The translations under genes were made by a program, and so were the position numbers. A DNA stretch of 63,516 nt, the filler included, from Dimargaris cristalligena (Eukaryota), in NCBI GenBank assembly GCA_003614675.1. It is 15 parts of 15 records of this genome, joined end to end, with 100 filler letters (N's around TTAATTAATTAA, not from the genome) between each part and the next. Parts side by side here need not be neighbours in the genome. Positions count along the whole stretch, not along the records: positions 34,283 to 38,406 come from ML003826.1; 14 more parts are not named here. One strand, given 5' to 3'. The notes beneath the pieces are model-generated. The model had not been told where the DNA came from. It ran no database searches and saw nothing but the letters and a program-made list of their open reading frames with translations. Below, piece after piece: positions 1 through 63,516 of this stretch (position 1 is its first letter; each line of letters starts with the position of its first letter).

Positions 1-297
1 TACCACCTTGCTTCAGGTGACTATTAGCTACTACTCAGTTTTCTCCCTGTTCTCCTTTTTCCTTGTACTCAGCAAAAAGTCCCTTTTTATCACCTTGGCT
101 TCAGGTGCTATTTAGCCTTTCACCCAGTTTCATCTAATTTGGCCCCTCACTGGAAAAAACGGCCTAGCCATTGAATGGCTTATAAATGGGTGGGAAAAGA
201 TGAAGACTGACCTTTGGTGATGTTCTTTAGCTTTTCTAAACTTAAAATAGTTTGGCTGGGATATGCTATTAGAGATTAAGCAGGCTCAGCCACAACA

Positions 298-781
298 CTA
301 TATACCTTAGTCTTAGTGGGATCCTTCCCCTGTGGCCTCCCTTTGGATTTGCTCCTGCATATGGGAGAAGTTCATTCAGGCTGTATAATGAGAAATCCAT
401 TTGATGAGGCCAATATTACTGGTTAAAAGCTATTCTCACATATTCAGCAATACATGTATTATGTTAAAACCTTATACAACTGGTTTGAATTTCATCCATA
501 TATATAACCAGGCCCCATTGGGACTGGTTAGATTTGTCAGCTTATTCTTACCTACCTGGTTTACTCTGATAAACCCTGTATATGTTCACCACCCTTGTAT
601 TAACTAGTAAGTGTGCTGCTACACATCCCTTGCCTATACCTGCATTTTGTAGCCTTTATTAGTTAGTACCATATCTATACCTAATACTAGTGACCCGCTT
701 GACTAAGCCTGAGCCCCACCTACTGTTAGAAGCCTATCCTTAGGACTCTTGACAGACTAAGAGTGGTTTACCCAGGTGACA
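298..781 (+). mobile_element. LTR family A, 3' portion, interrupted by a MITE
   Basis: Aligns with 8275-8573 and with the reverse complement of 60178-60820. Ends in CCAGGTGACA. Confidence 0.8.
363..497. mobile_element. MITE (136-bp family) inserted into LTR family A
   Basis: Imperfect ~30-bp TIRs (GGGAGAAGTTCATTCAGGCTGTATAA / TTATACAACTGGTTTGAATTTCATCC) flanked by ATAT. The homologous LTR sites at ~8340 and ~60455 are empty. Confidence 0.8.
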
Positions 782-1900
782 ACCGTGTTGAGCATTTTGA
801 GTAATTATCAAGGTAAATGTCAACTATATGCCACTGAACTTCATGCCTTCCTACCCTTTATGACTATATACTATTTTTATCTCCCAGTATTATCACCACT
901 ACCCTATTCACCGACTTTAGTTAACGAGGAAGCCACTGTCCCCTGGACAGTTCCTAGCAATATAATTGAGGGATGGTCCCAATGATTTCATTACTACCAA
1001 TGGTGTTCCTGTCCTACCTCCACTGCCTTTCAGTCTGTTTAATGGTTTTTTTCCTTTGGCCCCATAAACGGCAATAATTATTCACTTTGTGGAACAACAG
1101 TAGTTGAAATCATATATAGCTCCATTTACTCCAAGCTGCACCATCACTGGCATTTCTTTTATCATCCCACTTGTCCCGAGTGCTATTTGTCATTAAACAA
1201 TGGTTAGCTATACCATTGGTGATAGAGCAATGGTGAAAGGGGACCTGCTCTTAGTGTTCTAACTGCTAATGCTGATGTGGACCTATACCAATAATGAAAC
1301 AGTCTTGCTTTTGAATCTGTCAAATGTAGCACCAAGGTGACGGAATACCATTATGGGATAATGGGGTAAATCCCCTACCACCCTGATATCAGGGTAATAT
1401 ATCTAGGAAGTGCAAGTGAAACAAAGTGCAGGGCAAAAATAGATCTCGATATTAAATGTAATATATTTGAGTTGAGTTGGTATTGAGCAGGATGTGCTTT
1501 TCTCTTACCTCTTGCATTTCAATGGGATGCTTGAGCTTCATTATCAGGATACCTGTTGGCTTAATATAAACAGTGTCAGGGACCCCTATCCTGTGGAAAA
1601 GGCAGCAAGCTACACAGCTGAAGAGCTTTGGGGTTCCACCAGCTGGATCAGCTTGCGTACATCACCTTTCCGAGGGGCAGGATCCATAAAACTGCTGTTC
1701 AAAGGCACATCATATAGAAATGGACTATCCATGGACCACTGTTGATGAAGTGACCTAATATTGGTTGACAGTCCCTACAATATATCCCACTATATAAACC
1801 CAACTAACCAGACATCCAATAATCAGACTTGCTCTTTCAATTCTATCCCTCCCTCCCTCTCTCTCTCTCTTTCCCACCTCCCCTTCCTGGATAAATCATT

Positions 1901-3923
1901 ATGAAGTTTACCACTTCAATCTTTACTCTCACCACTGCTGCTCTGAGACTTTCGTGTATTGCAGCCAGCCCCACGAGGCATACCCGAAATATTTAGACAT
2001 GCAGACTCACTGAACTACCCACCGAAATGCAGCTTGCCATCATCAAAGACCTTGATGGCTATTCGAACCGACAATACTCCCAGCTGAACAAAGGGTGATG
2101 CAAGATTGCACAACAGATTTCCGTATATAAGGTAAGATTTAGTTTGCATTCTTAAACATCAGGCACACCCCAAGGCGGATTCTCTTACTCTATATATTAT
2201 GATTATTATGGAATACTGATGGCCACATACTTGGCACATTATATCCTGAGTCCATTTAGGCCACCTTGACATTAAATAGGGTGACCAGTAGAAAGACAGA
2301 CAAGGCGGGACCAGGTAAATATATTCATGTTTGGGTTAACAGTGCTCAAAAACTATCAACTAACATTCCTATATGAATTACATATCAATACTGTGGGCCA
2401 ATATACTCTTATAGGTGAATAAATTAGCATAATTGGCTGCCTTTCTGTCCAATCTTTTGTTGAAAATCTATCTGACACCAAACATGATAGCAACACAACC
2501 ACCAAATATGACATTGAAGTGGGAGTCCAAGATGTCACAAACAACTGGATGGCACTCTTAAAAACATGAAACCACTGTAAGCTTCACCTGTGCCATCAAG
2601 GACTATATAAGAGTAAACCCTAATATTATGGCCTACCATAATATGCTGGCCACCCCTCTAATAAAGGCTAAAAAGTCACGGAGTGTACTGCCAGCAGATC
2701 GGGTGGATGATATGGACCTTTACACAGCAATTCCCATTCTCCAGCTGGCCCACAGCCAAACTATCCCCACACTTACTAAGCTCCTGTCCATCCTATTTGG
2801 GGATGATTCGAAGAAGATGGTGGCATTGGCATTTTTGAGAGCCCTGGATCCCTCATTCACTAGTGATAATTTGATTAATCTCCCCCCTCCACAGTCCTTA
2901 ATCGACATAGATGACCTTGGCACAATTACCCTGGCATGTGTGGACTTGAGTGACTACCTTGACCATCTTGACAATCCCCCCCCCCCAGAGACCTTGGCCC
3001 ACAGTGATCATTTCAACAGGGCCCCCTCGGGGTCATCAATCGATAGTGGTATGTTAAGTCATCACCACCAAATGATCAAGGCATTCCTGGATCAATTCAA
3101 GAGGAGATCCTTGGAGCCCTCTGAGGGTGGGAGCTCTATGGATGGCTTTGAGTACAAGGAATTACTTGCAAAACTCATCATGAAACCCTTATTCTACTGG
3201 GCCTGTCTTCTCGACATAGTCTACAATTGTTATAATTATATTTTACAAGATATCATCACCCACATTACCTGACACCTATTCCAGAAGGCGGCCACTGCTC
3301 TTATCGAATGTGGAACCCAATCCCCTTTTAATAAGGTCAAGGAATTCTTTGAGGATACTCTGAATATGCTGCTTAGACTTGGTATCATGGATATGGTCTT
3401 CAGCCATTCTGCACTCTCTCAGTTTGCACTCACCCTAACCACTCAGTCATTCCAAAAGCTAACTGATGGTGGAAATGATCAAGCTGCTGCAAAACATATG
3501 CACAACATTGCCACATTCTTTGATCGATATGTGTATTGGGGGGACAGGTCCAATATATCATCAGATGAGGAGACAGATAGTGTAGATAGCCAGCCAGATG
3601 ACTTTATCCAGATGCATTGTTCCAACTATATATATTGTATGGGCACATATGGGCTGGACAATGCCTACAATTATCTAGTGGATTATTGGCTGGAGTTAGA
3701 CTGCATCAACAAGCACACCTCAACTAACCAAGTTTTAAACCAGGCACCCGACCCCTTGATGGAACTGAATATGCACGACCCCATGAGTGCATGCAAAGTT
3801 ATTGTGTTTATGCCATTCATATTCAACTTGTCAAAGGAGGGATATGGCATGACTGTGGCCAAGGATTTGCTGGAGGCCAAATACCAGGATAAATACCGCT
3901 TTTTAGACCTGGTAGAATCTTAA
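1901..3923 (+). pseudogene. Decayed secreted protein gene: signal peptide + F-box-like motif + long C-terminal region
   Basis: TATA at ~1791. ATG 1901 gives MKFTTSIFTLTTAALRLSCIAASP..*..LTELPTEMQLAIIKDLD..SQLNKG*CKIA, with a GTAAGA donor at 2132. ORFs 2628-3272 and 3366-3923 share a frame and are separated by a single TGA. Linkage of exon 1 to the downstream ORFs is inferred. Confidence 0.6.
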
Positions 3924-4241
3924 AACACAGAAGAGACCCAGCTTTACCGTGCTTAATAATCAATGAGATTAAATCCCACTTGACTTGCGGAACTAGGTGC
4001 CACCAATGCCCAGTTCCAACAATATGGCATGGGAATTCCACCACCCTCCTCAGTATCTCCATTTATACCCTAACCCCTAGTAGCGCCACTCAACATGTTC
4101 TAAGCCGGTTCTATGCCTTTACCCTTAGTCTGCTCAGCTATATAGGGCTGGGTTAATTCCTATAGTTACTCCCCAGTCAATTAGCGATTATTTGATACCC
4201 TCTTTCACCACCTTCCCTTCTCATCTTTCTAGAAACAAATT

Positions 4242-4341
4242 NNNNNNNNNNNNNNNNNNNNNNNNNNNNNNNNNNNNNNNNNNNNTTAATTAATTAANNN
4301 NNNNNNNNNNNNNNNNNNNNNNNNNNNNNNNNNNNNNNNNN
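4242..4341. other. Artificial contig linker (N44-TTAATTAATTAA-N44), first of 14
   Basis: Identical 100-bp spacers with stops in all frames also at 8574, 12901, 17179, 21453, 25712, 29958, 34183, 38407, 42606, 46794, 50977, 55160 and 59340. Contig lengths decrease from 4241 to 4077 bp. Confidence 0.99.
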
Positions 4342-4446
4342 TTCGCTAGAAAATTTTTCCTTTCTACTTCGGGGAAAGTAATATTTTTACGGAAAAATTT
4401 TTCTTTCCCCTCTATTAACATAATGAGTTTTTAAAAACGAATTTTT
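4342..4446. repeat. Dispersed AT-rich repeat family D, copy at contig edge
   Basis: Shares ACTTCGGGGAAAGTAATATTTT / TTTCCCCTCTATTAACATAAT..AAAACGAATTT with ~60050-60156 and ~61250-61385. Confidence 0.65.
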
Positions 4447-6718
4447 TTTATAGTTGCATCAGGAAGCACTTGCGTTTACCATCGAATTTATTATTCCAAT
4501 AGTTTTCCCGTGGGATTAATAAAGATACTGAGATATCCGACCGCTGGTGGACTTGCGAGCTATAAGAATGGTGTAAGCTGCTTGACACGTTACCAGCTGA
4601 ATAACTATAGTTAGTTGAAGGGCTTTGTGGGGAAGTGCCGGCTGGGCCGACACTTTTACTGGAACCTCAACATCTGGGATCTCTTCGTTCTTAACATCTC
4701 CAATGATCCCCGAGATATAATTGATGTGCACACTCAACCACCAGTTGGTATTTAGCCCAGTTATGTGGATAGCGGCGGGAACGCACCTACTGGAATGTAC
4801 GAGCTTAATCCGAAACGGCCGAAGTTGCTAAAGGGGTCAACCGGAGCAACTAGCCATTGTAGCAAAAACTACCACGACTAAAAATATGCCGTTATCAATG
4901 CGTCCTACCAGCGAACCAAGTACATTGGCCCTTCTGATAGATAAACCTCGCCCCTCCAACGACCCGTTAGCCATTGGTAGCTGGATAGTACAGCACAACC
5001 AACAGTCTCCCACCACGTATACTATTCTCCCCGACAATGGAGAAACACTTCAATAACTGACAAGAGATAATCCTCAGGCGCTACCTCAACAGCTTACCTC
5101 GCTGATCCAACTTCAAAGCACTAGATTGATACAAATATGGTATTACGTTGCTTTATAGTATAATGGGTTGAAACTGCTCATCGGCTAATGCCGCTGTCGG
5201 ACTTTCTCAACAATACCGGTTAAGGCGGGATGCTGGAAAAATCCCAGTCTAATTAGAAATAACAGGGTTTGATGGGAGTTCTAGCTGCTAATAGATGCCA
5301 GTTTCAGGTGACCATACAATACAACCTCCCACTTTATGCTTTGAAGAATAACAATGCAACAGCAAGGACCCATGGGTGGTTTTGTCAGTATATTATTCGT
5401 AGTGATTGACTAGTATATGAACGTCGGGTTTTATAATCCCGGCAGTAAGACGTATGACTGGCAGGTCGGCGGATGTGCCTATATAGGAACTTCGTGAAAC
5501 CAGGCACGAGGTCGCCCCCCAGTAGAATAGCGTAGTGACCAGGATGTATTTGACAATGTTATAGGATAGTGCAGCTGTCGGAAGGGGCCCGCTTCCCAAA
5601 TGACGAAAATGTCACCTGGCCCTTCCGACGAAAATACGCCGCCCAAAGGGTAATGAGCAGTTACTAGCCCTATCGGCCATGCTAAATATCTAGGAGTATA
5701 CATTGGGTAAGAACGCGTCGCCCCCATTAAAACCAAATCTTTATAAGTTAAATATTTTTATATTTAAGTATCTACGTAAACCCTAAAAAGAAAACCCCAC
5801 TTTGTAGTCCTGGCAATTCGCGACCCTCCTCGACCTGAGCGTAATAATAGCTCTCTACGTGGCATTCCCTTGTCAGTCTTGCGGTAAAAGTATGGCCTTT
5901 ACAACGGGGCTGTATGGGTTCCCCGACCTATACTGTTTTTTTTTAAAAAAAACAAAACCCCACTCCCCGATGTGAATTGAATACTGGCGACTGCTGAGCC
6001 GTCGCTGCCAATTCCGTTGTCATTGTGGCCGAATAGAGCAATTTCATTGGTATATCGCACTGTCAATAAAACCAAAAATGCACATGCATATTTAGTTCTC
6101 ACGTCAGGTAAGTTACCTATTAACCACCACTCCCACAACCAGATCGCTGTTTTTTATGCTACCTGGCAAGTGATGAAAACAAAAACGGACTGAACCGAGT
6201 CTCAGACTAGACGGGGTTTTCACATACCTGTTTACATCTACTGTTTTCCGCTTGGCCGGGGTTGTATCGGCTACGTCTTTCTCCCGCATACCATTTCGTA
6301 ACCTTCTTCCATTTGGGTACTCATAACCAGCAATATTTTTGGCCCGGAGGCTGACTACCACAGCTACGCTATATCTACTTATTAGTCAAGATCTGGGGGG
6401 TTATGTATGGCGCGGTCATGATACTTGATGCCTCGGAGCCACTCTGGTTCTGAGCTGAGTAATGTTGACTACCCAGCCATATTTTAGTATTCTTTATTGA
6501 TCGTATCATTTCGGCTGTTCCGCTGTATTGTAGCACCTAGAATCGATGTATTTGCATATATAAGGTCAGGCCAAGCGGTGCCTGATTGCAATATCCCATT
6601 ATCCATCAATCCGCCCCTCTCACTTTCCTGATCTACCTGTACTCACCCTTACTATAATTTGCAGACTATTTTGTGCACTTACCTACCCTTCCCCGTCCCT
6701 ACTTCTTGACCTATCACC

Positions 6719-7234
6719 ATGTCTAAATTATATATCGGCAACTTGTCCTGGAATACCACTGATGATACGCTCCGCCAAGCCTTTGGGGAATATGGCACGG
6801 TTACAGACTCTAAAGTTATGAGAGACCGTGAGACTGGTAAGTGTACTGACCAACAATTTAAGACGAGCCGTGATAACCCCATTTCTATTATTAATCAATT
6901 GTCAATTCGGTATATCCACACAATGTCCTATTATACCTTAAATACACACCCTCATCTTGGAATTGCGACGCTTCTTCTATCCATAGGCCGCAGCCGTGGG
7001 TTTGGCTTCGTAACATTTAACAGTTCTGAGGAAGCCGATGGCGCCATGGCTGCTCTCCATGAGCAGGAACTGGATGGCAGAAGAGTCAAGGTCAATAAGG
7101 TCGGTGAGCGAGACCAACAGAGCGGCGGCCAACATGCCTATAATAACCAAGGTGCAAGAGGTTATGGGAGTTACAACAGCACCAACCAAGCTGCAGGCCA
7201 TGGGGGTTATGGTGGCTACGGCCAAGCTGCATAG
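6719..7234 (+). CDS. Glycine-rich RNA-binding protein, single RRM (exons 6719-6836, 6987-7234; 121 aa)
   Basis: RNP2 LYIGNL and RNP1 RGFGFVTF. A GTAAGT..CCATAG intron at 6837-6986 restores DRETG|RSRGFGF. Gly/Tyr-rich tail. TATA at ~6557. Confidence 0.93.
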   Translation: MSKLYIGNLSWNTTDDTLRQAFGEYGTVTDSKVMRDRETGKCTDQQFKTSRDNPISIINQLSIRYIHTMSYYTLNTHPHLGIATLLLSIGRSRGFGFVTFNSSEEADGAMAALHEQELDGRRVKVNKVGERDQQSGGQHAYNNQGARGYGSYNSTNQAAGHGGYGGYGQAA

Positions 7235-8033
7235 GCGGGGTGTCTAGCCAAGCGAGTAAGGGTATTTAGACATTACAACAATGATGTAATATCCTAACTA
7301 GCCGGAACCTGGTCCGATTATGTAGCAATGATAACCTAGTTTCTTGACCCTTATACCACTTTCCCTTCATCGGTGACTTTTAAATGACCAAACATAGCTT
7401 GACTATTGGAACAGCTATGGCCCATCTAAAGGTCATTTGTGTTTGCACAAGAGGAACTCGAATCTATTGCCATTCCCCTGCTTCTGTTGGGGGCATTGTA
7501 TTAAGGTTTTTTCCCCAAATTATTCATTACAGCCTTTAGTAAAATATTCAATAGTCAACATTGTCTCAAACATCCTCTATAAACCCCAAATCACATTGTG
7601 TACTATCCATATAAATTTTAGTTATTGTCCAGTAAGGATAACATATAGTGGGGTGCAGTGTGTAAGTTTTTCCCTTATTAACAAAAATTAACCAAATATT
7701 TGGCCAGGTTAAATTATCTTGTGCTGCATTGGGTAGATGCCCCCAGGTTTGAATAATCACCACATACTAGACCATATGGAAGGCAGGAAACCAGTTGGTA
7801 TTCTACAAACCTGTATAAGTAACTATCCATTGGGGTGGTATCTCAGCCTTTACTATGAAGATGGGGTTGTCTTCAATTATTAGGTCAATAATTGATATTA
7901 TAGAGTAAGTCAATTTAACAATGACAATATTCTCAAATAGTATAATAAGAAGCTATTAGGAAAGGCCATCCATCACCCCCTGGATAGTAAATCTTCTTAT
8001 ACTGTAATAGGTGTAATTAATCAGGGTCAATAA

Positions 8034-8573
8034 TATTAGACTATCTAATCTACTTTAATCTAGCTGGCTTAGTATCTAACTATATTAGGCCTTATAGTAC
8101 TATACCAACCTTCCCATGGTTGCTCCTGGTACTATGGGATCATTAATCATTATATATAACCCTTCCCCTTCTGGATATCATCTCTTCACACTAATTACTT
8201 AAGTACTAATCTAAAGACTCTTCCAGTTACCCTTAGAGTCTTCTGAATACCTGTGACCATCTGGCCAGCCTATTCACCTATCCCCTAGTCTTAGTAATAT
8301 CCTTCCCTTAGGCCCTCCCTGTAGAGTTATCCCTGTGCATATATAACTAGGCCCCATTGGGACTAGTTAATTTCCTTAACTTATTCTTACCCCCCATTTA
8401 TCTAATAAACTCTATATACACTCATCCTCCTCATACTGACTAATAAGTGTACTCACTGTATATCCCTTACATATCCCTGCCATAGCCTTTATTAGTTAGT
8501 ACCATACCCCATACCTAATACTAGTAGCCCACTTGGCTAAGTCTAAGCCCTGCCTACCATTAGAAGCCTATCC
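8034..8573 (+). mobile_element. LTR family A, truncated at contig end
   Basis: Colinear with the reverse complement of 60178-61058 once the nested insert is removed. Starts TATTAGA (degenerate TGTCAGA). Confidence 0.8.
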
Positions 8574-8674
8574 NNNNNNNNNNNNNNNNNNNNNNNNNNN
8601 NNNNNNNNNNNNNNNNNTTAATTAATTAANNNNNNNNNNNNNNNNNNNNNNNNNNNNNNNNNNNNNNNNNNNNA

Positions 8675-8869
8675 CTGGACGCCAGTGCGGCAGAAGCCTT
8701 GTCAGAGAGAAGTGATGTCGATCTGCGCGCAACGCATCGCCTGGTGCAGGACGCGTTTGCGACAGCAATGGCCTCCGGAAAGGCCGTCGCCGTGCTCAAG
8801 GTGCCGCGGCGCGCTGCGCGGCTGGCGATCGGCTTCGCAGCGTACGGCCAAACGGGCGAGCGAGCCTAG
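8675..8869 (+). CDS. Possible 3' end of a bacterial hypothetical protein (partial)
   Basis: Open frame from the contig edge (LDASAAEALSERSDVDL...GQTGERA*) with GC-rich codons. No recognisable motif. Confidence 0.3.
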   Translation: MDASAAEALSERSDVDLRATHRLVQDAFATAMASGKAVAVLKVPRRAARLAIGFAAYGQTGERA

Positions 8870-9011
8870 GGCGTGGCGGCATTGAATCCGCTGATGTCCA
8901 ACGACTTGCGCTGCTGGAAGGCAGCCCGAGCAGGGTCACCTCGTTGAACGGCACGCTCGGCCGCGAAAGCGTGGAGGGAGTACTCTTGGGGCACGACAAA
9001 TGGAGCAAGCC

Positions 9012-9239
9012 ATGCCGGCAGACAAACTCGGCCGATTCATGACCAGCGGCACATTCCTGGAACGCGCGAACGCAGCAGTTGCCAAGGCAGTGCGTCGCCT
9101 CGAAAAGCGAGGCATCGCACCGGCTTACATCCAGCGCCAACCAAGCCAGCAATCGAAAATTGACGCTGGCCCAGGCGACAGCGCCCAAGAAGGAAGCCCA
9201 GACGTTGCTGGACAGCATGAATCTCCTCGTTCTAAGTGA
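9012..9239 (+). CDS. Small bacterial hypothetical protein (75 aa)
   Basis: GGAG RBS just upstream of ATG 9012. Amphipathic helical N-half (FLERANAAVAKAVRRLEKRGIAPAYI). Overlaps the start of the next gene. Confidence 0.6.
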   Translation: MPADKLGRFMTSGTFLERANAAVAKAVRRLEKRGIAPAYIQRQPSQQSKIDAGPGDSAQEGSPDVAGQHESPRSK

Positions 9240-9993
9240 CCTTCATCTCGAATTCTCCACCCTCGACATCGACACGACCGACGTAGATGTGGTCGTGCTT
9301 GCCGGCGACATTCATCTGGGCAAGCGCGGAATGCCTTGGATTGAAACCCAGAGCCGCGGCCTACCGGTTATCTACGTACCCGGCAACCACGAATTCTACA
9401 AAGGTGAGCACAGTCGAGTGCTTCGAGATCTGCGTGCGGCGTGCGCCGCGACGCCGAACGTCCACCTTCTCGACACGGACAAGATCACGATCGGGGACGT
9501 GGAATTCTTGGGCGCCACACTCTGGACAGACTTCGCGCTGTACGGTGGTGCAGAAGAAAAAGTGCGTGCTGCCGAGAGCTACGCTGCTCGGGGCATGACC
9601 GACTTCACCGGAGCCATTCGCTTCGAATCGCGCGGAGTGTTCAGAAAGCTGCAGCCACAGGACACAGCTCAAATGCACCACGCCGCACGCGAGTGGCTGA
9701 CCACAGAGTTGATGACCCCGTCACAATGCAGACGAGTAGTCGTCACTCATCATGCTCCATCTGCGCGCAGTGTGTCCCCGAGATTTCAAGATGACCCGCT
9801 CACGCCGGCGTATGCGAGCCACATGGATGATGTAATCAAACTCGCCGATCTGTGGATTCATGGCCATATGCACGGGAGCTCTGACTACAGCGCCGGAGCA
9901 TGTCGGGTCATCTGCAATCCGCGAGGCTATGCGCCCAAGGGGCGGAGCACAGAAAACGGCGCATTCGATCTGAGGCTGATCTTGCAGGTCTAA
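9217..9993 (+). CDS. Calcineurin-like metallophosphoesterase (258 aa)
   Basis: Complete MPP motif set: SDLH, LAGDI, PGNHEFY, THHAP, HGHMH, NPRGY. The true start is most likely ATG 9217. Confidence 0.93.
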   Translation: MNLLVLSDLHLEFSTLDIDTTDVDVVVLAGDIHLGKRGMPWIETQSRGLPVIYVPGNHEFYKGEHSRVLRDLRAACAATPNVHLLDTDKITIGDVEFLGATLWTDFALYGGAEEKVRAAESYAARGMTDFTGAIRFESRGVFRKLQPQDTAQMHHAAREWLTTELMTPSQCRRVVVTHHAPSARSVSPRFQDDPLTPAYASHMDDVIKLADLWIHGHMHGSSDYSAGACRVICNPRGYAPKGRSTENGAFDLRLILQV

Positions 9994-10028
9994 AGCATTT
10001 CTGTGTCGTCCAGCAAGCCTTGACGCCC

Positions 10029-11291
10029 TCAAGAAAACAAGAAGGAGCGCTGCGACGGCAAGCGCAGAACATGATCGCTCTTCAGGCTGACGCGCGCCCT
10101 GGAGGGGGCGCCGGATTCATCGACCACGACGATCTCACCGCCTTGGTGAAGCTCTAGCAGACTGGCCTCCACCATTTCGCGAGTAGCAGGCGTTGTGTTG
10201 ATCAGCTTCAGGAAGAACTGCTCGAAGGTCATCCCCTCAGCGCCATCGAACAACATCTCGGGGATCTGTTCGAGCATGGTTTCTTTGCTCACTGCTGCCG
10301 CCACTTCGCTGAAATCAAATCCTGCCTGCAGCTTGTGCTCATCGTCGATCTTGCTGATGTAGCCCGTGCTGAACATGTGGAAGCCGGCGTCCCCATAGTG
10401 AGAGAAATGGTTGTTGTGCTGCCAGTGCGTGGAGGCCATCACATCCCGAGCTTTCCAATGCTGCGAGAGATGCAGCAACCAGAAATCTCCGTGCCCGCGC
10501 TCAGGGCGAATAAAGAACGGCGTGTAAAACTGGGCCGAGCATTGATCGGTGAGATTCTGGTAGAGCGAGGACTGGAGATGTACGCGCCAGCGTGGCGACT
10601 GCTTGATCTCATCGAGCTCGGACGCCCGCACCGATGTACTGACGCCTGTGGCCTTTTGGAAGGCCGCTAGGTTGCGCTCATTCAAGTACTTGATCAGCGC
10701 ATCAACATAAAAGGTGAGGATCACCTCGGCGTGCTTGAGCTTGGCAAAAATATCGCGCAAACAGTGCATCGGCACGTCGGAATAGCCGTACTGATCAAGA
10801 ACAAACAACGCTCGCCCTGAACGGCGGCTTCGATCATGGCACCGTTGAATGGCCGCGCCGCAATGATCGACAAATTCGCCTTTGACCAAGCGCACCTTAC
10901 CGTTGGCGAGTGCGGCTCCGTACCCGCGCTCTTCCAGCAAACGCCTAAGATAGTCCAACGACCGCATCTTGGCGTCAACGCAGATGAGTTCGACGTCGAT
11001 CAGGATCGGCTTGCGACGCTCCTGCCGAACATTCAGGAGCGTTTCGGCCTCGCGTATGGCCTCAAGAATGACAAGAGGTGAACCCGGAACTTCCTGGCCA
11101 TCCTCGTTGAGATAGAGCCCACCACCACAGAAGCCATCAACGATGGTCAGTTGGATCTTGTCCTGGTGCGGCAGCGGCACCAGCGTAAGGAAATAGTCGA
11201 TCAAGTAGTTGCGCAGGAGCGCATGCTTGACCTCGCTGTGTCGCTTAAGCAGCGGCGGCGGACTTCCCCAGACCCATGTGTAGTGTGGCAT
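10029..11291 (-). CDS. tcmP: Three-Cys-motif partner protein TcmP (SAM-methyltransferase-like fold, probable C-terminal wHTH)
   Basis: Motifs HSxxKHxLLxxYL, IVDGFCGGG..GSP and LFVLDQYGY are typical of the TIGR04474 family. It lies directly downstream of a DUF5131 gene. Confidence 0.87.
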   Translation of the reverse strand: MPHYTWVWGSPPPLLKRHSEVKHALLRNYLIDYFLTLVPLPHQDKIQLTIVDGFCGGGLYLNEDGQEVPGSPLVILEAIREAETLLNVRQERRKPILIDVELICVDAKMRSLDYLRRLLEERGYGAALANGKVRLVKGEFVDHCGAAIQRCHDRSRRSGRALFVLDQYGYSDVPMHCLRDIFAKLKHAEVILTFYVDALIKYLNERNLAAFQKATGVSTSVRASELDEIKQSPRWRVHLQSSLYQNLTDQCSAQFYTPFFIRPERGHGDFWLLHLSQHWKARDVMASTHWQHNNHFSHYGDAGFHMFSTGYISKIDDEHKLQAGFDFSEVAAAVSKETMLEQIPEMLFDGAEGMTFEQFFLKLINTTPATREMVEASLLELHQGGEIVVVDESGAPSRARVSLKSDHVLRLPSQRSFLFS

Positions 11292-11370
11292 TGAGTGGCA
11301 GCGCTCTTGTGACCCCTGCCTATCAATGTGCGCCCGCGACCTCGCAAAATCAAGTGCGCATCAATGCCTC

Positions 11371-12129
11371 TCAGGAAGATGCCATGCGCTCGATGACGGT
11401 GACGGGCATTTCGTCCCAGGTCCGGCCATTTAATTCGCGGCCGTTGGCCGCCTTCGCCCGTTTTTTTCCGTCTGCGCCCCATCCGCCCCACTGCTTGAAG
11501 AAAAAGGCGACTCCCTGCTCCTGGCATTGTGCCCGAACGGCCTCTGCCCATTCCATCTTCATTGGGCGCGCCTTCGGGCCAGACTCACCACCCACAATCA
11601 CCCAATGAATGTCCGTCAAGTTGAGCTCACCAACATCGGCCAGTAGCGGTTCAACTGATAGGAACCGGATGGTCGCGGGCACTTGGCGTAGGTAGTCGAT
11701 ACGGGGAACGCCGTACTTCCGGTCCTCGACAGAGACTCCAAGCCACGCATTCGTCGGCACTGAACGCTTCCGGAAATAGCGCGCCATCCGAGCGGCTCGT
11801 TTGGTAAGTATTTGATATGTATGGTGCGGTGTTTGTGCAATAACTTCGAATACTTTGTCGATATACGCGTCCGGCACCCGCTCGTGGAACAGATCCGACA
11901 TGGAGTTTACAAAATAAACTGTCGGCTTCTTGCGTTTGATCGGGTCGTTGAAGCGCTCAGGCAAAAGAGTGAGCGCAAAGCCGTTCTCATAGCCAGGCGT
12001 CCCCATTGCTTTCAGACGCTTGGCCATGGCCTCCGCATAGCAATGCTTGCACCCGGGCGAGATCTTGGTGCACCCGACTGTCGGGTTCCAGGTTTGCTCA
12101 GTCCACTCAATCTTGCTGATGGTTGTCAT
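11371..12129 (-). CDS. DUF5131 / phage Gp37-Gp68 family protein (radical-SAM-like three-Cys motif)
   Basis: IEWTEQTWNPTVGCTKISPGCKHCYAE (Cx6Cx2C), FVNSMSDLFH, QILTKR, FLSVEPLL, WVIVGGESG, FFFKQWGG, GRTWDEMP. Confidence 0.94.
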   Translation of the reverse strand: MTTISKIEWTEQTWNPTVGCTKISPGCKHCYAEAMAKRLKAMGTPGYENGFALTLLPERFNDPIKRKKPTVYFVNSMSDLFHERVPDAYIDKVFEVIAQTPHHTYQILTKRAARMARYFRKRSVPTNAWLGVSVEDRKYGVPRIDYLRQVPATIRFLSVEPLLADVGELNLTDIHWVIVGGESGPKARPMKMEWAEAVRAQCQEQGVAFFFKQWGGWGADGKKRAKAANGRELNGRTWDEMPVTVIERMASS

Positions 12130-12763
12130 CGAGATATTCCCTGTTTTTTTATCTTAGCCCCACCGGCCAACTGCGGCCTATAACTTCGGACAATCCCCCT
12201 GACGACACCGATGATGTTCAGGGTCTTCTCGGGAGTCACCGTCTTGCCGTCCATCCCGTGCGACACAAGGCGCGGCTGGCCCCGATCATTCCTGAATTCC
12301 TTGATGGTCTGGCTACCGTCGATTTCGGCCACCACGATGTCGCCAGTCAAAGCCTGCGAACTCGTCTCAACCACGGCCACGTCGCACTCAGGATCCCTAC
12401 GTTCAGCATTGAATCGCCGTGCACCTTCACCAGCACCGTCTTCGAAGGTTTCGCCATCAACAGTTGATCGAGAGCCTGCGCTTGCACAAGGCCCGTAGCG
12501 TCGCCATCCGCGCCAAAGCCTGCTCGCACTTCATCGTCGCTCAACTCCAGCGTGAAAAAGGCGGGACCTGGTGCCAAGCGCCCGCCCACAGACTTCGTCA
12601 GATGGCCGGAGGCAATCAGCCGCTGCGTCAGTTTGAAAGCTGCATTCTTCGCCTTGAAACCAAGCGCTTTGGCGATCTGGCTGTACGAGGGCACGCACCC
12701 CATCTGCGCATAGGTGTCGCGAAGTCGGCGCAAATGCGCCTGGTCATTGTTGGTTCGAGCCAT
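12126..12763 (-). pseudogene. LexA-family repressor / S24 peptidase with a single-base frameshift at ~12385
   Basis: N-terminal wHTH (PSYSQIAKALGF), Ala-Gly cleavage site (VRAGF), catalytic Ser (GDSM) in ORF 12347-12763. GDIVVA and catalytic Lys (TIKE) lie in ORF 12126-12380. Adding one G to AGT-GC-GAC restores ILSGDVAVV. The stop overlaps the DUF5131 start (ATGA). Confidence 0.87.
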
Positions 12764-12775
12764 TTCGTTATTTTG

Positions 12776-12791
12776 GTGGACAATCGTCCAC
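12776..12791. promoter_or_regulatory. Candidate operator GTGGAC-N4-GTCCAC
   Basis: Perfect 6-4-6 palindrome, 12 bp from the LexA-like start codon. Confidence 0.6.
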
Positions 12792-12799
12792 TAATCAAG

Positions 12800-12832
12800 A
12801 AAAATAATCGGACGCGGCGGTAGCCGCGCCCG
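12800..12832 (-). terminator. Probable intrinsic terminator upstream of the lexA-like promoter
   Basis: Minus strand reads CGGGCGCGGC-TACC-GCCGCGTCCG (10-bp stem, one G-U) followed by ATTATTTTT. Confidence 0.55.
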
Positions 12833-13000
12833 TCAGATCAACGAAGCAGATATAGACACCCGATCAGGAATCGAACAGGTTCAGGTTAGGACTGCGAATC
12901 NNNNNNNNNNNNNNNNNNNNNNNNNNNNNNNNNNNNNNNNNNNNTTAATTAATTAANNNNNNNNNNNNNNNNNNNNNNNNNNNNNNNNNNNNNNNNNNNN

Positions 13001-13117
13001 CCATACTCGTCAGGGGCAGGGGCAGGGGCTCATTCACTCGTCAGGGGCATACTTCTGATAAGTGCGAAAAATAGATAAAAAATAAAAGTAGGTAAAAAAT
13101 GTGGTAAGTTCACCACA
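13001..13117 (-). repeat. Terminus of a young repeat (family E)
   Basis: 115/117 identical to the reverse complement of 46622-46738. Flanks diverge right after TGTGGTAAGTTCACCACA. Confidence 0.85.
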
Positions 13118-16100
13118 ACCTCAATGTGTTAGGAATAGCCAAATGGCTAGTCATGTGTTGTCTTCAAATCCCTATTCATTATTGACTTTGTGATATCCAG
13201 CCTTGTAATGGTTGCTGGTTGTGGTCTGGCAACTGGTATGCCACCAAATCTGCGGAATGAAGGCACATTACTTATTACAATGAGGAGATGCTTTATATTA
13301 TTTTAAACCCAATTGGTTTTGGTAAACCACTGACTGGTTGGCTATCTTCCAGTTCATCCATAGTCATTAAAGTAGGCCTTCCCCAGAGAATGGCCATTTG
13401 TATCAGAATACTGGTATCAGGCTCCTTGATTCTGGTGGTTGTTACTGTGAATAATAACAGCAAATTGAGAATCAACCAGTAGTTACATACAATATTGTTA
13501 TAATAATGCACTAATATGCTGAAGGTATTCTCACAACTTCATGGTTGGTGCCATTCCCCAGACCGTACAGACACTGCCAGGTCATGAATATAACACAGCA
13601 TGATTACTTGGAAGGATAGGTTATTTGCTGCCTTATTTTTCCTATAGCTTTTCCTGCTTAGTAGATAATCAAGGATACACATGAACATCGACTGGTTATT
13701 GTCCAGGTACTGTCAGGAAACTTGGAAGATATCTAGTCGGAGATCGGACCCCAAGCAGGTTGGTAAAGCTAGCCGGGATTAAGCACCACATCTTTCCCCG
13801 ACCTAATTTTAGGCTAATAAATCATTATGAGTAATTGTTTAACATAAAATATCAGCACTGTCAGTAGCAAGAAAGTGATCAAAAGTACCCTTTTATGTGG
13901 ATTGTTTTATTGCTCAAAATTAGTGGATTATTAGAGTGAAAAGGATTTTCGTAAAAGTAACCAAGGAAACACGTTTGGCTTGTGCTGATACGGCCAGTAG
14001 GGATTTAACATTAATTACATTGGGTTAGTCAACAGCGCAATAAATGTCCGCGGTTGACAAACAGGCATACAGTGATAGGTAGCACTTCATATGGGTAGTA
14101 GGATAATACATTGCATAGTTATTCAACAAGGCAAAGGCTTTAGCAATATCCATTGGTAAGCTTGTGGGAGTCCAGACAATACACTGAAATAACGAGGGGG
14201 GAGTGTTGGTGGACAAATAGTACTGGTCTCTTGGCAATAAATTCTAGTATTCGCATATGGGCATATTGAAGTATCTTTTCACCCAGTTGAAGAATAATGG
14301 GCTAGAATACCTATTGCATTCCGCCATGCAGGTAAAAAAATAAAAAATACCAATGACGCTATCGGTGAATTGAGATTTAGCCTATCACATTGTCAATAGA
14401 ATAGTTGGCAAACACAAGTGCATCATGGATGTAGCTGTGTTTAAAATTGTTGGTAGACATTCCACTTCCAATGGCAATGTGCGCTTTTCCCTGCCAAATA
14501 AGTCTAATAGTCAGCAAAAAAAGGCAGAAAACACATAGCACCTCCCCACTCTTTAATATAATAAATCAGTGAGTTATATTTTACGCCAGGCCCGGTCAGA
14601 TTGACTTCAGTCCAAGTGGCAACTGCATATGAGGACCATAATTACCAATAATAGTTCCAAGTAGGCTAGGCATACCTAGGTGTTGGAATACTAAAGCAAC
14701 AGCAACAATTGCAAATTAAACAACCTCTCAAATGGGTCACGAATGTTGGCCTGCATACTGTAACAATGTTCAGGAATTATTTTGCTTATTAAAAGTTGAA
14801 GAATCTTCCTATGAAAGCGGGGATATGCACTCCAAATTAGGTCTCCCATTAATCCAGACGCATAGTCCTCGACCAGCATATCTTCTCCATTGGCATATCA
14901 AAATTAAACCTAAAGCCAAATAATGCTCACATGGGCCAGTAATTATCTAGCAAACGGGCAAAACTACGGAAAGGTCAAAGCAGCCAAACCCCTGTGCAAC
15001 AACTAAACGTATAGGAGGATGTCTATGACCAGGTAGTGCCTATGCAGTGCTGGATGACTGTACTAACTAAACATATGAGAAGAGACCTTCAGCCTTCCAG
15101 TCGATCCTGCAATCAAAGACAATGGCATACCAACCACTTGGCCCTCTCATTCCCATTATACTCCCCTTTCAATATCAGCTTCAGTGAATAATGGTACAGT
15201 ATTCTGCTACATATAATCCGGGGCAATTAAGCTATAGTGACTATTAGCGGAGTCCTAATTAGTTGATTGCCATGTGGTTGGGCAAATCCAGCAGGGTTTA
15301 ACTAAAACTACCAGCTGTTCATTACAATTAGTGACAGGCCTGTATTCCCTGGAACTTGCCAACAGTGCCAGGTCATAATCTGCATTTAGTTGTCTAGACT
15401 GGGCGGATAATATCATTGTAAAAGGTGGATAGGAAACCAGGACATGAACGAGATTCATATTCAAAATTTAGAGGGTGTAAATAAAATTATTGGATCTATT
15501 GTGCACCTATAATATTGTATTTTGAAGTGTATCGGCTTTAGTGGCCTGATACTTCTTGTTGTGGTTAAAAGCGAAGCCATTGTGGGCAACAAAGGAAATA
15601 CAAGTGTGCGAAGGCCACTTCTTTTATTATTAGGATTATATATCGTGAATAGGTGCACTGTCTTCCCCATAGAATCATAAGCTATATGGGTGATTTAAGC
15701 CCGATTGGATGGTAGAAGTTGGTTTGGCACAAGGTAGATAGCCACTGTCCCACCAAAAGGCTGCTCTATAAATACACAGCTTTCCTCCCTACAATTTTTT
15801 CATCATACCGGATTTTAAAAAAGTTATATTTTACACAACCAGAACATTCTTTCGCTATACACAACTTCCTACACCTGTGATTCCTTCACTCCTCTTCTGC
15901 TCCCGGTCTTTTCTTCTTTGATCAATTGCCTTCATTTCCCAACCAAATTATGGTCACACCCAAGTCACCCCTTATCCCCCTCGGTTGCCTGTGATATTAT
16001 ATACACACACCACACTGCAGTAATGCAGATCCATAAAATTACAATCTGCCCCTATGAGGGCTTGAACAATAGTCCTTCCCATATATTAGGGAGGGATTTT

Positions 16101-17082
16101 GTCACACGACCCCTCTGCTAAACTAACAGAGGCAGACCGAGGCCAAACAACGGTCTCCACCACCCAATAGACAATTCTTGGGTGGTGGTTGTCAGTGTCA
16201 TTCCATATTTGCCATATATTTTTAAAATATCTATAAATTTGTATGTTGATATAAACTAGCGGCAGTTGGCCTATATATATATATGGGGTGGTTTATGAAA
16301 TGACTATATGGATGAGACAGGGTAACTGGCCGTAAATTTAAGACAATACAACATTAGAAACTACTACCAATCCAATCTGTACTCTAATTATCAATAGTGG
16401 CGATAAAGACATCATGGCTGCATATATAAAGCCGGGTCTCTGGAATGATTCTTTCACCTTGCCCATTGGATTGTCTTTTTCGTAAATCCACATGGCAATT
16501 CCAATTCCAATGCCTATAATACTACCCTTTATTCCAACATTTAGCAGGGCACATTAACTGATCCGCGGAAGCCGATTAGGGTTTTATCTCTTATAATTAC
16601 GCACTTAATAAAAAAAAATTAATCAATTACTGTATTTTCCCTCTAGCTATTTTAGCCCATCTATGTGAAACACGGATTCAATGATTATTAATCTTTTTAT
16701 TTACAGCGAATTTACGCTTCTAATTAATAATTACATGTTCCATACTAGTGTAGACTGCTTGGACTTATTTGTCATATATATATCTCTCCTATCCCGCTGA
16801 CTGCGTATTAGGTTAAATCGGCCCATACTTGGGACATCAATTTATCAAGACTTTAGCAGATATTGATTGCATGATAATTCAATAACTAATTTTGATTAAT
16901 AATGATGGGGAACCAGTAGACTGGTCGCTATGAGGCGGGTAAATTAGATGCCCTGTGTAAAGGGGGGAAATGGAACACACACACAGCCAAGGGTGAGGGT
17001 GGGCACAGAGTAAGAGGTGGAGTTGAAAGAACCCCAACCAAAAAAGAGCAAATATAAGGGGGGAAAAGGCAGTCTGTAAGGC

Positions 17083-17178
17083 TGTCACCCGAGTTAACCA
17101 CTCTTAGTCCGTCAAGAGTCTCGGGGATAGGCTTCTAACAGTAGGCGGGGCGTTGGACACGGCCAAGCGGGCTACTAG
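17083..17178 (-). mobile_element. LTR family A, 3' end, CpG-intact young copy truncated by contig end
   Basis: TGTCACCCGAGTTAACCACTCTTAGTCCGTC aligns to 60178 onward and to the reverse complement of 690-781. Confidence 0.8.
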
Positions 17179-17278
17179 NNNNNNNNNNNNNNNNNNNNNN
17201 NNNNNNNNNNNNNNNNNNNNNNTTAATTAATTAANNNNNNNNNNNNNNNNNNNNNNNNNNNNNNNNNNNNNNNNNNNN

Positions 17279-17393
17279 ACATGATGCCATTGATGCTTCA
17301 ACATTCGAGGACTGGGGTTGTCGGCACTGCACCTACTTGAATCCATCCATGTTGTCGGAGTGCGAAATGTGCGGCCTACCCAAAGATCAATAG
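17279..17393 (+). CDS. NPL4: 3' end of a protein with a C-terminal NZF/RanBP2 zinc finger, likely Npl4 (partial)
   Basis: The frame from 17280 reads ..EDWGCRHCTYLNPSMLSECEMCGLPKDQ*, matching W-x-C-x2-C-T-[FY]-x-N-x6-C-x2-C at the extreme C-terminus. Not in the ORF track. Confidence 0.65.
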
Positions 17394-17786
17394 ATGGATA
17401 TGATGGATCAAACGTGGACTATCCTACCCGATGATTTCTTTACTCGTCATTGTTGGGGTGGATATATTCACCACGTCTTGTCCAGGTATCCCGTTTTCTC
17501 CTCTTGCCGCATGTATTCATAGCGTTTGTGTACACTTGTGATATTCTTTATTGCGATACTATCCACACTCCTTATTTTTTTTTATTCGTACTGCTATGCA
17601 AGGTGCCTGCTTGGTAAATAATGGGCATTCAATATATATTCGTTTTGCAAAAAAAAATATAATTAAGATGTACATTTGCACCGAGTCTTGGATGAAATAG
17701 GAAGCACAGGGGAGTATATTCAACTGTGGTGGGAGAGGAAATAGGGGGGAGGGGAAATACGTACCTCCCTTAATCTCCAAAATATT

Positions 17787-20328
17787 TTATTTTACTTTGG
17801 TGATTTGCAGAGACAAGTACGCGGCAACTAAACTAGCCACGCCTCCAATCCGGAGAATCCAGCCAATGGTGACTGCATTATTATCGGCTGGCTCATGGGC
17901 ACCCGCTTCGGCAGAGTTGCTGCCCGACTCAAAGAGAGCAAAAATGATACTACTAACAAAGGAGATGAGAAATTGGGGCATTACTACAAACATATTATGG
18001 ATACCCAGGATAATACCCGCTGAGAGATCCTGGTCCGGGCTCCCCTCGCTCTCGATTGGGGGCGATAAGGGGTCCACGGGTGACCATAGCGGGGACGTGA
18101 TGGGTTGTGGTGAGGCGGTCGCTGTTACTGGATTAAGGGGCCGCCGACCCGAGTCTCCGTACCGGCCTCTATCACTGTCGCTGTCACTATCGAAATGGAC
18201 GTGCACCTGGTCCGTGGATACCGCATGGTGCCCGGATAATCGGATCACCGGTGATTGGGTTTCCCCGGTATGGAGTGCCGGAACTGATCTCGTCCGGTTC
18301 CGGGCCAACCCACTGCCTCCGTCGGAGTGGCGCGGGGCCCCCCGGTGGTCCAAATTCAGGGGGTCGTCGATGCATTTCGAAGGGTGGGTAGATGCTAGAA
18401 ATTGATCGCGGGATCGGGTCCGATGCTGCCGGCGCGGCGGGTGGGCTGCCCTCGGACCACCTGCGGTTGGGGGCAGCACACGTAGTTCATTGTATTCAGT
18501 GTGGGCTCCACCGGTCGGTACGACGTCCAGGTCAACGCCCCACCGGTGCTGACTGAGGTATTCTCCGATTAGGGAAAAGGGCGCCCACATGGATACGGAC
18601 CAGCAAAACCCACACACGGCGATCATGAAGGTGACCTGGGCCGTCGTTACAATAAAGAAGGTCGACAGCATAGCAACGGCAAATATTATTTGGGAGAAGG
18701 TCCAGATACGCGGGAGGGTCAATTGAAAACCGCGTACATGCCATATCAGGGATTGCATAAGGCGTCGCAGACGGGCGAAGAGAGATGATGATGATGAGCC
18801 GTGGCCATGGCTGGATTGGGGACCAGATCGGAAAGTGTGCGAGGGGCCCGCAGTCACGAGGCCGGAGGAGGGAGTTACAATGAATGGTAAGAGCCAGGAT
18901 ACCGCCAGGGAGACGAGGGCGTAGATGAGTAATGCGTATGAGCCCGCCCGGGCGGACGCTCCGACGGGGTCAGTCACCGCGCCGCTACGTTTGGCCAAAG
19001 AGGCCCCTAGTGAGGGCGTCAGGCTTTCCACTGTCGACGGTGGTGGCGAAAGAGAGTCAGCAAGGGCCAGCGGATGTTCAGTAGAATAGATCGATGCGAC
19101 ATAGGTAGTACTATAAAACAAGAACGGAAACCAGCCGATCCAGGAGAAAAACTGAATGTTGCAGACCAGGCGCACTAGCTGGGGCAAGTTGCGGGCTGAT
19201 GAGATAATGTTGGTGAGAGTGGTCCAGGGCGATACCACCGTCCGGTTAAGGTGCTGTGCGGGTTCTTCGTGGATGAAGTAGCACGTGGTGCCGATGGTGC
19301 CGAAGAGGACGAGGATCGCCACCAGGCTGAGGGATTTAAGTTGGGTATCGCCTAGGAAGGGAAAGAGTCGGACAAGGTCCATGTAGCCTCTAAAACCCAA
19401 ACGTCGAAGTATTGGGTATATTACATGACAGTCGGTTAAACTCGGGGTTAGTCCAATACCATTTAGATGGTTGAAGAAGAGGACTAAGACAATCCAGATT
19501 TTTCGTATTAGCTGGGATAACCCCCCCCCCTCTTTCAGACATTCATTTGCACCATATCGAGCTATACATTAGCCGGAGCCTCCCCGACAAAAGGAACACT
19601 TACGTTAAATACCCCAGGACGTTCCCAATGCCAGTCATTCGGGAAGCCCAAGCGGTGCCATGTTCTTGCTTCGACGGCGGTAAGGCATCGACGATCAACG
19701 CCCGACAGCAGGCCTGAATTACATTCACGGCGAAGTCCAGGGCATAAATGGATACCACCGCCAGCCAAATCGTAGCCATTTGCCTACCCGTAGACGGCTC
19801 ACCAGTGGCAGCGGCGGATCCACCGAATATTCCAGTCAAATTAGGCGCCCACGCGAGGGTTATAAAGCACACAGCCACTATGCCGCTGGCCACAACCATA
19901 AACGGCCGCCGCCGACCGTAGACGGACCGACACCGGTCGCTCCAGGCGCCCACCAGGGGTTGCATGATAAGGCCCGATAGGGGCCCGGCCAGCCAGACGA
20001 GCGACATTAGGGATTTGGGAAGGCCGAGGGAGAGGAGGTAGGGAGTACCGTAGGCCATCTCGACACTCCAGGTGAACTGGAGACCGGTGAAACAGCACGT
20101 GAGAGCGAGGAATGTGAGGAGGTCGGACTGAGGTGGGGCAGTGGGGGTAACGGTGGACGAATGTACAGGAGGGTAGGACATGGATGTGGGCCTTGTCCGG
20201 TTCGGGGCCGGGTCTGGGTGGTAGGGGGTGGTCAGGTCCCTCCTGGCTAGGAGACCGGTGTCGGGTTCATCGTGAAGGTCGTTGAGCTGATGGTAGAGCG
20301 GTTGGGACGCAGTGGGCTCAGGGGCCAT
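17787..20328 (-). CDS. SUT1: MFS GPH-family sucrose/alpha-glucoside transporter (SUT1/SLC45-like); exons 20328-19604 and 19389-17787, 775 aa
   Basis: GLQFTWSVEMAYGTPYL, WLAGPLSGLIMQPLVGAWSDRCRSVYGRRRPF, QFFSWIGWFPF and GIHNMFVVMPQF. A GTAAGT..TTTAG intron joins GYLT|GYMDL in frame. Confidence 0.92.
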
Positions 20329-21972
20329 GACCGCTTTGGTATATATATTTATATTTATAGTCCTAATATAAGTCAACTAGAATAAAGGACAAGCAAGCGA
20401 GGATACACTAGGGCATGCTCGTACTGGTGGGTCGCATACTAAAGAAGGGGGCATAAAGAACTAGAGCATTGCCAAGGGTGAAGGGGGGGGGGAGAGAAAG
20501 AGATGAGACCTTGGCTTGGGCGGCGGGTAAAACCCTTTCTAATACGGAGTGGTTTGGGTAGGCCATATAATAGAGAGGGGGGCAGCTAGACTATGCGGAT
20601 GGCCTTCTTGAACCCTATACACGGACTATATACTTCCCCGGGATCACCACAAATCCCTAGTTATCAAGGGGGAATCCGGCGTATAGGAGAGCGGCACCTC
20701 AATTTTCAGCAAACTACTGATTGCCCAAAACTCCGCGCAAATTACTGCCAGGAGGTGTCCTCCCCTTTCACAGTAGAGTGGACTTCAGGCTTCGAGATAA
20801 GGTACAGCATCGCCACCCATTGGTATCTCTGCGCCCCTTTCTCCACTTCCTCCTGCACCAGCCAATCGTGGCTAGACCCTCTCAGGTGAAACAATTGACC
20901 GAATTGTAGTTGACTATTATACTATTTGAGGGCCCTATTAATTAAGGGGAGAAACTCAGCACAGCTGAATAAAGTGTTTACATGAAATGTGGGTATAGGA
21001 AAGTAGACGCGATATTCCTTTCCATCTAGTAATACTAGCTTCATCCAGAGTAATTTTTAGTTATAAAACCTGGTAGAGCTGCTCCCGCGTTAAACTATGC
21101 TCCTAAATTCTTAATTGGTCACGTGATCTAATAAGGGCAAATAACATAAGAGTGATATATTCGGCCCAGCTGTATAGGGATTTAAAGGATAAGTGTACAT
21201 GAAAATGGGTGGGTGATTCATTTTTAGCCAGTAGTATTTTCTGTGCTGCCATAGGCAGCTGGCCAGGGGCCGCGTAGGCTCCAGCGCATATTGTTAATCC
21301 AAGAAGTAGTCATACTTTGGATGAATTCAAGGTCCCCGGACGATTGACGAGTTATTTCCACGGGAACGGTCCGGGGTCGTTAATAATATTTTATTTCTTT
21401 ATGCTAGCTGATTCTCTTTTCCTTCAGCTTTCCAAATCATACTTCCATTTGCNNNNNNNNNNNNNNNNNNNNNNNNNNNNNNNNNNNNNNNNNNNNTTAA
21501 TTAATTAANNNNNNNNNNNNNNNNNNNNNNNNNNNNNNNNNNNNNNNNNNNNCCTCTAAAGGTCACGTGACCTAAATATGATGGCCCCCTTATATGGATT
21601 TTACCCTATATAGTCGGGTTGAACTTTACCCATTTCTAACAGAACTTAGGCTATTTATTAGCAGGGAGGGGGGGTCTAGGTGGAGGTATCGATTGCTATA
21701 ATGACTTGGGATTATTTTTTTTATACAGGGAAGAGGTGTAGCACAGGTAAACATGCCAACTGCGAAAGAAACTTTCGGATTATACAGTATCTATCATTAG
21801 ACAACTACTGATATAGAATAGTAATTTATTTAGAAATATAAATACAATAAATGGCGGTCTACATAAACGTGCATTAAAGGCATTACAACTAAACCAAGGC
21901 ACAAAAAGGAGAAGAGAACGATAGGGGCATGTATCATGTGATGTTACGGTTTCGTCCTCAGAGAGAAACATT

Positions 21973-23439
21973 TTAAGCCTTACGGCTTCGAGTCCCGCAA
22001 ATGTTGCGGCAGGAAGTCGAGGTACCCCTGGATGGGATGATAGCGGGGCGGTTAGGGTCATGGCAGGCCGAAGACGAAGAGGCTTCGGCCGAGGAAGAGG
22101 CCGTAGTGCCCAGGAACGAACCTTCCGGTCCAATAGAGACGTCCTGGTTCGGAGAGTGACTACCACCACCACTTCTAATCTTGGGTGAAGTGGTAGTAGT
22201 ACCGCTGGGCAGGGCCCGAATCAGGAAATATCCACGGGGCCGGCCGGTCGTTTTATCCAAGGGCTGCATGGCATCGTACAGCGTATCGACCGAAACGAAA
22301 TAACTGGGGTATTTGAACCGGGCGGTATCCAGGACGAGCACGGAGTCCGTGGCGGCGTGGTAGGCACCGATGGGGGAGAAGTGCCCGTCACCGGTTTGCT
22401 GCAGGGTCTTGCGGGCGAAGGAGACGACCATGAACTGGTGAGTACCGGAGCACACCTCCCGAATGTCACGGCGGAATTGGGCGCGGGAGACCTGGTCCCC
22501 CCGGCGGGCGGTGATGTCGCAGTGGTTGACGGCCATGCACTCGAATTGGTCAAAGGTGATGCCGGTGCGCTGGACCACCTCGGGGGAGGCACAGGTTTTG
22601 ATGAGTTCGTCGCTGTACCAGCGCCAACTGCCCTTCCAGGTCTGACCGGGGTCGATCTCCAGGGCGTTGAGCACCATGGCCAACGAACTGGGGCCGCAGT
22701 AGGCGGGTTCCGACTGGGTGGTGAAGTTACCGGCCAGGTTAAAATATCCTTCGGCGGTACCCTGGAGTAGGCTCTCCTTAAAAAGGGCTCGGCCCTTGGC
22801 GGAGGTGAAGGCCGTTAATAGGGGCGGCAATTCACGCCTGTAAAAGGTCTTTCTGGGGAGGGCCAAAGGTGGAGAAGTAGGGGCAGTAGTAGTAGTAGTA
22901 GTAGTAGTAGTAGAAGAAGAAGAAGAAGAAGAAGAAGAAGCGGTAGTGGTGGTGGGAGAGGAAAACGCACCGTCCTTCACCGGCTCTGGTGGGGGAGGGG
23001 GCGGGGCAGCAAAGGCCGTAGCCGGGGAAGAAGAAGGGAAGGCTTCCGGCCAGGTATAGGGGGCTGCCTGGGGGGAAGGCGAAACGGCAGTACCGGCCTT
23101 CGTTACCAGTCCCGGGGGTGGCAGAGGGGCAGAGTAAGAATAAGCATTGGAGGTAGTGGCCAGCGTAGGCCTTGGGGTTTGCGGGCTCGTATGGAGAGTA
23201 CAGCAGAGCCATGGGGCGGTCGAGGGACGGCGGGCAGTGGTTGTTGCCGAGGCACTGGACAAAGCACCCGGGGCGGCAAACGGGGAGAGTTCACGGCCTA
23301 CAGTGGGTGGAGCCAGTGGGCAGCAGGAGGTGGAGAACCGGCACGGCTTGGCTGCGGCGGTTGCACAGGACGAAAACTGGGTGACTGCGGCTCTGCAGTT
23401 ACGAGCTACAGAACAGCTGGGTGAACGAACACATGCCAT
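21973..23439 (-). CDS. PCS: Phytochelatin synthase (488 aa) with a long N-terminal extension
   Basis: TQSEPAYCG (catalytic Cys), WKGSWRWY, GDGHFSPIG (His), LDTARFKYP (Asp). First ATG at 23439. Confidence 0.94.
   Translation of the reverse strand: MACVRSPSCSVARNCRAAVTQFSSCATAAAKPCRFSTSCCPLAPPTVGRELSPFAAPGALSSASATTTARRPSTAPWLCCTLHTSPQTPRPTLATTSNAYSYSAPLPPPGLVTKAGTAVSPSPQAAPYTWPEAFPSSSPATAFAAPPPPPPEPVKDGAFSSPTTTTASSSSSSSSSTTTTTTTTTAPTSPPLALPRKTFYRRELPPLLTAFTSAKGRALFKESLLQGTAEGYFNLAGNFTTQSEPAYCGPSSLAMVLNALEIDPGQTWKGSWRWYSDELIKTCASPEVVQRTGITFDQFECMAVNHCDITARRGDQVSRAQFRRDIREVCSGTHQFMVVSFARKTLQQTGDGHFSPIGAYHAATDSVLVLDTARFKYPSYFVSVDTLYDAMQPLDKTTGRPRGYFLIRALPSGTTTTSPKIRSGGGSHSPNQDVSIGPEGSFLGTTASSSAEASSSSACHDPNRPAIIPSRGTSTSCRNICGTRSRKA
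22885..22940. repeat. Compound coding microsatellite (AGT)9(AGA)9
   Basis: Encodes poly-Ser and poly-Thr tracts just upstream of the PCS catalytic domain. Confidence 0.9.
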
Positions 23440-25811
23440 GGTGGTGAAGTTTAGACTCGGAAAAGCCAATCAAGGGATGGTTAATATAAAAGGGATTACT
23501 AATGGTGTGCGTGGTAAGGTAAGAAAAAAATGGCGGGCTGGTAAAAGAAATGACTGTAGAGAAATATATAAAATAAAAGCTAAAGAAAGACCAAACAACA
23601 ATTCGAGGGAAGCCCACACGTCGCTGAATAATATAGGAAAGGTGGTGGTGTGGTGCGGTTTGGCAGGGTACAGTAATAAAGTCTGCTAGATATGGGCTCA
23701 AATAAGGACAAAAAAAAACCCCCACGGAGTACCGGAATGGGAGGTTCGGCGCACAACAGATTATCCCAACAACTACGTAATCAGGTGGGAAAGTCTGGGA
23801 AAATAAATGAAAGGGTCAGCCAGTAGAGTAAGTCAACAGATAAAAGAGGAGGAGGGTGTGCTTTAGCTACAGCCACATTTTGATTGAGAGGGAGAAACTC
23901 GCTTGGGGCAGTTGGGGGCGTATTTATAAAGGAAGCAGGCAATGGGGGCAGTTCCCAACCACCATTGGAGCTGCCATGTAAAAACAGCAACTCCCCACAG
24001 CATAGCAACAAGATGGTGCTGGAAACAGCGCCAAGGACCAGTCGGGTGACAATACGAGAGATATCTGATAGTCGAATCGCCAATAGCAGTCCTGTTCCAC
24101 CCGGCTCAGCCAATGACTGTAACAAGGCAAAGGGGAGAGGGCACACTAGTAATAACCCCCATCAGCCATGCCCATCAGATAAAACCTCGCCGGAGGCTTA
24201 AACAGGAAGGAGGAGTGTATGTGCATGTGTCATGGTCGAATGGCGGGGCTGAGATGCCTTATTTGAGCTACGCGTGTGGGACGACCGGGTCTATAGGGAG
24301 GAAGACGCGGCGAATCACACGGGCCGGAGGACGTTGAACAGAGTGCGAGATGCAAAGATGAACCGGCAAATCACCTGTCAGCTCTCCCATACATGGGTGC
24401 AGCTGTTTTGTAATGTCGACCGGCGGAATATACTATTTTATTCACACTTCTTCCCGCCATTGGTTTAGCTGAGACCAACGACCATCCGACACCGCCTTAT
24501 CAGATAGCCGGTCTTGCCCTAAACCCAATCGGAACACCCGCTGGCTGGTGGATATTTGGCATGGAGGGGGAAGAACATCATCTCCCCATCTACATTCTCG
24601 TTCGCCCCGTCCATTCACTCAGCACCTCCCCTGGCTGCGTATTTTGACACTCCCTCCTATTCAGTGGCGCCTAAATAGGGTTCTGATATGGCGTGAGTTC
24701 ATCAGATAACCTCTTGGCCAACCCTACTCTTTTAGACCAGCCCGGCAGGCAAGAGGTGCATTGGAATGGAATGGAGTCCAATAGCGAGAGGGTGAAGGAA
24801 GTGGAAGAATCCTCCCAGTATGGAATAATAATACTATTAAGGTAATAGTGTGAATCCTACGCTGCTAATTTCCCACCAATATATATCTGCTTTGTAGTAG
24901 ATTCTTCCACTTAACACCAGGCTAATATGGTTCGGCAACGCTGTATGGTTACGTGGGCGAGTAATGCCAGGGTAGGGTGTACTGAGCTATGGCAGGAGAA
25001 CCATGGAACTTCGCCGTGGCGGCTTTTTTTTTAGGCTGCGTTTCAGGAGGATTAAAATAGTATGAGCGCATCTTGTGTCTAGTAGTCCGTATTTAGGTAC
25101 TTGTTCATGTGATGGGGGCCGGTTGTATAAACCCGGCCCGTAGTGTATCCAAATGCAACAAGAACTACACCCCTTTTTATTTTGCACTACCGCGTGGCCT
25201 GTGTGTGCGTGAGTCCCTTTGGGGGGATTCCGCACTTGAACATAGCTCATTGGTGAATTTACACGAAAGTAGCCCAACCCCCGTTTAAATTATACCACCA
25301 GGGACCACGGGGGTACGCTACTGGCCCCATCAACCCGTGGTGGTATATTATGGGCCCACATTTTCTAGAACTGGCTAGTTAGATAATGGTTTATTATGTA
25401 GTACTGCCAACCGCCTCAATCTAAACTATTTCATAGGTAGCAGAGCTGCCGCGACGGGTCGGCCCTCCTCTGTTAATAGCCCGTGGTTGGAAAAGGCGTT
25501 CCTCTAATAATTGGAATGCAATGAATGTGGTTTGGTTTAGAAATAGGCCAGAGGTAGTGGTGGTGAGTTTATCAAATCAGCTCGGTCAAAGACGCAGATA
25601 GATACCACACCCATTTCTTCTTAGGTACTGGTAGTACACATCATCAAGTGAATTCCCCGCGTCAATACATTTACCTCACCCCCCCCCCCCCCCGTTTTTA
25701 TATTTTTTTTTNNNNNNNNNNNNNNNNNNNNNNNNNNNNNNNNNNNNNNNNNNNNTTAATTAATTAANNNNNNNNNNNNNNNNNNNNNNNNNNNNNNNNN
25801 NNNNNNNNNNN

Positions 25812-28800
25812 TTACTGACCAGGTTCGAGATATCGCGTCCGTCTGTACGGCCGTGGCCCGGGGTGATCTCAAACAAAAAATTAAGGTTACAGCGCGAGGT
25901 GAACTCGACGATATGAAGGTCACTATCAACACTATGGTCGATCAGCTTTCCACGTTTGCTTCCGAAGTGACTCGAGTTGCCAGAGAAGTCGGTACGGAGG
26001 GCCAGCTCGGCGGCCAGGCCACAGTCGAAGACGTGGACGGAACCTGGAAAGATCTTACCGACAACGTCAACATGATGGCCTCCAACCTTACTGACCAGGT
26101 CCGTGATATTGCTTCAGTTTGTACGGCCGTGGCTCGCGGCGATTTGAAGCAGAAAATTAAGGTCACTGCCAGGGGCGAACTCGACGAAATGAAGGTTACC
26201 ATTAATACCATGGTAGACCAGCTTCAGACTTTTGCCTCTGAGGTCACTCGTGTAGCCCGCGAGGTGGGCACTGAAGGTATCCTCGGTGGGCAGGCGACGG
26301 TCGATGGCGTCGACGGTACTTGGAAGGACCTCACCGATAACGTGAACATGATGGCCTCTAACCTTACCGACCAAGTTCGAGACATCGCTTCGGTATGTAC
26401 GGCCGTGGCCCGCGGTGACCTCAAGCAGAAGATCAAGGTTACTGCCCGAGGTGAACTCGACGAGATGAAGGTCACTATTAATACCATGGTGGATCAGTTG
26501 CAAACATTCGCGTCCGAAGTAACTCGTGTAGCTCGCGAAGTGGGTACTGAAGGCATTCTCGGCGGTCAGGCGACGGTCGATGGCGTCGATGGAACTTGGA
26601 AGGACCTCACCGATAACGTGAACATGATGGCCGCCAATCTAACCGATCAAGTCCGTGACATCGCTTCGGTATGTACCGCCGTGGCCCGTGGCGATTTGAA
26701 TCAGAAGATTAAAGTTACCGCCCGGGGTGAGCTCGATGACATGAAGGTCACCATCAATACCATGGTCGATCAATTATCCACGTTTGCCTCCGAAGTTACT
26801 CGAGTGGCTCGTGAGGTCGGTACTGAAGGCCGGCTGGGAGGCCAAGCGACGGTCGAGGACGTGGATGGAACATGGAAGGATCTTACCGACAACGTCAACA
26901 TGATGGCGTTGAACCTTACATCGCAGGTTCGTGACATTGCCCGTGTATGTACCGCCGTTGCCCGCGGCGACCTTAACCAGAAGATCAAGGTGACAGCCAG
27001 CGGTGAGCTCGCCGATCTCAAGACGACCATGAATATCATGGTAGACCAGCTGCAAACCTTTGCTTCCGAAGTCACCCGTGTCGCCCGAGAAGTCGGAACC
27101 GAGGGCCAATTAGGTGGTCAAGCTACCGTCGTAGGTGTCGATGGTACGTGGAAAGACCTGACTGATAATGTCAACATGATGGCTCTCAATCTTACGGACC
27201 AGGTGCGAGATATTGCTAGGGTGTGTACGGCGGTGGCCAGTGGTAATCTCACTCAGAAAGTCATGGTCACAGTCAGTGGTGAACTGCTCGAGCTCAAAGA
27301 TACCATCAATACCATGGTGGACCAGTTATCTACCTTCGCCCTTGAAGTAACTCGAGTCGCCCGTGAGGTCGGAACCAAGGGTAAATTAGGAGGCCAAGCT
27401 CACGTCGACGGGGTAGATGGCACCTGGAAAGATCTCACCGATAACGTCAACATCATGGCTTCTAATCTTACTGATCAAGTACGAGATATTGCGCGTGTTT
27501 GTAAGGCGGTGGCTCAGGGCGACTTAAACCAGCAGATCAAGGTCACCGCCCATGGCGAGTTAGAGGAAATGAAGTACACCATTAACACCATGGTGGCCCA
27601 GCTGTCTACATTTGCCTCCGAGGTCACACGTGTTGCCCGCGAAGTTGGAACTGAGGGTCGTCTTGGCGGTCAAGCCACCGTTGTTGGTGTCGATGGCACT
27701 TGGAAAGATCTTACCGATAATGTCAACATGATGGCTCTCAATCTAACGGACCAGGTGCGAGACATTGCCCGAGTGTGCAAGGCTGTCGCCAAGGGTGACC
27801 TTAACCAGCAAATTAAGGTGACCGCCAGCGGGGAACTGCAGGATCTCAAAACGACCATCAATACTATGGTGGACCAGTTACAGACGTTCGCTTCCGAAGT
27901 AACTCGTGTAGCCCGCGAAGTGGGCACTGAAGGCATTCTCGGCGGTCAAGCGACGGTCGACGGCGTCGACGGAACTTGGAAGGATCTCACCGATAACGTC
28001 AACATGATGGCATCCAATTTGACGGACCAGGTTCGAGACATTGCTTCCGTGTGTACGGCAGTAGCTCGTGGTGACTTGAAACAAAAGATCAAGGTTACAG
28101 CACGAGGTGAACTCGACGATATGAAGGTCACCATCAATACCATGGTGGACCAATTATCGACGTTCGCTTCCGAAGTGACTCGAGTTGCTCGTGAAGTTGG
28201 TACCGAAGGCCAACTCGGTGGCCAGGCGACGGTCGAAGACGTGGACGGAACTTGGAAGGATCTGACCGACAATGTCAATATGATGGCTTCGAATCTTACC
28301 GATCAAGTTCGAGATATCGCGTCCGTCTGTACGGCTGTGGCTCGCGGCGACCTCAAGCAGAAAATCAAGGTTACAGCGCGAGGCGAACTCGATGATATGA
28401 AAGTCACTATTAATACCATGGTGGATCAGTTGCAAACGTTCGCCTCTGAGGTCACGCGTGTAGCCCGCGAGGTTGGTACTGAAGGAATCCTCGGTGGGCA
28501 GGCTACAGTCGATGGCGTCGACGGGACTTGGAAGGACCTCACTGATAACGTGAACATGATGGCAGCCAATTTGACGGATCAGGTTCGAGACATCGCTTCC
28601 GTCTGTACAGCTGTGGCCCGCGGTGACCTCAAACAAAAGATCAAGGTCACCGCCCGGGGCGAACTCGACGAAATGAAGGTCACTATCAACACCATGGTCG
28701 ATCAACTTTCCACTTTTGCTTCTGAGGTTACCCGTGTCGCCCGCGAGGTCGGTACGGAGGGCCAGCTCGGCGGCCAAGCCACCGTCATTGGTGTTGATGG

Positions 28801-29957
28801 TACGTGGAAGGATCTTACCGACAATGTCAATATGATGGCTTCGAATCTTACTGATCAGGTTCGCGATATCGCCTCCGTCTGTACCGCTGTGGCTCGCGGT
28901 GACCTCAAGCAGAAAATTAAGGTCACGGCCCGCGGTGAACTCGACGATCTTAAGACTACGATGAATACTATGGTGGACCAGCTGTCAACGTTCGCATCGG
29001 AGGTGACTCGAGTGGCTCGGGAGGTCGGTACGGAGGGTCGTCTAGGCGGCCAGGCCACCGTGGCCGACGTAGACGGTATCTGGAAAGACCTGACCGAGAG
29101 CGTCAATATGATGGCTCTAAATCTCACTTCCCAGGTACGAGATATCGCCCGAGTATGTACCGCCGTTGCCCGAGGTGACCTGAACCAGAAAATCAAGGTC
29201 ACCGCCAGCGGGGAGCTAGCCGACCTAAAAACCACGATGAATACCATGGTGGATCAGCTACAAACGTTTGCGTCCGAGGTAACCCGAGTCGCCCGCGAGG
29301 TCGGTACGGAGGGCCAATTGGGAGGGCAAGCGACGGTTGCAGATGTGGACGGGACATGGAAGGAGCTCACCGATAATGTCAACGGCATGGCCCAGAATCT
29401 TACCAATCAGGTGCGCGATATTACGTTTGTCTGTAAGGCCGTGGCCCGCGGTAACCTTGAAAGCTTTGTGACCGTTGACGTGCAGGGAGAAATGCTTGAT
29501 CTCAAAGACACTATCAACGGGATGGTGTCCCAGCTTCGCAACTTTGCGCTAGAGGTCACCAAAGTCGCCCTCGAGGTCGGCATGCAAGGTAAACTCGGGG
29601 GCCAGGCGAATGTCATTGGTGTTGACGGGGTGTGGAAAGAACTCACCGACAATGTGAACACCATGGCGTCCAATCTTACCACCCAAGTGCGATCCATCGC
29701 CGCTGTCACGAAAGCTGTCGCTAAGGGTGACATGACCCAAAAGATTGTCGTCGATGTCAAGGGCGAACTCAATGAGCTCAAAATGACGGTCAATTCCATG
29801 GTGGATAAACTACGAACGTTTGCCACGGAAGTAACCAGGGTCGCGCGCGAGGTCGGTACCGAAGGTAGACTGGGTGGGCAGGCCACGGTCGAAGACGTCG
29901 ACGGTATCTGGCGCGAGCTAACCAACAACGTGAATATCATGGCCTCCAATCTTACCG
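25812..29957 (+). CDS. NIK1: Poly-HAMP region of a group III hybrid histidine kinase (NIK1/Os-1-like), partial at both ends
   Basis: The entire contig is one open frame of 15 tandem 92-aa units ([37 protein letters not shown]). Kinase and receiver domains are outside the contig. Confidence 0.88.
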
Positions 29958-30057
29958 NNNNNNNNNNNNNNNNNNNNNNNNNNNNNNNNNNNNNNNNNNN
30001 NTTAATTAATTAANNNNNNNNNNNNNNNNNNNNNNNNNNNNNNNNNNNNNNNNNNNN

Positions 30058-30447
30058 AACCCCCTCGAACCCAGCAAAGTCCAACACTCCACATTATATG
30101 ACGAAATATGGTGAGCCGTCTAGTGGAAAGAAACCGGAGGTTCCCCCTCCTGTCGACTCTCCCAAAGGCATGCCAGTGGAGTCCCTCAAATCATTGGCAA
30201 CACAGCAGGCACCTCCTAATACTTTTTTCAACTGGAGGCTGGGTTGTTGGCCTGGCCACAATCAGCCTTGGAGAGCTCATGGCTGGTTAAAGGTGGGGTA
30301 ATCCCTCAGGGCAAATGAGGGATATCCATTGGCACCCCACTGGGGATGGCTGATTTGAATTTCAGCCTGCATTGTTGCAGGGTGTAGCAGGTCTGTTTTT
30401 GTACAGACAGCTGCCAAGAAGAGAATAAATGGCCATGATATGGCCAT
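30058..30447 (-). pseudogene. Probable decayed secreted-protein gene
   Basis: ATG 30447 gives MAISWPFILFLAAVCT (signal-peptide-like). The frame continues through two TGA codons in CpG-depleted sequence. Confidence 0.35.
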
Positions 30448-30758
30448 TGGAAATGAGATTGAAGAGGGGGGCAATGAGAGAGAATCACAGAAAAAAGAGG
30501 TAGAGAAGTGACAAATATGGTGCTTGGGGAGTAATGGAGATGGAAAGTATGCCTAGTGTATAAAATTGATGTAGTGATTCTGGGGATGAAAGTTGTTAGT
30601 ATTTAAACAATTTAATACTGGTAATTTTATTAATCATATACTGTGTCAGTACCCAACTATCTCTATAAAGTGAATAGTAGTCATGTGTTCATTCTAATAC
30701 TTTCATGAGGAAACTATACCCCCATACTCCCTTTGTTGTCTATAAAAATGGCTTCATG

Positions 30759-31493
30759 TGTAGTGCCATCCAGAGGTTGGCACTTATCCCCAGACTATGG
30801 ACAGCCAGTCCTCATTGTCAGAGGGCGGAATATACCATGGTATGCAATGGCAGTATCATTCCCATCATTTACCCACAAAAAAATACCGCCTATACTGTGG
30901 TACCCACAAAAAACTAACAAAATATTATTCATTTCTTTATACTTGTGGTTTGCATTAAAAAGCCCACCATCCTTCCTTGCATCTAAAAGTCTAACCTATT
31001 TTTTGGTGAATTCCTTATCATTCCATTTCATTCTATTCTTGACCTTTTTCTACATCCCTTTCCTTATATCCAGTGGCCCCTAAGGCCCACAGGATGGTTA
31101 TATAAGTAACCAGTAAATTCCCACTTATTTGGAATAACAATCATTACCCACTCTGAGTTTTCAAACTCATTTCTAATATTCCCTGAACTTGATGATGACT
31201 TTTTTATTGATTATTAATTACCAATTCCATTGTGCTATTATTTCTCAATAAACTTTGACACTCCTTGTTTATCCCCCCTAATCCCCATCTGGTTTACTAA
31301 TCACCTGCCCCTCTGTGCCCCCAACATGATGACACCCAACTCTGCCCCTGTCTCATCTAACTCCACAAACCTCCCATCTTCTGCCACCAGGGAGCTGGTC
31401 ACCGTAACTTCAGGCCATACTGATAAGGAGGCTGCTGCCTCCTCACAAAACCCAAAGGCCACTGACAATAGGCCAGACCTCCCAGGTAGTACA
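30759..31493 (+). mobile_element. Solo LTR family B (735 bp), TSD CATG
   Basis: TGTAGTGCC...GGTAGTACA termini. CATG at 30755-30758 and 31494-31497. Homologous to 45244-46003. Confidence 0.88.
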
Positions 31494-32547
31494 CATGGGT
31501 GTCTATTGTAATCAAAGTAGCTACAAGACAATTGTCATTGGACTATAGTTGGGAATAATGCATAGGTGATATGGCCCAAGGCACTTCCTGCAGTACCTGG
31601 TCCTGGGATAGGCTACGACCAATGCTATTAACTGAAGACTTCCACATAATATTTTCAAGACGACAATACAGATAAGTGTCCTGATTTTCCAGGTCTGTTT
31701 TAGCCTGAGGATCATTGGACTAGCTGTGATGGCTAGACCCTTCATTGTTGCCTGCTACATGCCCTGTTGGGGTAAATGAATCCTCATGTTGGCCATTGTA
31801 ATATACTGCTGATAGCTCCAGTTAAATCATGTCAGTCCCACTTAACCACCAACCAGATTATCGGTTTGTCATAGCATAGCCACAGCTGAATGCAGCTGCA
31901 CCCCTAATAGGAAAGGAAAAACTTTCTGGACTTTGGCCATGGAATTAGACCTATGGGTTGACCATAACTAATTGATACTCGTTCAAGTTAAATTGTGATT
32001 GGACATGTTAATTAAATCACTGACCATTTACTTTTGGTATTGGTGGAGACTGGGGAGCGGAATGGTAAGTCTGGATGGTCCATAATCTAATGGCTGTGTC
32101 ATGCTTTCATAAATTCAATGGTTAGCTGGTGTAGCCAGAGTAATATTCGCATTACTGTAGTCACCATGATTCTTCTGAGTGCTCCTACTGCTTTTGGGCT
32201 GCAGGTGCACACAGGCAGGCTTCATTAGTTGGGTAGAAGTCACCCTCCTTTGTTGTCCCATGGCTTTGCCGCCTTCCTAGACCGCAGGGTGCTTACGAGA
32301 ATAATGGTTGGGTATAAGATTGATATTTACCAGATAATAGGGTGATATTAAAGTTGAAGGAGCGAATGATGAAAAAGTTCCTTAGTCTATAATGTAATAA
32401 TTAGATCTAAACTCATGGAATGGCTTGTTTGGTGTCTCCAGTCTAGAAGGACATTATTGCAGGCCGCTACCATGGTATATTTCTAGCACTATTATCGTAC
32501 AGGTGAAATCCAACCCAATTACATGCAGATTTAAGTGACATGTATAT

Positions 32548-32683
32548 GGGTGAACTTCGACCCGGTTGTATAGGGTCTTAACTGATATATGTAGGGGATA
32601 ATAAGCGGGAAATTCATTTTCAACTAGTGATGTTTGCCTCATCCAATGAATTTTTCGTTATATAGCCTGTTTAAACTTATCCC
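32548..32683. mobile_element. MITE, 136-bp family
   Basis: ATAT-GGGTGAACTTC...AAACTTATCCC-AGAT. Same length and internal sequence as the other copies. Confidence 0.75.
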
Positions 32684-33283
32684 AGATATTTCGTAATACA
32701 GCCTCATTGGACCACTTCCATATTTATATATTGGTTCATATAATCCATTTGGAATACATATGTAGCTTATCTTGTATAAACTTGTTAGGAAGGTAAATTC
32801 GATGGGTAAATGCAAGTGCCTTCAAATGCATCTATAAACATTTAAAGAAGAGAGAAAGAATCGCAAGGGGCAAAGCTAGGTGCCCGCTGTTGGTTTTATT
32901 GAGTTGGATAATATTAGTAATAGTGATATAAACGTTCCGAGTATAGGATATTATATTCATTGATAGAATATAATCCTGAGTATAGGGTGAGCCAATCAGA
33001 GAGATAGAATCGGTGGGACGGGAGTAATGAATTTCTAACAGATGCAATTGTATTGGCGAGGTCTAGGGATCCAGAAGGGTTCGAAGTGACCCTGCCGGGT
33101 TACGAGGTACCGGACCGCGACAGAGAGATCAGCCCGAACAACCGACCCATCGGTGAGCGGGAGCGGGATGGCAGCGGAGACGGTGATTGCTGTCGGAGAT
33201 GCAATGTGTAGGCGCTAAGGGTGAAACGCGGATAACAGAATTCAGGTAACGAATTAAAACCAAATAAATGATCTGTTTAGGTC

Positions 33284-33311
33284 AGGATAGGATAGGATAG
33301 GATAGGATAGG
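33284..33311. repeat. (AGGAT)5 microsatellite
   Basis: Read directly from the sequence. Confidence 0.85.
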
Positions 33312-34282
33312 CGTAATTACGGACCATAGCCCCTTATGATTTCGCTCTCGATGGTTCACTATAAAAAACAATCGGTCAATAATTTAGTTAAAAAGAGGAT
33401 TTATTCAGTAATAATGGCTTGGTAAGGTATTCACCATGATATAGGCTAGTTCGCGCTCACCAAGTTGGGGTTAAAAATGGTGAGCTGTAATACTCGAACG
33501 GCAGGACTAAGAATGAACAGCTTTGTTGATGCCCATGCGGTCACTGGCGAATAGTTCACTGACATTGACCATGCTCCACTCTCGCTTCACCTTTTCTCGT
33601 TAGTGGAGTCGTCTCCTCCCAACGTTTCAGTGCCAACGATTGGCTTAGCCAGGTGGGGCCGATGGTGACATCTGTTTTGCCGCAATATATATATATATAT
33701 ATTTGGAATTGATTCAATCACAATAAAATCGATAAAAAAATAGGCCCCTCTTCAATCCTGCACTTGGCAGTAATACACGATCATGCGATATTAATAGGAA
33801 AAGGTCGCCACCTGTTGGAGTGGGGCTCTGGTCGACATATTATTACATGATATTCGCCCATTGACAACGTAATTTATCAGAGAAGTAACCTTGTCAAATT
33901 AATCCCAGCAATATATTAGATGATAGAAATAAATTTTTACGGGCTGCGTTATCTTCAATAAACACATTAGCTAAAACTATTTTATTAATAATGTTTCAGT
34001 GTTATAGATACATAAAAGTTAAGCCAGCTGTTTTACATCAAGACCAAGCTGGTACAGCCATTAGTAAAATAGACAGTGGAAAAGGAATGGGGCTTTAAAA
34101 TAAATAAAATAATATTAAATATATTACAATCATTTAATCATATCAAGAAGTCGATTAGAAGACACTCGTAGATTAACACATGNNNNNNNNNNNNNNNNNN
34201 NNNNNNNNNNNNNNNNNNNNNNNNNNTTAATTAATTAANNNNNNNNNNNNNNNNNNNNNNNNNNNNNNNNNNNNNNNNNNNN

Positions 34283-35717
34283 CATCGAGATCTGATTCGA
34301 ATTTTTCATTATATAGTACGAATCCAAGTGATTTAGTAATATTTTCCTTTTTTTTTTGTCTTTTAAGATATTTGAACACCTTCAAGATGTTTACGTATTG
34401 ATCTTTTGTTTGTTGCCTATCTCGTTTGGGACCATCTTTCATCTCAAGGGAATGCGTTCTTTGGCTGAGATAAGTACACATTTGTTCGAATATTCTGACA
34501 AGAAGGGAGTCCAGGCAATTTCCAACTTTTTGTTTGCTGACCTCTGACCATTTCCTGTTTTCGAATCCAATGAATCGTCCATTCTTTGTCCAAAACAGGA
34601 CGCCCTGATGAATTTTACCAAATAGATTAGCATAATCATGATCTGCTTTGGGGCAATCGATGATTTTTTTCAAAGTGCGCATTTCTTTCATTACCGTCAT
34701 CTCAAAATGGCATTTATCGGAAGAGTTTTTAACCATAAACATCTCTGGGACTATCTGAGCACAGTACCAATCGTTTAAATCATGTTTGTGTTCGAGGCAG
34801 ATTACAATTCCAATCTCGACAAGCATCGAAATAAAATCGATGTTCTGTTTGGTTGATCATTTTCAATTTTTCAACGCCGGATCGCTCAACCAATGGTTTC
34901 TCCACTTGATTCCGATTGGTGACAAGATTTGATAAACTCATCCAAAGGAGGTTGATATCAAGATAGTTGATGTAATTATTTGTTTGGTTCATCTCTTTTT
35001 CATTGAATTTTATTGCCATTGCGGATTCATCACCGTTTGTTTCAACATGGCATGACTGTATCCTTTTGTTCGATTCACCATAATGTGTTTTCTTGACTAT
35101 TGGCACCGCAGGAGAGGGTTTCTGGGCTACAACCAGCTCCTTTCGTCTCCATACATGCATTGAGCAAGAAATGCGCGTTTTTCAGATTGGTGAGTGATTG
35201 CCCGGAGGGGTCTTTTGTCAAAATTGAACTTATGCGCATTGATGCATCCCAAGCATCGATTTTAAGCCAAAAGGAGCGGTGTCAAGTTCTGCAGGGTTTT
35301 CATCTGAAATGGTGTTCAAGATGTGTCTTTTAATGTCTGCCACTTTTGCTCTCTAAACTTTGGTGTAAGCTTGCAAACTTATTATGTGTTAAGCATTTTA
35401 TCCCCCTGTCTTCAATCTTGTATCCCGCACGTTCAGCATATGCGGTTCCCGCAGCAGGAAGGAGCTTTTCTATAATTTGTTGGAATTTTAAAATCTTCTC
35501 TTGAGTCATTCCCTCCGTGGCTTCTTTTTCACATTTGATGTCCCAATCAAAAAAAGGCCTGACTATTGGATTTTCTTCCAAAAATTCATTGTACATGAAC
35601 CCCACTCGTTTCTCAGAGAATTGTTCGAATTCTTGTCAGGATGACTCGATATTTGTTGTGTAGCCCATGCAACTGTTTGATAAATGTCATTCTCTGTTCT
35701 TTGTGATCATTCTTCAT
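34283..35717 (-). pseudogene. Frameshifted AEP primase fused to a D5-like helicase N-terminal region (NCLDV/Polinton-like type), truncated at contig end
   Basis: Read across several frameshifts: RPFFDWD (AEP motif I), KFASLH (motif II), ELDTAPF..KFNFDKRPL (motif III region), C..ICLEHKHDLNDWY..KC (Zn-binding-like), DHDYANLF..FENRKW (D5_N-like) and KKENITKSLGFVLYNEKFESDLD. Confidence 0.7.
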
Positions 35718-36882
35718 TTTGGTCTTCTATTGAAGATTTACTTTTACAAATGATATTTTTTCACTGTATCAGACCCACTTGCCTATTTATAACCAAAATC
35801 ATTCGCATCATTCTTTTAAAGATTCATACATTCTAAGATTCGAAATCTATTTTTTTTTTTAGATCATGAATCTATCGATAAATCAAGACACAAAGAACTC
35901 TGGCAATGTTGACAATGTAGACAATGTCAACCAAAATGCTGTACTAAATGTTGACAATGTCAACCAAAAAGGAAAAGATTGGATGTCGATCTCCGCAATC
36001 ACGACCCAACAGGTACCTACATAAACAAAAACAAAAACAAAAAATATTGATTTCGAGCTTTTCGTTTCTAGAATGTATAAGAAAAATTCCTTGACACCTA
36101 TTGCTGAAATTACACAAAGAAATTAAGTCAAGTCATTTAAACGGCTGGAATCTATTGGTGCATTGCAGTAAGTTTTCAAACCGTTGAAATGCATCGAAAT
36201 CGTTTCTGAAAACAACGGTGAAAAATCTGTTCACAATTATGCCATGGCTATTATCAAACGTCTGTGCGTGCTTGAAGTTGAAGAAATGAGTCAGATTTGG
36301 CCTGTGAGCAATGATCTTTCTTTTCCAAAAGGCAATCCAATTTTTGGGTCACTGTAGGCGCTTCTTGTTATCTTGATCTCTGGATGCAATTAGAACCCCA
36401 ATGTGTGGGCTTCAACAGGTTTGCTATTCTTTCTCTCTGTCAATAATGTTCTCACTGATCGTCATGTTGAATGAAGTTGTTTCTCTTTCATTACATTTGG
36501 TAAATTCTTTCGAATTCGTTTCATGCATTGGAATCGTTCTATCCATACCTTTTATTCTTTAAAAAATATCTTTTCATTTTCCTTCTTATTTTCAATCTTT
36601 CGAAAAATTCTATCCATTCTTTTCATTCTTTTGAAAAATTCATTTCATTTTCTCATTTTTTTTCGTTCTTTCGAAACATCTTTTTGTTTTCACCATTCTT
36701 TTCAACCTTTCGAAAAATCCCTTCCATCGTTGCGATCTGCATCAATCGAAACGATTATTCTAGCCCCTTCTTTCGACAATTTGTTTTTATTCTTTTCACA
36801 AATTGGTTGACAATTTATTCCACTGTTTACACCAAAACTCTCCTTACATGGTCATGTTGTTTTGCATGGTTCCTTCACCTTT

Positions 36883-37057
36883 CCGTGGTACTGGGACCTG
36901 TCACTTCCCTTGGGTCCGTTCCTTTTCCGTGGTAATGTGACCTGTCGCGTCCCTTGGTTCTGTTTCCTTACCGTCATAATTTGACCTGTCGCTTCCCTTG
37001 GTTCCGTTTAATTACCGTGGTAATGGGACCTGTTGCTTCCCATGGTTCCCTTTCTGT
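36883..37057. repeat. 44-bp tandem repeat, 4 units
   Basis: Units start at 36883, 36927, 36971 and 37015. Consensus CCGTGGTAATGGGACCTGTCGCTTCCCTTGGTTCCGTTTCCTTA. Confidence 0.9.
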
Positions 37058-37294
37058 GTGTTTTTCAGATGCTGTCCTTTTCGTTTCCGTGGTAACATAA
37101 TATTCTTTTTAATCAATTGATTCCATATATTTGGAGTCAATCCGTTACCATGTTCAGAAGATTTCATCTTTTTGTTCCGAAAATATTTTGCTATTCAGCA
37201 GTACATGCTGATTTATTTTCACATCTTGCCTTTCTGCAGGTGGGACAACCACGAGTTGGTTGATATAAAAATTTGTCAAATTATTTCAACATTC

Positions 37295-37565
37295 ATTTCA
37301 ACATCTTCAACATCCTCAACATCTTTTGAAGAACTTTATCAATAAACTATTAATCTTTCTCCACTCTTTCTTGCGAATCACCATTCAACATCTTCAACAT
37401 TCAACATCTTTTGAAAAACTTTATCGATAAACAAATTATCTTTCTCCACTCTTTCTTGCAAATCAACCTCTTCAACATTGAACATCTTTTGGAAAACTTT
37501 GTTGATAAGCTATTTATCTATAACCATAAACTAGTTAACTTTTTCCACTCTTTCTTGCGAATCTG
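37295..37565. repeat. Three degenerate ~85-95-bp tandem units
   Basis: AACATCTTTTG.A.AACTTT.T..ATAA.C...TCCACTCTTTCTTGC.AATC recurs three times. Confidence 0.75.
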
Positions 37566-37785
37566 CTCAAATTGTCTGGATCAGAGTATGATAGGCAACT
37601 TTTTGTTACTGAACGCCATAGTAATTGATTCGAACCCCTTTTTTTTCCACCTCATTGTTTTGACAATTTCTTTTCATTCTTTCCACAAATTGTTTGACAA
37701 TTTCTCCCATTTTTTTTCACACCAACACTCTCGTTACGTGGGATTGCAAATGGTCATGTTCTTTTCCATGTTTCCGTTTTCTTTA

Positions 37786-37918
37786 TCGTGGTTAATGGGA
37801 GCTGTCGCTTCCCATGGTTCCGCTTCCTTGCCCTGGTAATGTGACCGGTCGCGTCCCGTGGTTTCATTCCCTTACTATGGTACTGTGACCTGTGGCTTCC
37901 CATGGTTCCATTTCCGTG
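37786..37918. repeat. 44-bp tandem repeat, 3 units, inside the second copy of a ~450-bp direct duplication
   Basis: Units at ~37786, 37831 and 37875. The flanks (TTTTCAGATGCTGTCCTTT..AATCAATTGAT.CCATATATTTGGAGTCAAT..CAGGTGGGACAACCAC) duplicate 37060-37251. Confidence 0.85.
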
Positions 37919-38231
37919 TGTTTTCAGATGCTGTCCTTTCGTTGCAAAGTACTATTCTCATTAATCAATTGATGCCATATATTTGGAGTCAATATGTTAC
38001 CATGTTCATTTTTTCGTTCCAAAAACATTTGGCTATTCCGTAGTACACGCTATTTTACTTTCACATCTAGCTGCTTTGCGGCGTGCCCATAGGGCACCCC
38101 ACCTCAGGTGGGACAACCACAGGTCGGGTGATTTACAAGTATCCTTTTGCTCACAGTCGACATTAAATTGCAAAGCATCTTCTTTTTTCAAAAATATCAA
38201 AAACAACAAAAATATTATATGCGATTCAAAC

Positions 38232-38406
38232 ATGGAAGAAATCTATTTTGACGTTTTCGCATACAGAATGATGAAGAACAGTTCCTTGGTTCCTTTGCCA
38301 AAAACAACTCGTAATTTTTACAGCAAACTTCTCGAAAGACTTGCCACCGTTGGCGATCTTGAACATGTCTTCGACCCTGAAAAATGCATGAAGATTTGTT
38401 CATTTG
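38232..38406 (+). CDS. Partial hypothetical protein (N-terminus only)
   Basis: AAACATGG start context. Open to the contig edge: MEEIYFDVFAYRMMKNSSLVPLPKTTRNFYSKLLERL... Confidence 0.4.
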
Positions 38407-39687
38407 NNNNNNNNNNNNNNNNNNNNNNNNNNNNNNNNNNNNNNNNNNNNTTAATTAATTAANNNNNNNNNNNNNNNNNNNNNNNNNNNNNNNNNNNNNN
38501 NNNNNNTTTGCGGCCATCCTCAATTAAACCAGCGGCCCTAATGGCATTGTTATTTTTATTTTTTTCAAAAGCAACTATGGGCCCCCTTTTACCTTCAATG
38601 GGCTGAAAACCCCCTCTTCCTCTATGGCCATCTGCCCCAAAATTTCCAAACGAATGTTATAGAGAAAATATATATTTCTTTTGCACCTCCTTAGTGGGGA
38701 AGAACTTAATAGCTGACCGCCTACTTATATTGGGGATGCCCTTACACCGTCACCTTAGGAATTTACCTTTATATTTAGATTTTGGCGGTTACCGCACCCT
38801 GTTGTCAACAGTCTACTGAAATAAATATGTTGGAAATACTAAAGAAATAGCACTAAACCTGAGGTAAAGGGTAGAAAGCAGCTAGAGGATGGTAGGTGTT
38901 GCCAGGTGGTTAGTTTTATTGAATAATATTATCGGTAGGGCGCAATATAAGTGGTTAAAATGAGTGGTCACAGGTTAACTAAATAAAATATCATAATTGG
39001 TGGAAACTGGATAGGATAAAAGACCCATCGAGGCATATTTCTCAACATCCACTACCCTATTTACCAGTGCATTCACAATAGAATGGCAGCTCTTTGTCAA
39101 GGCAATGTACACTGACTAAAGTGAATGTGCTTTACACCTTGCCATTATTTAATTTACTAAAATAACATGTAATTCACGCAGTGTGAGACCCCCATCCCCG
39201 ACTGCTCCAAAGCTTATTACCCAAGGTTCTAATAAAACATAGAGTAAAATTGTTGCGTTTAGACCATATATCTGTCATTGCGTGACTATTCCTTGTACTG
39301 GGGCCGATGCCATTGGGTTGTTAACCTAAACTTTTCCATTACTGTATATGCTTGCAGTGGCTAGTCCCCCGACTTCCAAACAATGCTATGGATGGTATGT
39401 TTATCTATCACGATGATAGGGAATGTCGATTTTAGAATGATTCATACAAGTCAGTGAAGGTAAGGCAGGAATAAATCCCTGTTATCACCCACCATATGAA
39501 CAGGTGGTAGTGCACTGACATGAATTGTTGGAACAACTGGGAAAAATAATAATTGCCTAATGAGTAAGTCACCATTCTTTGGGAATAGGTGCACTCCTGG
39601 CCCTGGAACCTTCAGGGTTATTGCAAAGTTGGTATCCGCAGTGTAACCGAGTCATAACTGTGTATAATGGCATTGGCAGATACATAT

Positions 39688-39823
39688 GGATGAAGTTCAG
39701 CTTAGCTGTATAAGAATTTAACTGATATGTGTATGGGAAAATCGGTGGGATGTTTATTTTCAACCAGTAGTATTTGCCTCATTAAATGGATTTTTCATTA
39801 TACAGCCTGGCTGAACTACTCCC
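39688..39823. mobile_element. MITE, 136-bp family
   Basis: ATAT-GGATGAAGTTCAG...CTGAACTACTCCC-ATAT. Confidence 0.8.
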
Positions 39824-42788
39824 ATATTGTTAATATTAAATTGGCTACAATAGGGAATTACATGAAATTTTCGGACGCTTCTGCCTTATGTTCCTTTCAG
39901 ATGATTCGACTTCCCAAATTGAAAGAACCACGTGTTCCATTGCATTCATAAGGGGCGGGAATATCACTTGCCAACTGGCCTGGGGTGATCAAGGGTGCCA
40001 TGGTCCTTCCATCCCGTAAATAATGTCAACCTTCTTTTCTGCAGTAAATGATTACAGGTTAAATTCATGATCTTCAAATACGATGAAAAACTTTTATTTA
40101 AAAATGAATAATAAAAACCATGTGGCTCATATGACCACTTGGCCATCTTAACCCTGCCGTGAGACTATTTGGTGCTATTCACTTTACTAGTATCCTTATC
40201 CAGTCTGTGATGACTGTTGCACTGGCCTGGGTGGTGGCAGTACCCAAAACTATAAGAGTGGCTGCCGCCCCACTTCCTATGTTCTCCATACAACTTTTTT
40301 CAAGCATTATCAACTATTATAATGACTGCCATTAATACTATTACTGTGAACAATGATCTTGTCAACAGGGACTACCCTGTTGCAGATCCGAGAGCGCCAA
40401 TAAAGCCTATTAAATGGCTTCTCAGGAAGGTAAGTTATGTCACTCATTTATTTTTATATTTATTCATATATTTTTGCTTTCTACTATATAAGCGGGGTAA
40501 CCTACTGTATATATATGTTTCTGGGATATATACTTTTCAATATAAAAGTGTTTTAGATTGTAATATCCCTTTTGCGATTGTGAAAACATCATCGGTATCA
40601 GCAATGTGGTGGTGGCTTATACTATCAATGGAATTGAAATAGTCACTCTCCATTATGCTGGTTATATTATAATTCTCTTCCAATTGAATATATACACTAC
40701 ATTTTAGATGCTATTTTTACTAATCTAGATTTTATTAGATATTTCTTGCATTCCTCTTATTTGTATTTTGTATGTTAATATCTAACAGATTAAACACTTT
40801 TTTGTCTCCTAAAAATGAACGGCATGCTTTATCATCCGTATCGGACTCCGAATATATACCATTCGAGTTTCCGCCCATATCCGCCTGCATTCCGACTAGG
40901 CTTATGCCAGAACAATACCTCCGCTACATTGGCATTGCATTGAATCATTGGGCGATAATGGATTACCCTCATATTATCCACAGCAACCCTCCGGCTACTA
41001 TTGCCGATATCTCAATCTAAGAGTAACTTTTGCTCTTCACATCATAGTATTGCTTCTTATAACCCGACGGTTGGGCTCAGTTTTACTGGGACTAATGCGG
41101 TACCACCCTTAACTCATGATAGCATGCTCTGGGACCACAACAACCAGGGAGGAGGCTATCCAGAAACCCCAGTCATGGGCAAAGAATAACTCCTGCTCAC
41201 CATTACAATAACCCCAACCCCCAAGGCACTTATCATCATTACCAAATGCATACTAGACATGGTGCCACCCCATTTCACCCAGTCTATCCCAAGGTTGCTA
41301 CACTTAATGGGAGAAACTCTGCAGCTACTAGGCATTATCAGCCGTACACAGTAGAATCAGGACTGACTATATAAAGGATATTCTGGTCACCTTGTCGGAG
41401 TTTCCTTAGTATTCTAGCATTCCTATCACCACTATATTACTTTGCTTATATCTCCTTTACTATATCACCTTAATAAAACGCTCCCCTTTCTCACTTATTT
41501 AACAGTATAAATAGCTACGAAACTACCTATCTATTAATGAAGTAACAGATTATAACCCACGTTCTTTGAGACTATCTTTCTTGGAATCAGTTAGTAGTAT
41601 TAGTCGGTACCTTATCATTATTCCCTCTTATGTATCACCACCTCGGTGGTAGGAAACCCTAACACCCTCTATACCCCTGTTCTTCCGAGCCCCTGCCATT
41701 GACCCGTGTACCTTCCCTGCCTAAAAAGCCGTAAAAGTATAAAATACAGGCAATGAATGTCACTAACTGGTCTTGCTATTCTATTGCCCCATCCCTACTG
41801 TCACAGTATCCAACTGTGCCAATTCCATATCAATACTTACGTGGTAGGCACATGAACTAATACATATGCGGGAGTCGCATTGATCAGCACTTATTAAAGC
41901 GGAACACAAGGGGGGAGGCTTATTAATATTTCTTCAATTTTGTGCTCTCTACCTGCCCATCCTTATCATTCAAAAACAATTACCTCACCTACCCGCATAA
42001 CAGTCTCTCCCAACACAGAAATTACCATTGCCTACAATAGGAAGTTGGCCCTAGATATTCTGAAGAGGGGACAGTCTCTTTATAATCTAGTTGTAATCTG
42101 ATTTATGAATGGTGGCCAGCAATGTAATGTTCATGGTAAATACAGATAGTAAAAATTAGGTCCCTGGGAGTAGACCTTTAAACTGGTAATGTGAAGTCAG
42201 AGTAATACACCAACCCAGATATCTAGTATGGGCCTGTCCCAGGGTAATTTGGTGCATCAAAACCAAGTATCACACTTGAATCCCAATGCTAGTTTACATA
42301 GTGGTTTTAGGAGGGAGAACTGGTGTCCTTTAAACAAAGCTATTTGCAGCACCATCATTCCTCATGGACATCTCTGTTAACTATGTAGCATTTGATCTAC
42401 AAGCCACCAGCCGTACCCACAGCATCTATATGGTATATAGTATCTATGATATTACAACAACTATCACTTAACCATGTACTGTCTAAATCTGGACCACTGC
42501 TCCCTTATAATGGGTCCCTTTAATTTATATCAATTGGTGTATATCACCCAACCTTCAAAATAGACCTGGACTATTTTGGCACATTGAAGTGTGGCATGAG
42601 GGCATNNNNNNNNNNNNNNNNNNNNNNNNNNNNNNNNNNNNNNNNNNNNTTAATTAATTAANNNNNNNNNNNNNNNNNNNNNNNNNNNNNNNNNNNNNNN
42701 NNNNNACGGAGCCCGTTCTATCTAAATGATAAATATGGACAACTTAGGAAAATGAGAAGGGCATAGGTGCCAATGCCAGAAAGCATAT

Positions 42789-42924
42789 GGATGAAATTCA
42801 AACCAGCTGTATAAGGTTTTACATAATACATGCATCGGCAAATGTATATGGGAATAGCTTTTAACTAGTGATATTGACCTCACCCAATGGATTTTTCATT
42901 ATACAGCCTGAATGAACTTCTCCC
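42789..42924. mobile_element. MITE, 136-bp family
   Basis: ATAT-GGATGAAATTCAAACCAGCTGTATAA...TTATACAGCCTGAATGAACTTCTCCC-ATAT. Close reverse complement of 363-497. Confidence 0.85.
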
Positions 42925-43025
42925 ATATGGAAATGTATCAAAATCGGAAGGTGAAGATAACAAGTGTGTGCCTTTACCATTCTGGTGGCCAATTTAAGCG
43001 TGGCAATGACCATCATTTACGGTTA

Positions 43026-43253
43026 TTAATCCACGGTTGGAGTGCGAAGGGGGCGGGGCGGGTTGGATGCAGGAGCTATAATTCTTATCGAACCTGGGGG
43101 ATGCTCGTACACAGGGCTGGGGCTGTCAAGGGCAACTCGCCGGCGCTCGAGATAAGGTGTAGGTTGGGGAAAGGCGGCAGGATCGGCCTGGGCCGTAGTG
43201 CTAATGCCGATGACCGCGATGAGGAGGAACTTGGTAAGCGAGAGGCAGTTCAT
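43026..43253 (-). CDS. Small secreted prepro-peptide (75 aa)
   Basis: Hydrophobic signal (KFLLIAVIGISTTAQA), pro-region ending LERR (Kex2-type site), Pro-rich mature part. TATA-like element ~105 nt upstream. CpG-rich. Confidence 0.6.
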   Translation of the reverse strand: MNCLSLTKFLLIAVIGISTTAQADPAAFPQPTPYLERRRVALDSPSPVYEHPPGSIRIIAPASNPPRPLRTPTVD

Positions 43254-44541
43254 GGTAAGGGTGGGTGGGGATGAGAGGGGCGGATTGGTTGAGATGGAGG
43301 CAAGCGGTGCTGGGAGGGAAGATATTTTAACCTGAGAGGCGGGCCAACAGGGTTTTTATATTTTCCCAAAGATGCATCGCAGCTTATTGACATTCACTTG
43401 CTGTGCCAAGTTTAATGCGGCGAACTTGGCTAAATACCGCCTGAATTAGATGTAGCCCATGTCTGGACCATTCTAACCGTCGTCCAATAAAGCACTCAAT
43501 AAAGCCCTTGACTGTATCCCCCCCTTCTTCCTCGGTATATCGTGTGACGTTGCCGCGGTTTCCACGAGTATAATGTATAAATACTATGTTGATCTTGGCC
43601 TTTTTAATGACACTTCCCCAACATCGACCTAACAGATTACACTATTAACAGTGGAGCGTGTTACCCACATTGGCTTACTGTGTTCCGGCCTTTGTAAGCA
43701 GATGCCAGTGTGCTTAGTCGTTCATTTTTCTAAGAAATCGGTCGTTTGTTGTGTAATGGTTGGGTAGTTTCCTAGCCAATGTTGATAATAAAATCGCACG
43801 AAAAATGGGGCACTAATAGGAAGACGCAACTAGATTTGTGATGCCACGAGATAACTAAAGTAGAAGTCATATCTCTACGTAGTCGACAGGTAAAGCCATT
43901 GATACTAACCAGAGATGAGAAACATGATATAGCTTCTTCAAGATGTCCTCCTGGTGATTATGGATATTCACCGAGGTCATTGCGCTACTGTTGGGAAAAC
44001 AAACAAAACTATGACTGGGTGGCATTCTGTAAAAAACTTAAAGTGGCATGCATTAATTCAACTGTCAGCTATCTATTAGAACTTTATTTTCCGTGCCCCA
44101 TTGATTCCGTATCACTGGTTATATCATCCCATATTCAGGACATCGATTTGTTTTGATTACTTCTTTTATCCAACTCAATAAAACCAACCGTGGGCATCTA
44201 GCTTTGCCAATTGTGATTCCTTTTTTCTTCTATAATTTTTTAAAGTTGCATTAGAAGATACTTATGTTTACCCTTCGATATTATCATTCCAGCACTATCA
44301 CCGCCTTGACCGAAATAGCCCCTTCAGTGTTTAGGAAATTGATTAATTGGCCTAAGCTTTTAGATGGCCGCTCTAACTCCCGTTTCCTTGGCCCGACGTT
44401 GCTAGGGGACTCAGGATACTCACAACACGCTACTAGGTCGCCAGTAGTGAAGGTCACGTTTTGTCTAATTGGAAATCGTAAGTTCGGATAATCAAATGTT
44501 TCGAATATGGTTGGGTCTCTTATCCCTATTCTTAAGTATAT

Positions 44542-44677
44542 GGGTGAACTTCAACCCAACTATATATGACTTTACATAATATGTGTTTGGGATACTATCT
44601 GCGAGAATAACTTTTGACCAGTGATATTTACCTTGTCAAATGGATTTTTTGTTATACAACCTGGGTGAACTTCTGCC
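44542..44677. mobile_element. MITE, 136-bp family
   Basis: ATAT-GGGTGAACTTCAACCC...GGGTGAACTTCTGCC-ATAT. Confidence 0.8.
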
Positions 44678-45243
44678 ATATCCTCTATTTATTGAAGATA
44701 CACCACACATGCCAACTTGAGTGAATATATAAAACGCCAAAAGGGGAGGGGCAGCTGCATGGTGGGTCTCTTGGGGCCCATGCACCAGTATTATTGAATG
44801 AGATCACTTTAAAACCCATGACAGGATTAGGTACATGTCCAGATAAGCAAAGGAAAATATGATACAGTAATCATACATTCTTTCCTGGAGCAGTTAAAAG
44901 GGCATGGTAATCCCACCCCATAAAAAAGATGGATTTTGTTTGACAAGTAATAGCACTGTTAAATCCATGGTCTGATAGGGTGAATGTCCCCCTAATGGTG
45001 GTTTTGGTATTTTTCCAAGGACATTAACTTAATGAACCCCCCTGATATTTCTCTGTTATTCCTAGATTACAATCAGCCTATTAATAACAGTCAACTGTTA
45101 AGGGGGGCTACATGTGGCTTGAGGGAAGTCTCTTGCTCTCCAACATACATAGTTTCCTCTTCAATGGTAACACTGGGAGGAATGTTTTTTGAGAGGGTGC
45201 ATTACCAAGGAGTAAATTAACTATATATTTTTGGAGTCCTATA

Positions 45244-46003
45244 TGTAGTACCATCCGGAGGTTGGAATTTATCCCCAGACTATGGGCAGCTAGTCCTCAT
45301 TGTCAGAGGGCGGAATATGCCGTGACATGCAATGGCAGTATCACTCCTGCCATTTACCCACAAATATATATATATATATATACCACCTACACTGTGGCAT
45401 ACACAAAAGCTAACAAACATATTATTCATTCCTTTATACTCACAGTTTGCATTAAAAAGCCTGCTGTTTTTTCCTTGCTTCTAAAAGTCTGACCTATTTT
45501 TTGGCAGATTCCCTGTTATTCCATCTTGTTCCATTTCTTGACCTTTCTCTACGTCCTTTTTCTTGCACCTAGCAGCCCCTAAGGCCCTTGGGATGGCTAT
45601 ATAAGTAACCAGCAAATTCCCACTTATTAGAGGAATCAATCATCACTCATTTTATTTCAAACTCAAATTCCACAATTCCTTGAACTCAGTCCTGATTTTT
45701 TTATTGATTATTTCTTATTGTTTAACACTACCGTTTCTTATATTTATTTTCAATAAAACTCTTGTGTTACTCATTATATCCTCCCCCCATCCTCCGTCCA
45801 ATCCACTGACTACCCACCCCCTCCGAAAACCCACCATATCAATGTCCAATTCTGCCCTAGTCTCATCCCACTCTGTGAACCTCCCATCTTCTGCCACTAT
45901 GGAGCCAACCACCGTGACTTCAGGCCATGTTGATAAGGAGGCCACTGCCTCCTCATGAATCCCAAAGGCTGCCAACAATAGGCCAGACATCCCAGGTAGT
46001 ACA
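45244..46003 (+). mobile_element. Solo LTR family B (760 bp), TSD TATA
   Basis: TGTAGTACC...GGTAGTACA termini. TATA at 45240-45243 and 46004-46007. Confidence 0.88.
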
Positions 46004-46621
46004 TATACATGAACCAGTGGGTGACACTAACTACATTGGGTAATGACCAGGGGTGGCTTGATTGGAAAGGAATAAGTATGGGGGAGGCATGGCAGACATC
46101 TGCCAGTATTTACCTGGAAGAATTTGAAACATTTTTAGTGACTCATTGTAGCACAATTCAGCTAGTATGCAGGTAGCTATCAAAATCAAGGAAGAGGAAG
46201 TGATGCCAAAGGGGTCTCTAGCTGTGAAGACAACCTCTTACATGTCCTAATATTGGCCAGTAGGTCCATTTTCTGAACCACAAGATCCACAAGCATTCAA
46301 GGACTTGGTATGTTATACTAGCAGAAGCAAACTGACCTGTCCAGCATCTAAGGACTGTAGTATCCCGAGTAGCCCATATTTGATAGGTCCTTTACAACTT
46401 AGAAAGTTTAGGAAAAGGGGACTGGGTGGGCCAACATTGCAATTATTTGCAGGTTTTGATCATGCTAGTGAGCAAAATCAAATACAATTAGAATACTAGG
46501 TATTGGTTTTAAGGCTGTACTTGTCATTCACCCTACCATGCCTTAAATCAGCCCATTCTGAAGACCAATCCAGCAATATCTAAATAGGGCAGAGTTTTAG
46601 GCATGTGTAGTGCTGGTTTGG

Positions 46622-46793
46622 TGTGGTGAACTTACCACATTTTTTACCTACTTTTATTTTTTATCTATTTTTCGCACTTATCGGAAGTACGCCCCTGACG
46701 AGTGAATGAGCCCCTGCCCCTGCCCCTGACGAGTATGGTCATTTTTCCTCCATTTTCATTATTATATTGTTTTTTCTATTATTATATTTTATA
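46622..46793 (+). repeat. Terminus of young repeat family E, running to the contig end
   Basis: 46622-46738 matches the reverse complement of 13001-13117 with 2 mismatches. Confidence 0.8.
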
Positions 46794-48426
46794 NNNNNNN
46801 NNNNNNNNNNNNNNNNNNNNNNNNNNNNNNNNNNNNNTTAATTAATTAANNNNNNNNNNNNNNNNNNNNNNNNNNNNNNNNNNNNNNNNNNNNTAATATA
46901 GTGACAAGTATTGATAAACAGGGGAGCTTCTGTGACAGACAATGTCCTGTTGCAGATTTTTATATATTTCATGTAAATGGATGAATGTAGCCCCAGTTTT
47001 TAGTTTGTATTTTTTTTAGTGAATACTTATCATTATGGATAATTCGCCAAAAAAACAAGAGCAGATCACTAGCGGCTTAGTTTTCAATCGGCGCCTCTGA
47101 AGTTAGACAGCTTTGGCGGCGATGAACAGGAAGCGGTCTTTTGTGTTGCCGTTTCTCCATAGATGTGTGTTGTGTCACACCCGGTAACATTAAAGTGGTT
47201 ACAGCTGAGAATGCACTTAGTCCTATGATTCGTGTAATACCCAATTGGCCATGAGTTTGGGATCAATGCCGAGAAAACGACGGGGGTCGGGGGTGTATTA
47301 TCTTTTCCAACTAGGTGCTACGAACATGGCTTAGTGGTGTCGGCCACATTGTTATATAGGTAAGCAACCTATTCCCTGTATCTATAGATAAATCTAGCTG
47401 TACGCGACTACCAATCCATAAATGGCTAAACATTATCCCAGCCGCAATGAGGCGGACCAAAAAAGGAAAACAATGCACTATTCACTCATTTGGTTAAACA
47501 GCGCGCAATTAAAAGTACAAGTGGCCCGAAAAAGGCCAGTTTGCCGTTGAACTGTCCTACATACCAACTCCAATACTATAGCCAGGCAAGTTAAGTCTGA
47601 TGACAAACCACTCCAACGGCAGAATTACCCAGCTGCCAAGTTTGAACTCTCGGCTTACTGGAGAAGCGACTAATTAGGTTAAAGTAAACTAGCCCCGTGT
47701 ATCTTGGCCATATTGCAACCACGCTCTGTCTATTTTAATATTATGCTTATGAGTATTTTCGAAACTAGTCATAGTACTAAAAGAAGGAGCATTCACATTT
47801 TCACTTCAACTTATGTAGCATGACCAGCATTTTTATTGTTTTGATTAGATCGTCTGGTCGAGCCTGTCCATTAAAAAATAATCATTATCGTTTTATAATC
47901 ATCGATTAAAACGCTTTAGAAGTTGTAGGAGAGCCGGTGAAAAAAAATATGAAAGGGATTGATGGAGTAACGCAATAGACCAGAGACGAATAAAAATACC
48001 CCCTCATGGCGATGGATACAGGGAGGTATTTAATGGACAGGTCGGTGCCAAACCACAAAGAGAGGCTAGAAGCTAGTGCTATGTACTATGCAGGGTCACA
48101 CATGTCCACTCCCTTTCATATACATTTTTTTCACTGAAAACTACGAAGTCGCCCGCGTAAGCCCGATTGAGTCGGTGGTTACGTACCACAACTTGCCCTT
48201 ATTATAATATTTATATGGCAAGTCTTGCCTCCTCATATCTATTGTGATTTATTAAACCAATTTTTGAGCTTCTATTATTGTTCGGCATTCAACTGCCTGC
48301 CCCAACATTATCCAAAGTACGCGGGCAGCTCAGCTTCTCATGCCTAGTGGTTTGGCTTAGCTCCATTAATACATTTTCATTTTCATTTTCACCTTTACCT
48401 TCATTACCTTCGATATTTTTAGTACA

Positions 48427-50004
48427 ATGCTGGCTGTTACCAGTGGCAAGATCCAATTGGTCATCATTGTTCTGTTGAGCTGTTGGGTAGCCAGTGCAGT
48501 GAACACTGTTCCCGGATCCGCAGCAAATCGCGAACTCTCCTATGAGGAAGCTATCCATTTGTTGTATGCCTGCCTCCCGGATGAACACTACGTGCTGTCC
48601 CCAAACCGTGGGCTTGGCCTAGGCCATTCTCCTACGTCGATTAATCCCACGGCGGGGCGCCAATTCGCCAATATAGAGGAGGGCCAGGCCGACGTCTCTT
48701 TCATTCCACCGCCGGATGGCCCTACTGGCGGCGGCGACGTTCAGTTCGCGGCATTAGGCGATGGATACCAGGTACAATGGACAGGTTCCTATTCCGCTAC
48801 TAATAGCCCACCATCGTACTACCCATTCAGTCAAGAGCACCCGACCGGTTGGGCCGAACTACATCTGGACAACTCGTCAGGATACTCAAGCTATAGTGGT
48901 CCTAATACATCCGGACCCATTTCTAGCCAGTATCAGCAACCACCTTCGAGGCGGTCCACGGGGGATGAAAATACGATCCAAAAAGAATATATGTTCAGCG
49001 ACGACCAATCCAATACCAGTTCCTCCACCCGGCAGAGCCACCGTGTATTTTTACACAGCGACACCGATGAGCAGTCGGGAAAGAGTGGGTTTACACCCCA
49101 GCACCCCTTAGGTAAAGCTATTTCAAAACGCCGACCAACTAAACCGCGACGACCCCGACCTGGACAATCGACCTTTCGTCTGGAGGGTTCCTCAAGTACC
49201 TCAGCGACTCATGCCGTCGCTGGGGATAGCCTGGCTGCTATTTCATCTCCCCGCCTAAGAGGAGAAAATATTGATATCAGTATTTGCGATCCCCCTAGCC
49301 CGCTTGTCGACAGAGATACAGTTACAGATCAGAGAGTGAACCCCAGTTTTCGCCTCGTTAATGCCACTTCTTCACGGACTGGAACAGTAGTAGGAAATTA
49401 CATTTCAAGTTCTTTATCGTTCCCAGAGTCAGTTGCGATTTGCCATAAATTGTCTAGAGAAATACGCTCAGTCACTCCACCGTCTGCTCCTAAGGACCTG
49501 TATCTGTCCAAAGAATTACTGGTGGGTAATAGCGATAGGTTTCGGAAAAAAATTGAGTTGTCACTATCGGCTGTCCCAATCAACAATGGGTTGTCCGAAT
49601 CGGATGGTCGCATGGTCCAGGCGGAGCCAGAATCCTCAGAGAAAGATCGACTCGCAGCATTCGACAAGAAGCTATCTCGAATAATCAAAGGGATTTCTGC
49701 CAAACCCGGGCCGTATTTCATTTACGCTATGGATTGGGACGCGGAAACAGAGAAGGTAACGGCTACCTACTTGACCAGCTCGACCGGTTACGACTGCCAA
49801 AAACTTGCGCATATTAGAGAAAGTGCTTCCTCAAATGCAACTATTTACAAGCTTCCAGTGTTTGCTAGCTTCAATCATATTCACCAAATAGTAGAATCCC
49901 TTCGTCAAAAAAGTACGGCCAGGTTGCGGAAGTTGATACTCGATCGGGAAACGGTTCTGTTAGGCCAGACTCAGTATACGTTTGTTTCCGTATCCCGAGT
50001 GTAG
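48427..50004 (+). CDS. Orphan secreted protein (525 aa)
   Basis: Long intronless CpG-rich ORF. Signal-like N-terminus (KIQLVIIVLLSCWVASA), Ser/Pro-rich middle, basic KRRPTKPRRPR patch, globular-looking C-terminus. No family recognised. Confidence 0.75.
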   Translation: MLAVTSGKIQLVIIVLLSCWVASAVNTVPGSAANRELSYEEAIHLLYACLPDEHYVLSPNRGLGLGHSPTSINPTAGRQFANIEEGQADVSFIPPPDGPTGGGDVQFAALGDGYQVQWTGSYSATNSPPSYYPFSQEHPTGWAELHLDNSSGYSSYSGPNTSGPISSQYQQPPSRRSTGDENTIQKEYMFSDDQSNTSSSTRQSHRVFLHSDTDEQSGKSGFTPQHPLGKAISKRRPTKPRRPRPGQSTFRLEGSSSTSATHAVAGDSLAAISSPRLRGENIDISICDPPSPLVDRDTVTDQRVNPSFRLVNATSSRTGTVVGNYISSSLSFPESVAICHKLSREIRSVTPPSAPKDLYLSKELLVGNSDRFRKKIELSLSAVPINNGLSESDGRMVQAEPESSEKDRLAAFDKKLSRIIKGISAKPGPYFIYAMDWDAETEKVTATYLTSSTGYDCQKLAHIRESASSNATIYKLPVFASFNHIHQIVESLRQKSTARLRKLILDRETVLLGQTQYTFVSVSRV

Positions 50005-51076
50005 TATTACGAACCAATATTACCTATTTTAATCAACCCCCTCTTTACTTACAATTAACTATTATTCAAATGGTGTATTATTGTGTTTAACCACTGATTG
50101 GGAGAAGGCCGATATTCCTCGAGAGTGTCGTTATACAATCTACCCAACTCTACGAATGAAGTGCTGGAAATCGACGACCAAAAGTGATATACACTTTCCA
50201 CATTCCCGCCTTGCCTTTCCACTGGCCGTTACCAGCAGTTTATATTCCCACTTTCGGTATTAACATTCTGGTATCAAGTTATCCCAACTGACGTGGTACA
50301 TCTTTCCATAAAATCCTTTAGTGTGGCCCTGGCTTCACACCAATTCCAATATAGAAAGGCATGGTCACTCCAATTGATAGTTTTTTAGCCAATTAGGCAT
50401 CATTGTCGTATATGTCGTGTAAGGTAATCGGTATTATTAAGACTATACTCTAGTCCTAGCTGTACTGTGTACAAGGCTTTATTAGACCATATTGTTATTC
50501 CCATAAAAATACCTTTCACAGCACTCTAATACCTAAACTGCCCAACATTCAAAAGCGTCTACTGCTACTCTTCACCATTGGTCGGACAATTATTATTGTT
50601 ATCAGTGGACATCTTCCCGTACCACCAGTCTCATTCCTAGGACAGCTGTTTAATGATGCCCCTTTCACTTTAATTACAGAGGCTTAGTGTACGCCCAGCC
50701 AGTGCCATTAATAAAGTTGGATTGCCCGCCCACCCATATGTCCAGTTTATGCTAGCATTGAGTGTTTTGCTTTGAATACCACCACCAAATGGGACAAATT
50801 TGCATTGGTGGGCGGACCCCCGCTGCCACCTGTTGATTTTGGCCTTTGTTTAAGTCGTTTTTCGTACATATGATGCCACCCAAATAAATTAGAGAAAGCT
50901 GCTGAACAATCCCGGTCTAATATGCGAACCTCGTGGACGGCATGTCAGTGGCTCGACCACCCTAGGGCTGGGAGAANNNNNNNNNNNNNNNNNNNNNNNN
51001 NNNNNNNNNNNNNNNNNNNNTTAATTAATTAANNNNNNNNNNNNNNNNNNNNNNNNNNNNNNNNNNNNNNNNNNNN

Positions 51077-53855
51077 ACATCTCCTTCAAGAACCTTGTCC
51101 GCCATGGCCTCCTCAAGGGTGGCTTCGGACTGTTGAATACCTACCGAATCGAGCAGTTTATCAGCCCACCGGCGTTGCTGGATCCGTTCGCGTTCCCATT
51201 GGTAGCAGTTGCCACGCAGCCTAATTAAAAACCGATGGAGAGTTCCTTGGAACTTCTGGCGAAAGTCCGAGGAGGTATTGTTGAGATTGGCCAGGATCAA
51301 GGCCCGGAGCCAGGTCAGTTCCAGGGAGGTAATGGGCTGAGTGGCCTTGCGGGCCTCGCAAAGGAGACCTACAAGGTCGAGGCGGACATTGTTGTCCTGG
51401 TGGTGCAAAGCGGCCTGGAACTGCTCTTCCGTCAGGCCCACGGGTGCCGCGGCCATGGCGGACAAGGTTCTTGAAGGAGATGTGGGGGATTTGACATCTG
51501 GTTCCGGCCAACCCAGGGCTTTTGTGGTTTTGTGGATGGCCAGGAGGGCATGGAGATTGAATTCGGACGAAGCCGAGTTCATCGTACAGGTCTGGAGTGG
51601 CCCAACGATCAGGGGCAATGCATCGGGGAATAGTCGCAGCAACGTGGGCAGTACCAGTGCCGCAACACTTTTCCGGGTAGCCGGGTTCGAAGAGCGAAGT
51701 GACTCCCGGTAGGCTTCGGCCCACATGTTCAACCATTGGGCACGGGAGAGACTGGGCAGGTCGCCATTGCATCCGTAATCGGAACTGCCCCGCTTCAGCA
51801 TTGTGAGGTGAAGCTCCACAACACGAGGTCGCAGTAGATTGTCACTGATCATTTCGAGGGAGTAGACTAATATACGGGGCTGCCGGGAAAAAATGTCGAC
51901 ATTGCCGATGCGACAAGCAATGCTCGAGAGAAGTGGGTATTTGGCCCTTTGATCCCAACGCATCCCCAAAATACGGTCGAGTAGTTGGTGGGTAAAGGGT
52001 GCCGACATGGCGCCTTGGAAATCGGGCAATTCGCAGATGTCCATGATGGTATCGAAAATGGTGTTCACCTAGGTCGATTTTGAAAATATAAAGTAAAAGA
52101 TACATTGGCACAAATATATAGAGGTGATTAGTAAGTACCACTTAGCTTAATTAAATAGGCCTTCTAAACTTAATAAGATCCAATAGCATCTATGGAAAAC
52201 CGTCCTTAAATTTCAATCTGGAAGGGCAATACACAGTATAATTAAACCAATTATTGAAATATACAAAAAGAAGGCAGTACTGGTAGGATTAAACATACCT
52301 TATGGCGGATGGCATCGACGGGGTCGTCCCAGTGGTTCCAGACATGTTTAAGCATGGACTCCAGCACAGCAGAGTCGGTAGCGAAACTGCTGAATACCTC
52401 TTTTTCGGCTGGGGATATTTGGGAGGCACTGCCGGTTATGGACGAATCCGCCGCCAGCATAACCAAACCATCTTTAATGCGCTGAATCCAGAGTGCGAGG
52501 GACTCAAAGACAAGGACCCGGTCTTGGAAATCAGAGCTAATTCCGTGGGCGAACTGCAAATAGGTAAAGAGGACTTGGAGCAAGGGCCGGTGGGCTGGTT
52601 TGGCAGAATGGGGGCCATCGATCAACAACGACATGGATACCAGGGTCTTGGTTTCCGTATATACCAGGCAGCCTCGGATCGTGCAAAGGTTTGCCATACG
52701 CTTTTGCAGACAGGCTATACTGGGATCAGTGGTATTATTGACGCGGCCTAGCTCCTCGAACGATAATTCAATCGTGCTGTCAGGCGTAACCTGAGGCCCT
52801 TGGATATGTTGGGCGAGGCCCATGACCAGGCCAGCGGCCTGGGATACATCCAATGTATAGATGTGGCAGTTACCCACCAGAGCCTGGCATAAGCAATGTA
52901 CCGCCCTTGCTACGGTGCCCTCGGGATGCTCGGGATGACTTGGCTGTAACATTAACAGATTTGCCAAGGATTTCCGAATGGTGTCGGACACGGGGGTTGC
53001 GCCGAGTCGACGGTAAGAACCAGGATGGGTGGTTAAAATCACCTGGAGGGTACGGGTTAACGATCGCAAATAGTCCAATTGTCCGGTTAATACCGGAATC
53101 GGGGAAAAGGTTTCGGTATCCCCGGTGGAATGCGACATAACATTTAAATTCAAGGAAGCGGCCACCCGGATGCAGTCCCCGATCACACTGGTCAATGTTT
53201 CAACAAAGACGGCTTCCACGGCGTGCTGGCCAGCGGCGAATTCGCACAGAGTATGGATCACTTCGGGCCGACGGGTCGCCGGCAAGGACGGAAATTCCCT
53301 TTCCGAGAGTGTCAGAGACTCCAGATTTCCCTGATCATTGCAGTCATTAAGTGACGCCAAAAGATCTTGCTGGATCCGGGCCGAGACGGTTTCCAACAGT
53401 GGGGTGGTAGCCAGGTTCAACTCTAGAGCCCCTAATAGTCGCTCACAAGCCGTCAACACAGCCACACAGTGGCGCCGGGGAACGACGTCTCCAGCCAAAA
53501 AAAGGCAGCGTACCAGGACCGGAACCAATACCTCCGTCAATAAATGCACAAGGGTAGCGTCGATGGCGGAGTCAGATCCCAGGAAGGGTAACTTGGTCGC
53601 TTGGTTGAGGAGCGCCTCGAGTTGTTTGAGAACGCGACTTTGGCGGTCCCAGCCGACGTCGGCGGCAGTGATGAGCTGGGTCAACAGACTCACTAACGAA
53701 GCAACGAGTCGCCCAGTGGGATGCCCGGCAATCGGCTTGAGACTAGGAGATATGCTCTCCAAAGGCGCGGCCCATTGGGCCCGAAGGGAATCAGTAGCGA
53801 TGGCAGCCTTCATTCCCTTATCGCGCTTTTGTTTGGACTTGTTTTTACTGCTCAT
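51077..53855 (-). CDS. THADA: THADA/Trm732-like armadillo-repeat protein, 5' part (exons 53855-52299 and 52068 to contig end)
   Basis: VWNHWDDPVDAIRHK|VNTIF joined by a GTATGT..CCTAG intron with a TACTAAT branch site. Also W..RAKY..L, ALHH.D..VRLD..GLLCE..K and NLN..SSDFRQ. The terminal ~33 nt look chimeric. Confidence 0.82.
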
Positions 53856-54426
53856 GTTGTTAACTCGGCAGGGGGAAACGGGATAGGATAGTATGGTATG
53901 GTTTACAGAAGTTCAAAGGCAACTCGGTATGAAATACGTTGGTGAATAAGAAGAAATTGAGAAATAGGCAATGAGGCTAAACCCGGTCAGCCCCGCATAC
54001 ACAACAGTAATGGGGCAACGGGAAGAAAGATAAAAAGGAACAGAGAGCGGATAATTACTTAATTGTCTTATAAGCCTTCCCCACTATTCCAGACGACGCA
54101 TTTTCAATGACTCTGATTGAGTCGCCCAAGGTCCCCTCCATTGGCAACAGAAATCAAGAGGTAACACAAAAGAGTGGCCTTCAGTGGCTTGTCCAATGCA
54201 GCCAATGGGCAAGAAAGGGGTTGGGGAGGAAATTGAACTCCCTAATGACCCATCCCAACATTACAAAAAGACCATATCACCCAACTATATATATACTTCT
54301 CATTTACAGGGTTTTATCCCACTTATCCATTTGAGCCACAGAATAATGTCAGGGCGCAGAGCTGGGATATGGGCAAAACTATATTTTAAATAATATCAAG
54401 CAGAATGGACAATAAGTGGAAGATTG

Positions 54427-54560
54427 TGCATGAAAATCATTACGGCTATACGTGCAAAATGGTATATATCGGCAAATATAAGGAGTATTCATTTTTAACC
54501 AGTAGTCTGTGCCTCATTCAACGAGTTTCTCGGAATATAGCCCGTGTTAACCCCTATCAT
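54427..54560. mobile_element. Degenerate MITE copy (136-bp family)
   Basis: Internal TTCATTTTTAACCAGTAGT..TGCCTCATTCAA matches the family. TIRs are eroded. Confidence 0.45.
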
Positions 54561-55259
54561 TTGGATATTATGTTGTATCCAGGACATTCCAAAGGTTCCG
54601 ACATATTAGACTATTCAACGGGCATCTATTAGTGAAGCCAATGTTAATGCTGAACCAGCTGCGGCACTGGTAATTGACCAAAGAGTATAAGCTGATGAGC
54701 ATATAGTCAGGGTGGAACTCCCTCTAGCTGAAAACTACCCCATTCACTTATTAATTATATTCAATTGCTAGTATTCTCTTTCATCACTTCTCATTTCACT
54801 CATATAATAAATAGATTTTACTTAAAAATACTATAGCTATAGTTCACTCGCCAAATTCACTAAGCATCATAAACATATGGGTGAAGTACAATGTAACTAT
54901 ATAACGATTTGGATGAAAGTTCCAAATGATGTAGCAGTACTATTCTTTTATTGAAATGGAAGATAGGCACATTGGTGGGACTTTTTTTAAAATGAGGGAA
55001 AAATGATCACTGACCCTGTGATCAATTATAAGACCTATAGTAAATCTATAAATAATGAATCGGGAAAGTCAAAAAAAAAACTATACTATGTAAATTGATG
55101 CCTGGCAACCGGACTAGTGGCAAATTAGCTTTCTTTAACTACTATCCACTATTTTTCCANNNNNNNNNNNNNNNNNNNNNNNNNNNNNNNNNNNNNNNNN
55201 NNNTTAATTAATTAANNNNNNNNNNNNNNNNNNNNNNNNNNNNNNNNNNNNNNNNNNNN

Positions 55260-55316
55260 ATCGGTTGATTTAGTACTGAGGTGGGTGACCACTTGGGAAT
55301 AGTCAATGCTACAACT
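55260..55316 (+). rRNA. 5S rRNA gene, 3' half (truncated by contig edge)
   Basis: TTAGTACTGAGGTGGGTGACCACTTGGGAATA..TGCTACAACT matches the eukaryotic 5S IE/box C region and 3' stem, and is followed by an oligo-T Pol III terminator. Confidence 0.8.
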
Positions 55317-56151
55317 TTTTATATTCTGCAATATTATTACTACTCTATAAATTTTTAGGCTAGCCAAAGTTCAGATACACGTGTATTGTAATATGACTAT
55401 ACTGTAGTGTAAAGACCTCACTGTTTATAATAATCGATGGATACTATGCCCAAGGGGCGCCAGCACCATCGTTTTGTATGAGCCCCGATACTGATGGTGA
55501 TACTGCCACCAAGCTTTGGTCAGCAGGCAAAATCAGCGGGATCTGAGGTTGACTTCGTAACAAGGGGCTACTCTACGGATTTACCAGGGAATACATTCCT
55601 GAGGTTCTTTAAATCCCTTAGTCTATACGTTATCCTGACACGTTTGCTGCAACCCGTCCCACTCCCTAGTTGGCATACTGTTTAGCAGTACTATTTTTTT
55701 TTGTGATGTTTGCAAATAGGTTGTTTATTCCCTTGTTGACGTACCAGGGATGATCATACCATCAATGGATTCAAGTCATCCCAGCATTTCGCATAGTTTT
55801 ATATCATATTGACCACTTAACCATGTTCCAGAAGGCAGATTTCACTATAAATTCCCGACCAACCCCTTCTTTCTCTTCAAATATTATGGAGGGCTCTATA
55901 TTGGTAGCAATACCCTAATGCCTTATCATAGAGATGCAATTGTGTAAAGATTTGGGTATAATATAAAGGATACAAACTAGCTTTATTCATGGTATATTGA
56001 TTGATATCCATTTTATTTTTTGCCTTGATCAAGGGAGGGCGGTAACGAATTTTAAACTGGAAGTTAGGGGAAAGGAAATGCCCTTATTCAACATAGACGG
56101 GTCGGACGAGGTTTTCAACTCTGGTGTCGGGGTGGGGGGTGTTAAAGCCCA

Positions 56152-57333
56152 TTATTGTGCCATAGTGGCTACTAAAAGCTGGTCTCCGTGGGGAACCACC
56201 AAATCGGGCCGCATATGGAACTCATTAAAGCATTGCAATACATCTGGTTTATAGTTTTGCGTAGCGGTCTCGAGATTTAACCTACTTACATCAGATCCCG
56301 CAATGGAAACAATATCGAGGCAATCGACCTTGCCCACGGTCGGAACCGTTAGTCCGTTTGTCATTTGGACCACTAACTCACGGAATTCCGATTTATCTAA
56401 CGTGGTCAAGAACACTAGGGCCTGGCTCTGGATAATGATTGGGGTGGATGGCAGGCTATTGATCTTGAGGAGACCCCGCATAAAGGTTATAAATTCCGTC
56501 GGTTCGTTCAAATCGGCATAGGCCGCGAGTAAAACGGGGTTAAGGTGGGTCGTTATAAAGTCTTGGAGAAGGTTCCTTTGGATTTTAGCGACTTGATTTT
56601 CCCACGTCTGCTGCAATTGTTGTTGGGTGGCCATGGGCGAAAACAAGTCGGTGTTGGCGGAGTCGTCCTGGATACCGTTTTCCAGTTTGGTCAAATAGTC
56701 CAACAACTGCCGGAATGAATCCGGCGCTTGGTCAAAAAAGGCGGTACGTGTTGGCGAGTCCAATACCATCTGGCCAAACTGGGCATAGAATTTATACAAG
56801 CAATCGGTTTTACCGTTACGAACCCAACTGAGCAGGGGTTTTTGCGGGACATGCATCTGCCTAAATCCTACATACCCAAACTCACTTCCGGTGATGCTCG
56901 TGGTGGCCCTCTGCAGGGCATTTTCCCATTTGCTGTACTTGGGCCGTGCGTAGTTGGCGATCTCATTCGCCAGCCCGAGGACTTCCACATAGACCTTCAG
57001 GTCATCCTGGACTCTCTGAACTAGGTAGGCAGCATCTGCTACTGGGTTTTGGCCGAACTAAATATGTTGAGTCAAGACAAGATAGTAGCGGTAGGTCCGG
57101 GGCATTCATTAATATATAGTCGGGGTACATGTAGTTTATGAGAATACTCCCCGAGGGGATGAATATCGACCAAGTCTGCAATGCAAGGCACTTTATATAT
57201 ATGTAAATGGTCTGGTATGCGAGCTTACGTTTTGAAGGCCACATTCGAGATCCGAGCTGACGAAGTTGCCTAGGGGCTGTCCGGTGGCCACCAAGAACAG
57301 CGTGAAAGCGAGGCCAACTTTAATAAAGTACAT
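56152..57333 (-). CDS. Orphan secreted protein (exons 57333-57229 and 57057-56152; 336 aa)
   Basis: Exon 1 reads MYFIKVGLAFTLFLVATGQPL (signal peptide). A phase-0 GTAAGC..TTTAG intron joins it in frame to ORF 56152-56988. Confidence 0.75.
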
Positions 57334-59734
57334 TGGATGAGTTACTAACGTAAATAAATACAAAATAGCGGGATGGGCCTATTAGCTAGTTTGGGATTAA
57401 TTGGGATGGGTGAACATAGAACAGCAACAACAGGGAGGGTGATAATGGAGGCAGAATTCTCAGTGAAGTACAGTGATAATGTTCCAGGGTTGGCAACACT
57501 GGTGCTTTTTATATTCAACTTTCCAAAATTGGGGAGATAGCTGTGCTTGGGATTGGAGCGCTTATTTAGACCCAGGGCTTTTTTAAAACAAAAAAAGGGG
57601 TTTTTTTTTGGCTGACCAGTTTCCGACTCAAAGGTCAACCTACTGTAGCGGCCATTTAAATGTAAGGCGTAAATCCCAATAACGGGAAACGGTGCCCGGT
57701 CTGTGGCTATGAAACTTGTACTACTTGGGGACTATGGGTCCTTTGAAGTCCAGGGCCAGAGGGAATTCTTTGCCTCTTCGCAATCTGATGGCCCTTTTTC
57801 TCTTTCGCCATGTCCCCTTTATAGATAGTTTCATGGGGGGAGTAGCCCGTAGGTAGGCTAGACTATTTATCCGACGGACGAACCATCAATCCTATAAAAA
57901 TAAAGATAAAAATGATATTTTATCCCCTCTTTTTAAAGGGCCCAGCAATCCCATACTGTAGTGGCTCCAATGCCTCAATTAGGACTTATTCTAAGATTAT
58001 AGCCATTTTCCAATCATATCATGCTGCACTCAAAGAAGCTCCTTGCACTCATCCGTCGGTTTATCTTTTCCACCAGTGCCCTCCCCTCCCCTCTCTTCCC
58101 TTCTTCCAACATTGCGACCATTACAAGGTTTTGTGTACTGGACTTGGACGGCGGATAAGAGTGATTGGCTACTGGCGGATCGAAACCACTCGAAGATCCC
58201 CCCGTTCGAAGTAGGCTTGTGGTACGCTCGTTATGCCAATATTGTTCGCCAATATCTCCTCTATCGTCGGAAATAGAAACCATATATGAGGGGCTCCTCG
58301 TCAAATAAATTGCATTTGTCTTTGTCCATTACCCCCCTCCCCTTCCCCTCCAGAATAATAATAATAATATTGGGCGAGACCATAACCCACTCATTACAGG
58401 GACATTTGGATAATTATTGCATGTATTGTAGAGCCGTATAAGCAGCTGCAATGTCTTGGATGCGAAAAACCACCTTTTCATTCTCCAGCTGGAGTACATA
58501 AAAAAACAGGCCTGGGTTGAGTATGCATTGGGGACTATTAAAAACGCCTCTCGTGACTCAGAATCTTCCGCCTCATTCTCGAAATGGCCGATAGACAGGG
58601 GACTCGAGAGGGGGGTTAGGCCCCCTGGTTACCCAAAATTTCGTTGGACAATTACCTCGTATTACCGATCCATTCTTTTCCACACCTAACAGCTACCACT
58701 TTTTTTTTGAAAGGTGTTAATATTACCCAATAGGATAGGTGGTGGTGACCAGATTTCTGGGCGACATGGCCATCCCGCTTCCCTTTTTCCATCTGCACCC
58801 CCACTGCCATTATTCCAAAAATGAAGGGGGTGAGAGCGGTGTGACGGTAAGACACACGGGTCTGTGTGTGGGAGATAAATGGCCTACTATTTTTCAAGTT
58901 GGTTGATATAGATGTCCACTGAAATTTGTCATTCAAAATCCCATTTTTCCTCCAACCCTTTTTCCCTATCCAACGGAGAACACATTCCAGCTGCCATACA
59001 CCCTGGACTAATTGCCGGGGTCGCTGGGTGACTATGTAATATAATTACATTTATTCGTTTAGAAGAGGGTGTAACTCTCTGTCCACCTCGCACAAAAGCC
59101 TTCGTTATAATACCCTCTCAATAACCTTTCTAGGTGAAATGTTCGGCACAGAATACTCAGCGTCATACGATCCATTCGCACAGTCAGATTTGATATATAA
59201 TGGCCCGTTCGAATGAAGATTAAAAGGGTAAAATTTCATCTACATGGGTGTCCAAGAGGGGAGGATGGGCAATTGTTATCAATATCGCCGCTACTCAGGT
59301 TTGCATATGTAATCCCTTAAATATAGCGACCATCTGCATNNNNNNNNNNNNNNNNNNNNNNNNNNNNNNNNNNNNNNNNNNNNTTAATTAATTAANNNNN
59401 NNNNNNNNNNNNNNNNNNNNNNNNNNNNNNNNNNNNNNNACAGGGGTTGTTGTTTTTGTCAGTAAGGAGGGGGGCCACAGGACAAGGTCACCACCAAGGC
59501 AGAAAAATAATAGTAGTAAAACTAAGCAACTAGCCTAACTAGCAGGGGAAGGGGCAGGTAGCCTAGAGGCCAGGGAGGAGGTCCAGATGGTTCCAGAGTC
59601 TTCATCAGGGAAGTCCAAGTTAGGCTGGCAGAGCCTCTCAATAAGGAGCAGGATAGCCAGCATGGGTTGCCAGTAGGCACAAGGATACTTAGAGGACTTG
59701 GGCAAGGAGGAAAGGGCATGGTCTAGGGGGTTTA

Positions 59735-59807
59735 GGGGGTCTAGCTCAAATGGGAGAGCACTCGCTTAGCATGCGAGAGGCACAGGGATTGATACCCTGG
59801 TCCTCCA
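59735..59807 (+). tRNA. tRNA-Ala (AGC), possibly a pseudogene
   Basis: Cloverleaf with G3:U70, D-arm GCTC/GAGC, anticodon arm CTCGC-TTAGCAT-GCGAG and T-arm CAGGG/CCCTG. The T-loop is ATTGATA (C56>T) and the acceptor stem has one T:T mismatch. Confidence 0.85.
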
Positions 59808-60049
59808 TTTCCTTTTTGTGCTATTTTTTGGTCGGGGGCAGGGGAGGGCACACTTTTATGACATATTGTGTTTTTCCTTCTATTATCATTAATAGATGTT
59901 GTCGACATTTTGTTATTTATTGGGGATACTTATTTTACCCAATGGACAAGTCCATGGCCTATAATAACCGAAAAGTCATCATGCATATGTGTAAAGAACA
60001 CGGCAGACAAATTTTGATAGTAAAAATAGAATAAACTAATAGGGTCGGA

Positions 60050-60156
60050 TAGTAGGAAGGAATAAAAGAAGGAGAAAGATAGAGAAAACAATTTTTGCAT
60101 GAAAATTTTTTCTTTCCCCTCTATTAACATAATATGTTTAAAAAAACGAATTTTTT
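60050..60156. repeat. Repeat family D copy
   Basis: Similar to 4342-4446 and 61250-61385. Confidence 0.6.
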
Positions 60157-60177
60157 GGATATATCAAATGTGGCCCT

Positions 60178-61058
60178 TATCACCTGGGTTAACTACTCTT
60201 AGTCTGTCAATAGTCCCAAGGTTAGGCTTCTAATAGTAGATGGGGCTTAGGCTTAGCCAAGTGGGCCACTAGTGTTAGGTATGGGGCATGGTACTAACTA
60301 ATAAAGGCTACAAATGCAGGTGCAGGTAAGGGATATGCAGTGAGTATACTTACTAGTTAATACAAGGGTGGTGAGTATATATAGGGTTTATTAGGGTAAA
60401 CCAGGTAGGTAAGAATAAGCTTCCAAATCTAACTGGACCCAATGGGGCCTGGTTATATATACACAGGGACAACTCCAGAGGGAGGCCCTGGGGGAAGGGT
60501 GCTACTGTAGCAGGGGGGGGGGTCAAGTGGGACTGGGAAATTACCAATTTCGATGTTTCATTCTGAGTGGGGAGGAAGGGAGACCTGGAGAGTCTGAAAA
60601 ATAGAGATAATTTAATAAAGGCTAAAATTTATGATTTTATTGAAACATGATCTCTTCCGGCTTTTGGGTTAGATTTGTTACTTTTATACTCCTGGTTTGG
60701 TTATGTCCTCAGTGACAATATTCATTGCTTGTGCTCCATTTGATGTTAGCCCACATATGTCTGGGTCACGTGATGGGGGTGCATTGTGTGGTTGCACTAC
60801 TAAGACTAAGGTATAGGTAAATAGGCCAACTGGACAACTGTTGGTATCTGGAAGACTCTGATGGTAACTGGAAGAGTCTTTGGATTAACACTTGACTGAT
60901 TAGTACAAAGAGGTGGAGTCCAGAAGGGGAAGGATTATATGATATAGGATGATCCCATAGTGCTGGTGGTGATTATGGGAAGGTTAATATTGTGCTATAG
61001 GGCCTAATAGGGATAGACACTAGCATGTCTGGATTAGGGTAGATTAAATGGTCTGACA
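60178..61058 (-). mobile_element. Complete solo LTR family A (~586 bp plus nested insert), TSD GCCCT
   Basis: T(A/G)TCA...TGACA termini. GCCCT at 60173-60177 and 61059-61063. Confidence 0.88.
60506..60796. mobile_element. Nested solo LTR family C (291 bp), TSD CTAC
   Basis: TGTAGC...GTTGCA termini. CTAC at 60502-60505 and 60797-60800. Absent from the homologous sites at ~8295 and ~318. Confidence 0.82.
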
Positions 61059-61249
61059 GCCCTGATTATCTGGCCTATTATCATTAGTAGGTGCAGTTGA
61101 TGTTTTGTTATATATTATGGATACTTATTACACTCAATGGTCAAGTTAATGGTCTATAATAACTAAAAAGTTGTCATGTGAGTGTATAAAGAAGGGGGCA
61201 GAGATAAATTCTGACTGCAAAACTAAGAATTAACTAAATTGGGACAGTT

Positions 61250-61385
61250 GGTAGGAGGAATAAAAGAAGAAAGGTAGAGAAACAGATTTTCCTATAAAAA
61301 ATAATAATTTCGACTTCGGGGAAAGTAATATTTTACGGATTTTCCCCCCCTTTATTAACATAATGAGTTTGTAAAACGAATTTAT
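61250..61385. repeat. Repeat family D copy
   Basis: Similar to 4342-4446 and 60050-60156. Confidence 0.6.
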
Positions 61386-62564
61386 GGTTCAGAGTTTTCT
61401 TACCTTCATCGCCTGGCTTCAAACGCGAATCGACAACAGAGTAAGTGATACAACCACTCGCCGCCCCAATAATAATCGAGTCCTTCAGCCAATCACTCTC
61501 ATCTGCGTATTTACCTGTACCTCACTTAGCATCTCTTAGCTGCAGTTAGGGATGCGTGAAACCCCCCGGCACCCCTCCCGCTAGGTTTTTTTTTTTTTAC
61601 ATGGCCACGTATTTGGACAATTAGGTCTATTGGCTCGATTAATAATGTTCAAAATACCCGGTTATCATATATGGCGTTGGTTGAATAGTGTTACTATAAA
61701 ACGAATATAGCTAGGGCGAAAATGCGAATGGGCTAATTGATGGAGGAATATTTTAGTTAAGGCACCATCACGAGCCCTATATATATATAGATTTGTGATA
61801 GTACTATTCGATATCGGCAAACGAAACAGTGTTGTTTCTCTGACCGGCTTACTTGATTTTAACCATAGCTATTCTAAACCTGTCCCACTTAAGAGATGGC
61901 GGTGGTGATTGGCGCTTATACTTTCAATGATGTTTACGGCCCTGCGACTCCGGTTAGTCGGTACCAATGCACGTCATGTGATTTGTCTCACGTTATACTA
62001 CAGTACTTAATTGAAGTTCTTTCAGGTATGGCCACACCAGGGGTAATGGGCAATGGGTTGATCGTACAATGATGTATTGTTTACGATTATCGAAGAATGA
62101 TGTCGCAACATAGAACTTGCCGGTGGAGGTGGTCCGGTGGTGGCAGATAAAGTTAACCGAGTTGGTCGCTGATGGATGTCATGGTGGGACAAAACGGGTC
62201 ATACTTATGTAGCCGTTTGGATGTATAGCCCAAACTGGTATGCGGGTATTGGTCATATCCACGTCAGGGAAATGGTGGTGATTAAGTTCACCTTTTATAT
62301 TTTTGTTGATTGCTGATAGTTTCCTAATTGTACGATTGTAATTCCCGAGAGCTTTCCGGGGCAGGGTACTGTATTCCCAATCAAGGAAGTGGAGTTGTGT
62401 AGTGACATACCTAAAACTAAAATCAGGTTGTTTATATAAAATGGTCCTTGAGACCCCTCTTTTCCTACATTATCATATCTTATTCATACTTCGTTTCTCA
62501 TAGCCAATTCTAAGCCCAAACACACTAGCGTTCCTTGACCAAAATCACCCTCATCTCTCCCAAT

Positions 62565-63101
62565 ATGGCATCCTTCTGCTCCTTTAACGACCGCTTTTAT
62601 CGCATAACTAAGACTGACCACGACATCGACTCCTACTCACCGGCATCATCCCACACCTTCATCCACACGGTGGACCCGGTCACGCATAAGAAACAACTAT
62701 CCCCACCCCTGCACGCCAACCCAACATCGTACACGTCGCTTAACCAACTCACCACCACTAAGTCCACTGCTACCCCAACCACCTCCCCCACGGCGGAGCA
62801 TGGTCCCTCCTCCATGACCAAGTACCACTGCTTGAACCCCCTGGTGGATATTGAAACAGCCGACGGCCACTTTAGTATGACCATCCTCTGGAGAGACGCT
62901 CAGCACCTGGTCAAGTGCGGCTACCATGTTGAGAACCAACAGCTGGTGGTGATTGTGGACACCAGGTATGGCATCTACCAGCGTACCGTCGATCTTCCCT
63001 CGGATGCCGATACGACTAAGGGCACCATCCACTATACCGACGGCTTGTTTAAGGCCCACTTTCCACGCTCCGGCATGAACTGGGTTAACTGGATAGGTTA
63101 A
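62565..63101 (+). CDS. Divergent small heat-shock (HSP20/alpha-crystallin domain) protein, 178 aa
   Basis: PLVDIETADGHF and RYGIYQRTVDLPSDAD..YTDGLFKAHFPR resemble the ACD consensus (YGxFxRxxxLP..YxNGVLxxxxPK). TATATAAA at ~62434. Confidence 0.72.
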   Translation: MASFCSFNDRFYRITKTDHDIDSYSPASSHTFIHTVDPVTHKKQLSPPLHANPTSYTSLNQLTTTKSTATPTTSPTAEHGPSSMTKYHCLNPLVDIETADGHFSMTILWRDAQHLVKCGYHVENQQLVVIVDTRYGIYQRTVDLPSDADTTKGTIHYTDGLFKAHFPRSGMNWVNWIG

Positions 63102-63516
63102 GAGCATGTTCTCTAACAGATGACGACGGATTATGGAGCTGACATCGTGATTGGGGGTTATTTCCTTGTTCCGCGTATTTGCTTGCCAAGTATCCCTTAT
63201 CGTGGTTCAAGAACTTTTTTTACATAATCTTGGGTATGCCGTGTCTGGTCCCCATTTACTCCAACAGGATCCTTTTCTCGTTGATTTCTCATTTCTCGCT
63301 GCTATATTAGATTATTTACTAGCTTTGTAATTTTTTACATGTATACCCTAAAACTCCACTTGAAGCCTGTAATTTTCTACACTTGCCTCTCCATATCTAT
63401 TATTTTACTAGCTATATTGTTAGTGTAGTAACATGGCCCGGGGATCCGGGAGAGTTCAGCATGGCCCTATCGGGTTGAAGGGCACCGGACCGTGAGGAGG
63501 AGGCCGGAAACAACCG

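Follow-up and report, generated by a model that had tools for sequence, protein, structure and literature searches.

An S24/LexA-type repressor gene beside the DUF5131-TcmP pair: a candidate RecA-responsive mobile cassette

Gene arrangement on a Ralstonia-like contig

The window, that is the whole stretch of 63,516 nucleotides analysed here, consists of 15 short unrelated contigs joined by N44-TTAATTAATTAA-N44 spacers, and the cassette lies on one of them, a Ralstonia-like contig of ~4.2 kb (8674..12900) with a GC content of 0.58. The contigs beside it in the window, with GC contents of about 0.40-0.43, have no relation to it; we regard it as a stray bacterial contig within a concatenated assembly, and the cassette says nothing on the rest of the window. 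All features below lie on the minus strand. A LexA-like repressor gene (12763..12126), whose ORFs and domains are spread over two frames, is followed by DUF5131 of the Gp37/Gp68 family (11371..12129; 252 aa, PF07505 at E 2e-112) and by the long TcmP (10029..11291; 420 aa, TIGR04474 at E 2e-65). The repressor stop and the DUF5131 start overlap as ATGA (12129..12126), and 79 bp (11370..11292) separate DUF5131 from tcmP. The three co-oriented genes, the overlap, the gap, and the terminator and palindrome described below had all been named in the original prediction, and each is present where it was placed. This arrangement is more than chance, because it recurs in related genomes.

At the other end, translation reveals the last 11 codons and the stop of a short TcmP-family paralog (12864..12899), the remainder of which is lost at the contig end at 12900. 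The C-terminal ending of this remnant is the same as that of the ~284-aa upstream genes in six related loci (L002, L003, L005, L015, L017 and L018), which match TIGR04474 above its cut-off at E 1e-34 to 1e-38. A fourth gene is hence cut off and the cassette is incomplete on the contig, so that the earlier idea of a self-contained cassette of three genes has to be given up; a second TcmP-family paralog is found in 48 of 80 related loci.

Between the remnant and the repressor gene, a hairpin scan located an intrinsic-terminator-like hairpin with a T-run (12799..12832, the hairpin itself at 12832..12809), which has 10 pairs, 9 of them G-C, a loop of 4 and the tail ATTATTTTTC, and which is predicted to end the transcript of the upstream TcmP paralog; the terminator scan overall was not above chance (4 sites vs 2.9 in shuffles). 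Next comes a promoter-like arrangement (12770..12798) of TTGATT (12798..12793) and CAAAAT (12775..12770) with a 17-nt spacer, which we read as the putative promoter. The spacer is filled by a perfect palindrome, GTGGAC-N4-GTCCAC (12792..12775), the sole exact copy within the window. Because only 6 nt lie between the CAAAAT element and the ATG of the repressor, the layout suggests that the repressor mRNA is leaderless or near-leaderless.

The LexA-like gene that had been predicted is present, though broken. Native residues 1-126 (12386..12763) hold the wHTH, Ala81-Gly82 and Ser118 in GDSM, while the remaining S24 domain (12126..12383; PF00717 at E 4e-9, profile positions 54-115), with the Lys in TIKEF, is read in another frame. 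DNA alignment with the Ralstonia solanacearum megaplasmid copy (CP021449.1) shows that the Gly127 codon (12384..12385) has lost one base, and Ser and Lys therefore fall in different frames. The frameshift may be a real pseudogene or an assembly error; if it is real, the window copy would be deregulated or decaying.

The S24 companion and its putative operators in related loci

The survey covered 80 related loci, and the TcmP tree was used to place the S24 clades. DUF5131 adjoins TcmP in all 80, in agreement with the claim of a recurrent pair, and a co-oriented S24 protein lies directly 5' of DUF5131 in 36 of them (33 when identical duplicates are merged), every one keeping the Ala-Gly site, the Ser (GxSM) and the Lys. 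A dedicated repressor is thus conserved beside the pair, as had been anticipated, but it is not universal: 44 of the 80 loci show no S24 gene, and some of these have XRE-type regulators or an integrase instead. The TcmP tree places the S24 loci in three clades and shows 4 changes. In 33 of the 36, the S24 and DUF5131 genes have the same orientation and are joined by a stop-start overlap or a ~37-bp gap, and in the remaining 3 a short TcmP gene lies between them. The flanks vary while the S24-DUF5131-TcmP triad stays. It is supported that the S24 proteins are a conserved companion and not a chance neighbour.

The S24 loci show three different conserved promoter palindromes, each clade its own; in clade A the consensus TTAGTG(G/T)AC-N4-GT(A/C)CACTAA has the same layout 5' of the start in 15/15 loci. 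One further clade has host-type LexA boxes in place of the S24 repressor: canonical CTGT-N8-ACAG boxes stand ~48 bp 5' of DUF5131 in 2 of 41 S24-less loci (expected 0.17), and a third relative carries a near-box. Three S24 acquisitions together with host LexA boxes within one TcmP family argue that the RecA signal would be central to the function.

As to the repressor itself, the intact ortholog of L002 aligns to E. coli LexA over the full length (residues 13-193 to 14-197, E 5e-11) and has the LexA hallmark, a wHTH at the N terminus and an S24 domain at the C terminus, two halves that lie in different frames in the window; with 72 bits it misses the LexA equivalog cut-off of 110.95 (TIGR00498). 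We class the repressor as a paralog resembling LexA and distinct from the host's own LexA. Its closest full-length relative found outside DUF5131 cassettes (33.9% identity) heads an imuA-imuB-dnaE2 operon on a Rhodanobacter plasmid. Among the surveyed S24 proteins the heads are of two unrelated types, one being the LexA-type wHTH and the other a different 60-aa head on a UmuD-like core. From these features we infer RecA-stimulated self-cleavage and operator binding.

DUF5131, TcmP and their surroundings

DUF5131 carries Cx6Cx2C at C20/C27/C30, a spacing variant of the canonical radical SAM Cx3Cx2C, with the Cys invariant in 79/79 aligned sequences, as well as a GGESG motif (residues 180-184) in which G180-G181-E182 are invariant in 79 sequences; the GGE motif has a role in SAM binding. 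The best PDB match of its structure model (pLDDT 86.8) is spore photoproduct lyase, SPL (4k9r/4fhc; prob 1.0, TM 0.51-0.53, 11-12% identity), and the top matches are all radical SAM enzymes (SPL, TigE, Mmp10, NifB and LipA; prob up to 1.0, TM ~0.5), with marginal E values, the best being 1.6e-3 and none of the PDB matches reaching E <= 1e-3. RadicalSAM.org treats DUF5131 (Megacluster-5-2) and SPL (Megacluster-5-3) as subgroups of one megacluster (PMC9477430). DUF5131 may have the partial TIM barrel of solved radical SAM enzymes, and as a candidate member of that superfamily it would cleave SAM reductively to 5'-deoxyadenosine.

For TcmP, the model (pLDDT 91.4) has a Rossmann-like methyltransferase fold and gives 500 or more matches in the PDB at E <= 1e-3; among the 35 matches listed, all are SAM-dependent enzymes or putative ones, mostly methyltransferases, and the best is the m6A methyltransferase RlmJ (E 1e-8, TMt ~0.52, identity 11-14%). 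Structure prediction has thereby given a methyltransferase fold for TcmP, while for DUF5131 it gave SPL as the closest structure at E 1.6e-3 only. The long TcmP has a motif I of the form D/E-x-F/G-x-G-x-G (VDGFCGGG, residues 51-58), an LDQYGY motif and a C-terminal wHTH (PF22560, residues 310-394); D52, F54, G56 and D166 do not vary among 140 sequences or between the three paralog types. The canonical motif IV of amino-methyltransferases, (D/N/S)PP(Y/F/W), is absent: the long form has DQYGY, and the paralogs have DPYG, DPYS/DPYN or DPKGW. Since motif IV is absent and only its Asp, D166, is invariant, TcmP, although modelled with a methyltransferase fold, is not filed as a proven methyltransferase. 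The two partners also differ in conservation: DUF5131 identity is 67-92% in the 64 of 78 loci with the conserved type and 38-53% in the remaining 14; that of TcmP falls to ~40%, and its paralogs multiply.

DUF5131 and TcmP occur as fusion proteins in both orders (9 of 10 tested), and other fusions join DUF5131 to HsdM-type, Dam and N6_N4 DNA methyltransferases, to ParB, to a HerA-like ATPase and to a Shedu nuclease domain. P0358 combines DUF5131 with a SprT-like domain, and in L059 a SprT-like gene lies directly 5' of DUF5131. The action on nucleic acid that had been proposed is indicated by the SPL and RlmJ folds and these natural fusions, and on the same ground the substrate can be narrowed to DNA, probably adenine.

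In a library clustered at 50% identity, a HMMER search (E <= 1e-3) gave 1046 clusters with TcmP, and TcmP is found on 65 plasmids. Phage records are far richer in DUF5131 (181) than in TcmP (3), and the DUF5131 copies there are often amid recombination or replication genes such as RecT and RusA; in phage Che9c DUF5131 lies three genes 3' of a DNA methyltransferase gene, in one co-oriented early-gene block, and in Gordonia phage Easley the pair lies within the lysogeny module. Cassettes are found on plasmids, in ICE-like regions and in prophage modules, and the flanks of related loci include type I and MmeI-like restriction-modification (R-M) genes, an OLD-like nuclease, a retron-like RT, PIN, WYL, transposons, integrases and ICE genes. 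In four loci a MmeI-like gene lies between TcmP and a TcmP paralog; an Acidovorax plasmid has a row of methyltransferase, helicase, GIY-YIG, DUF5131, TcmP, TcmP and PIN; and IS insertions cut cassette copies in Ralstonia and Comamonas. L047 lies directly behind SRAP-umuD-umuC.

Possible roles and likeness to known systems

We tentatively favour, at somewhat less than even confidence, the reading that the cassette encodes a pair of enzymes which acts on DNA, spreads horizontally and is triggered by RecA, with genetic conflict as its most likely use. A dedicated S24 autopeptidase repressor would keep the mobile cassette silent until activated RecA switches it on. In this mechanism a repressor dimer, bound to the palindrome in the spacer of its own promoter, would block transcription of the lexA-like gene, DUF5131 and tcmP, for which the layout is seen; RecA filaments formed on ssDNA by DNA damage or by phage or plasmid replication would then make the conserved Ser-Lys dyad cleave the Ala-Gly site and so release the operon. 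The induced DUF5131 and TcmP would act jointly on DNA, in line with the coupling by fusions and with the folds. The wHTH of TcmP may bind DNA, with a base, probably adenine, presented in the RlmJ-like SAM-binding pocket, and DUF5131, as a putative SPL-like [4Fe-4S]/SAM enzyme, would use a 5'-deoxyadenosyl radical to take H from the presented nucleotide, which would be modified or damaged. Extra TcmP paralogs probably widen or gate the target choice. Judged from gene context, foreign DNA could be attacked or marked while it replicates, or the response could be an abortive one. Damage induction and any activity in repair, modification or defence are likewise predictions.

The PADLOC PDC-M30/M41 matches, the R-M and defence flanks, the lysogeny module of Easley, the IS-cut copies, and a conserved DUF5131 beside a diverging and multiplying TcmP speak for genetic conflict. 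Points against the favoured reading as a whole are the excess of DUF5131 over TcmP in phages, the 44 loci without S24, the marginal E value of the DUF5131 fold, the lack of a canonical (D/N/S)PP(Y/F) in TcmP and the broken repressor of the window. A bolder proposal, namely a new inducible immune or conflict system in which RecA filaments on damaged or replicating foreign DNA destroy a dedicated repressor and fast-evolving reader proteins of methyltransferase fold then direct a radical-SAM enzyme to DNA bases, is possible but doubtful; if true, it would be the first defence with 5'-deoxyadenosyl-radical chemistry directly on DNA, from an enzyme core which phages have also borrowed (181 records) and which is fused to Dam, HsdM, ParB, HerA and Shedu modules.

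DNA repair is the main rival of the conflict reading, and we consider it rather unlikely. Here DUF5131 would be SOS-inducible and reverse a lesion or cross-link by radical chemistry, TcmP would find and flip the damaged nucleotide, and mobile elements would carry the cassette as a cargo for damage tolerance, much as plasmids carry umuDC or imuABC operons. SOS-type control and the SPL-like fold, which both suit repair at least as well as conflict, are joined by RecA/LexA-type control having arisen in at least four ways, by SPL and DUF5131 sharing Megacluster-5 (PMC9477430), by the SprT-like gene and fusion, and by phage DUF5131 copies amid RecT and RusA genes. The imuA-imuB-dnaE2 relative of the repressor, which has a precedent in lexA2-imuABC (PMC5261740), and the position of L047 behind SRAP-umuD-umuC likewise count for repair and against conflict, and a further report ties SplB-like radical SAM genes to SOS neighbourhoods (PMC3765255). 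On the other hand, a sensor of lesions would require no conserved SAM-binding motif and no fast-diverging paralogs, the Dam, HsdM, N6_N4 and Shedu fusions point to modification or conflict rather than repair, and the cassette lies within restriction and defence loci, with copies often cut by IS elements.

It is still less probable that the pair serves DNA (hyper)modification for a mobile element, writing upon SOS induction an unusual base mark which shields DNA to be transferred or packaged, or new host DNA, from restriction (in the host case, by a neighbouring system). The fusions of DUF5131 to genuine DNA adenine methyltransferases, the Che9c arrangement, the plasmid, ICE-like and prophage-module locations of the cassettes, and S24 repressors of the type used by mobile elements fit this reading; however, most cassettes have just 3-4 genes with varied non-prophage flanks, a mark starting only after damage would come late for self-protection, and hosts of the cassette are not known to carry a modified base. 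That the S24 protein is not the pair's regulator, being a leftover prophage repressor or a nearby UmuD-like translesion accessory, with clade B possibly a RecA-activated protein partner, is very improbable: although clade-B proteins exceed the NCBIfam UmuD subfamily cut-off (133 vs 110 bits) and align to known structures with their C-terminal part alone, umuC lies just 5' in L047 and 44 loci have no S24 gene at all, the close same-orientation spacing is kept in 33 of 36 loci, clade-specific palindromes lie exactly at the S24 promoter, all clade-B proteins have a conserved 60-aa head absent from UmuD, no umuC follows in 17 of 18 clade-B loci, L047 has its own separate 146-aa umuD, and flanks differ while the triad stays.

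What appears new here is an S24/LexA-type repressor tied to the known DUF5131-TcmP pair, a widespread pair with family names and with no job demonstrated so far in the literature searched. The repressor link would tell experimenters when DUF5131 and tcmP are on, and new radical-SAM chemistry on DNA would be gained whether the outcome is defence, repair that needs no oxygen, or a novel DNA mark. The system had been called undescribed, which stands for the repressor link, found in no paper of the literature searched, and not for the pair, which PADLOC lists as candidates PDC-M30 (long TcmP + DUF5131) and PDC-M41 (short TcmP + DUF5131). The window genes match M30A (TcmP, E 6e-21), M30B (DUF5131, E 2e-114) and M41B (DUF5131, E 9e-113); genes matching M30A and M30B lie adjacent here on one strand, 79 bp apart, as expected of PDC-M30. 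Short paralogs of related loci match PDC-M41A at up to E 1e-125, so that a single DUF5131 can have both M30-type and M41-type partners, with an S24 repressor in front. PDC-M30 and PDC-M41 are two-gene candidates without a repressor, whereas the cassette here has one. The preprint describes the PDC candidates as untested and as picked because they lie inside BREX, DISARM or type I R-M loci, and "M30" is absent from its main text (10.1101/2024.01.29.577857); two other PDCs gave no defence when tried in a native host (PMC12409345). The literature searched held no experiment on the DUF5131-TcmP pair, anti-phage protection included.

A parallel in control is lexA2-imuA-imuB-imuC(dnaE2), likewise a small operon headed by a second, dedicated LexA-type repressor, which is described as damage-induced and horizontally spread, with lexA2 as the first gene (PMC5261740). 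Its cargo is translesion polymerase machinery instead of a radical-SAM-like enzyme with methyltransferase-fold proteins, and its operator sequence differs. SplB, the spore photoproduct lyase, comes closest in structure to the DUF5131 model (11-12% identity, E 1.6e-3) and is a radical SAM enzyme acting on flipped-out DNA bases; it has 340 residues and the motif Cx3Cx2C, against 252 residues and Cx6Cx2C for DUF5131, which always has a partner. RlmJ, the 23S rRNA m6A2030 methyltransferase of the DUF519 family, is the closest structure to the TcmP model, and TcmP has a conserved DxFxGxG resembling motif I as well as an invariant Asp with aromatic residues after it. TcmP has an extra C-terminal wHTH, and DQYGY (DPYG/DPKGW in paralogs) where RlmJ has DPPY; the target of RlmJ is rRNA, while the context and fusions of TcmP point to DNA. 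With LexA, phage CI-type repressors and UmuD, the cassette S24 proteins share the Ser-Lys autopeptidase domain, the Ala-Gly site and the autoregulated-operator layout; they stay below the LexA equivalog cut-off, have their own operators in place of the host SOS box, and would control a cargo of 2-3 genes, whereas LexA and CI types control a regulon or a whole prophage. Finally, TIGR04471, "radical SAM mobile pair protein A", belongs to a similarly mobile two-gene radical-SAM pair and is the sole NCBIfam match of DUF5131 (E 1e-24 over 200 residues), which at 87 bits vs a cut-off of 355 is not a member and has a partner of a different family.

S24 repressors upstream of the DUF5131-TcmP pair

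Gene order in related genomes argues that the LexA-like S24 repressor is a conserved companion of the DUF5131-TcmP pair. With an alignment of 140 TcmP sequences we scanned genomes, one per species; the pattern matched at least 600 stretches, at least 575 of them were confirmed, and the best 80 (L002-L081, 37-84% identity) were taken as the related loci. DUF5131 adjoins TcmP in all of these best 80 of at least 575, in 77 of them as the co-oriented gene immediately ahead of it; L008 and L009 carry a divergent DUF5131 copy downstream of TcmP on the opposite strand, and L077 has DUF5131 directly downstream. A co-oriented Peptidase_S24 protein is encoded upstream of DUF5131 in 36 of the 80 best loci (33 distinct cases, three locus pairs being identical). 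The other 44 show none, although in four of them (L019, L063, L067 and L081) the upstream DNA is shorter than 900 bp, too little to tell. In the remaining S24-less loci, neither the ORFs of 70 aa or more whose ends lie up to about 1.4 kb upstream nor phmmer over the whole locus revealed an S24 protein.

The S24 forms fall into three separate clades on the TcmP tree, which requires four presence/absence changes. In clade A (15 loci and the window), the stop of a LexA-type protein overlaps the DUF5131 start; the intact ortholog in L002 aligns with both domains of E. coli LexA (E 5e-11) and scores under the LexA equivalog cut-off. The 3 loci of clade A' encode a LexA-like relative of this protein, with a short TcmP gene between its gene and DUF5131. 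The 18 loci of clade B have a UmuD-like S24 core, above the NCBIfam UmuD cut-off, behind a different conserved head of 60 residues, and here the S24 gene lies about 37 bp ahead of DUF5131. The GxSM motif, the Lys and the upstream Ala-Gly are kept in 36 of 36 S24 proteins. Near-identical cassettes were found in different bacterial families. Achromobacter sp. MYb9 (L003), Rhodocyclus gracilis DSM 110 (L004) and Roseateles sp. MS654 (L014) are among the bacteria whose orthologous cassette is intact. In addition, a Comamonas sp. C11 plasmid (L088, NZ_CP101744.1, 6523-9005) holds a further S24-DUF5131-TcmP copy with TcmP cut by an IS3 element, and in a Ralstonia solanacearum megaplasmid (L001, CP021449.1, 8000-11100) IS elements cut the repressor gene, the short TcmP paralog and tcmP; these copies are decaying.

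Each clade has its own palindrome at the S24 promoter. The clade A operator candidate, TTAGTG(G/T)AC-N4-GT(A/C)CACTAA, is present in 15 of 15 loci and in the window; in clade A' there are two or three copies of TAGAATG-NN-CATTCTA; and in clade B the palindrome GATTTCGT-C-ACGAAATC abuts the ATG. A host SOS box was considered as the operator of the window and dismissed, as the window and clade A use a palindrome of their own. Of the 41 S24-less loci open to a scan for LexA boxes, two relatives, L069 and L075, show canonical CTGT-N8-ACAG boxes some 48 bp ahead of DUF5131 (2 of 41 against 0.17 expected), and L079 has a near-box. The three S24 forms together with the host-type boxes indicate that RecA/LexA-type control has been joined to the pair in at least four ways. 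The regulatory logic that these sequences support well would be an autorepressed S24 repressor, which RecA filaments should inactivate.

The copy in the window and its contig

The cassette of the window is encoded on the minus strand by three co-oriented genes, as originally described. The LexA-like repressor gene (12763..12126) is split across two frames. Its stop overlaps the start of DUF5131 (12129..11371; 252 aa, PF07505 E 2e-112, Cx6Cx2C) in the ATGA reported before, and the 79-bp gap ahead of tcmP was likewise seen. TcmP (11291..10029; 420 aa, TIGR04474 E 2e-65) carries the motif VDGFCGGG and a C-terminal wHTH, PF22560 'GMT-like wHTH', at residues 310-394 (10110-10364). The GMT of this Pfam name was tried as Gamma-Mobile-Trio and rejected, as those proteins, in the excerpt of 10.1101/2023.03.28.534373, comprise a StbA-like protein besides two recombinases, and a link to TcmP is not evident.

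Upstream of the repressor gene, the predicted terminator corresponds to a hairpin of 10 pairs with a T-run (12832..12809), and the proposed palindromic operator to a perfect GTGGAC-N4-GTCCAC between hairpin and gene, the sole copy in the window. On the coding strand the palindrome fills the 17 nt that separate TTGATT from CAAAAT, six bases ahead of the ATG, and a promoter spacer filled in this way would be the layout of an autorepressed promoter. In the window (12764-12798) as well as in L002-L007, L016 and L018, the -10-like hexamer is only 5-7 nt from the start codon without a Shine-Dalgarno sequence, which suggests that the repressor mRNAs may be leaderless.

Compared with the R. solanacearum megaplasmid copy, the Gly127 codon of the repressor gene lacks one base (12385-12384), so that one frame encodes the wHTH, Ala81-Gly82 and Ser118, and the other the Lys with the remaining S24 domain. 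The deletion is either a real lesion or an assembly error.

The window is no single genome stretch. It consists of 15 contigs of about 4.1-4.2 kb each, sorted by falling length, with 100-base N44-TTAATTAATTAA-N44 spacers between them (4242-4341, 8574-8673, 12901-13000 and so on). The cassette contig (8674..12900, 4227 bp) has a GC of 0.578 and is unrelated to the flanking contigs (0.43 and 0.40); across the window GC lies between 0.37 and 0.58, so a mixture of several organisms may be present. The closest protein relatives of the cassette are in Ralstonia and other Burkholderiales, with TcmP identity of 91-97% to Ralstonia-named records and 70-83% to the remaining named genera. On a neighbouring contig, an ORF for an RRM-type glycine-rich RNA-binding protein (6719-7234, plus strand) is broken by an intron-like in-frame stretch, which suggests that this contig is eukaryotic. 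Searched with the whole cassette contig, phage nucleotide records gave zero matches and plasmid records a sole match, one partial IS-broken copy. The copy in the window is an ordinary member, perhaps a broken one, and its contig is a stray.

A calcineurin-like metallophosphoesterase gene (9079..9993, plus strand; PF00149 E 9e-11, phrog_1649 E 3e-47, weak PADLOC PDC-S10) is convergent with tcmP. It was rejected as a fourth cassette member, since a homolog occurs in only one of the 80 best loci, about 4 kb off.

TcmP paralogs, folds and fusions

The idea of a self-contained three-gene cassette had to be given up: a second TcmP-family gene is present in 48 of the 80 best loci, and at the edge of the window contig the last 11 codons of such a gene remain (12899..12864, minus strand), cut by the contig end. 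The gene of about 284 aa upstream of clade A repressors encodes a short TcmP-family protein without wHTH (TIGR04474 E 1e-34 to 1e-38). The short paralog of clade A' is itself part of the S24 operon and matches PADLOC PDC-M41A up to 1e-125, and in clade B a third TcmP type of about 395 aa follows TcmP. The Lys of the N-terminal helix, DxFxG and an invariant Asp are common to all three types. That the short paralog is a 'self-marking' methyltransferase, made constitutively and free of the repressor, would fit clade A, but is contradicted by clade A', where the gene is within the S24 operon.

The TcmP model (pLDDT 91.4) has a class I methyltransferase fold, nearest to the rRNA m6A enzyme RlmJ (E 1e-8); TcmP lacks a canonical (D/N/S)PP(Y/F) motif. 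The DUF5131 model (pLDDT 86.8) comes nearest to spore photoproduct lyase, with other radical SAM enzymes next (probability 1.0, TM about 0.5, a best E of only 1.6e-3). This likeness agrees with RadicalSAM.org, where, in the excerpt of PMC9477430, DUF5131 has the entry Megacluster-5-2 and spore photoproduct lyase the entry Megacluster-5-3. Searched by sequence against solved structures, TcmP gave zero matches at E <= 1 and DUF5131 matches at chance level only. The three Cys and the GGE motif of DUF5131 are invariant; its identity is 67-92% in 64 of 78 loci (the conserved type) and 38-53% in the other 14, and that of TcmP goes down to about 40%.

Fusions were searched among DUF5131 proteins of at least 442 aa (E <= 1e-10), and the best 120 of 1236 matches were examined. 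The source name 'three-Cys-motif partner protein' stands on 34 of these 120, and 9 of 10 fusion candidates scanned have a TcmP region above cut-off together with a DUF5131 region, in both orders. Among the matches listed, DUF5131 is also fused to methyltransferases (HsdM-type N6_Mtase, Dam, N6_N4_Mtase), to ParB N-terminal plus HTH, HerA/TrwB-like ATPase and Shedu SduA_C nuclease domains, and to SprT-like and DUF3631. The fusions are our strongest evidence that DUF5131 would cooperate physically, on DNA, with a methyltransferase-type module that flips bases, and together with the predicted folds they support effectors that probably act jointly on DNA. In many DUF5131 proteins (P0318, P0322, P0335 and others) a LAGLIDADG-type insertion with the look of an intein or homing endonuclease splits the domain.

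Genomic surroundings and possible role

Loci with an S24 gene have the flanks expected of variable, mobile, defence-rich DNA, with mobile elements (Tn7-like, Mu-like, Tn3, IS21, IS1595, integrases, AlpA), ICE genes (AcaB, TopoIII, SSB) and defence-type genes (type I R-M, MmeI-like, OLD-like nuclease, retron-like RT, PIN, WYL). An MmeI-like R-M gene of about 980-1025 aa lies between TcmP and the 395-aa paralog in L033 (2975-5926), L041 (7273-10224), L046 (7307-10384) and L037, which makes it a defence gene embedded within the cassette. In L047 (2034-4463), SRAP, a 146-aa umuD and umuC are immediately upstream of S24-DUF5131-TcmP, with two S24 genes side by side. Two S24-less loci, L038 (3558-5224) and L040 (4477-5114), have DUF5131 preceded by an HTH-IrrE/M78 peptidase and DUF4411, or by a MazE-PIN pair.

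TcmP is found on 65 of 72,556 plasmids. In pCAR1 (IncP-7; L085 3216-6227) and a P. aeruginosa megaplasmid (L086 3214-6296) a site-specific integrase directly precedes DUF5131-TcmP and a divergent gene for a DNA-binding protein of about 330 aa lies alongside; L048 and L049 look alike. An Acidovorax plasmid has the row methyltransferase, helicase, GIY-YIG, DUF5131, TcmP, short TcmP, PIN. Among 50,697 phage records DUF5131 occurs in 181 and TcmP in three, two of which are the same phage. In Che9c, DUF5131 is among RecT, RusA and DNA methyltransferase genes; in Gordonia phage Easley (L084 2694-5983), the lysogeny module contains DUF5131 and a TcmP-like 'methyltransferase', flanked on one side by an HTH protein with a metalloprotease and on the other by the immunity repressor. 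According to the excerpt of PMC12445080, S. meliloti has a TcmP gene near hna that rises with hna.

Regarding the biological role, we tentatively favour conflict or defence, though at somewhat less than even odds. This reading fits the status of the pair as a PADLOC candidate and its position inside restriction loci. It also fits a TcmP that diverges fast and multiplies next to a conserved catalytic core, the fusions to Shedu, HerA and methyltransferase modules, and the IS elements that often leave copies decayed. DNA repair is an unlikely but serious alternative. The putative SOS control fits it, as does the modelled likeness of DUF5131 to spore photoproduct lyase, and SplB-like enzymes were earlier tied to SOS neighbourhoods in the excerpt of PMC3765255; umuDC and SRAP are neighbours, and the repressor is kin to the lexA2-type gene of an imuA-imuB-dnaE2 operon, a cassette type described in the excerpt of PMC5261740. 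That the cassette marks DNA in the service of a mobile element seems to us quite improbable.

A literature search on both families and on the PADLOC and Pfam names found no functional study, 'three-Cys-motif partner' appearing, among the top-ranked papers, in table mentions only, and a link of a repressor to the pair was not mentioned anywhere found. M30 is not named in the main text of the PADLOC preprint (10.1101/2024.01.29.577857). The pair itself is named by NCBIfam and listed by PADLOC as the candidates PDC-M30 and PDC-M41; the new points here are its repeated coupling to S24/LexA, an architecture with several paralogs, and the fusions to methyltransferases.

Follow-up and report, generated by a model that had tools for sequence, protein, structure and literature searches.

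The window examined here, a stretch of 63,516 nucleotides, contains a degraded gene whose homologies support its assignment to the AEP/D5_N/SF3 type of primase-helicase, the structurally solved relatives of which are ASFV C962R and poxvirus D5/E5. Going by the established roles of poxvirus D5 and ASFV C962R, a protein of this type primes and unwinds DNA for a large virus or a virus-like element. On balance, we favor the explanation that the window holds a dead copy of the 5′ half of such a gene, and that this DNA belongs to a viral element resident in the sequenced eukaryote, either integrated or persistent, in which the broken copy would be a decayed duplicate or an older insertion. The ancestral protein would have had the layout seen in the homologous proteins, which runs from an AEP primase through a CCHC zinc module and D5_N to an SF3 helicase.

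On the minus strand, window positions 35635-34284 are colinear with residues 20-442 of proteins that are 800-880 residues long. An exhaustive phmmer search of 1.84 billion representative proteins, conducted with a 191-aa open piece (34283-34856, minus), returned 20 proteins at E<=1e-3. The top match, P0001, was aligned over its residues 270-442 of 822 with an E value of 2.3e-31, and a layout of zinc module plus D5_N is common to the 15 best matches. When the 20 homologs were compared with the contig by tblastn, 19 produced matches, which are colinear and span three minus-strand frames. Likewise, a frameshift-aware alignment places residues 20-442 of P0001 on 35635->34284 and crosses four frame changes and one in-frame stop. 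An HMM built from the N-termini of the closest relatives matched the three N-terminal window pieces (E values, at Z=1, are given below), and D5_N (PF08706) covers the aligned region in 17 of the 18 homologs scanned. The features of the contig, in the reading direction of the gene and then through its right-hand flank, are as follows.

35636-35862, no strand assigned: upstream region, in which a stop codon immediately precedes the homologous segment; an ATG at 35690, in a different frame, may have been the original start.
35414-35635, minus: first of three parts of the AEP domain, containing motif I (..RPFFDWD..) and corresponding to P0001 residues 20-92 (tblastn E 1.1e-14; HMM E 8.8e-24).
35389-35413, minus: frameshift site 1; surplus of 1 nt or deficit of 2 nt in the window; two queries place the site at 35389 and 35413.
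35262-35388, minus: AEP domain, second part, with motif II strand HIISLQAY, a stop at 35353-35355, and motif III position ELDTAPF (HMM E 3.6e-10).
35259-35259, minus: frameshift site 2; surplus of 1 nt in the window.
35136-35258, minus: AEP domain, third part (..CLGCINAHK..EKRAFLAQCMYGDE..); 68% identity to P0014 over 40 aa (tblastn E 2e-12); P0001 E 1.8e-10; HMM E 2.3e-18.
35134-35135, minus: frameshift site 3; surplus of 2 nt or deficit of 1 nt in the window.
34807-34980, minus: linker, followed by the zinc module in its first half (..FYFDACRDWNC..); 42% identity to P0003 over 57 aa.
34791-34803, minus: frameshift site 4, within the CCHC zinc module; surplus of 1 nt or deficit of 2 nt in the window.
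34284-34802, minus: zinc module, second half (C..H..C), followed by the D5_N-like region over its first two thirds, in an open frame (phmmer E 2.3e-31; 37% identity to P0027 on locus L010).
36046-36357, plus: small ORF with two in-frame stops, a paralog of 38232-38406; no Pfam match.
36500-38140, no strand assigned: two direct repeat units of ~850-900 bp each, with 44-bp tandem arrays.
38232-38406, plus: open copy of the small ORF at 36046-36357, which runs off the contig end; no homolog found.

These data place a decayed AEP primase/D5-like gene, far beyond chance and along a colinear path, where the first-pass annotation had put one (34283-35717). They also bear out its count of at least four frameshifts, given that the alignment needs four plus an in-frame stop. 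The extent holds at one end, where homology runs from 34284. At the other end it begins at 35635, with an in-frame stop directly upstream, and the ATG at 35690 has no statistical support as a start.

The primase motifs and the Cys/His cluster were compared with those of the relatives in the homologous frames. For motif I, the window has FFDWD at about 35540-35554 (minus), opposite YYDWD in P0001 and F.D.DF in P0027, P0006, and P0008, and the acidic DxD corresponds to strand 47-54 of the P0001 model. At the position of motif II, the homologous frame reads HIISLQAY compared to NIVSLRAF in P0001; the ASLH proposed earlier for this motif comes from the wrong frame. The H of the window lines up, by eye only, with an H of P0003 and with KLH-LIF of P0027, and this column is occupied by N, N, Y, T, C, and V in P0001, P0004, P0014, P0021, P0005, and P0007, respectively. 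The aspartate of motif III (hD..Y) is represented by ELDTAPF, which aligns with ELDRKVY of P0001 and VDKSVY of P0027. The Cys/His cluster has the form C..C..H..C and spans the frameshift near 34800, and its C, C, H, and C fall on columns C266, C271, H275, and C299 of P0001. Three of these zinc columns are invariant in an 11-row alignment, in which C271 is unlisted, and one is invariant and three nearly so in a 20-row alignment. The other elements named in the first-pass annotation, RPFFDWD, LDTAP (within LDTAPF), the Cys/His cluster, and LYNEKFESDLD, each sit on conserved columns of the relatives. LYNEKFESDLD forms the last residues of the open piece, at the contig end, which is the residue aligned to D442 of P0001. 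The helicase half is missing from the window copy because the contig ends there. The homology does stop before the SF3 helicase core, as had been stated, but the cut is simply the end of a 4.1-kb contig.

Library searches were also run with the window pieces themselves. Six stop-to-stop pieces gave no relevant Pfam match at E<=1 or at E<=10. PF23162 was matched by P0027, P0006, and P0008 only, with no match in the window pieces (E<=10) or in P0001, P0004, P0005, P0014, and P0021. The PF08706 model did not match the window piece, which holds only the first part of this domain before the contig end. Nothing relevant was found in the PHROGs phage library, a word-indexed protein search with the 191-aa piece yielded no longer proteins, and IMG/VR scans with single window pieces F and B gave no match. 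ESM Atlas leads pointed to PF23162 clusters (0.95, 192/256 features) and to D5_N (0.93, 154/256 features).

Structural comparisons were made with an AF2 model (pLDDT 82.8) of P0001, the closest intact relative, rather than of the broken window copy. In this model, the N-terminal domain of P0001 is predicted to fold as an AEP primase. Residues 1-187 match the MPXV E5 AEP domain (8xig) with a Z score of 15.6 and an rmsd of 3.4 over 178 aligned residues, these residues also match the AEP domain of VACV D5 (Z 15.5), and the whole model matches ASFV C962R (Z 25.8). A family profile searched against the PDB likewise recovered poxvirus D5/E5 (1.4e-13) and ASFV C962R (3.7e-12). When the N-termini of the clade were compared directly with canonical AEP_C962R N-termini by hhalign, the probability was 0.7%, and bridging sequences raised this link to 82% and then to 96.9%. 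Thus, the link between the clade and AEP_C962R needs both bridging sequences and the fold.

One alternative would class the gene as a cellular PrimPol, or as a contaminating P4-type primase of bacteria or phages. The AEP domain of P0001 indeed also matches human PrimPol (Z 15.2), the SaPI5 primase-helicase matches the C-terminal part of the model (Z 20.9), and Prim-Pol (PF09250)-type proteins occur among the phmmer matches. However, the latter are the weakest sequence matches (5.8e-5 to 5.6e-4), whereas the 15 best have the zinc module and D5_N layout. In addition, AEP_C962R is the sole AEP family that Pfam detects in the close relatives (P0006, P0008, and P0027), there is no match in PHROGs, and ASFV C962R and poxvirus D5/E5 lead the whole-chain matches. 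We consider this origin highly improbable. The AEP/D5 match and the separation from cellular PrimPol, on which the first-pass annotation had staked its proposal, are both seen here, the former in the D5_N content of the homologs and in the PDB matches to C962R and D5/E5, and the latter in the place of the Prim-Pol (PF09250)-type proteins as the weakest matches.

The frameshifts are real and are not sequencing errors, because three runs, one from each of three studies, gave the identical sequence on re-assembly. Specifically, independent assemblies of runs X1, X2, and X3 contain pieces that show 0 differences across the shift sites, and this recurrence of the same broken sequence confirms the earlier description of the gene as degraded. 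If the breaks were instead assembly or sequencing errors in an intact gene, shifts at homopolymers might be invoked, and site 1 does hold a C5 run (35403-35407), with stop codons in the linker of the new frame. The remaining shifts lie away from long homopolymers, and an in-frame stop is present in the second part of the AEP domain (35353-35355, minus). Together with the independent assemblies, these findings leave an intact gene barely credible. Introns or a variant genetic code were also ruled out because the breaks are frame changes of 1-2 nt. With four frameshifts inside it, one or more in-frame stops, and no start in frame, the window copy cannot encode a primase-helicase of this kind, and therefore appears from its sequence to be a pseudogene without present function.

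The closest relatives are P0001, P0002, P0003, P0004, and P0027, which form with the window copy a starred clade in a tree built from 50 rows and 264 columns of the shared region. The three members with a contig on record are carried by ENA and JGI metagenome contigs of 8-11 kb. P0027, on L010, is the nearest relative with DNA context, and it matches AEP_C962R (2.1e-11) and D5_N (7.9e-17). For the IMG/VR and JGI relatives other than those on L010, L011, and L012, the match is confined to the helicase half, which is absent from the window. PDB sequence searches with the large ORFs beside the relatives on L010 and L011 gave nothing useful.

It is possible, although we regard it as somewhat doubtful, that the source was a smaller element (a virophage, a Polinton-like virus, or a mobile element accessory to a giant virus) rather than a giant virus (Nucleocytoviricota). 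In the tree, the window copy falls in a 27-row side, and a starred branch separates it from a 23-row side, where 21 of the 24 proteins that have an AEP_C962R N-terminus are placed. Most AEP_C962R proteins scanned from the 23-row side also carry PriCT_2, D5_N, and DUF5906, on contigs of up to 337 kb. The window thus lies outside the side of the canonical AEP_C962R+PriCT_2+D5_N+DUF5906 proteins, and its closest relatives are on contigs of 7-23 kb only. Furthermore, giant-virus contigs L002 and L003 hold a member of the 27-row side plus a canonical AEP_C962R + PriCT_2 + D5_N protein (the latter outside the tree), and L004 has a member along with two tyrosine integrases. Structural matches in BFVD can be cited for either source: the primase-helicase of Yellowstone Lake virophage 5 ranks fourth (E 7.7e-33, 15% identity), but the top matches are giant-virus D5 proteins, namely those of Heterosigma akashiwo virus (1.6e-40) and then Bodo saltans virus. 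Against the smaller element, L010 (10.9 kb) is gene-dense and has ankyrin-repeat genes, with no capsid, integrase, or pPolB seen in its length. In addition, the tree is quick and unrooted and has no named references or taxa, and short contigs may be poorly assembled large genomes.

The window itself comprises 15 contigs of 4.08-4.24 kb each, which are separated by linkers of the form N44-TTAATTAATTAA-N44. The contig with the primase fragment (4.1 kb) has a GC content of 0.37 and a CpG o/e of 0.84, in agreement with its earlier description as AT-rich and not visibly depleted in CpG. Because GC (0.37-0.58) and CpG o/e (0.20-1.15) vary widely across the window contigs, the assembly may be mixed. 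Eukaryotic genes are present on other contigs of the window, and on the primase contig no host gene or host junction is recognizable. No Pfam match was found on the remainder of this contig, nor were a capsid, packaging ATPase, protease, or integrase seen in its 4.1 kb, and tblastx of the remainder against a set of 89 loci gave no match. No sequence common to this contig and the other 14 was found, which accords with the earlier statement that it carries none of the host repeat families. Yet that statement is not established, because the right-hand 2 kb of the contig is made up of repeats present at very high copy in the sequencing runs. In X1, the summed depth of the repeat region (36500-38140), in which one or other repeat unit also holds 71-, 39-, and 85-bp arrays, reaches 99,491 compared to ~5,000 for the gene, and 467 diverged contig pieces of these repeats were placed.

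Half or more of the contig words were found in six runs from three studies under three organism labels, a recurrence that counts in favor of persistence, and no RNA library was among the runs listed. In addition to the exact copy, a copy with ~10% divergence was present in all four runs examined at contig level. Its indels relative to the window (+TT after 34801, -1 at 35266, +T after 35403, and +C after 35407, with record lengths implying a further +1 within 35111-35331) are each of the size needed to cancel a window frameshift. Thus, this copy, which carries at least 345 substitutions, has a single frame across the four shift sites as judged from the indels alone. At least one of its contigs, from a public run, extends past the end of the window contig. 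The exact copy has a depth of ~4,500 in X1 and ~3 in X4, and the diverged copy ~550-700 in X1 and ~90 in X4. In X2 and X3, both occur at about equal low depth (5-8). These depths are too uneven to give copy number or residence in one genome.

These observations bear on whether the contig lies outside the chromosomes of the sequenced eukaryote, its source being either another organism sequenced alongside or a large DNA virus, free or episomal, that accompanies the cultures or samples. Such an origin would fit the lack of a host gene, of a junction, and of sequence in common with the other 14 contigs; the varied composition of the window contigs; the occurrence of identical sequence under three organism labels; and a ratio of the two copies that ranges from ~7:1 to ~1:30 between samples of one label. 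In contrast, a replicating virus should not keep a core replication gene broken, so at least the copy in the window is no functional viral gene. The broken copy adjoins satellite-like repeats of very high abundance in the same samples, and their presence as hundreds of diverged pieces, far deeper than the gene, is a pattern seen more often in cellular genomes, although repeats also abound in some giant viruses. The about equal depth of the two copies in X2 and X3 also argues against a non-host origin, which we judge rather unlikely.

The explanation that the broken copy belongs to a resident viral element of the sequenced eukaryote therefore remains our preferred one. The term “relic” fits the window copy, but not necessarily the whole element. 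We speculate that the frame-preserving second copy could be the working replication gene of a latent or active large DNA virus or virus-like element resident in this eukaryote, an idea we consider improbable. If true, a primase-helicase clade known only from anonymous metagenome contigs would gain its first host. If that host is a fungus, this would be a further association of DNA viruses with fungi, and the window copy would be debris of repeated insertion. Overall, the observation made in the first-pass annotation is confirmed, and its interpretation as an endogenized viral relic is partly supported.

To our knowledge, DNA viruses of fungi were long thought to be absent. A 1.5-Mb region in Rhizophagus is reportedly a giant-virus-like endogenous element in a fungal genome. 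The kind of element described here is already known, and the fragment adds one decayed D5-type gene to it. Its clade is sparsely sampled, given 20 relatives at E<=1e-3 among 1.84 billion proteins, and its practical value is as a pointer to the other parts of the element (helicase half, capsid, packaging ATPase, and polymerase) and to host junctions. The assembly and raw reads are worth searching because the same samples hold the second copy without frameshifts.

Among known systems, ASFV C962R (“AsfvPrimPol”) and poxvirus D5/E5 (8iqi, 9ivf, 8xig, 8xif, and 8hwa) have the same domain order as the family of the window copy, but with only 13-19% structure-level identity. Unlike these types, the window clade lacks a Pfam AEP or PriCT_2 match (the AEP_C962R match of P0027 apart), and the window copy is broken and has no helicase half. 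The primase-helicases of virophages and Polinton-like viruses, such as Yellowstone Lake virophage 5, are alike in overall fold and layout, whereas the 4.1-kb contig and L010 showed no gene for a capsid, packaging ATPase, protease, or integrase. The proteins of the metagenome clade differ from the window copy in having open frames, and are 806-883 aa at full length except P0002 (527 aa), but they share its CCHC module and show 31-38% identity to it over 156-175 residues.

Relics and latent giant viruses of fungi have been documented only recently (PMC7017919, PMC13533422). They include D5-type relics with frameshifts in fungal genomes, termed “fundsalphaviruses” (PMC7017919), and giant-virus-like endogenous elements assigned to the Mycodnaviridae (PMC13533422). 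Unlike those elements, the fragment described here lacks linked hallmark genes and a long contig, and shows no host junction. As in the published cases, where D5 is among the genes reported, a viral replication gene carries frameshifts and premature stops, and the assembly carries eukaryotic, possibly fungal, genes.

The broken gene becomes recognizable through its relatives. Pfam recognized none of the six minus-strand stop-to-stop pieces that hold the peptides quoted in the first-pass annotation, even at E<=10. PHROGs likewise gave no match for window pieces, and single pieces found no counterpart in two IMG/VR scans or in a word-indexed search of proteins. An exhaustive phmmer search of 1.84 billion representative proteins with the 191-aa open piece (34283-34856) returned 20 proteins at E<=1e-3, headed by the metagenome protein P0001 (E 2.3e-31), with matches always located mid-protein in proteins of about 800-930 residues. 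Pfam reports D5_N in 17 of the 18 homologues scanned (the 153-aa and 72-aa fragments were omitted), together with AEP_C962R in two and Prim-Pol in three. By tblastn, 19 of the 20 match the contig carrying the gene, colinearly and with frame switching. In a frameshift-aware alignment, residues 20-442 of P0001 correspond to 35635->34284 with the following interruptions.

Interruptions of the reading path in the frameshift-aware alignment to P0001
near 35389-35413, minus strand, frame change
35353-35355, minus strand, in-frame stop
35259, minus strand, frame change
35134-35135, minus strand, frame change
near 34791-34803, minus strand, frame change

More stops lie within a short linker past the first shift. 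Just upstream of the homology, a stop is present and an in-frame ATG is absent; at 35690 a different frame offers an ATG that is plausible by eye and has no statistical support.

These homologues and the colinear path bear out, with corrections, the initial reading of a decayed AEP primase/D5-like helicase at 34283..35717. The peptides RPFFDWD, LDTAPF, and LYNEKFESDLD, like the Cys/His cluster, align to conserved columns in the relatives; the cluster forms a CCHC module that is kept in the relatives and interrupted here by the fourth frameshift. At least four frameshifts had been proposed, and the alignment contains four frame changes. The supposed motif “ASLH” is out of frame; in the frame homologous to the relatives, HIISLQAY stands opposite NIVSLRAF of P0001. 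The gene had also been described as cut before the helicase core. It does stop at the residue matching P0001 D442, but this is because the contig ends there, and no truncation of the gene itself is visible.

Six public sequencing runs (X1-X6, from three studies and under three coded organism labels) contain at least half of the contig's sampled words. When contigs of four runs were aligned, zero-difference pieces spanning shift sites were found in X1, X2, and X3. The broken state has therefore been assembled independently several times, and the frameshifts are real. The identical pseudogene sequence occurs under all three labels, which may denote close kin, co-culture partners, or samples with a common contaminant.

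A second, diverged copy is present in all four aligned runs and differs by about 10% (e.g., 42-53 other letters per 320-490 nt); at least one of its contigs extends beyond the end of the window contig. Its listed in-gene indels number exactly four, namely +TT after 34801, +T after 35403, +C after 35407, and a loss of 1 nt at 35266. All of them fall at a frameshift site, with a size that cancels the shift inferred by alignment. For the shift near 35134, record lengths imply one more +1 insertion within 35111-35331, as needed, a result of arithmetic rather than a listed indel (in X3, 495 letters of the diverged-copy record cover 493 nt and include 4 gaps; in X4, 372 letters cover 372 nt and include 2 gaps). 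With the listed indels and the implied insertion cancelling every shift, the diverged copy holds a single frame across all four sites; 345 substitutions and 19 indels lie beyond the listing, and the copy may still contain stop codons. Copy depths are too uneven to interpret, with the exact and diverged copies at about 4,500 and 550-700 in X1, about 3 and about 90 in X4, and about 5-8 each in X2 and X3. This second copy, which lacks the frameshifts, is the one lead worth following, and it may point to a fuller element within that organism.

All the relatives of P0001 that an indexed search identified are metagenome proteins, encoded on contigs of 8-23 kb. A profile combining 11 relatives (A1) matches the solved structures of poxvirus D5/E5 (1.4e-13) and ASFV C962R (3.7e-12) over the helicase part. 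The same profile identifies nine IMG/VR loci, several in giant-virus bins, with the match confined to the helicase half. JGI metagenomes contain 301 stretches that code for relatives, of which 80 were kept. Of the 89 loci retrieved, only three align with the piece from the window itself, namely L010 (37% identity), L011 (25%), and L012 (24%). The first, a gene-dense 10.9-kb contig, encodes an intact 883-aa protein (P0027) above Pfam thresholds for AEP_C962R (2.1e-11) and D5_N, amid ankyrin-repeat genes and ORFans. Two D5-type helicases, at L009:9038-12343 and in P0023, carry an intein (Hom_end_hint 1.7e-19 and 4.3e-15, respectively) between D5_N and the helicase core.

Pfam gives no AEP match in the clade closest to the window (P0001, P0004, P0014, P0021, P0005, and P0007), and when the profile of the clade N-terminus was compared directly with that of the canonical AEP_C962R N-termini, no link emerged (probability 0.7%). 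A bridging set (P0027, P0006, P0008, and P0003) matches the clade over 137 columns that bring motifs I and III into register (82%, E 1e-5) and also matches the canonical AEP_C962R set (probability 96.9%). An AlphaFold2 model of P0001, computed from an alignment of 20 rows, has a mean pLDDT of 82.8, with residues 20-185 mostly at 80-95, and gave the following matches.

Structural matches of the P0001 model
residues 1-187, crystal AEP domain of MPXV E5 (8xig): Z 15.6, rmsd 3.4, 178 aligned
residues 1-187, crystal AEP domain of VACV D5 (8xif): Z 15.5
residues 1-187, human PrimPol: Z 15.2
whole chain, ASFV C962R: Z 25.8
whole chain, poxvirus D5/E5: Z about 21

Foldseek likewise matches the model to C962R (E 1e-27). 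An HMM built from the clade domain recognizes the three N-terminal pieces of the window (8.8e-24, 3.6e-10, and 2.3e-18), and ESM Atlas leads are consistent with an AEP assignment. It is the model that decides the question, and the N-terminal domain of the clade is predicted on this basis to be an AEP.

The motif II histidine is not kept in most of the clade. In the six intact metagenome relatives nearest the window, which keep motifs I and III, the likely motif II column (A1 columns 293-300) holds N, N, Y, T, C, and V in P0001, P0004, P0014, P0021, P0005, and P0007; the window has H at this likely position, as placed by eye. The primase domains of relatives lacking this histidine may be derived or inactive.

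A large DNA virus or a Polinton-like element had been proposed as the source. In a quick tree of the region retained in the window (50 rows, 264 columns, unrooted, without named taxa), the window copy groups with P0001, P0002, P0003, P0004, and P0027 in a starred set of six rows, nested in a 27-row side of mixed N-terminal types. The opposite 23-row side holds 21 of the 24 proteins with an AEP_C962R N-terminus; most of those scanned add PriCT_2, D5_N, and DUF5906, and the contigs are up to 337 kb long. Mixed-side members also occur on two giant-virus contigs, L002, which encodes RNA polymerase, and L003, which encodes an L1R/F9L membrane protein, each beside an AEP_C962R + PriCT_2 + D5_N protein that lies outside the 50 tree rows. 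Another locus, L004, has a mixed-side member together with two tyrosine integrases. Among predicted viral structures, the best matches are D5 of Heterosigma akashiwo virus (1.6e-40) and of Bodo saltans virus, with a virophage primase-helicase at rank 4 and phage primases lower.

The paralogue pairs on the two giant-virus contigs are a few kb apart (L002:8402-11176 and 13262-15808; L003:3373-6249 and 7034-9838), and each comprises one Prim-Pol (PF09250) and one AEP_C962R N-terminus.

The remainder of the contig consists of small ORFs and repeats.

Features of the contig outside the broken gene
36046-36357, plus strand, small ORF with two in-frame stops
36500-38140, between the small ORFs, two direct repeats, each unit about 850-900 bp long and holding 44-bp tandem arrays
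38232-38406, plus strand, open paralogue of the 36046-36357 ORF, reaching past the right contig end

Neither small ORF has a Pfam match, and no homologue was found. Arrays of 71, 39, and 85 bp are present in one or other repeat unit, and the repeats have nothing in common with the other 14 window contigs. Their summed depth in X1 reaches 99,491 versus about 5,000 for the gene, and across the public runs the excess over the gene beside them is up to about 20-350-fold. They occur in hundreds of diverged pieces (467 aligned in X1, 290 of them below 95% identity), and rearranged joints are seen in public runs. In this they resemble repeats dispersed through a cellular genome, which favors residence in a chromosome, although it is not proof.

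The 63.5-kb window joins 15 unrelated contigs of 4.08-4.24 kb, ordered by length with N44-TTAATTAATTAA-N44 linkers between them. The gene occupies the left end of contig 34283-38406 (4,124 bp, GC 0.37, CpG o/e 0.84), while the other contigs have GC of 0.40-0.58 and CpG o/e of 0.20-1.15. Because GC (0.37-0.58) and CpG o/e (0.20-1.15) are so unlike among contigs, the assembly may include more than one organism or compartment. Other window contigs carry eukaryotic genes for phytochelatin synthase (21973-23469, minus strand; 2.1e-81) and Trm732 TPR repeats (51079-52068, minus strand; 1.9e-27). A further eukaryotic gene fills a whole contig (25814-29956, plus strand) with a single open frame of 1,381 aa and 12-13 HAMP repeats (PF00672 1.4e-138); it resembles a segment of a very long sensor protein of the HAMP-repeat kind.

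The proposal of an endogenised, degraded viral element is thus partly supported. The fragment is a degraded viral-type primase-helicase gene; the support covers its type and its decay, and endogenisation, host, and source lineage stand as proposals. A Rhizophagus study reportedly treats a 1.5-Mb region as a giant-virus-like endogenous element. Comparable material is described in three sources. In 2020, giant-virus-like sequences were described as inserted in the genomes of fungi, with D5 helicase-primase among their genes and with frameshifts and premature stops (PMC7017919). In 2026, giant viruses latent in zoosporic fungi and encoding a D5-like helicase-primase followed (PMC13533422), and a broad survey lists 153 fungal assemblies with dsDNA viral regions (bioRxiv 10.1101/2025.04.19.649669). 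Given these precedents, the fragment is not the first of its kind, and it comes from a thinly sampled clade.
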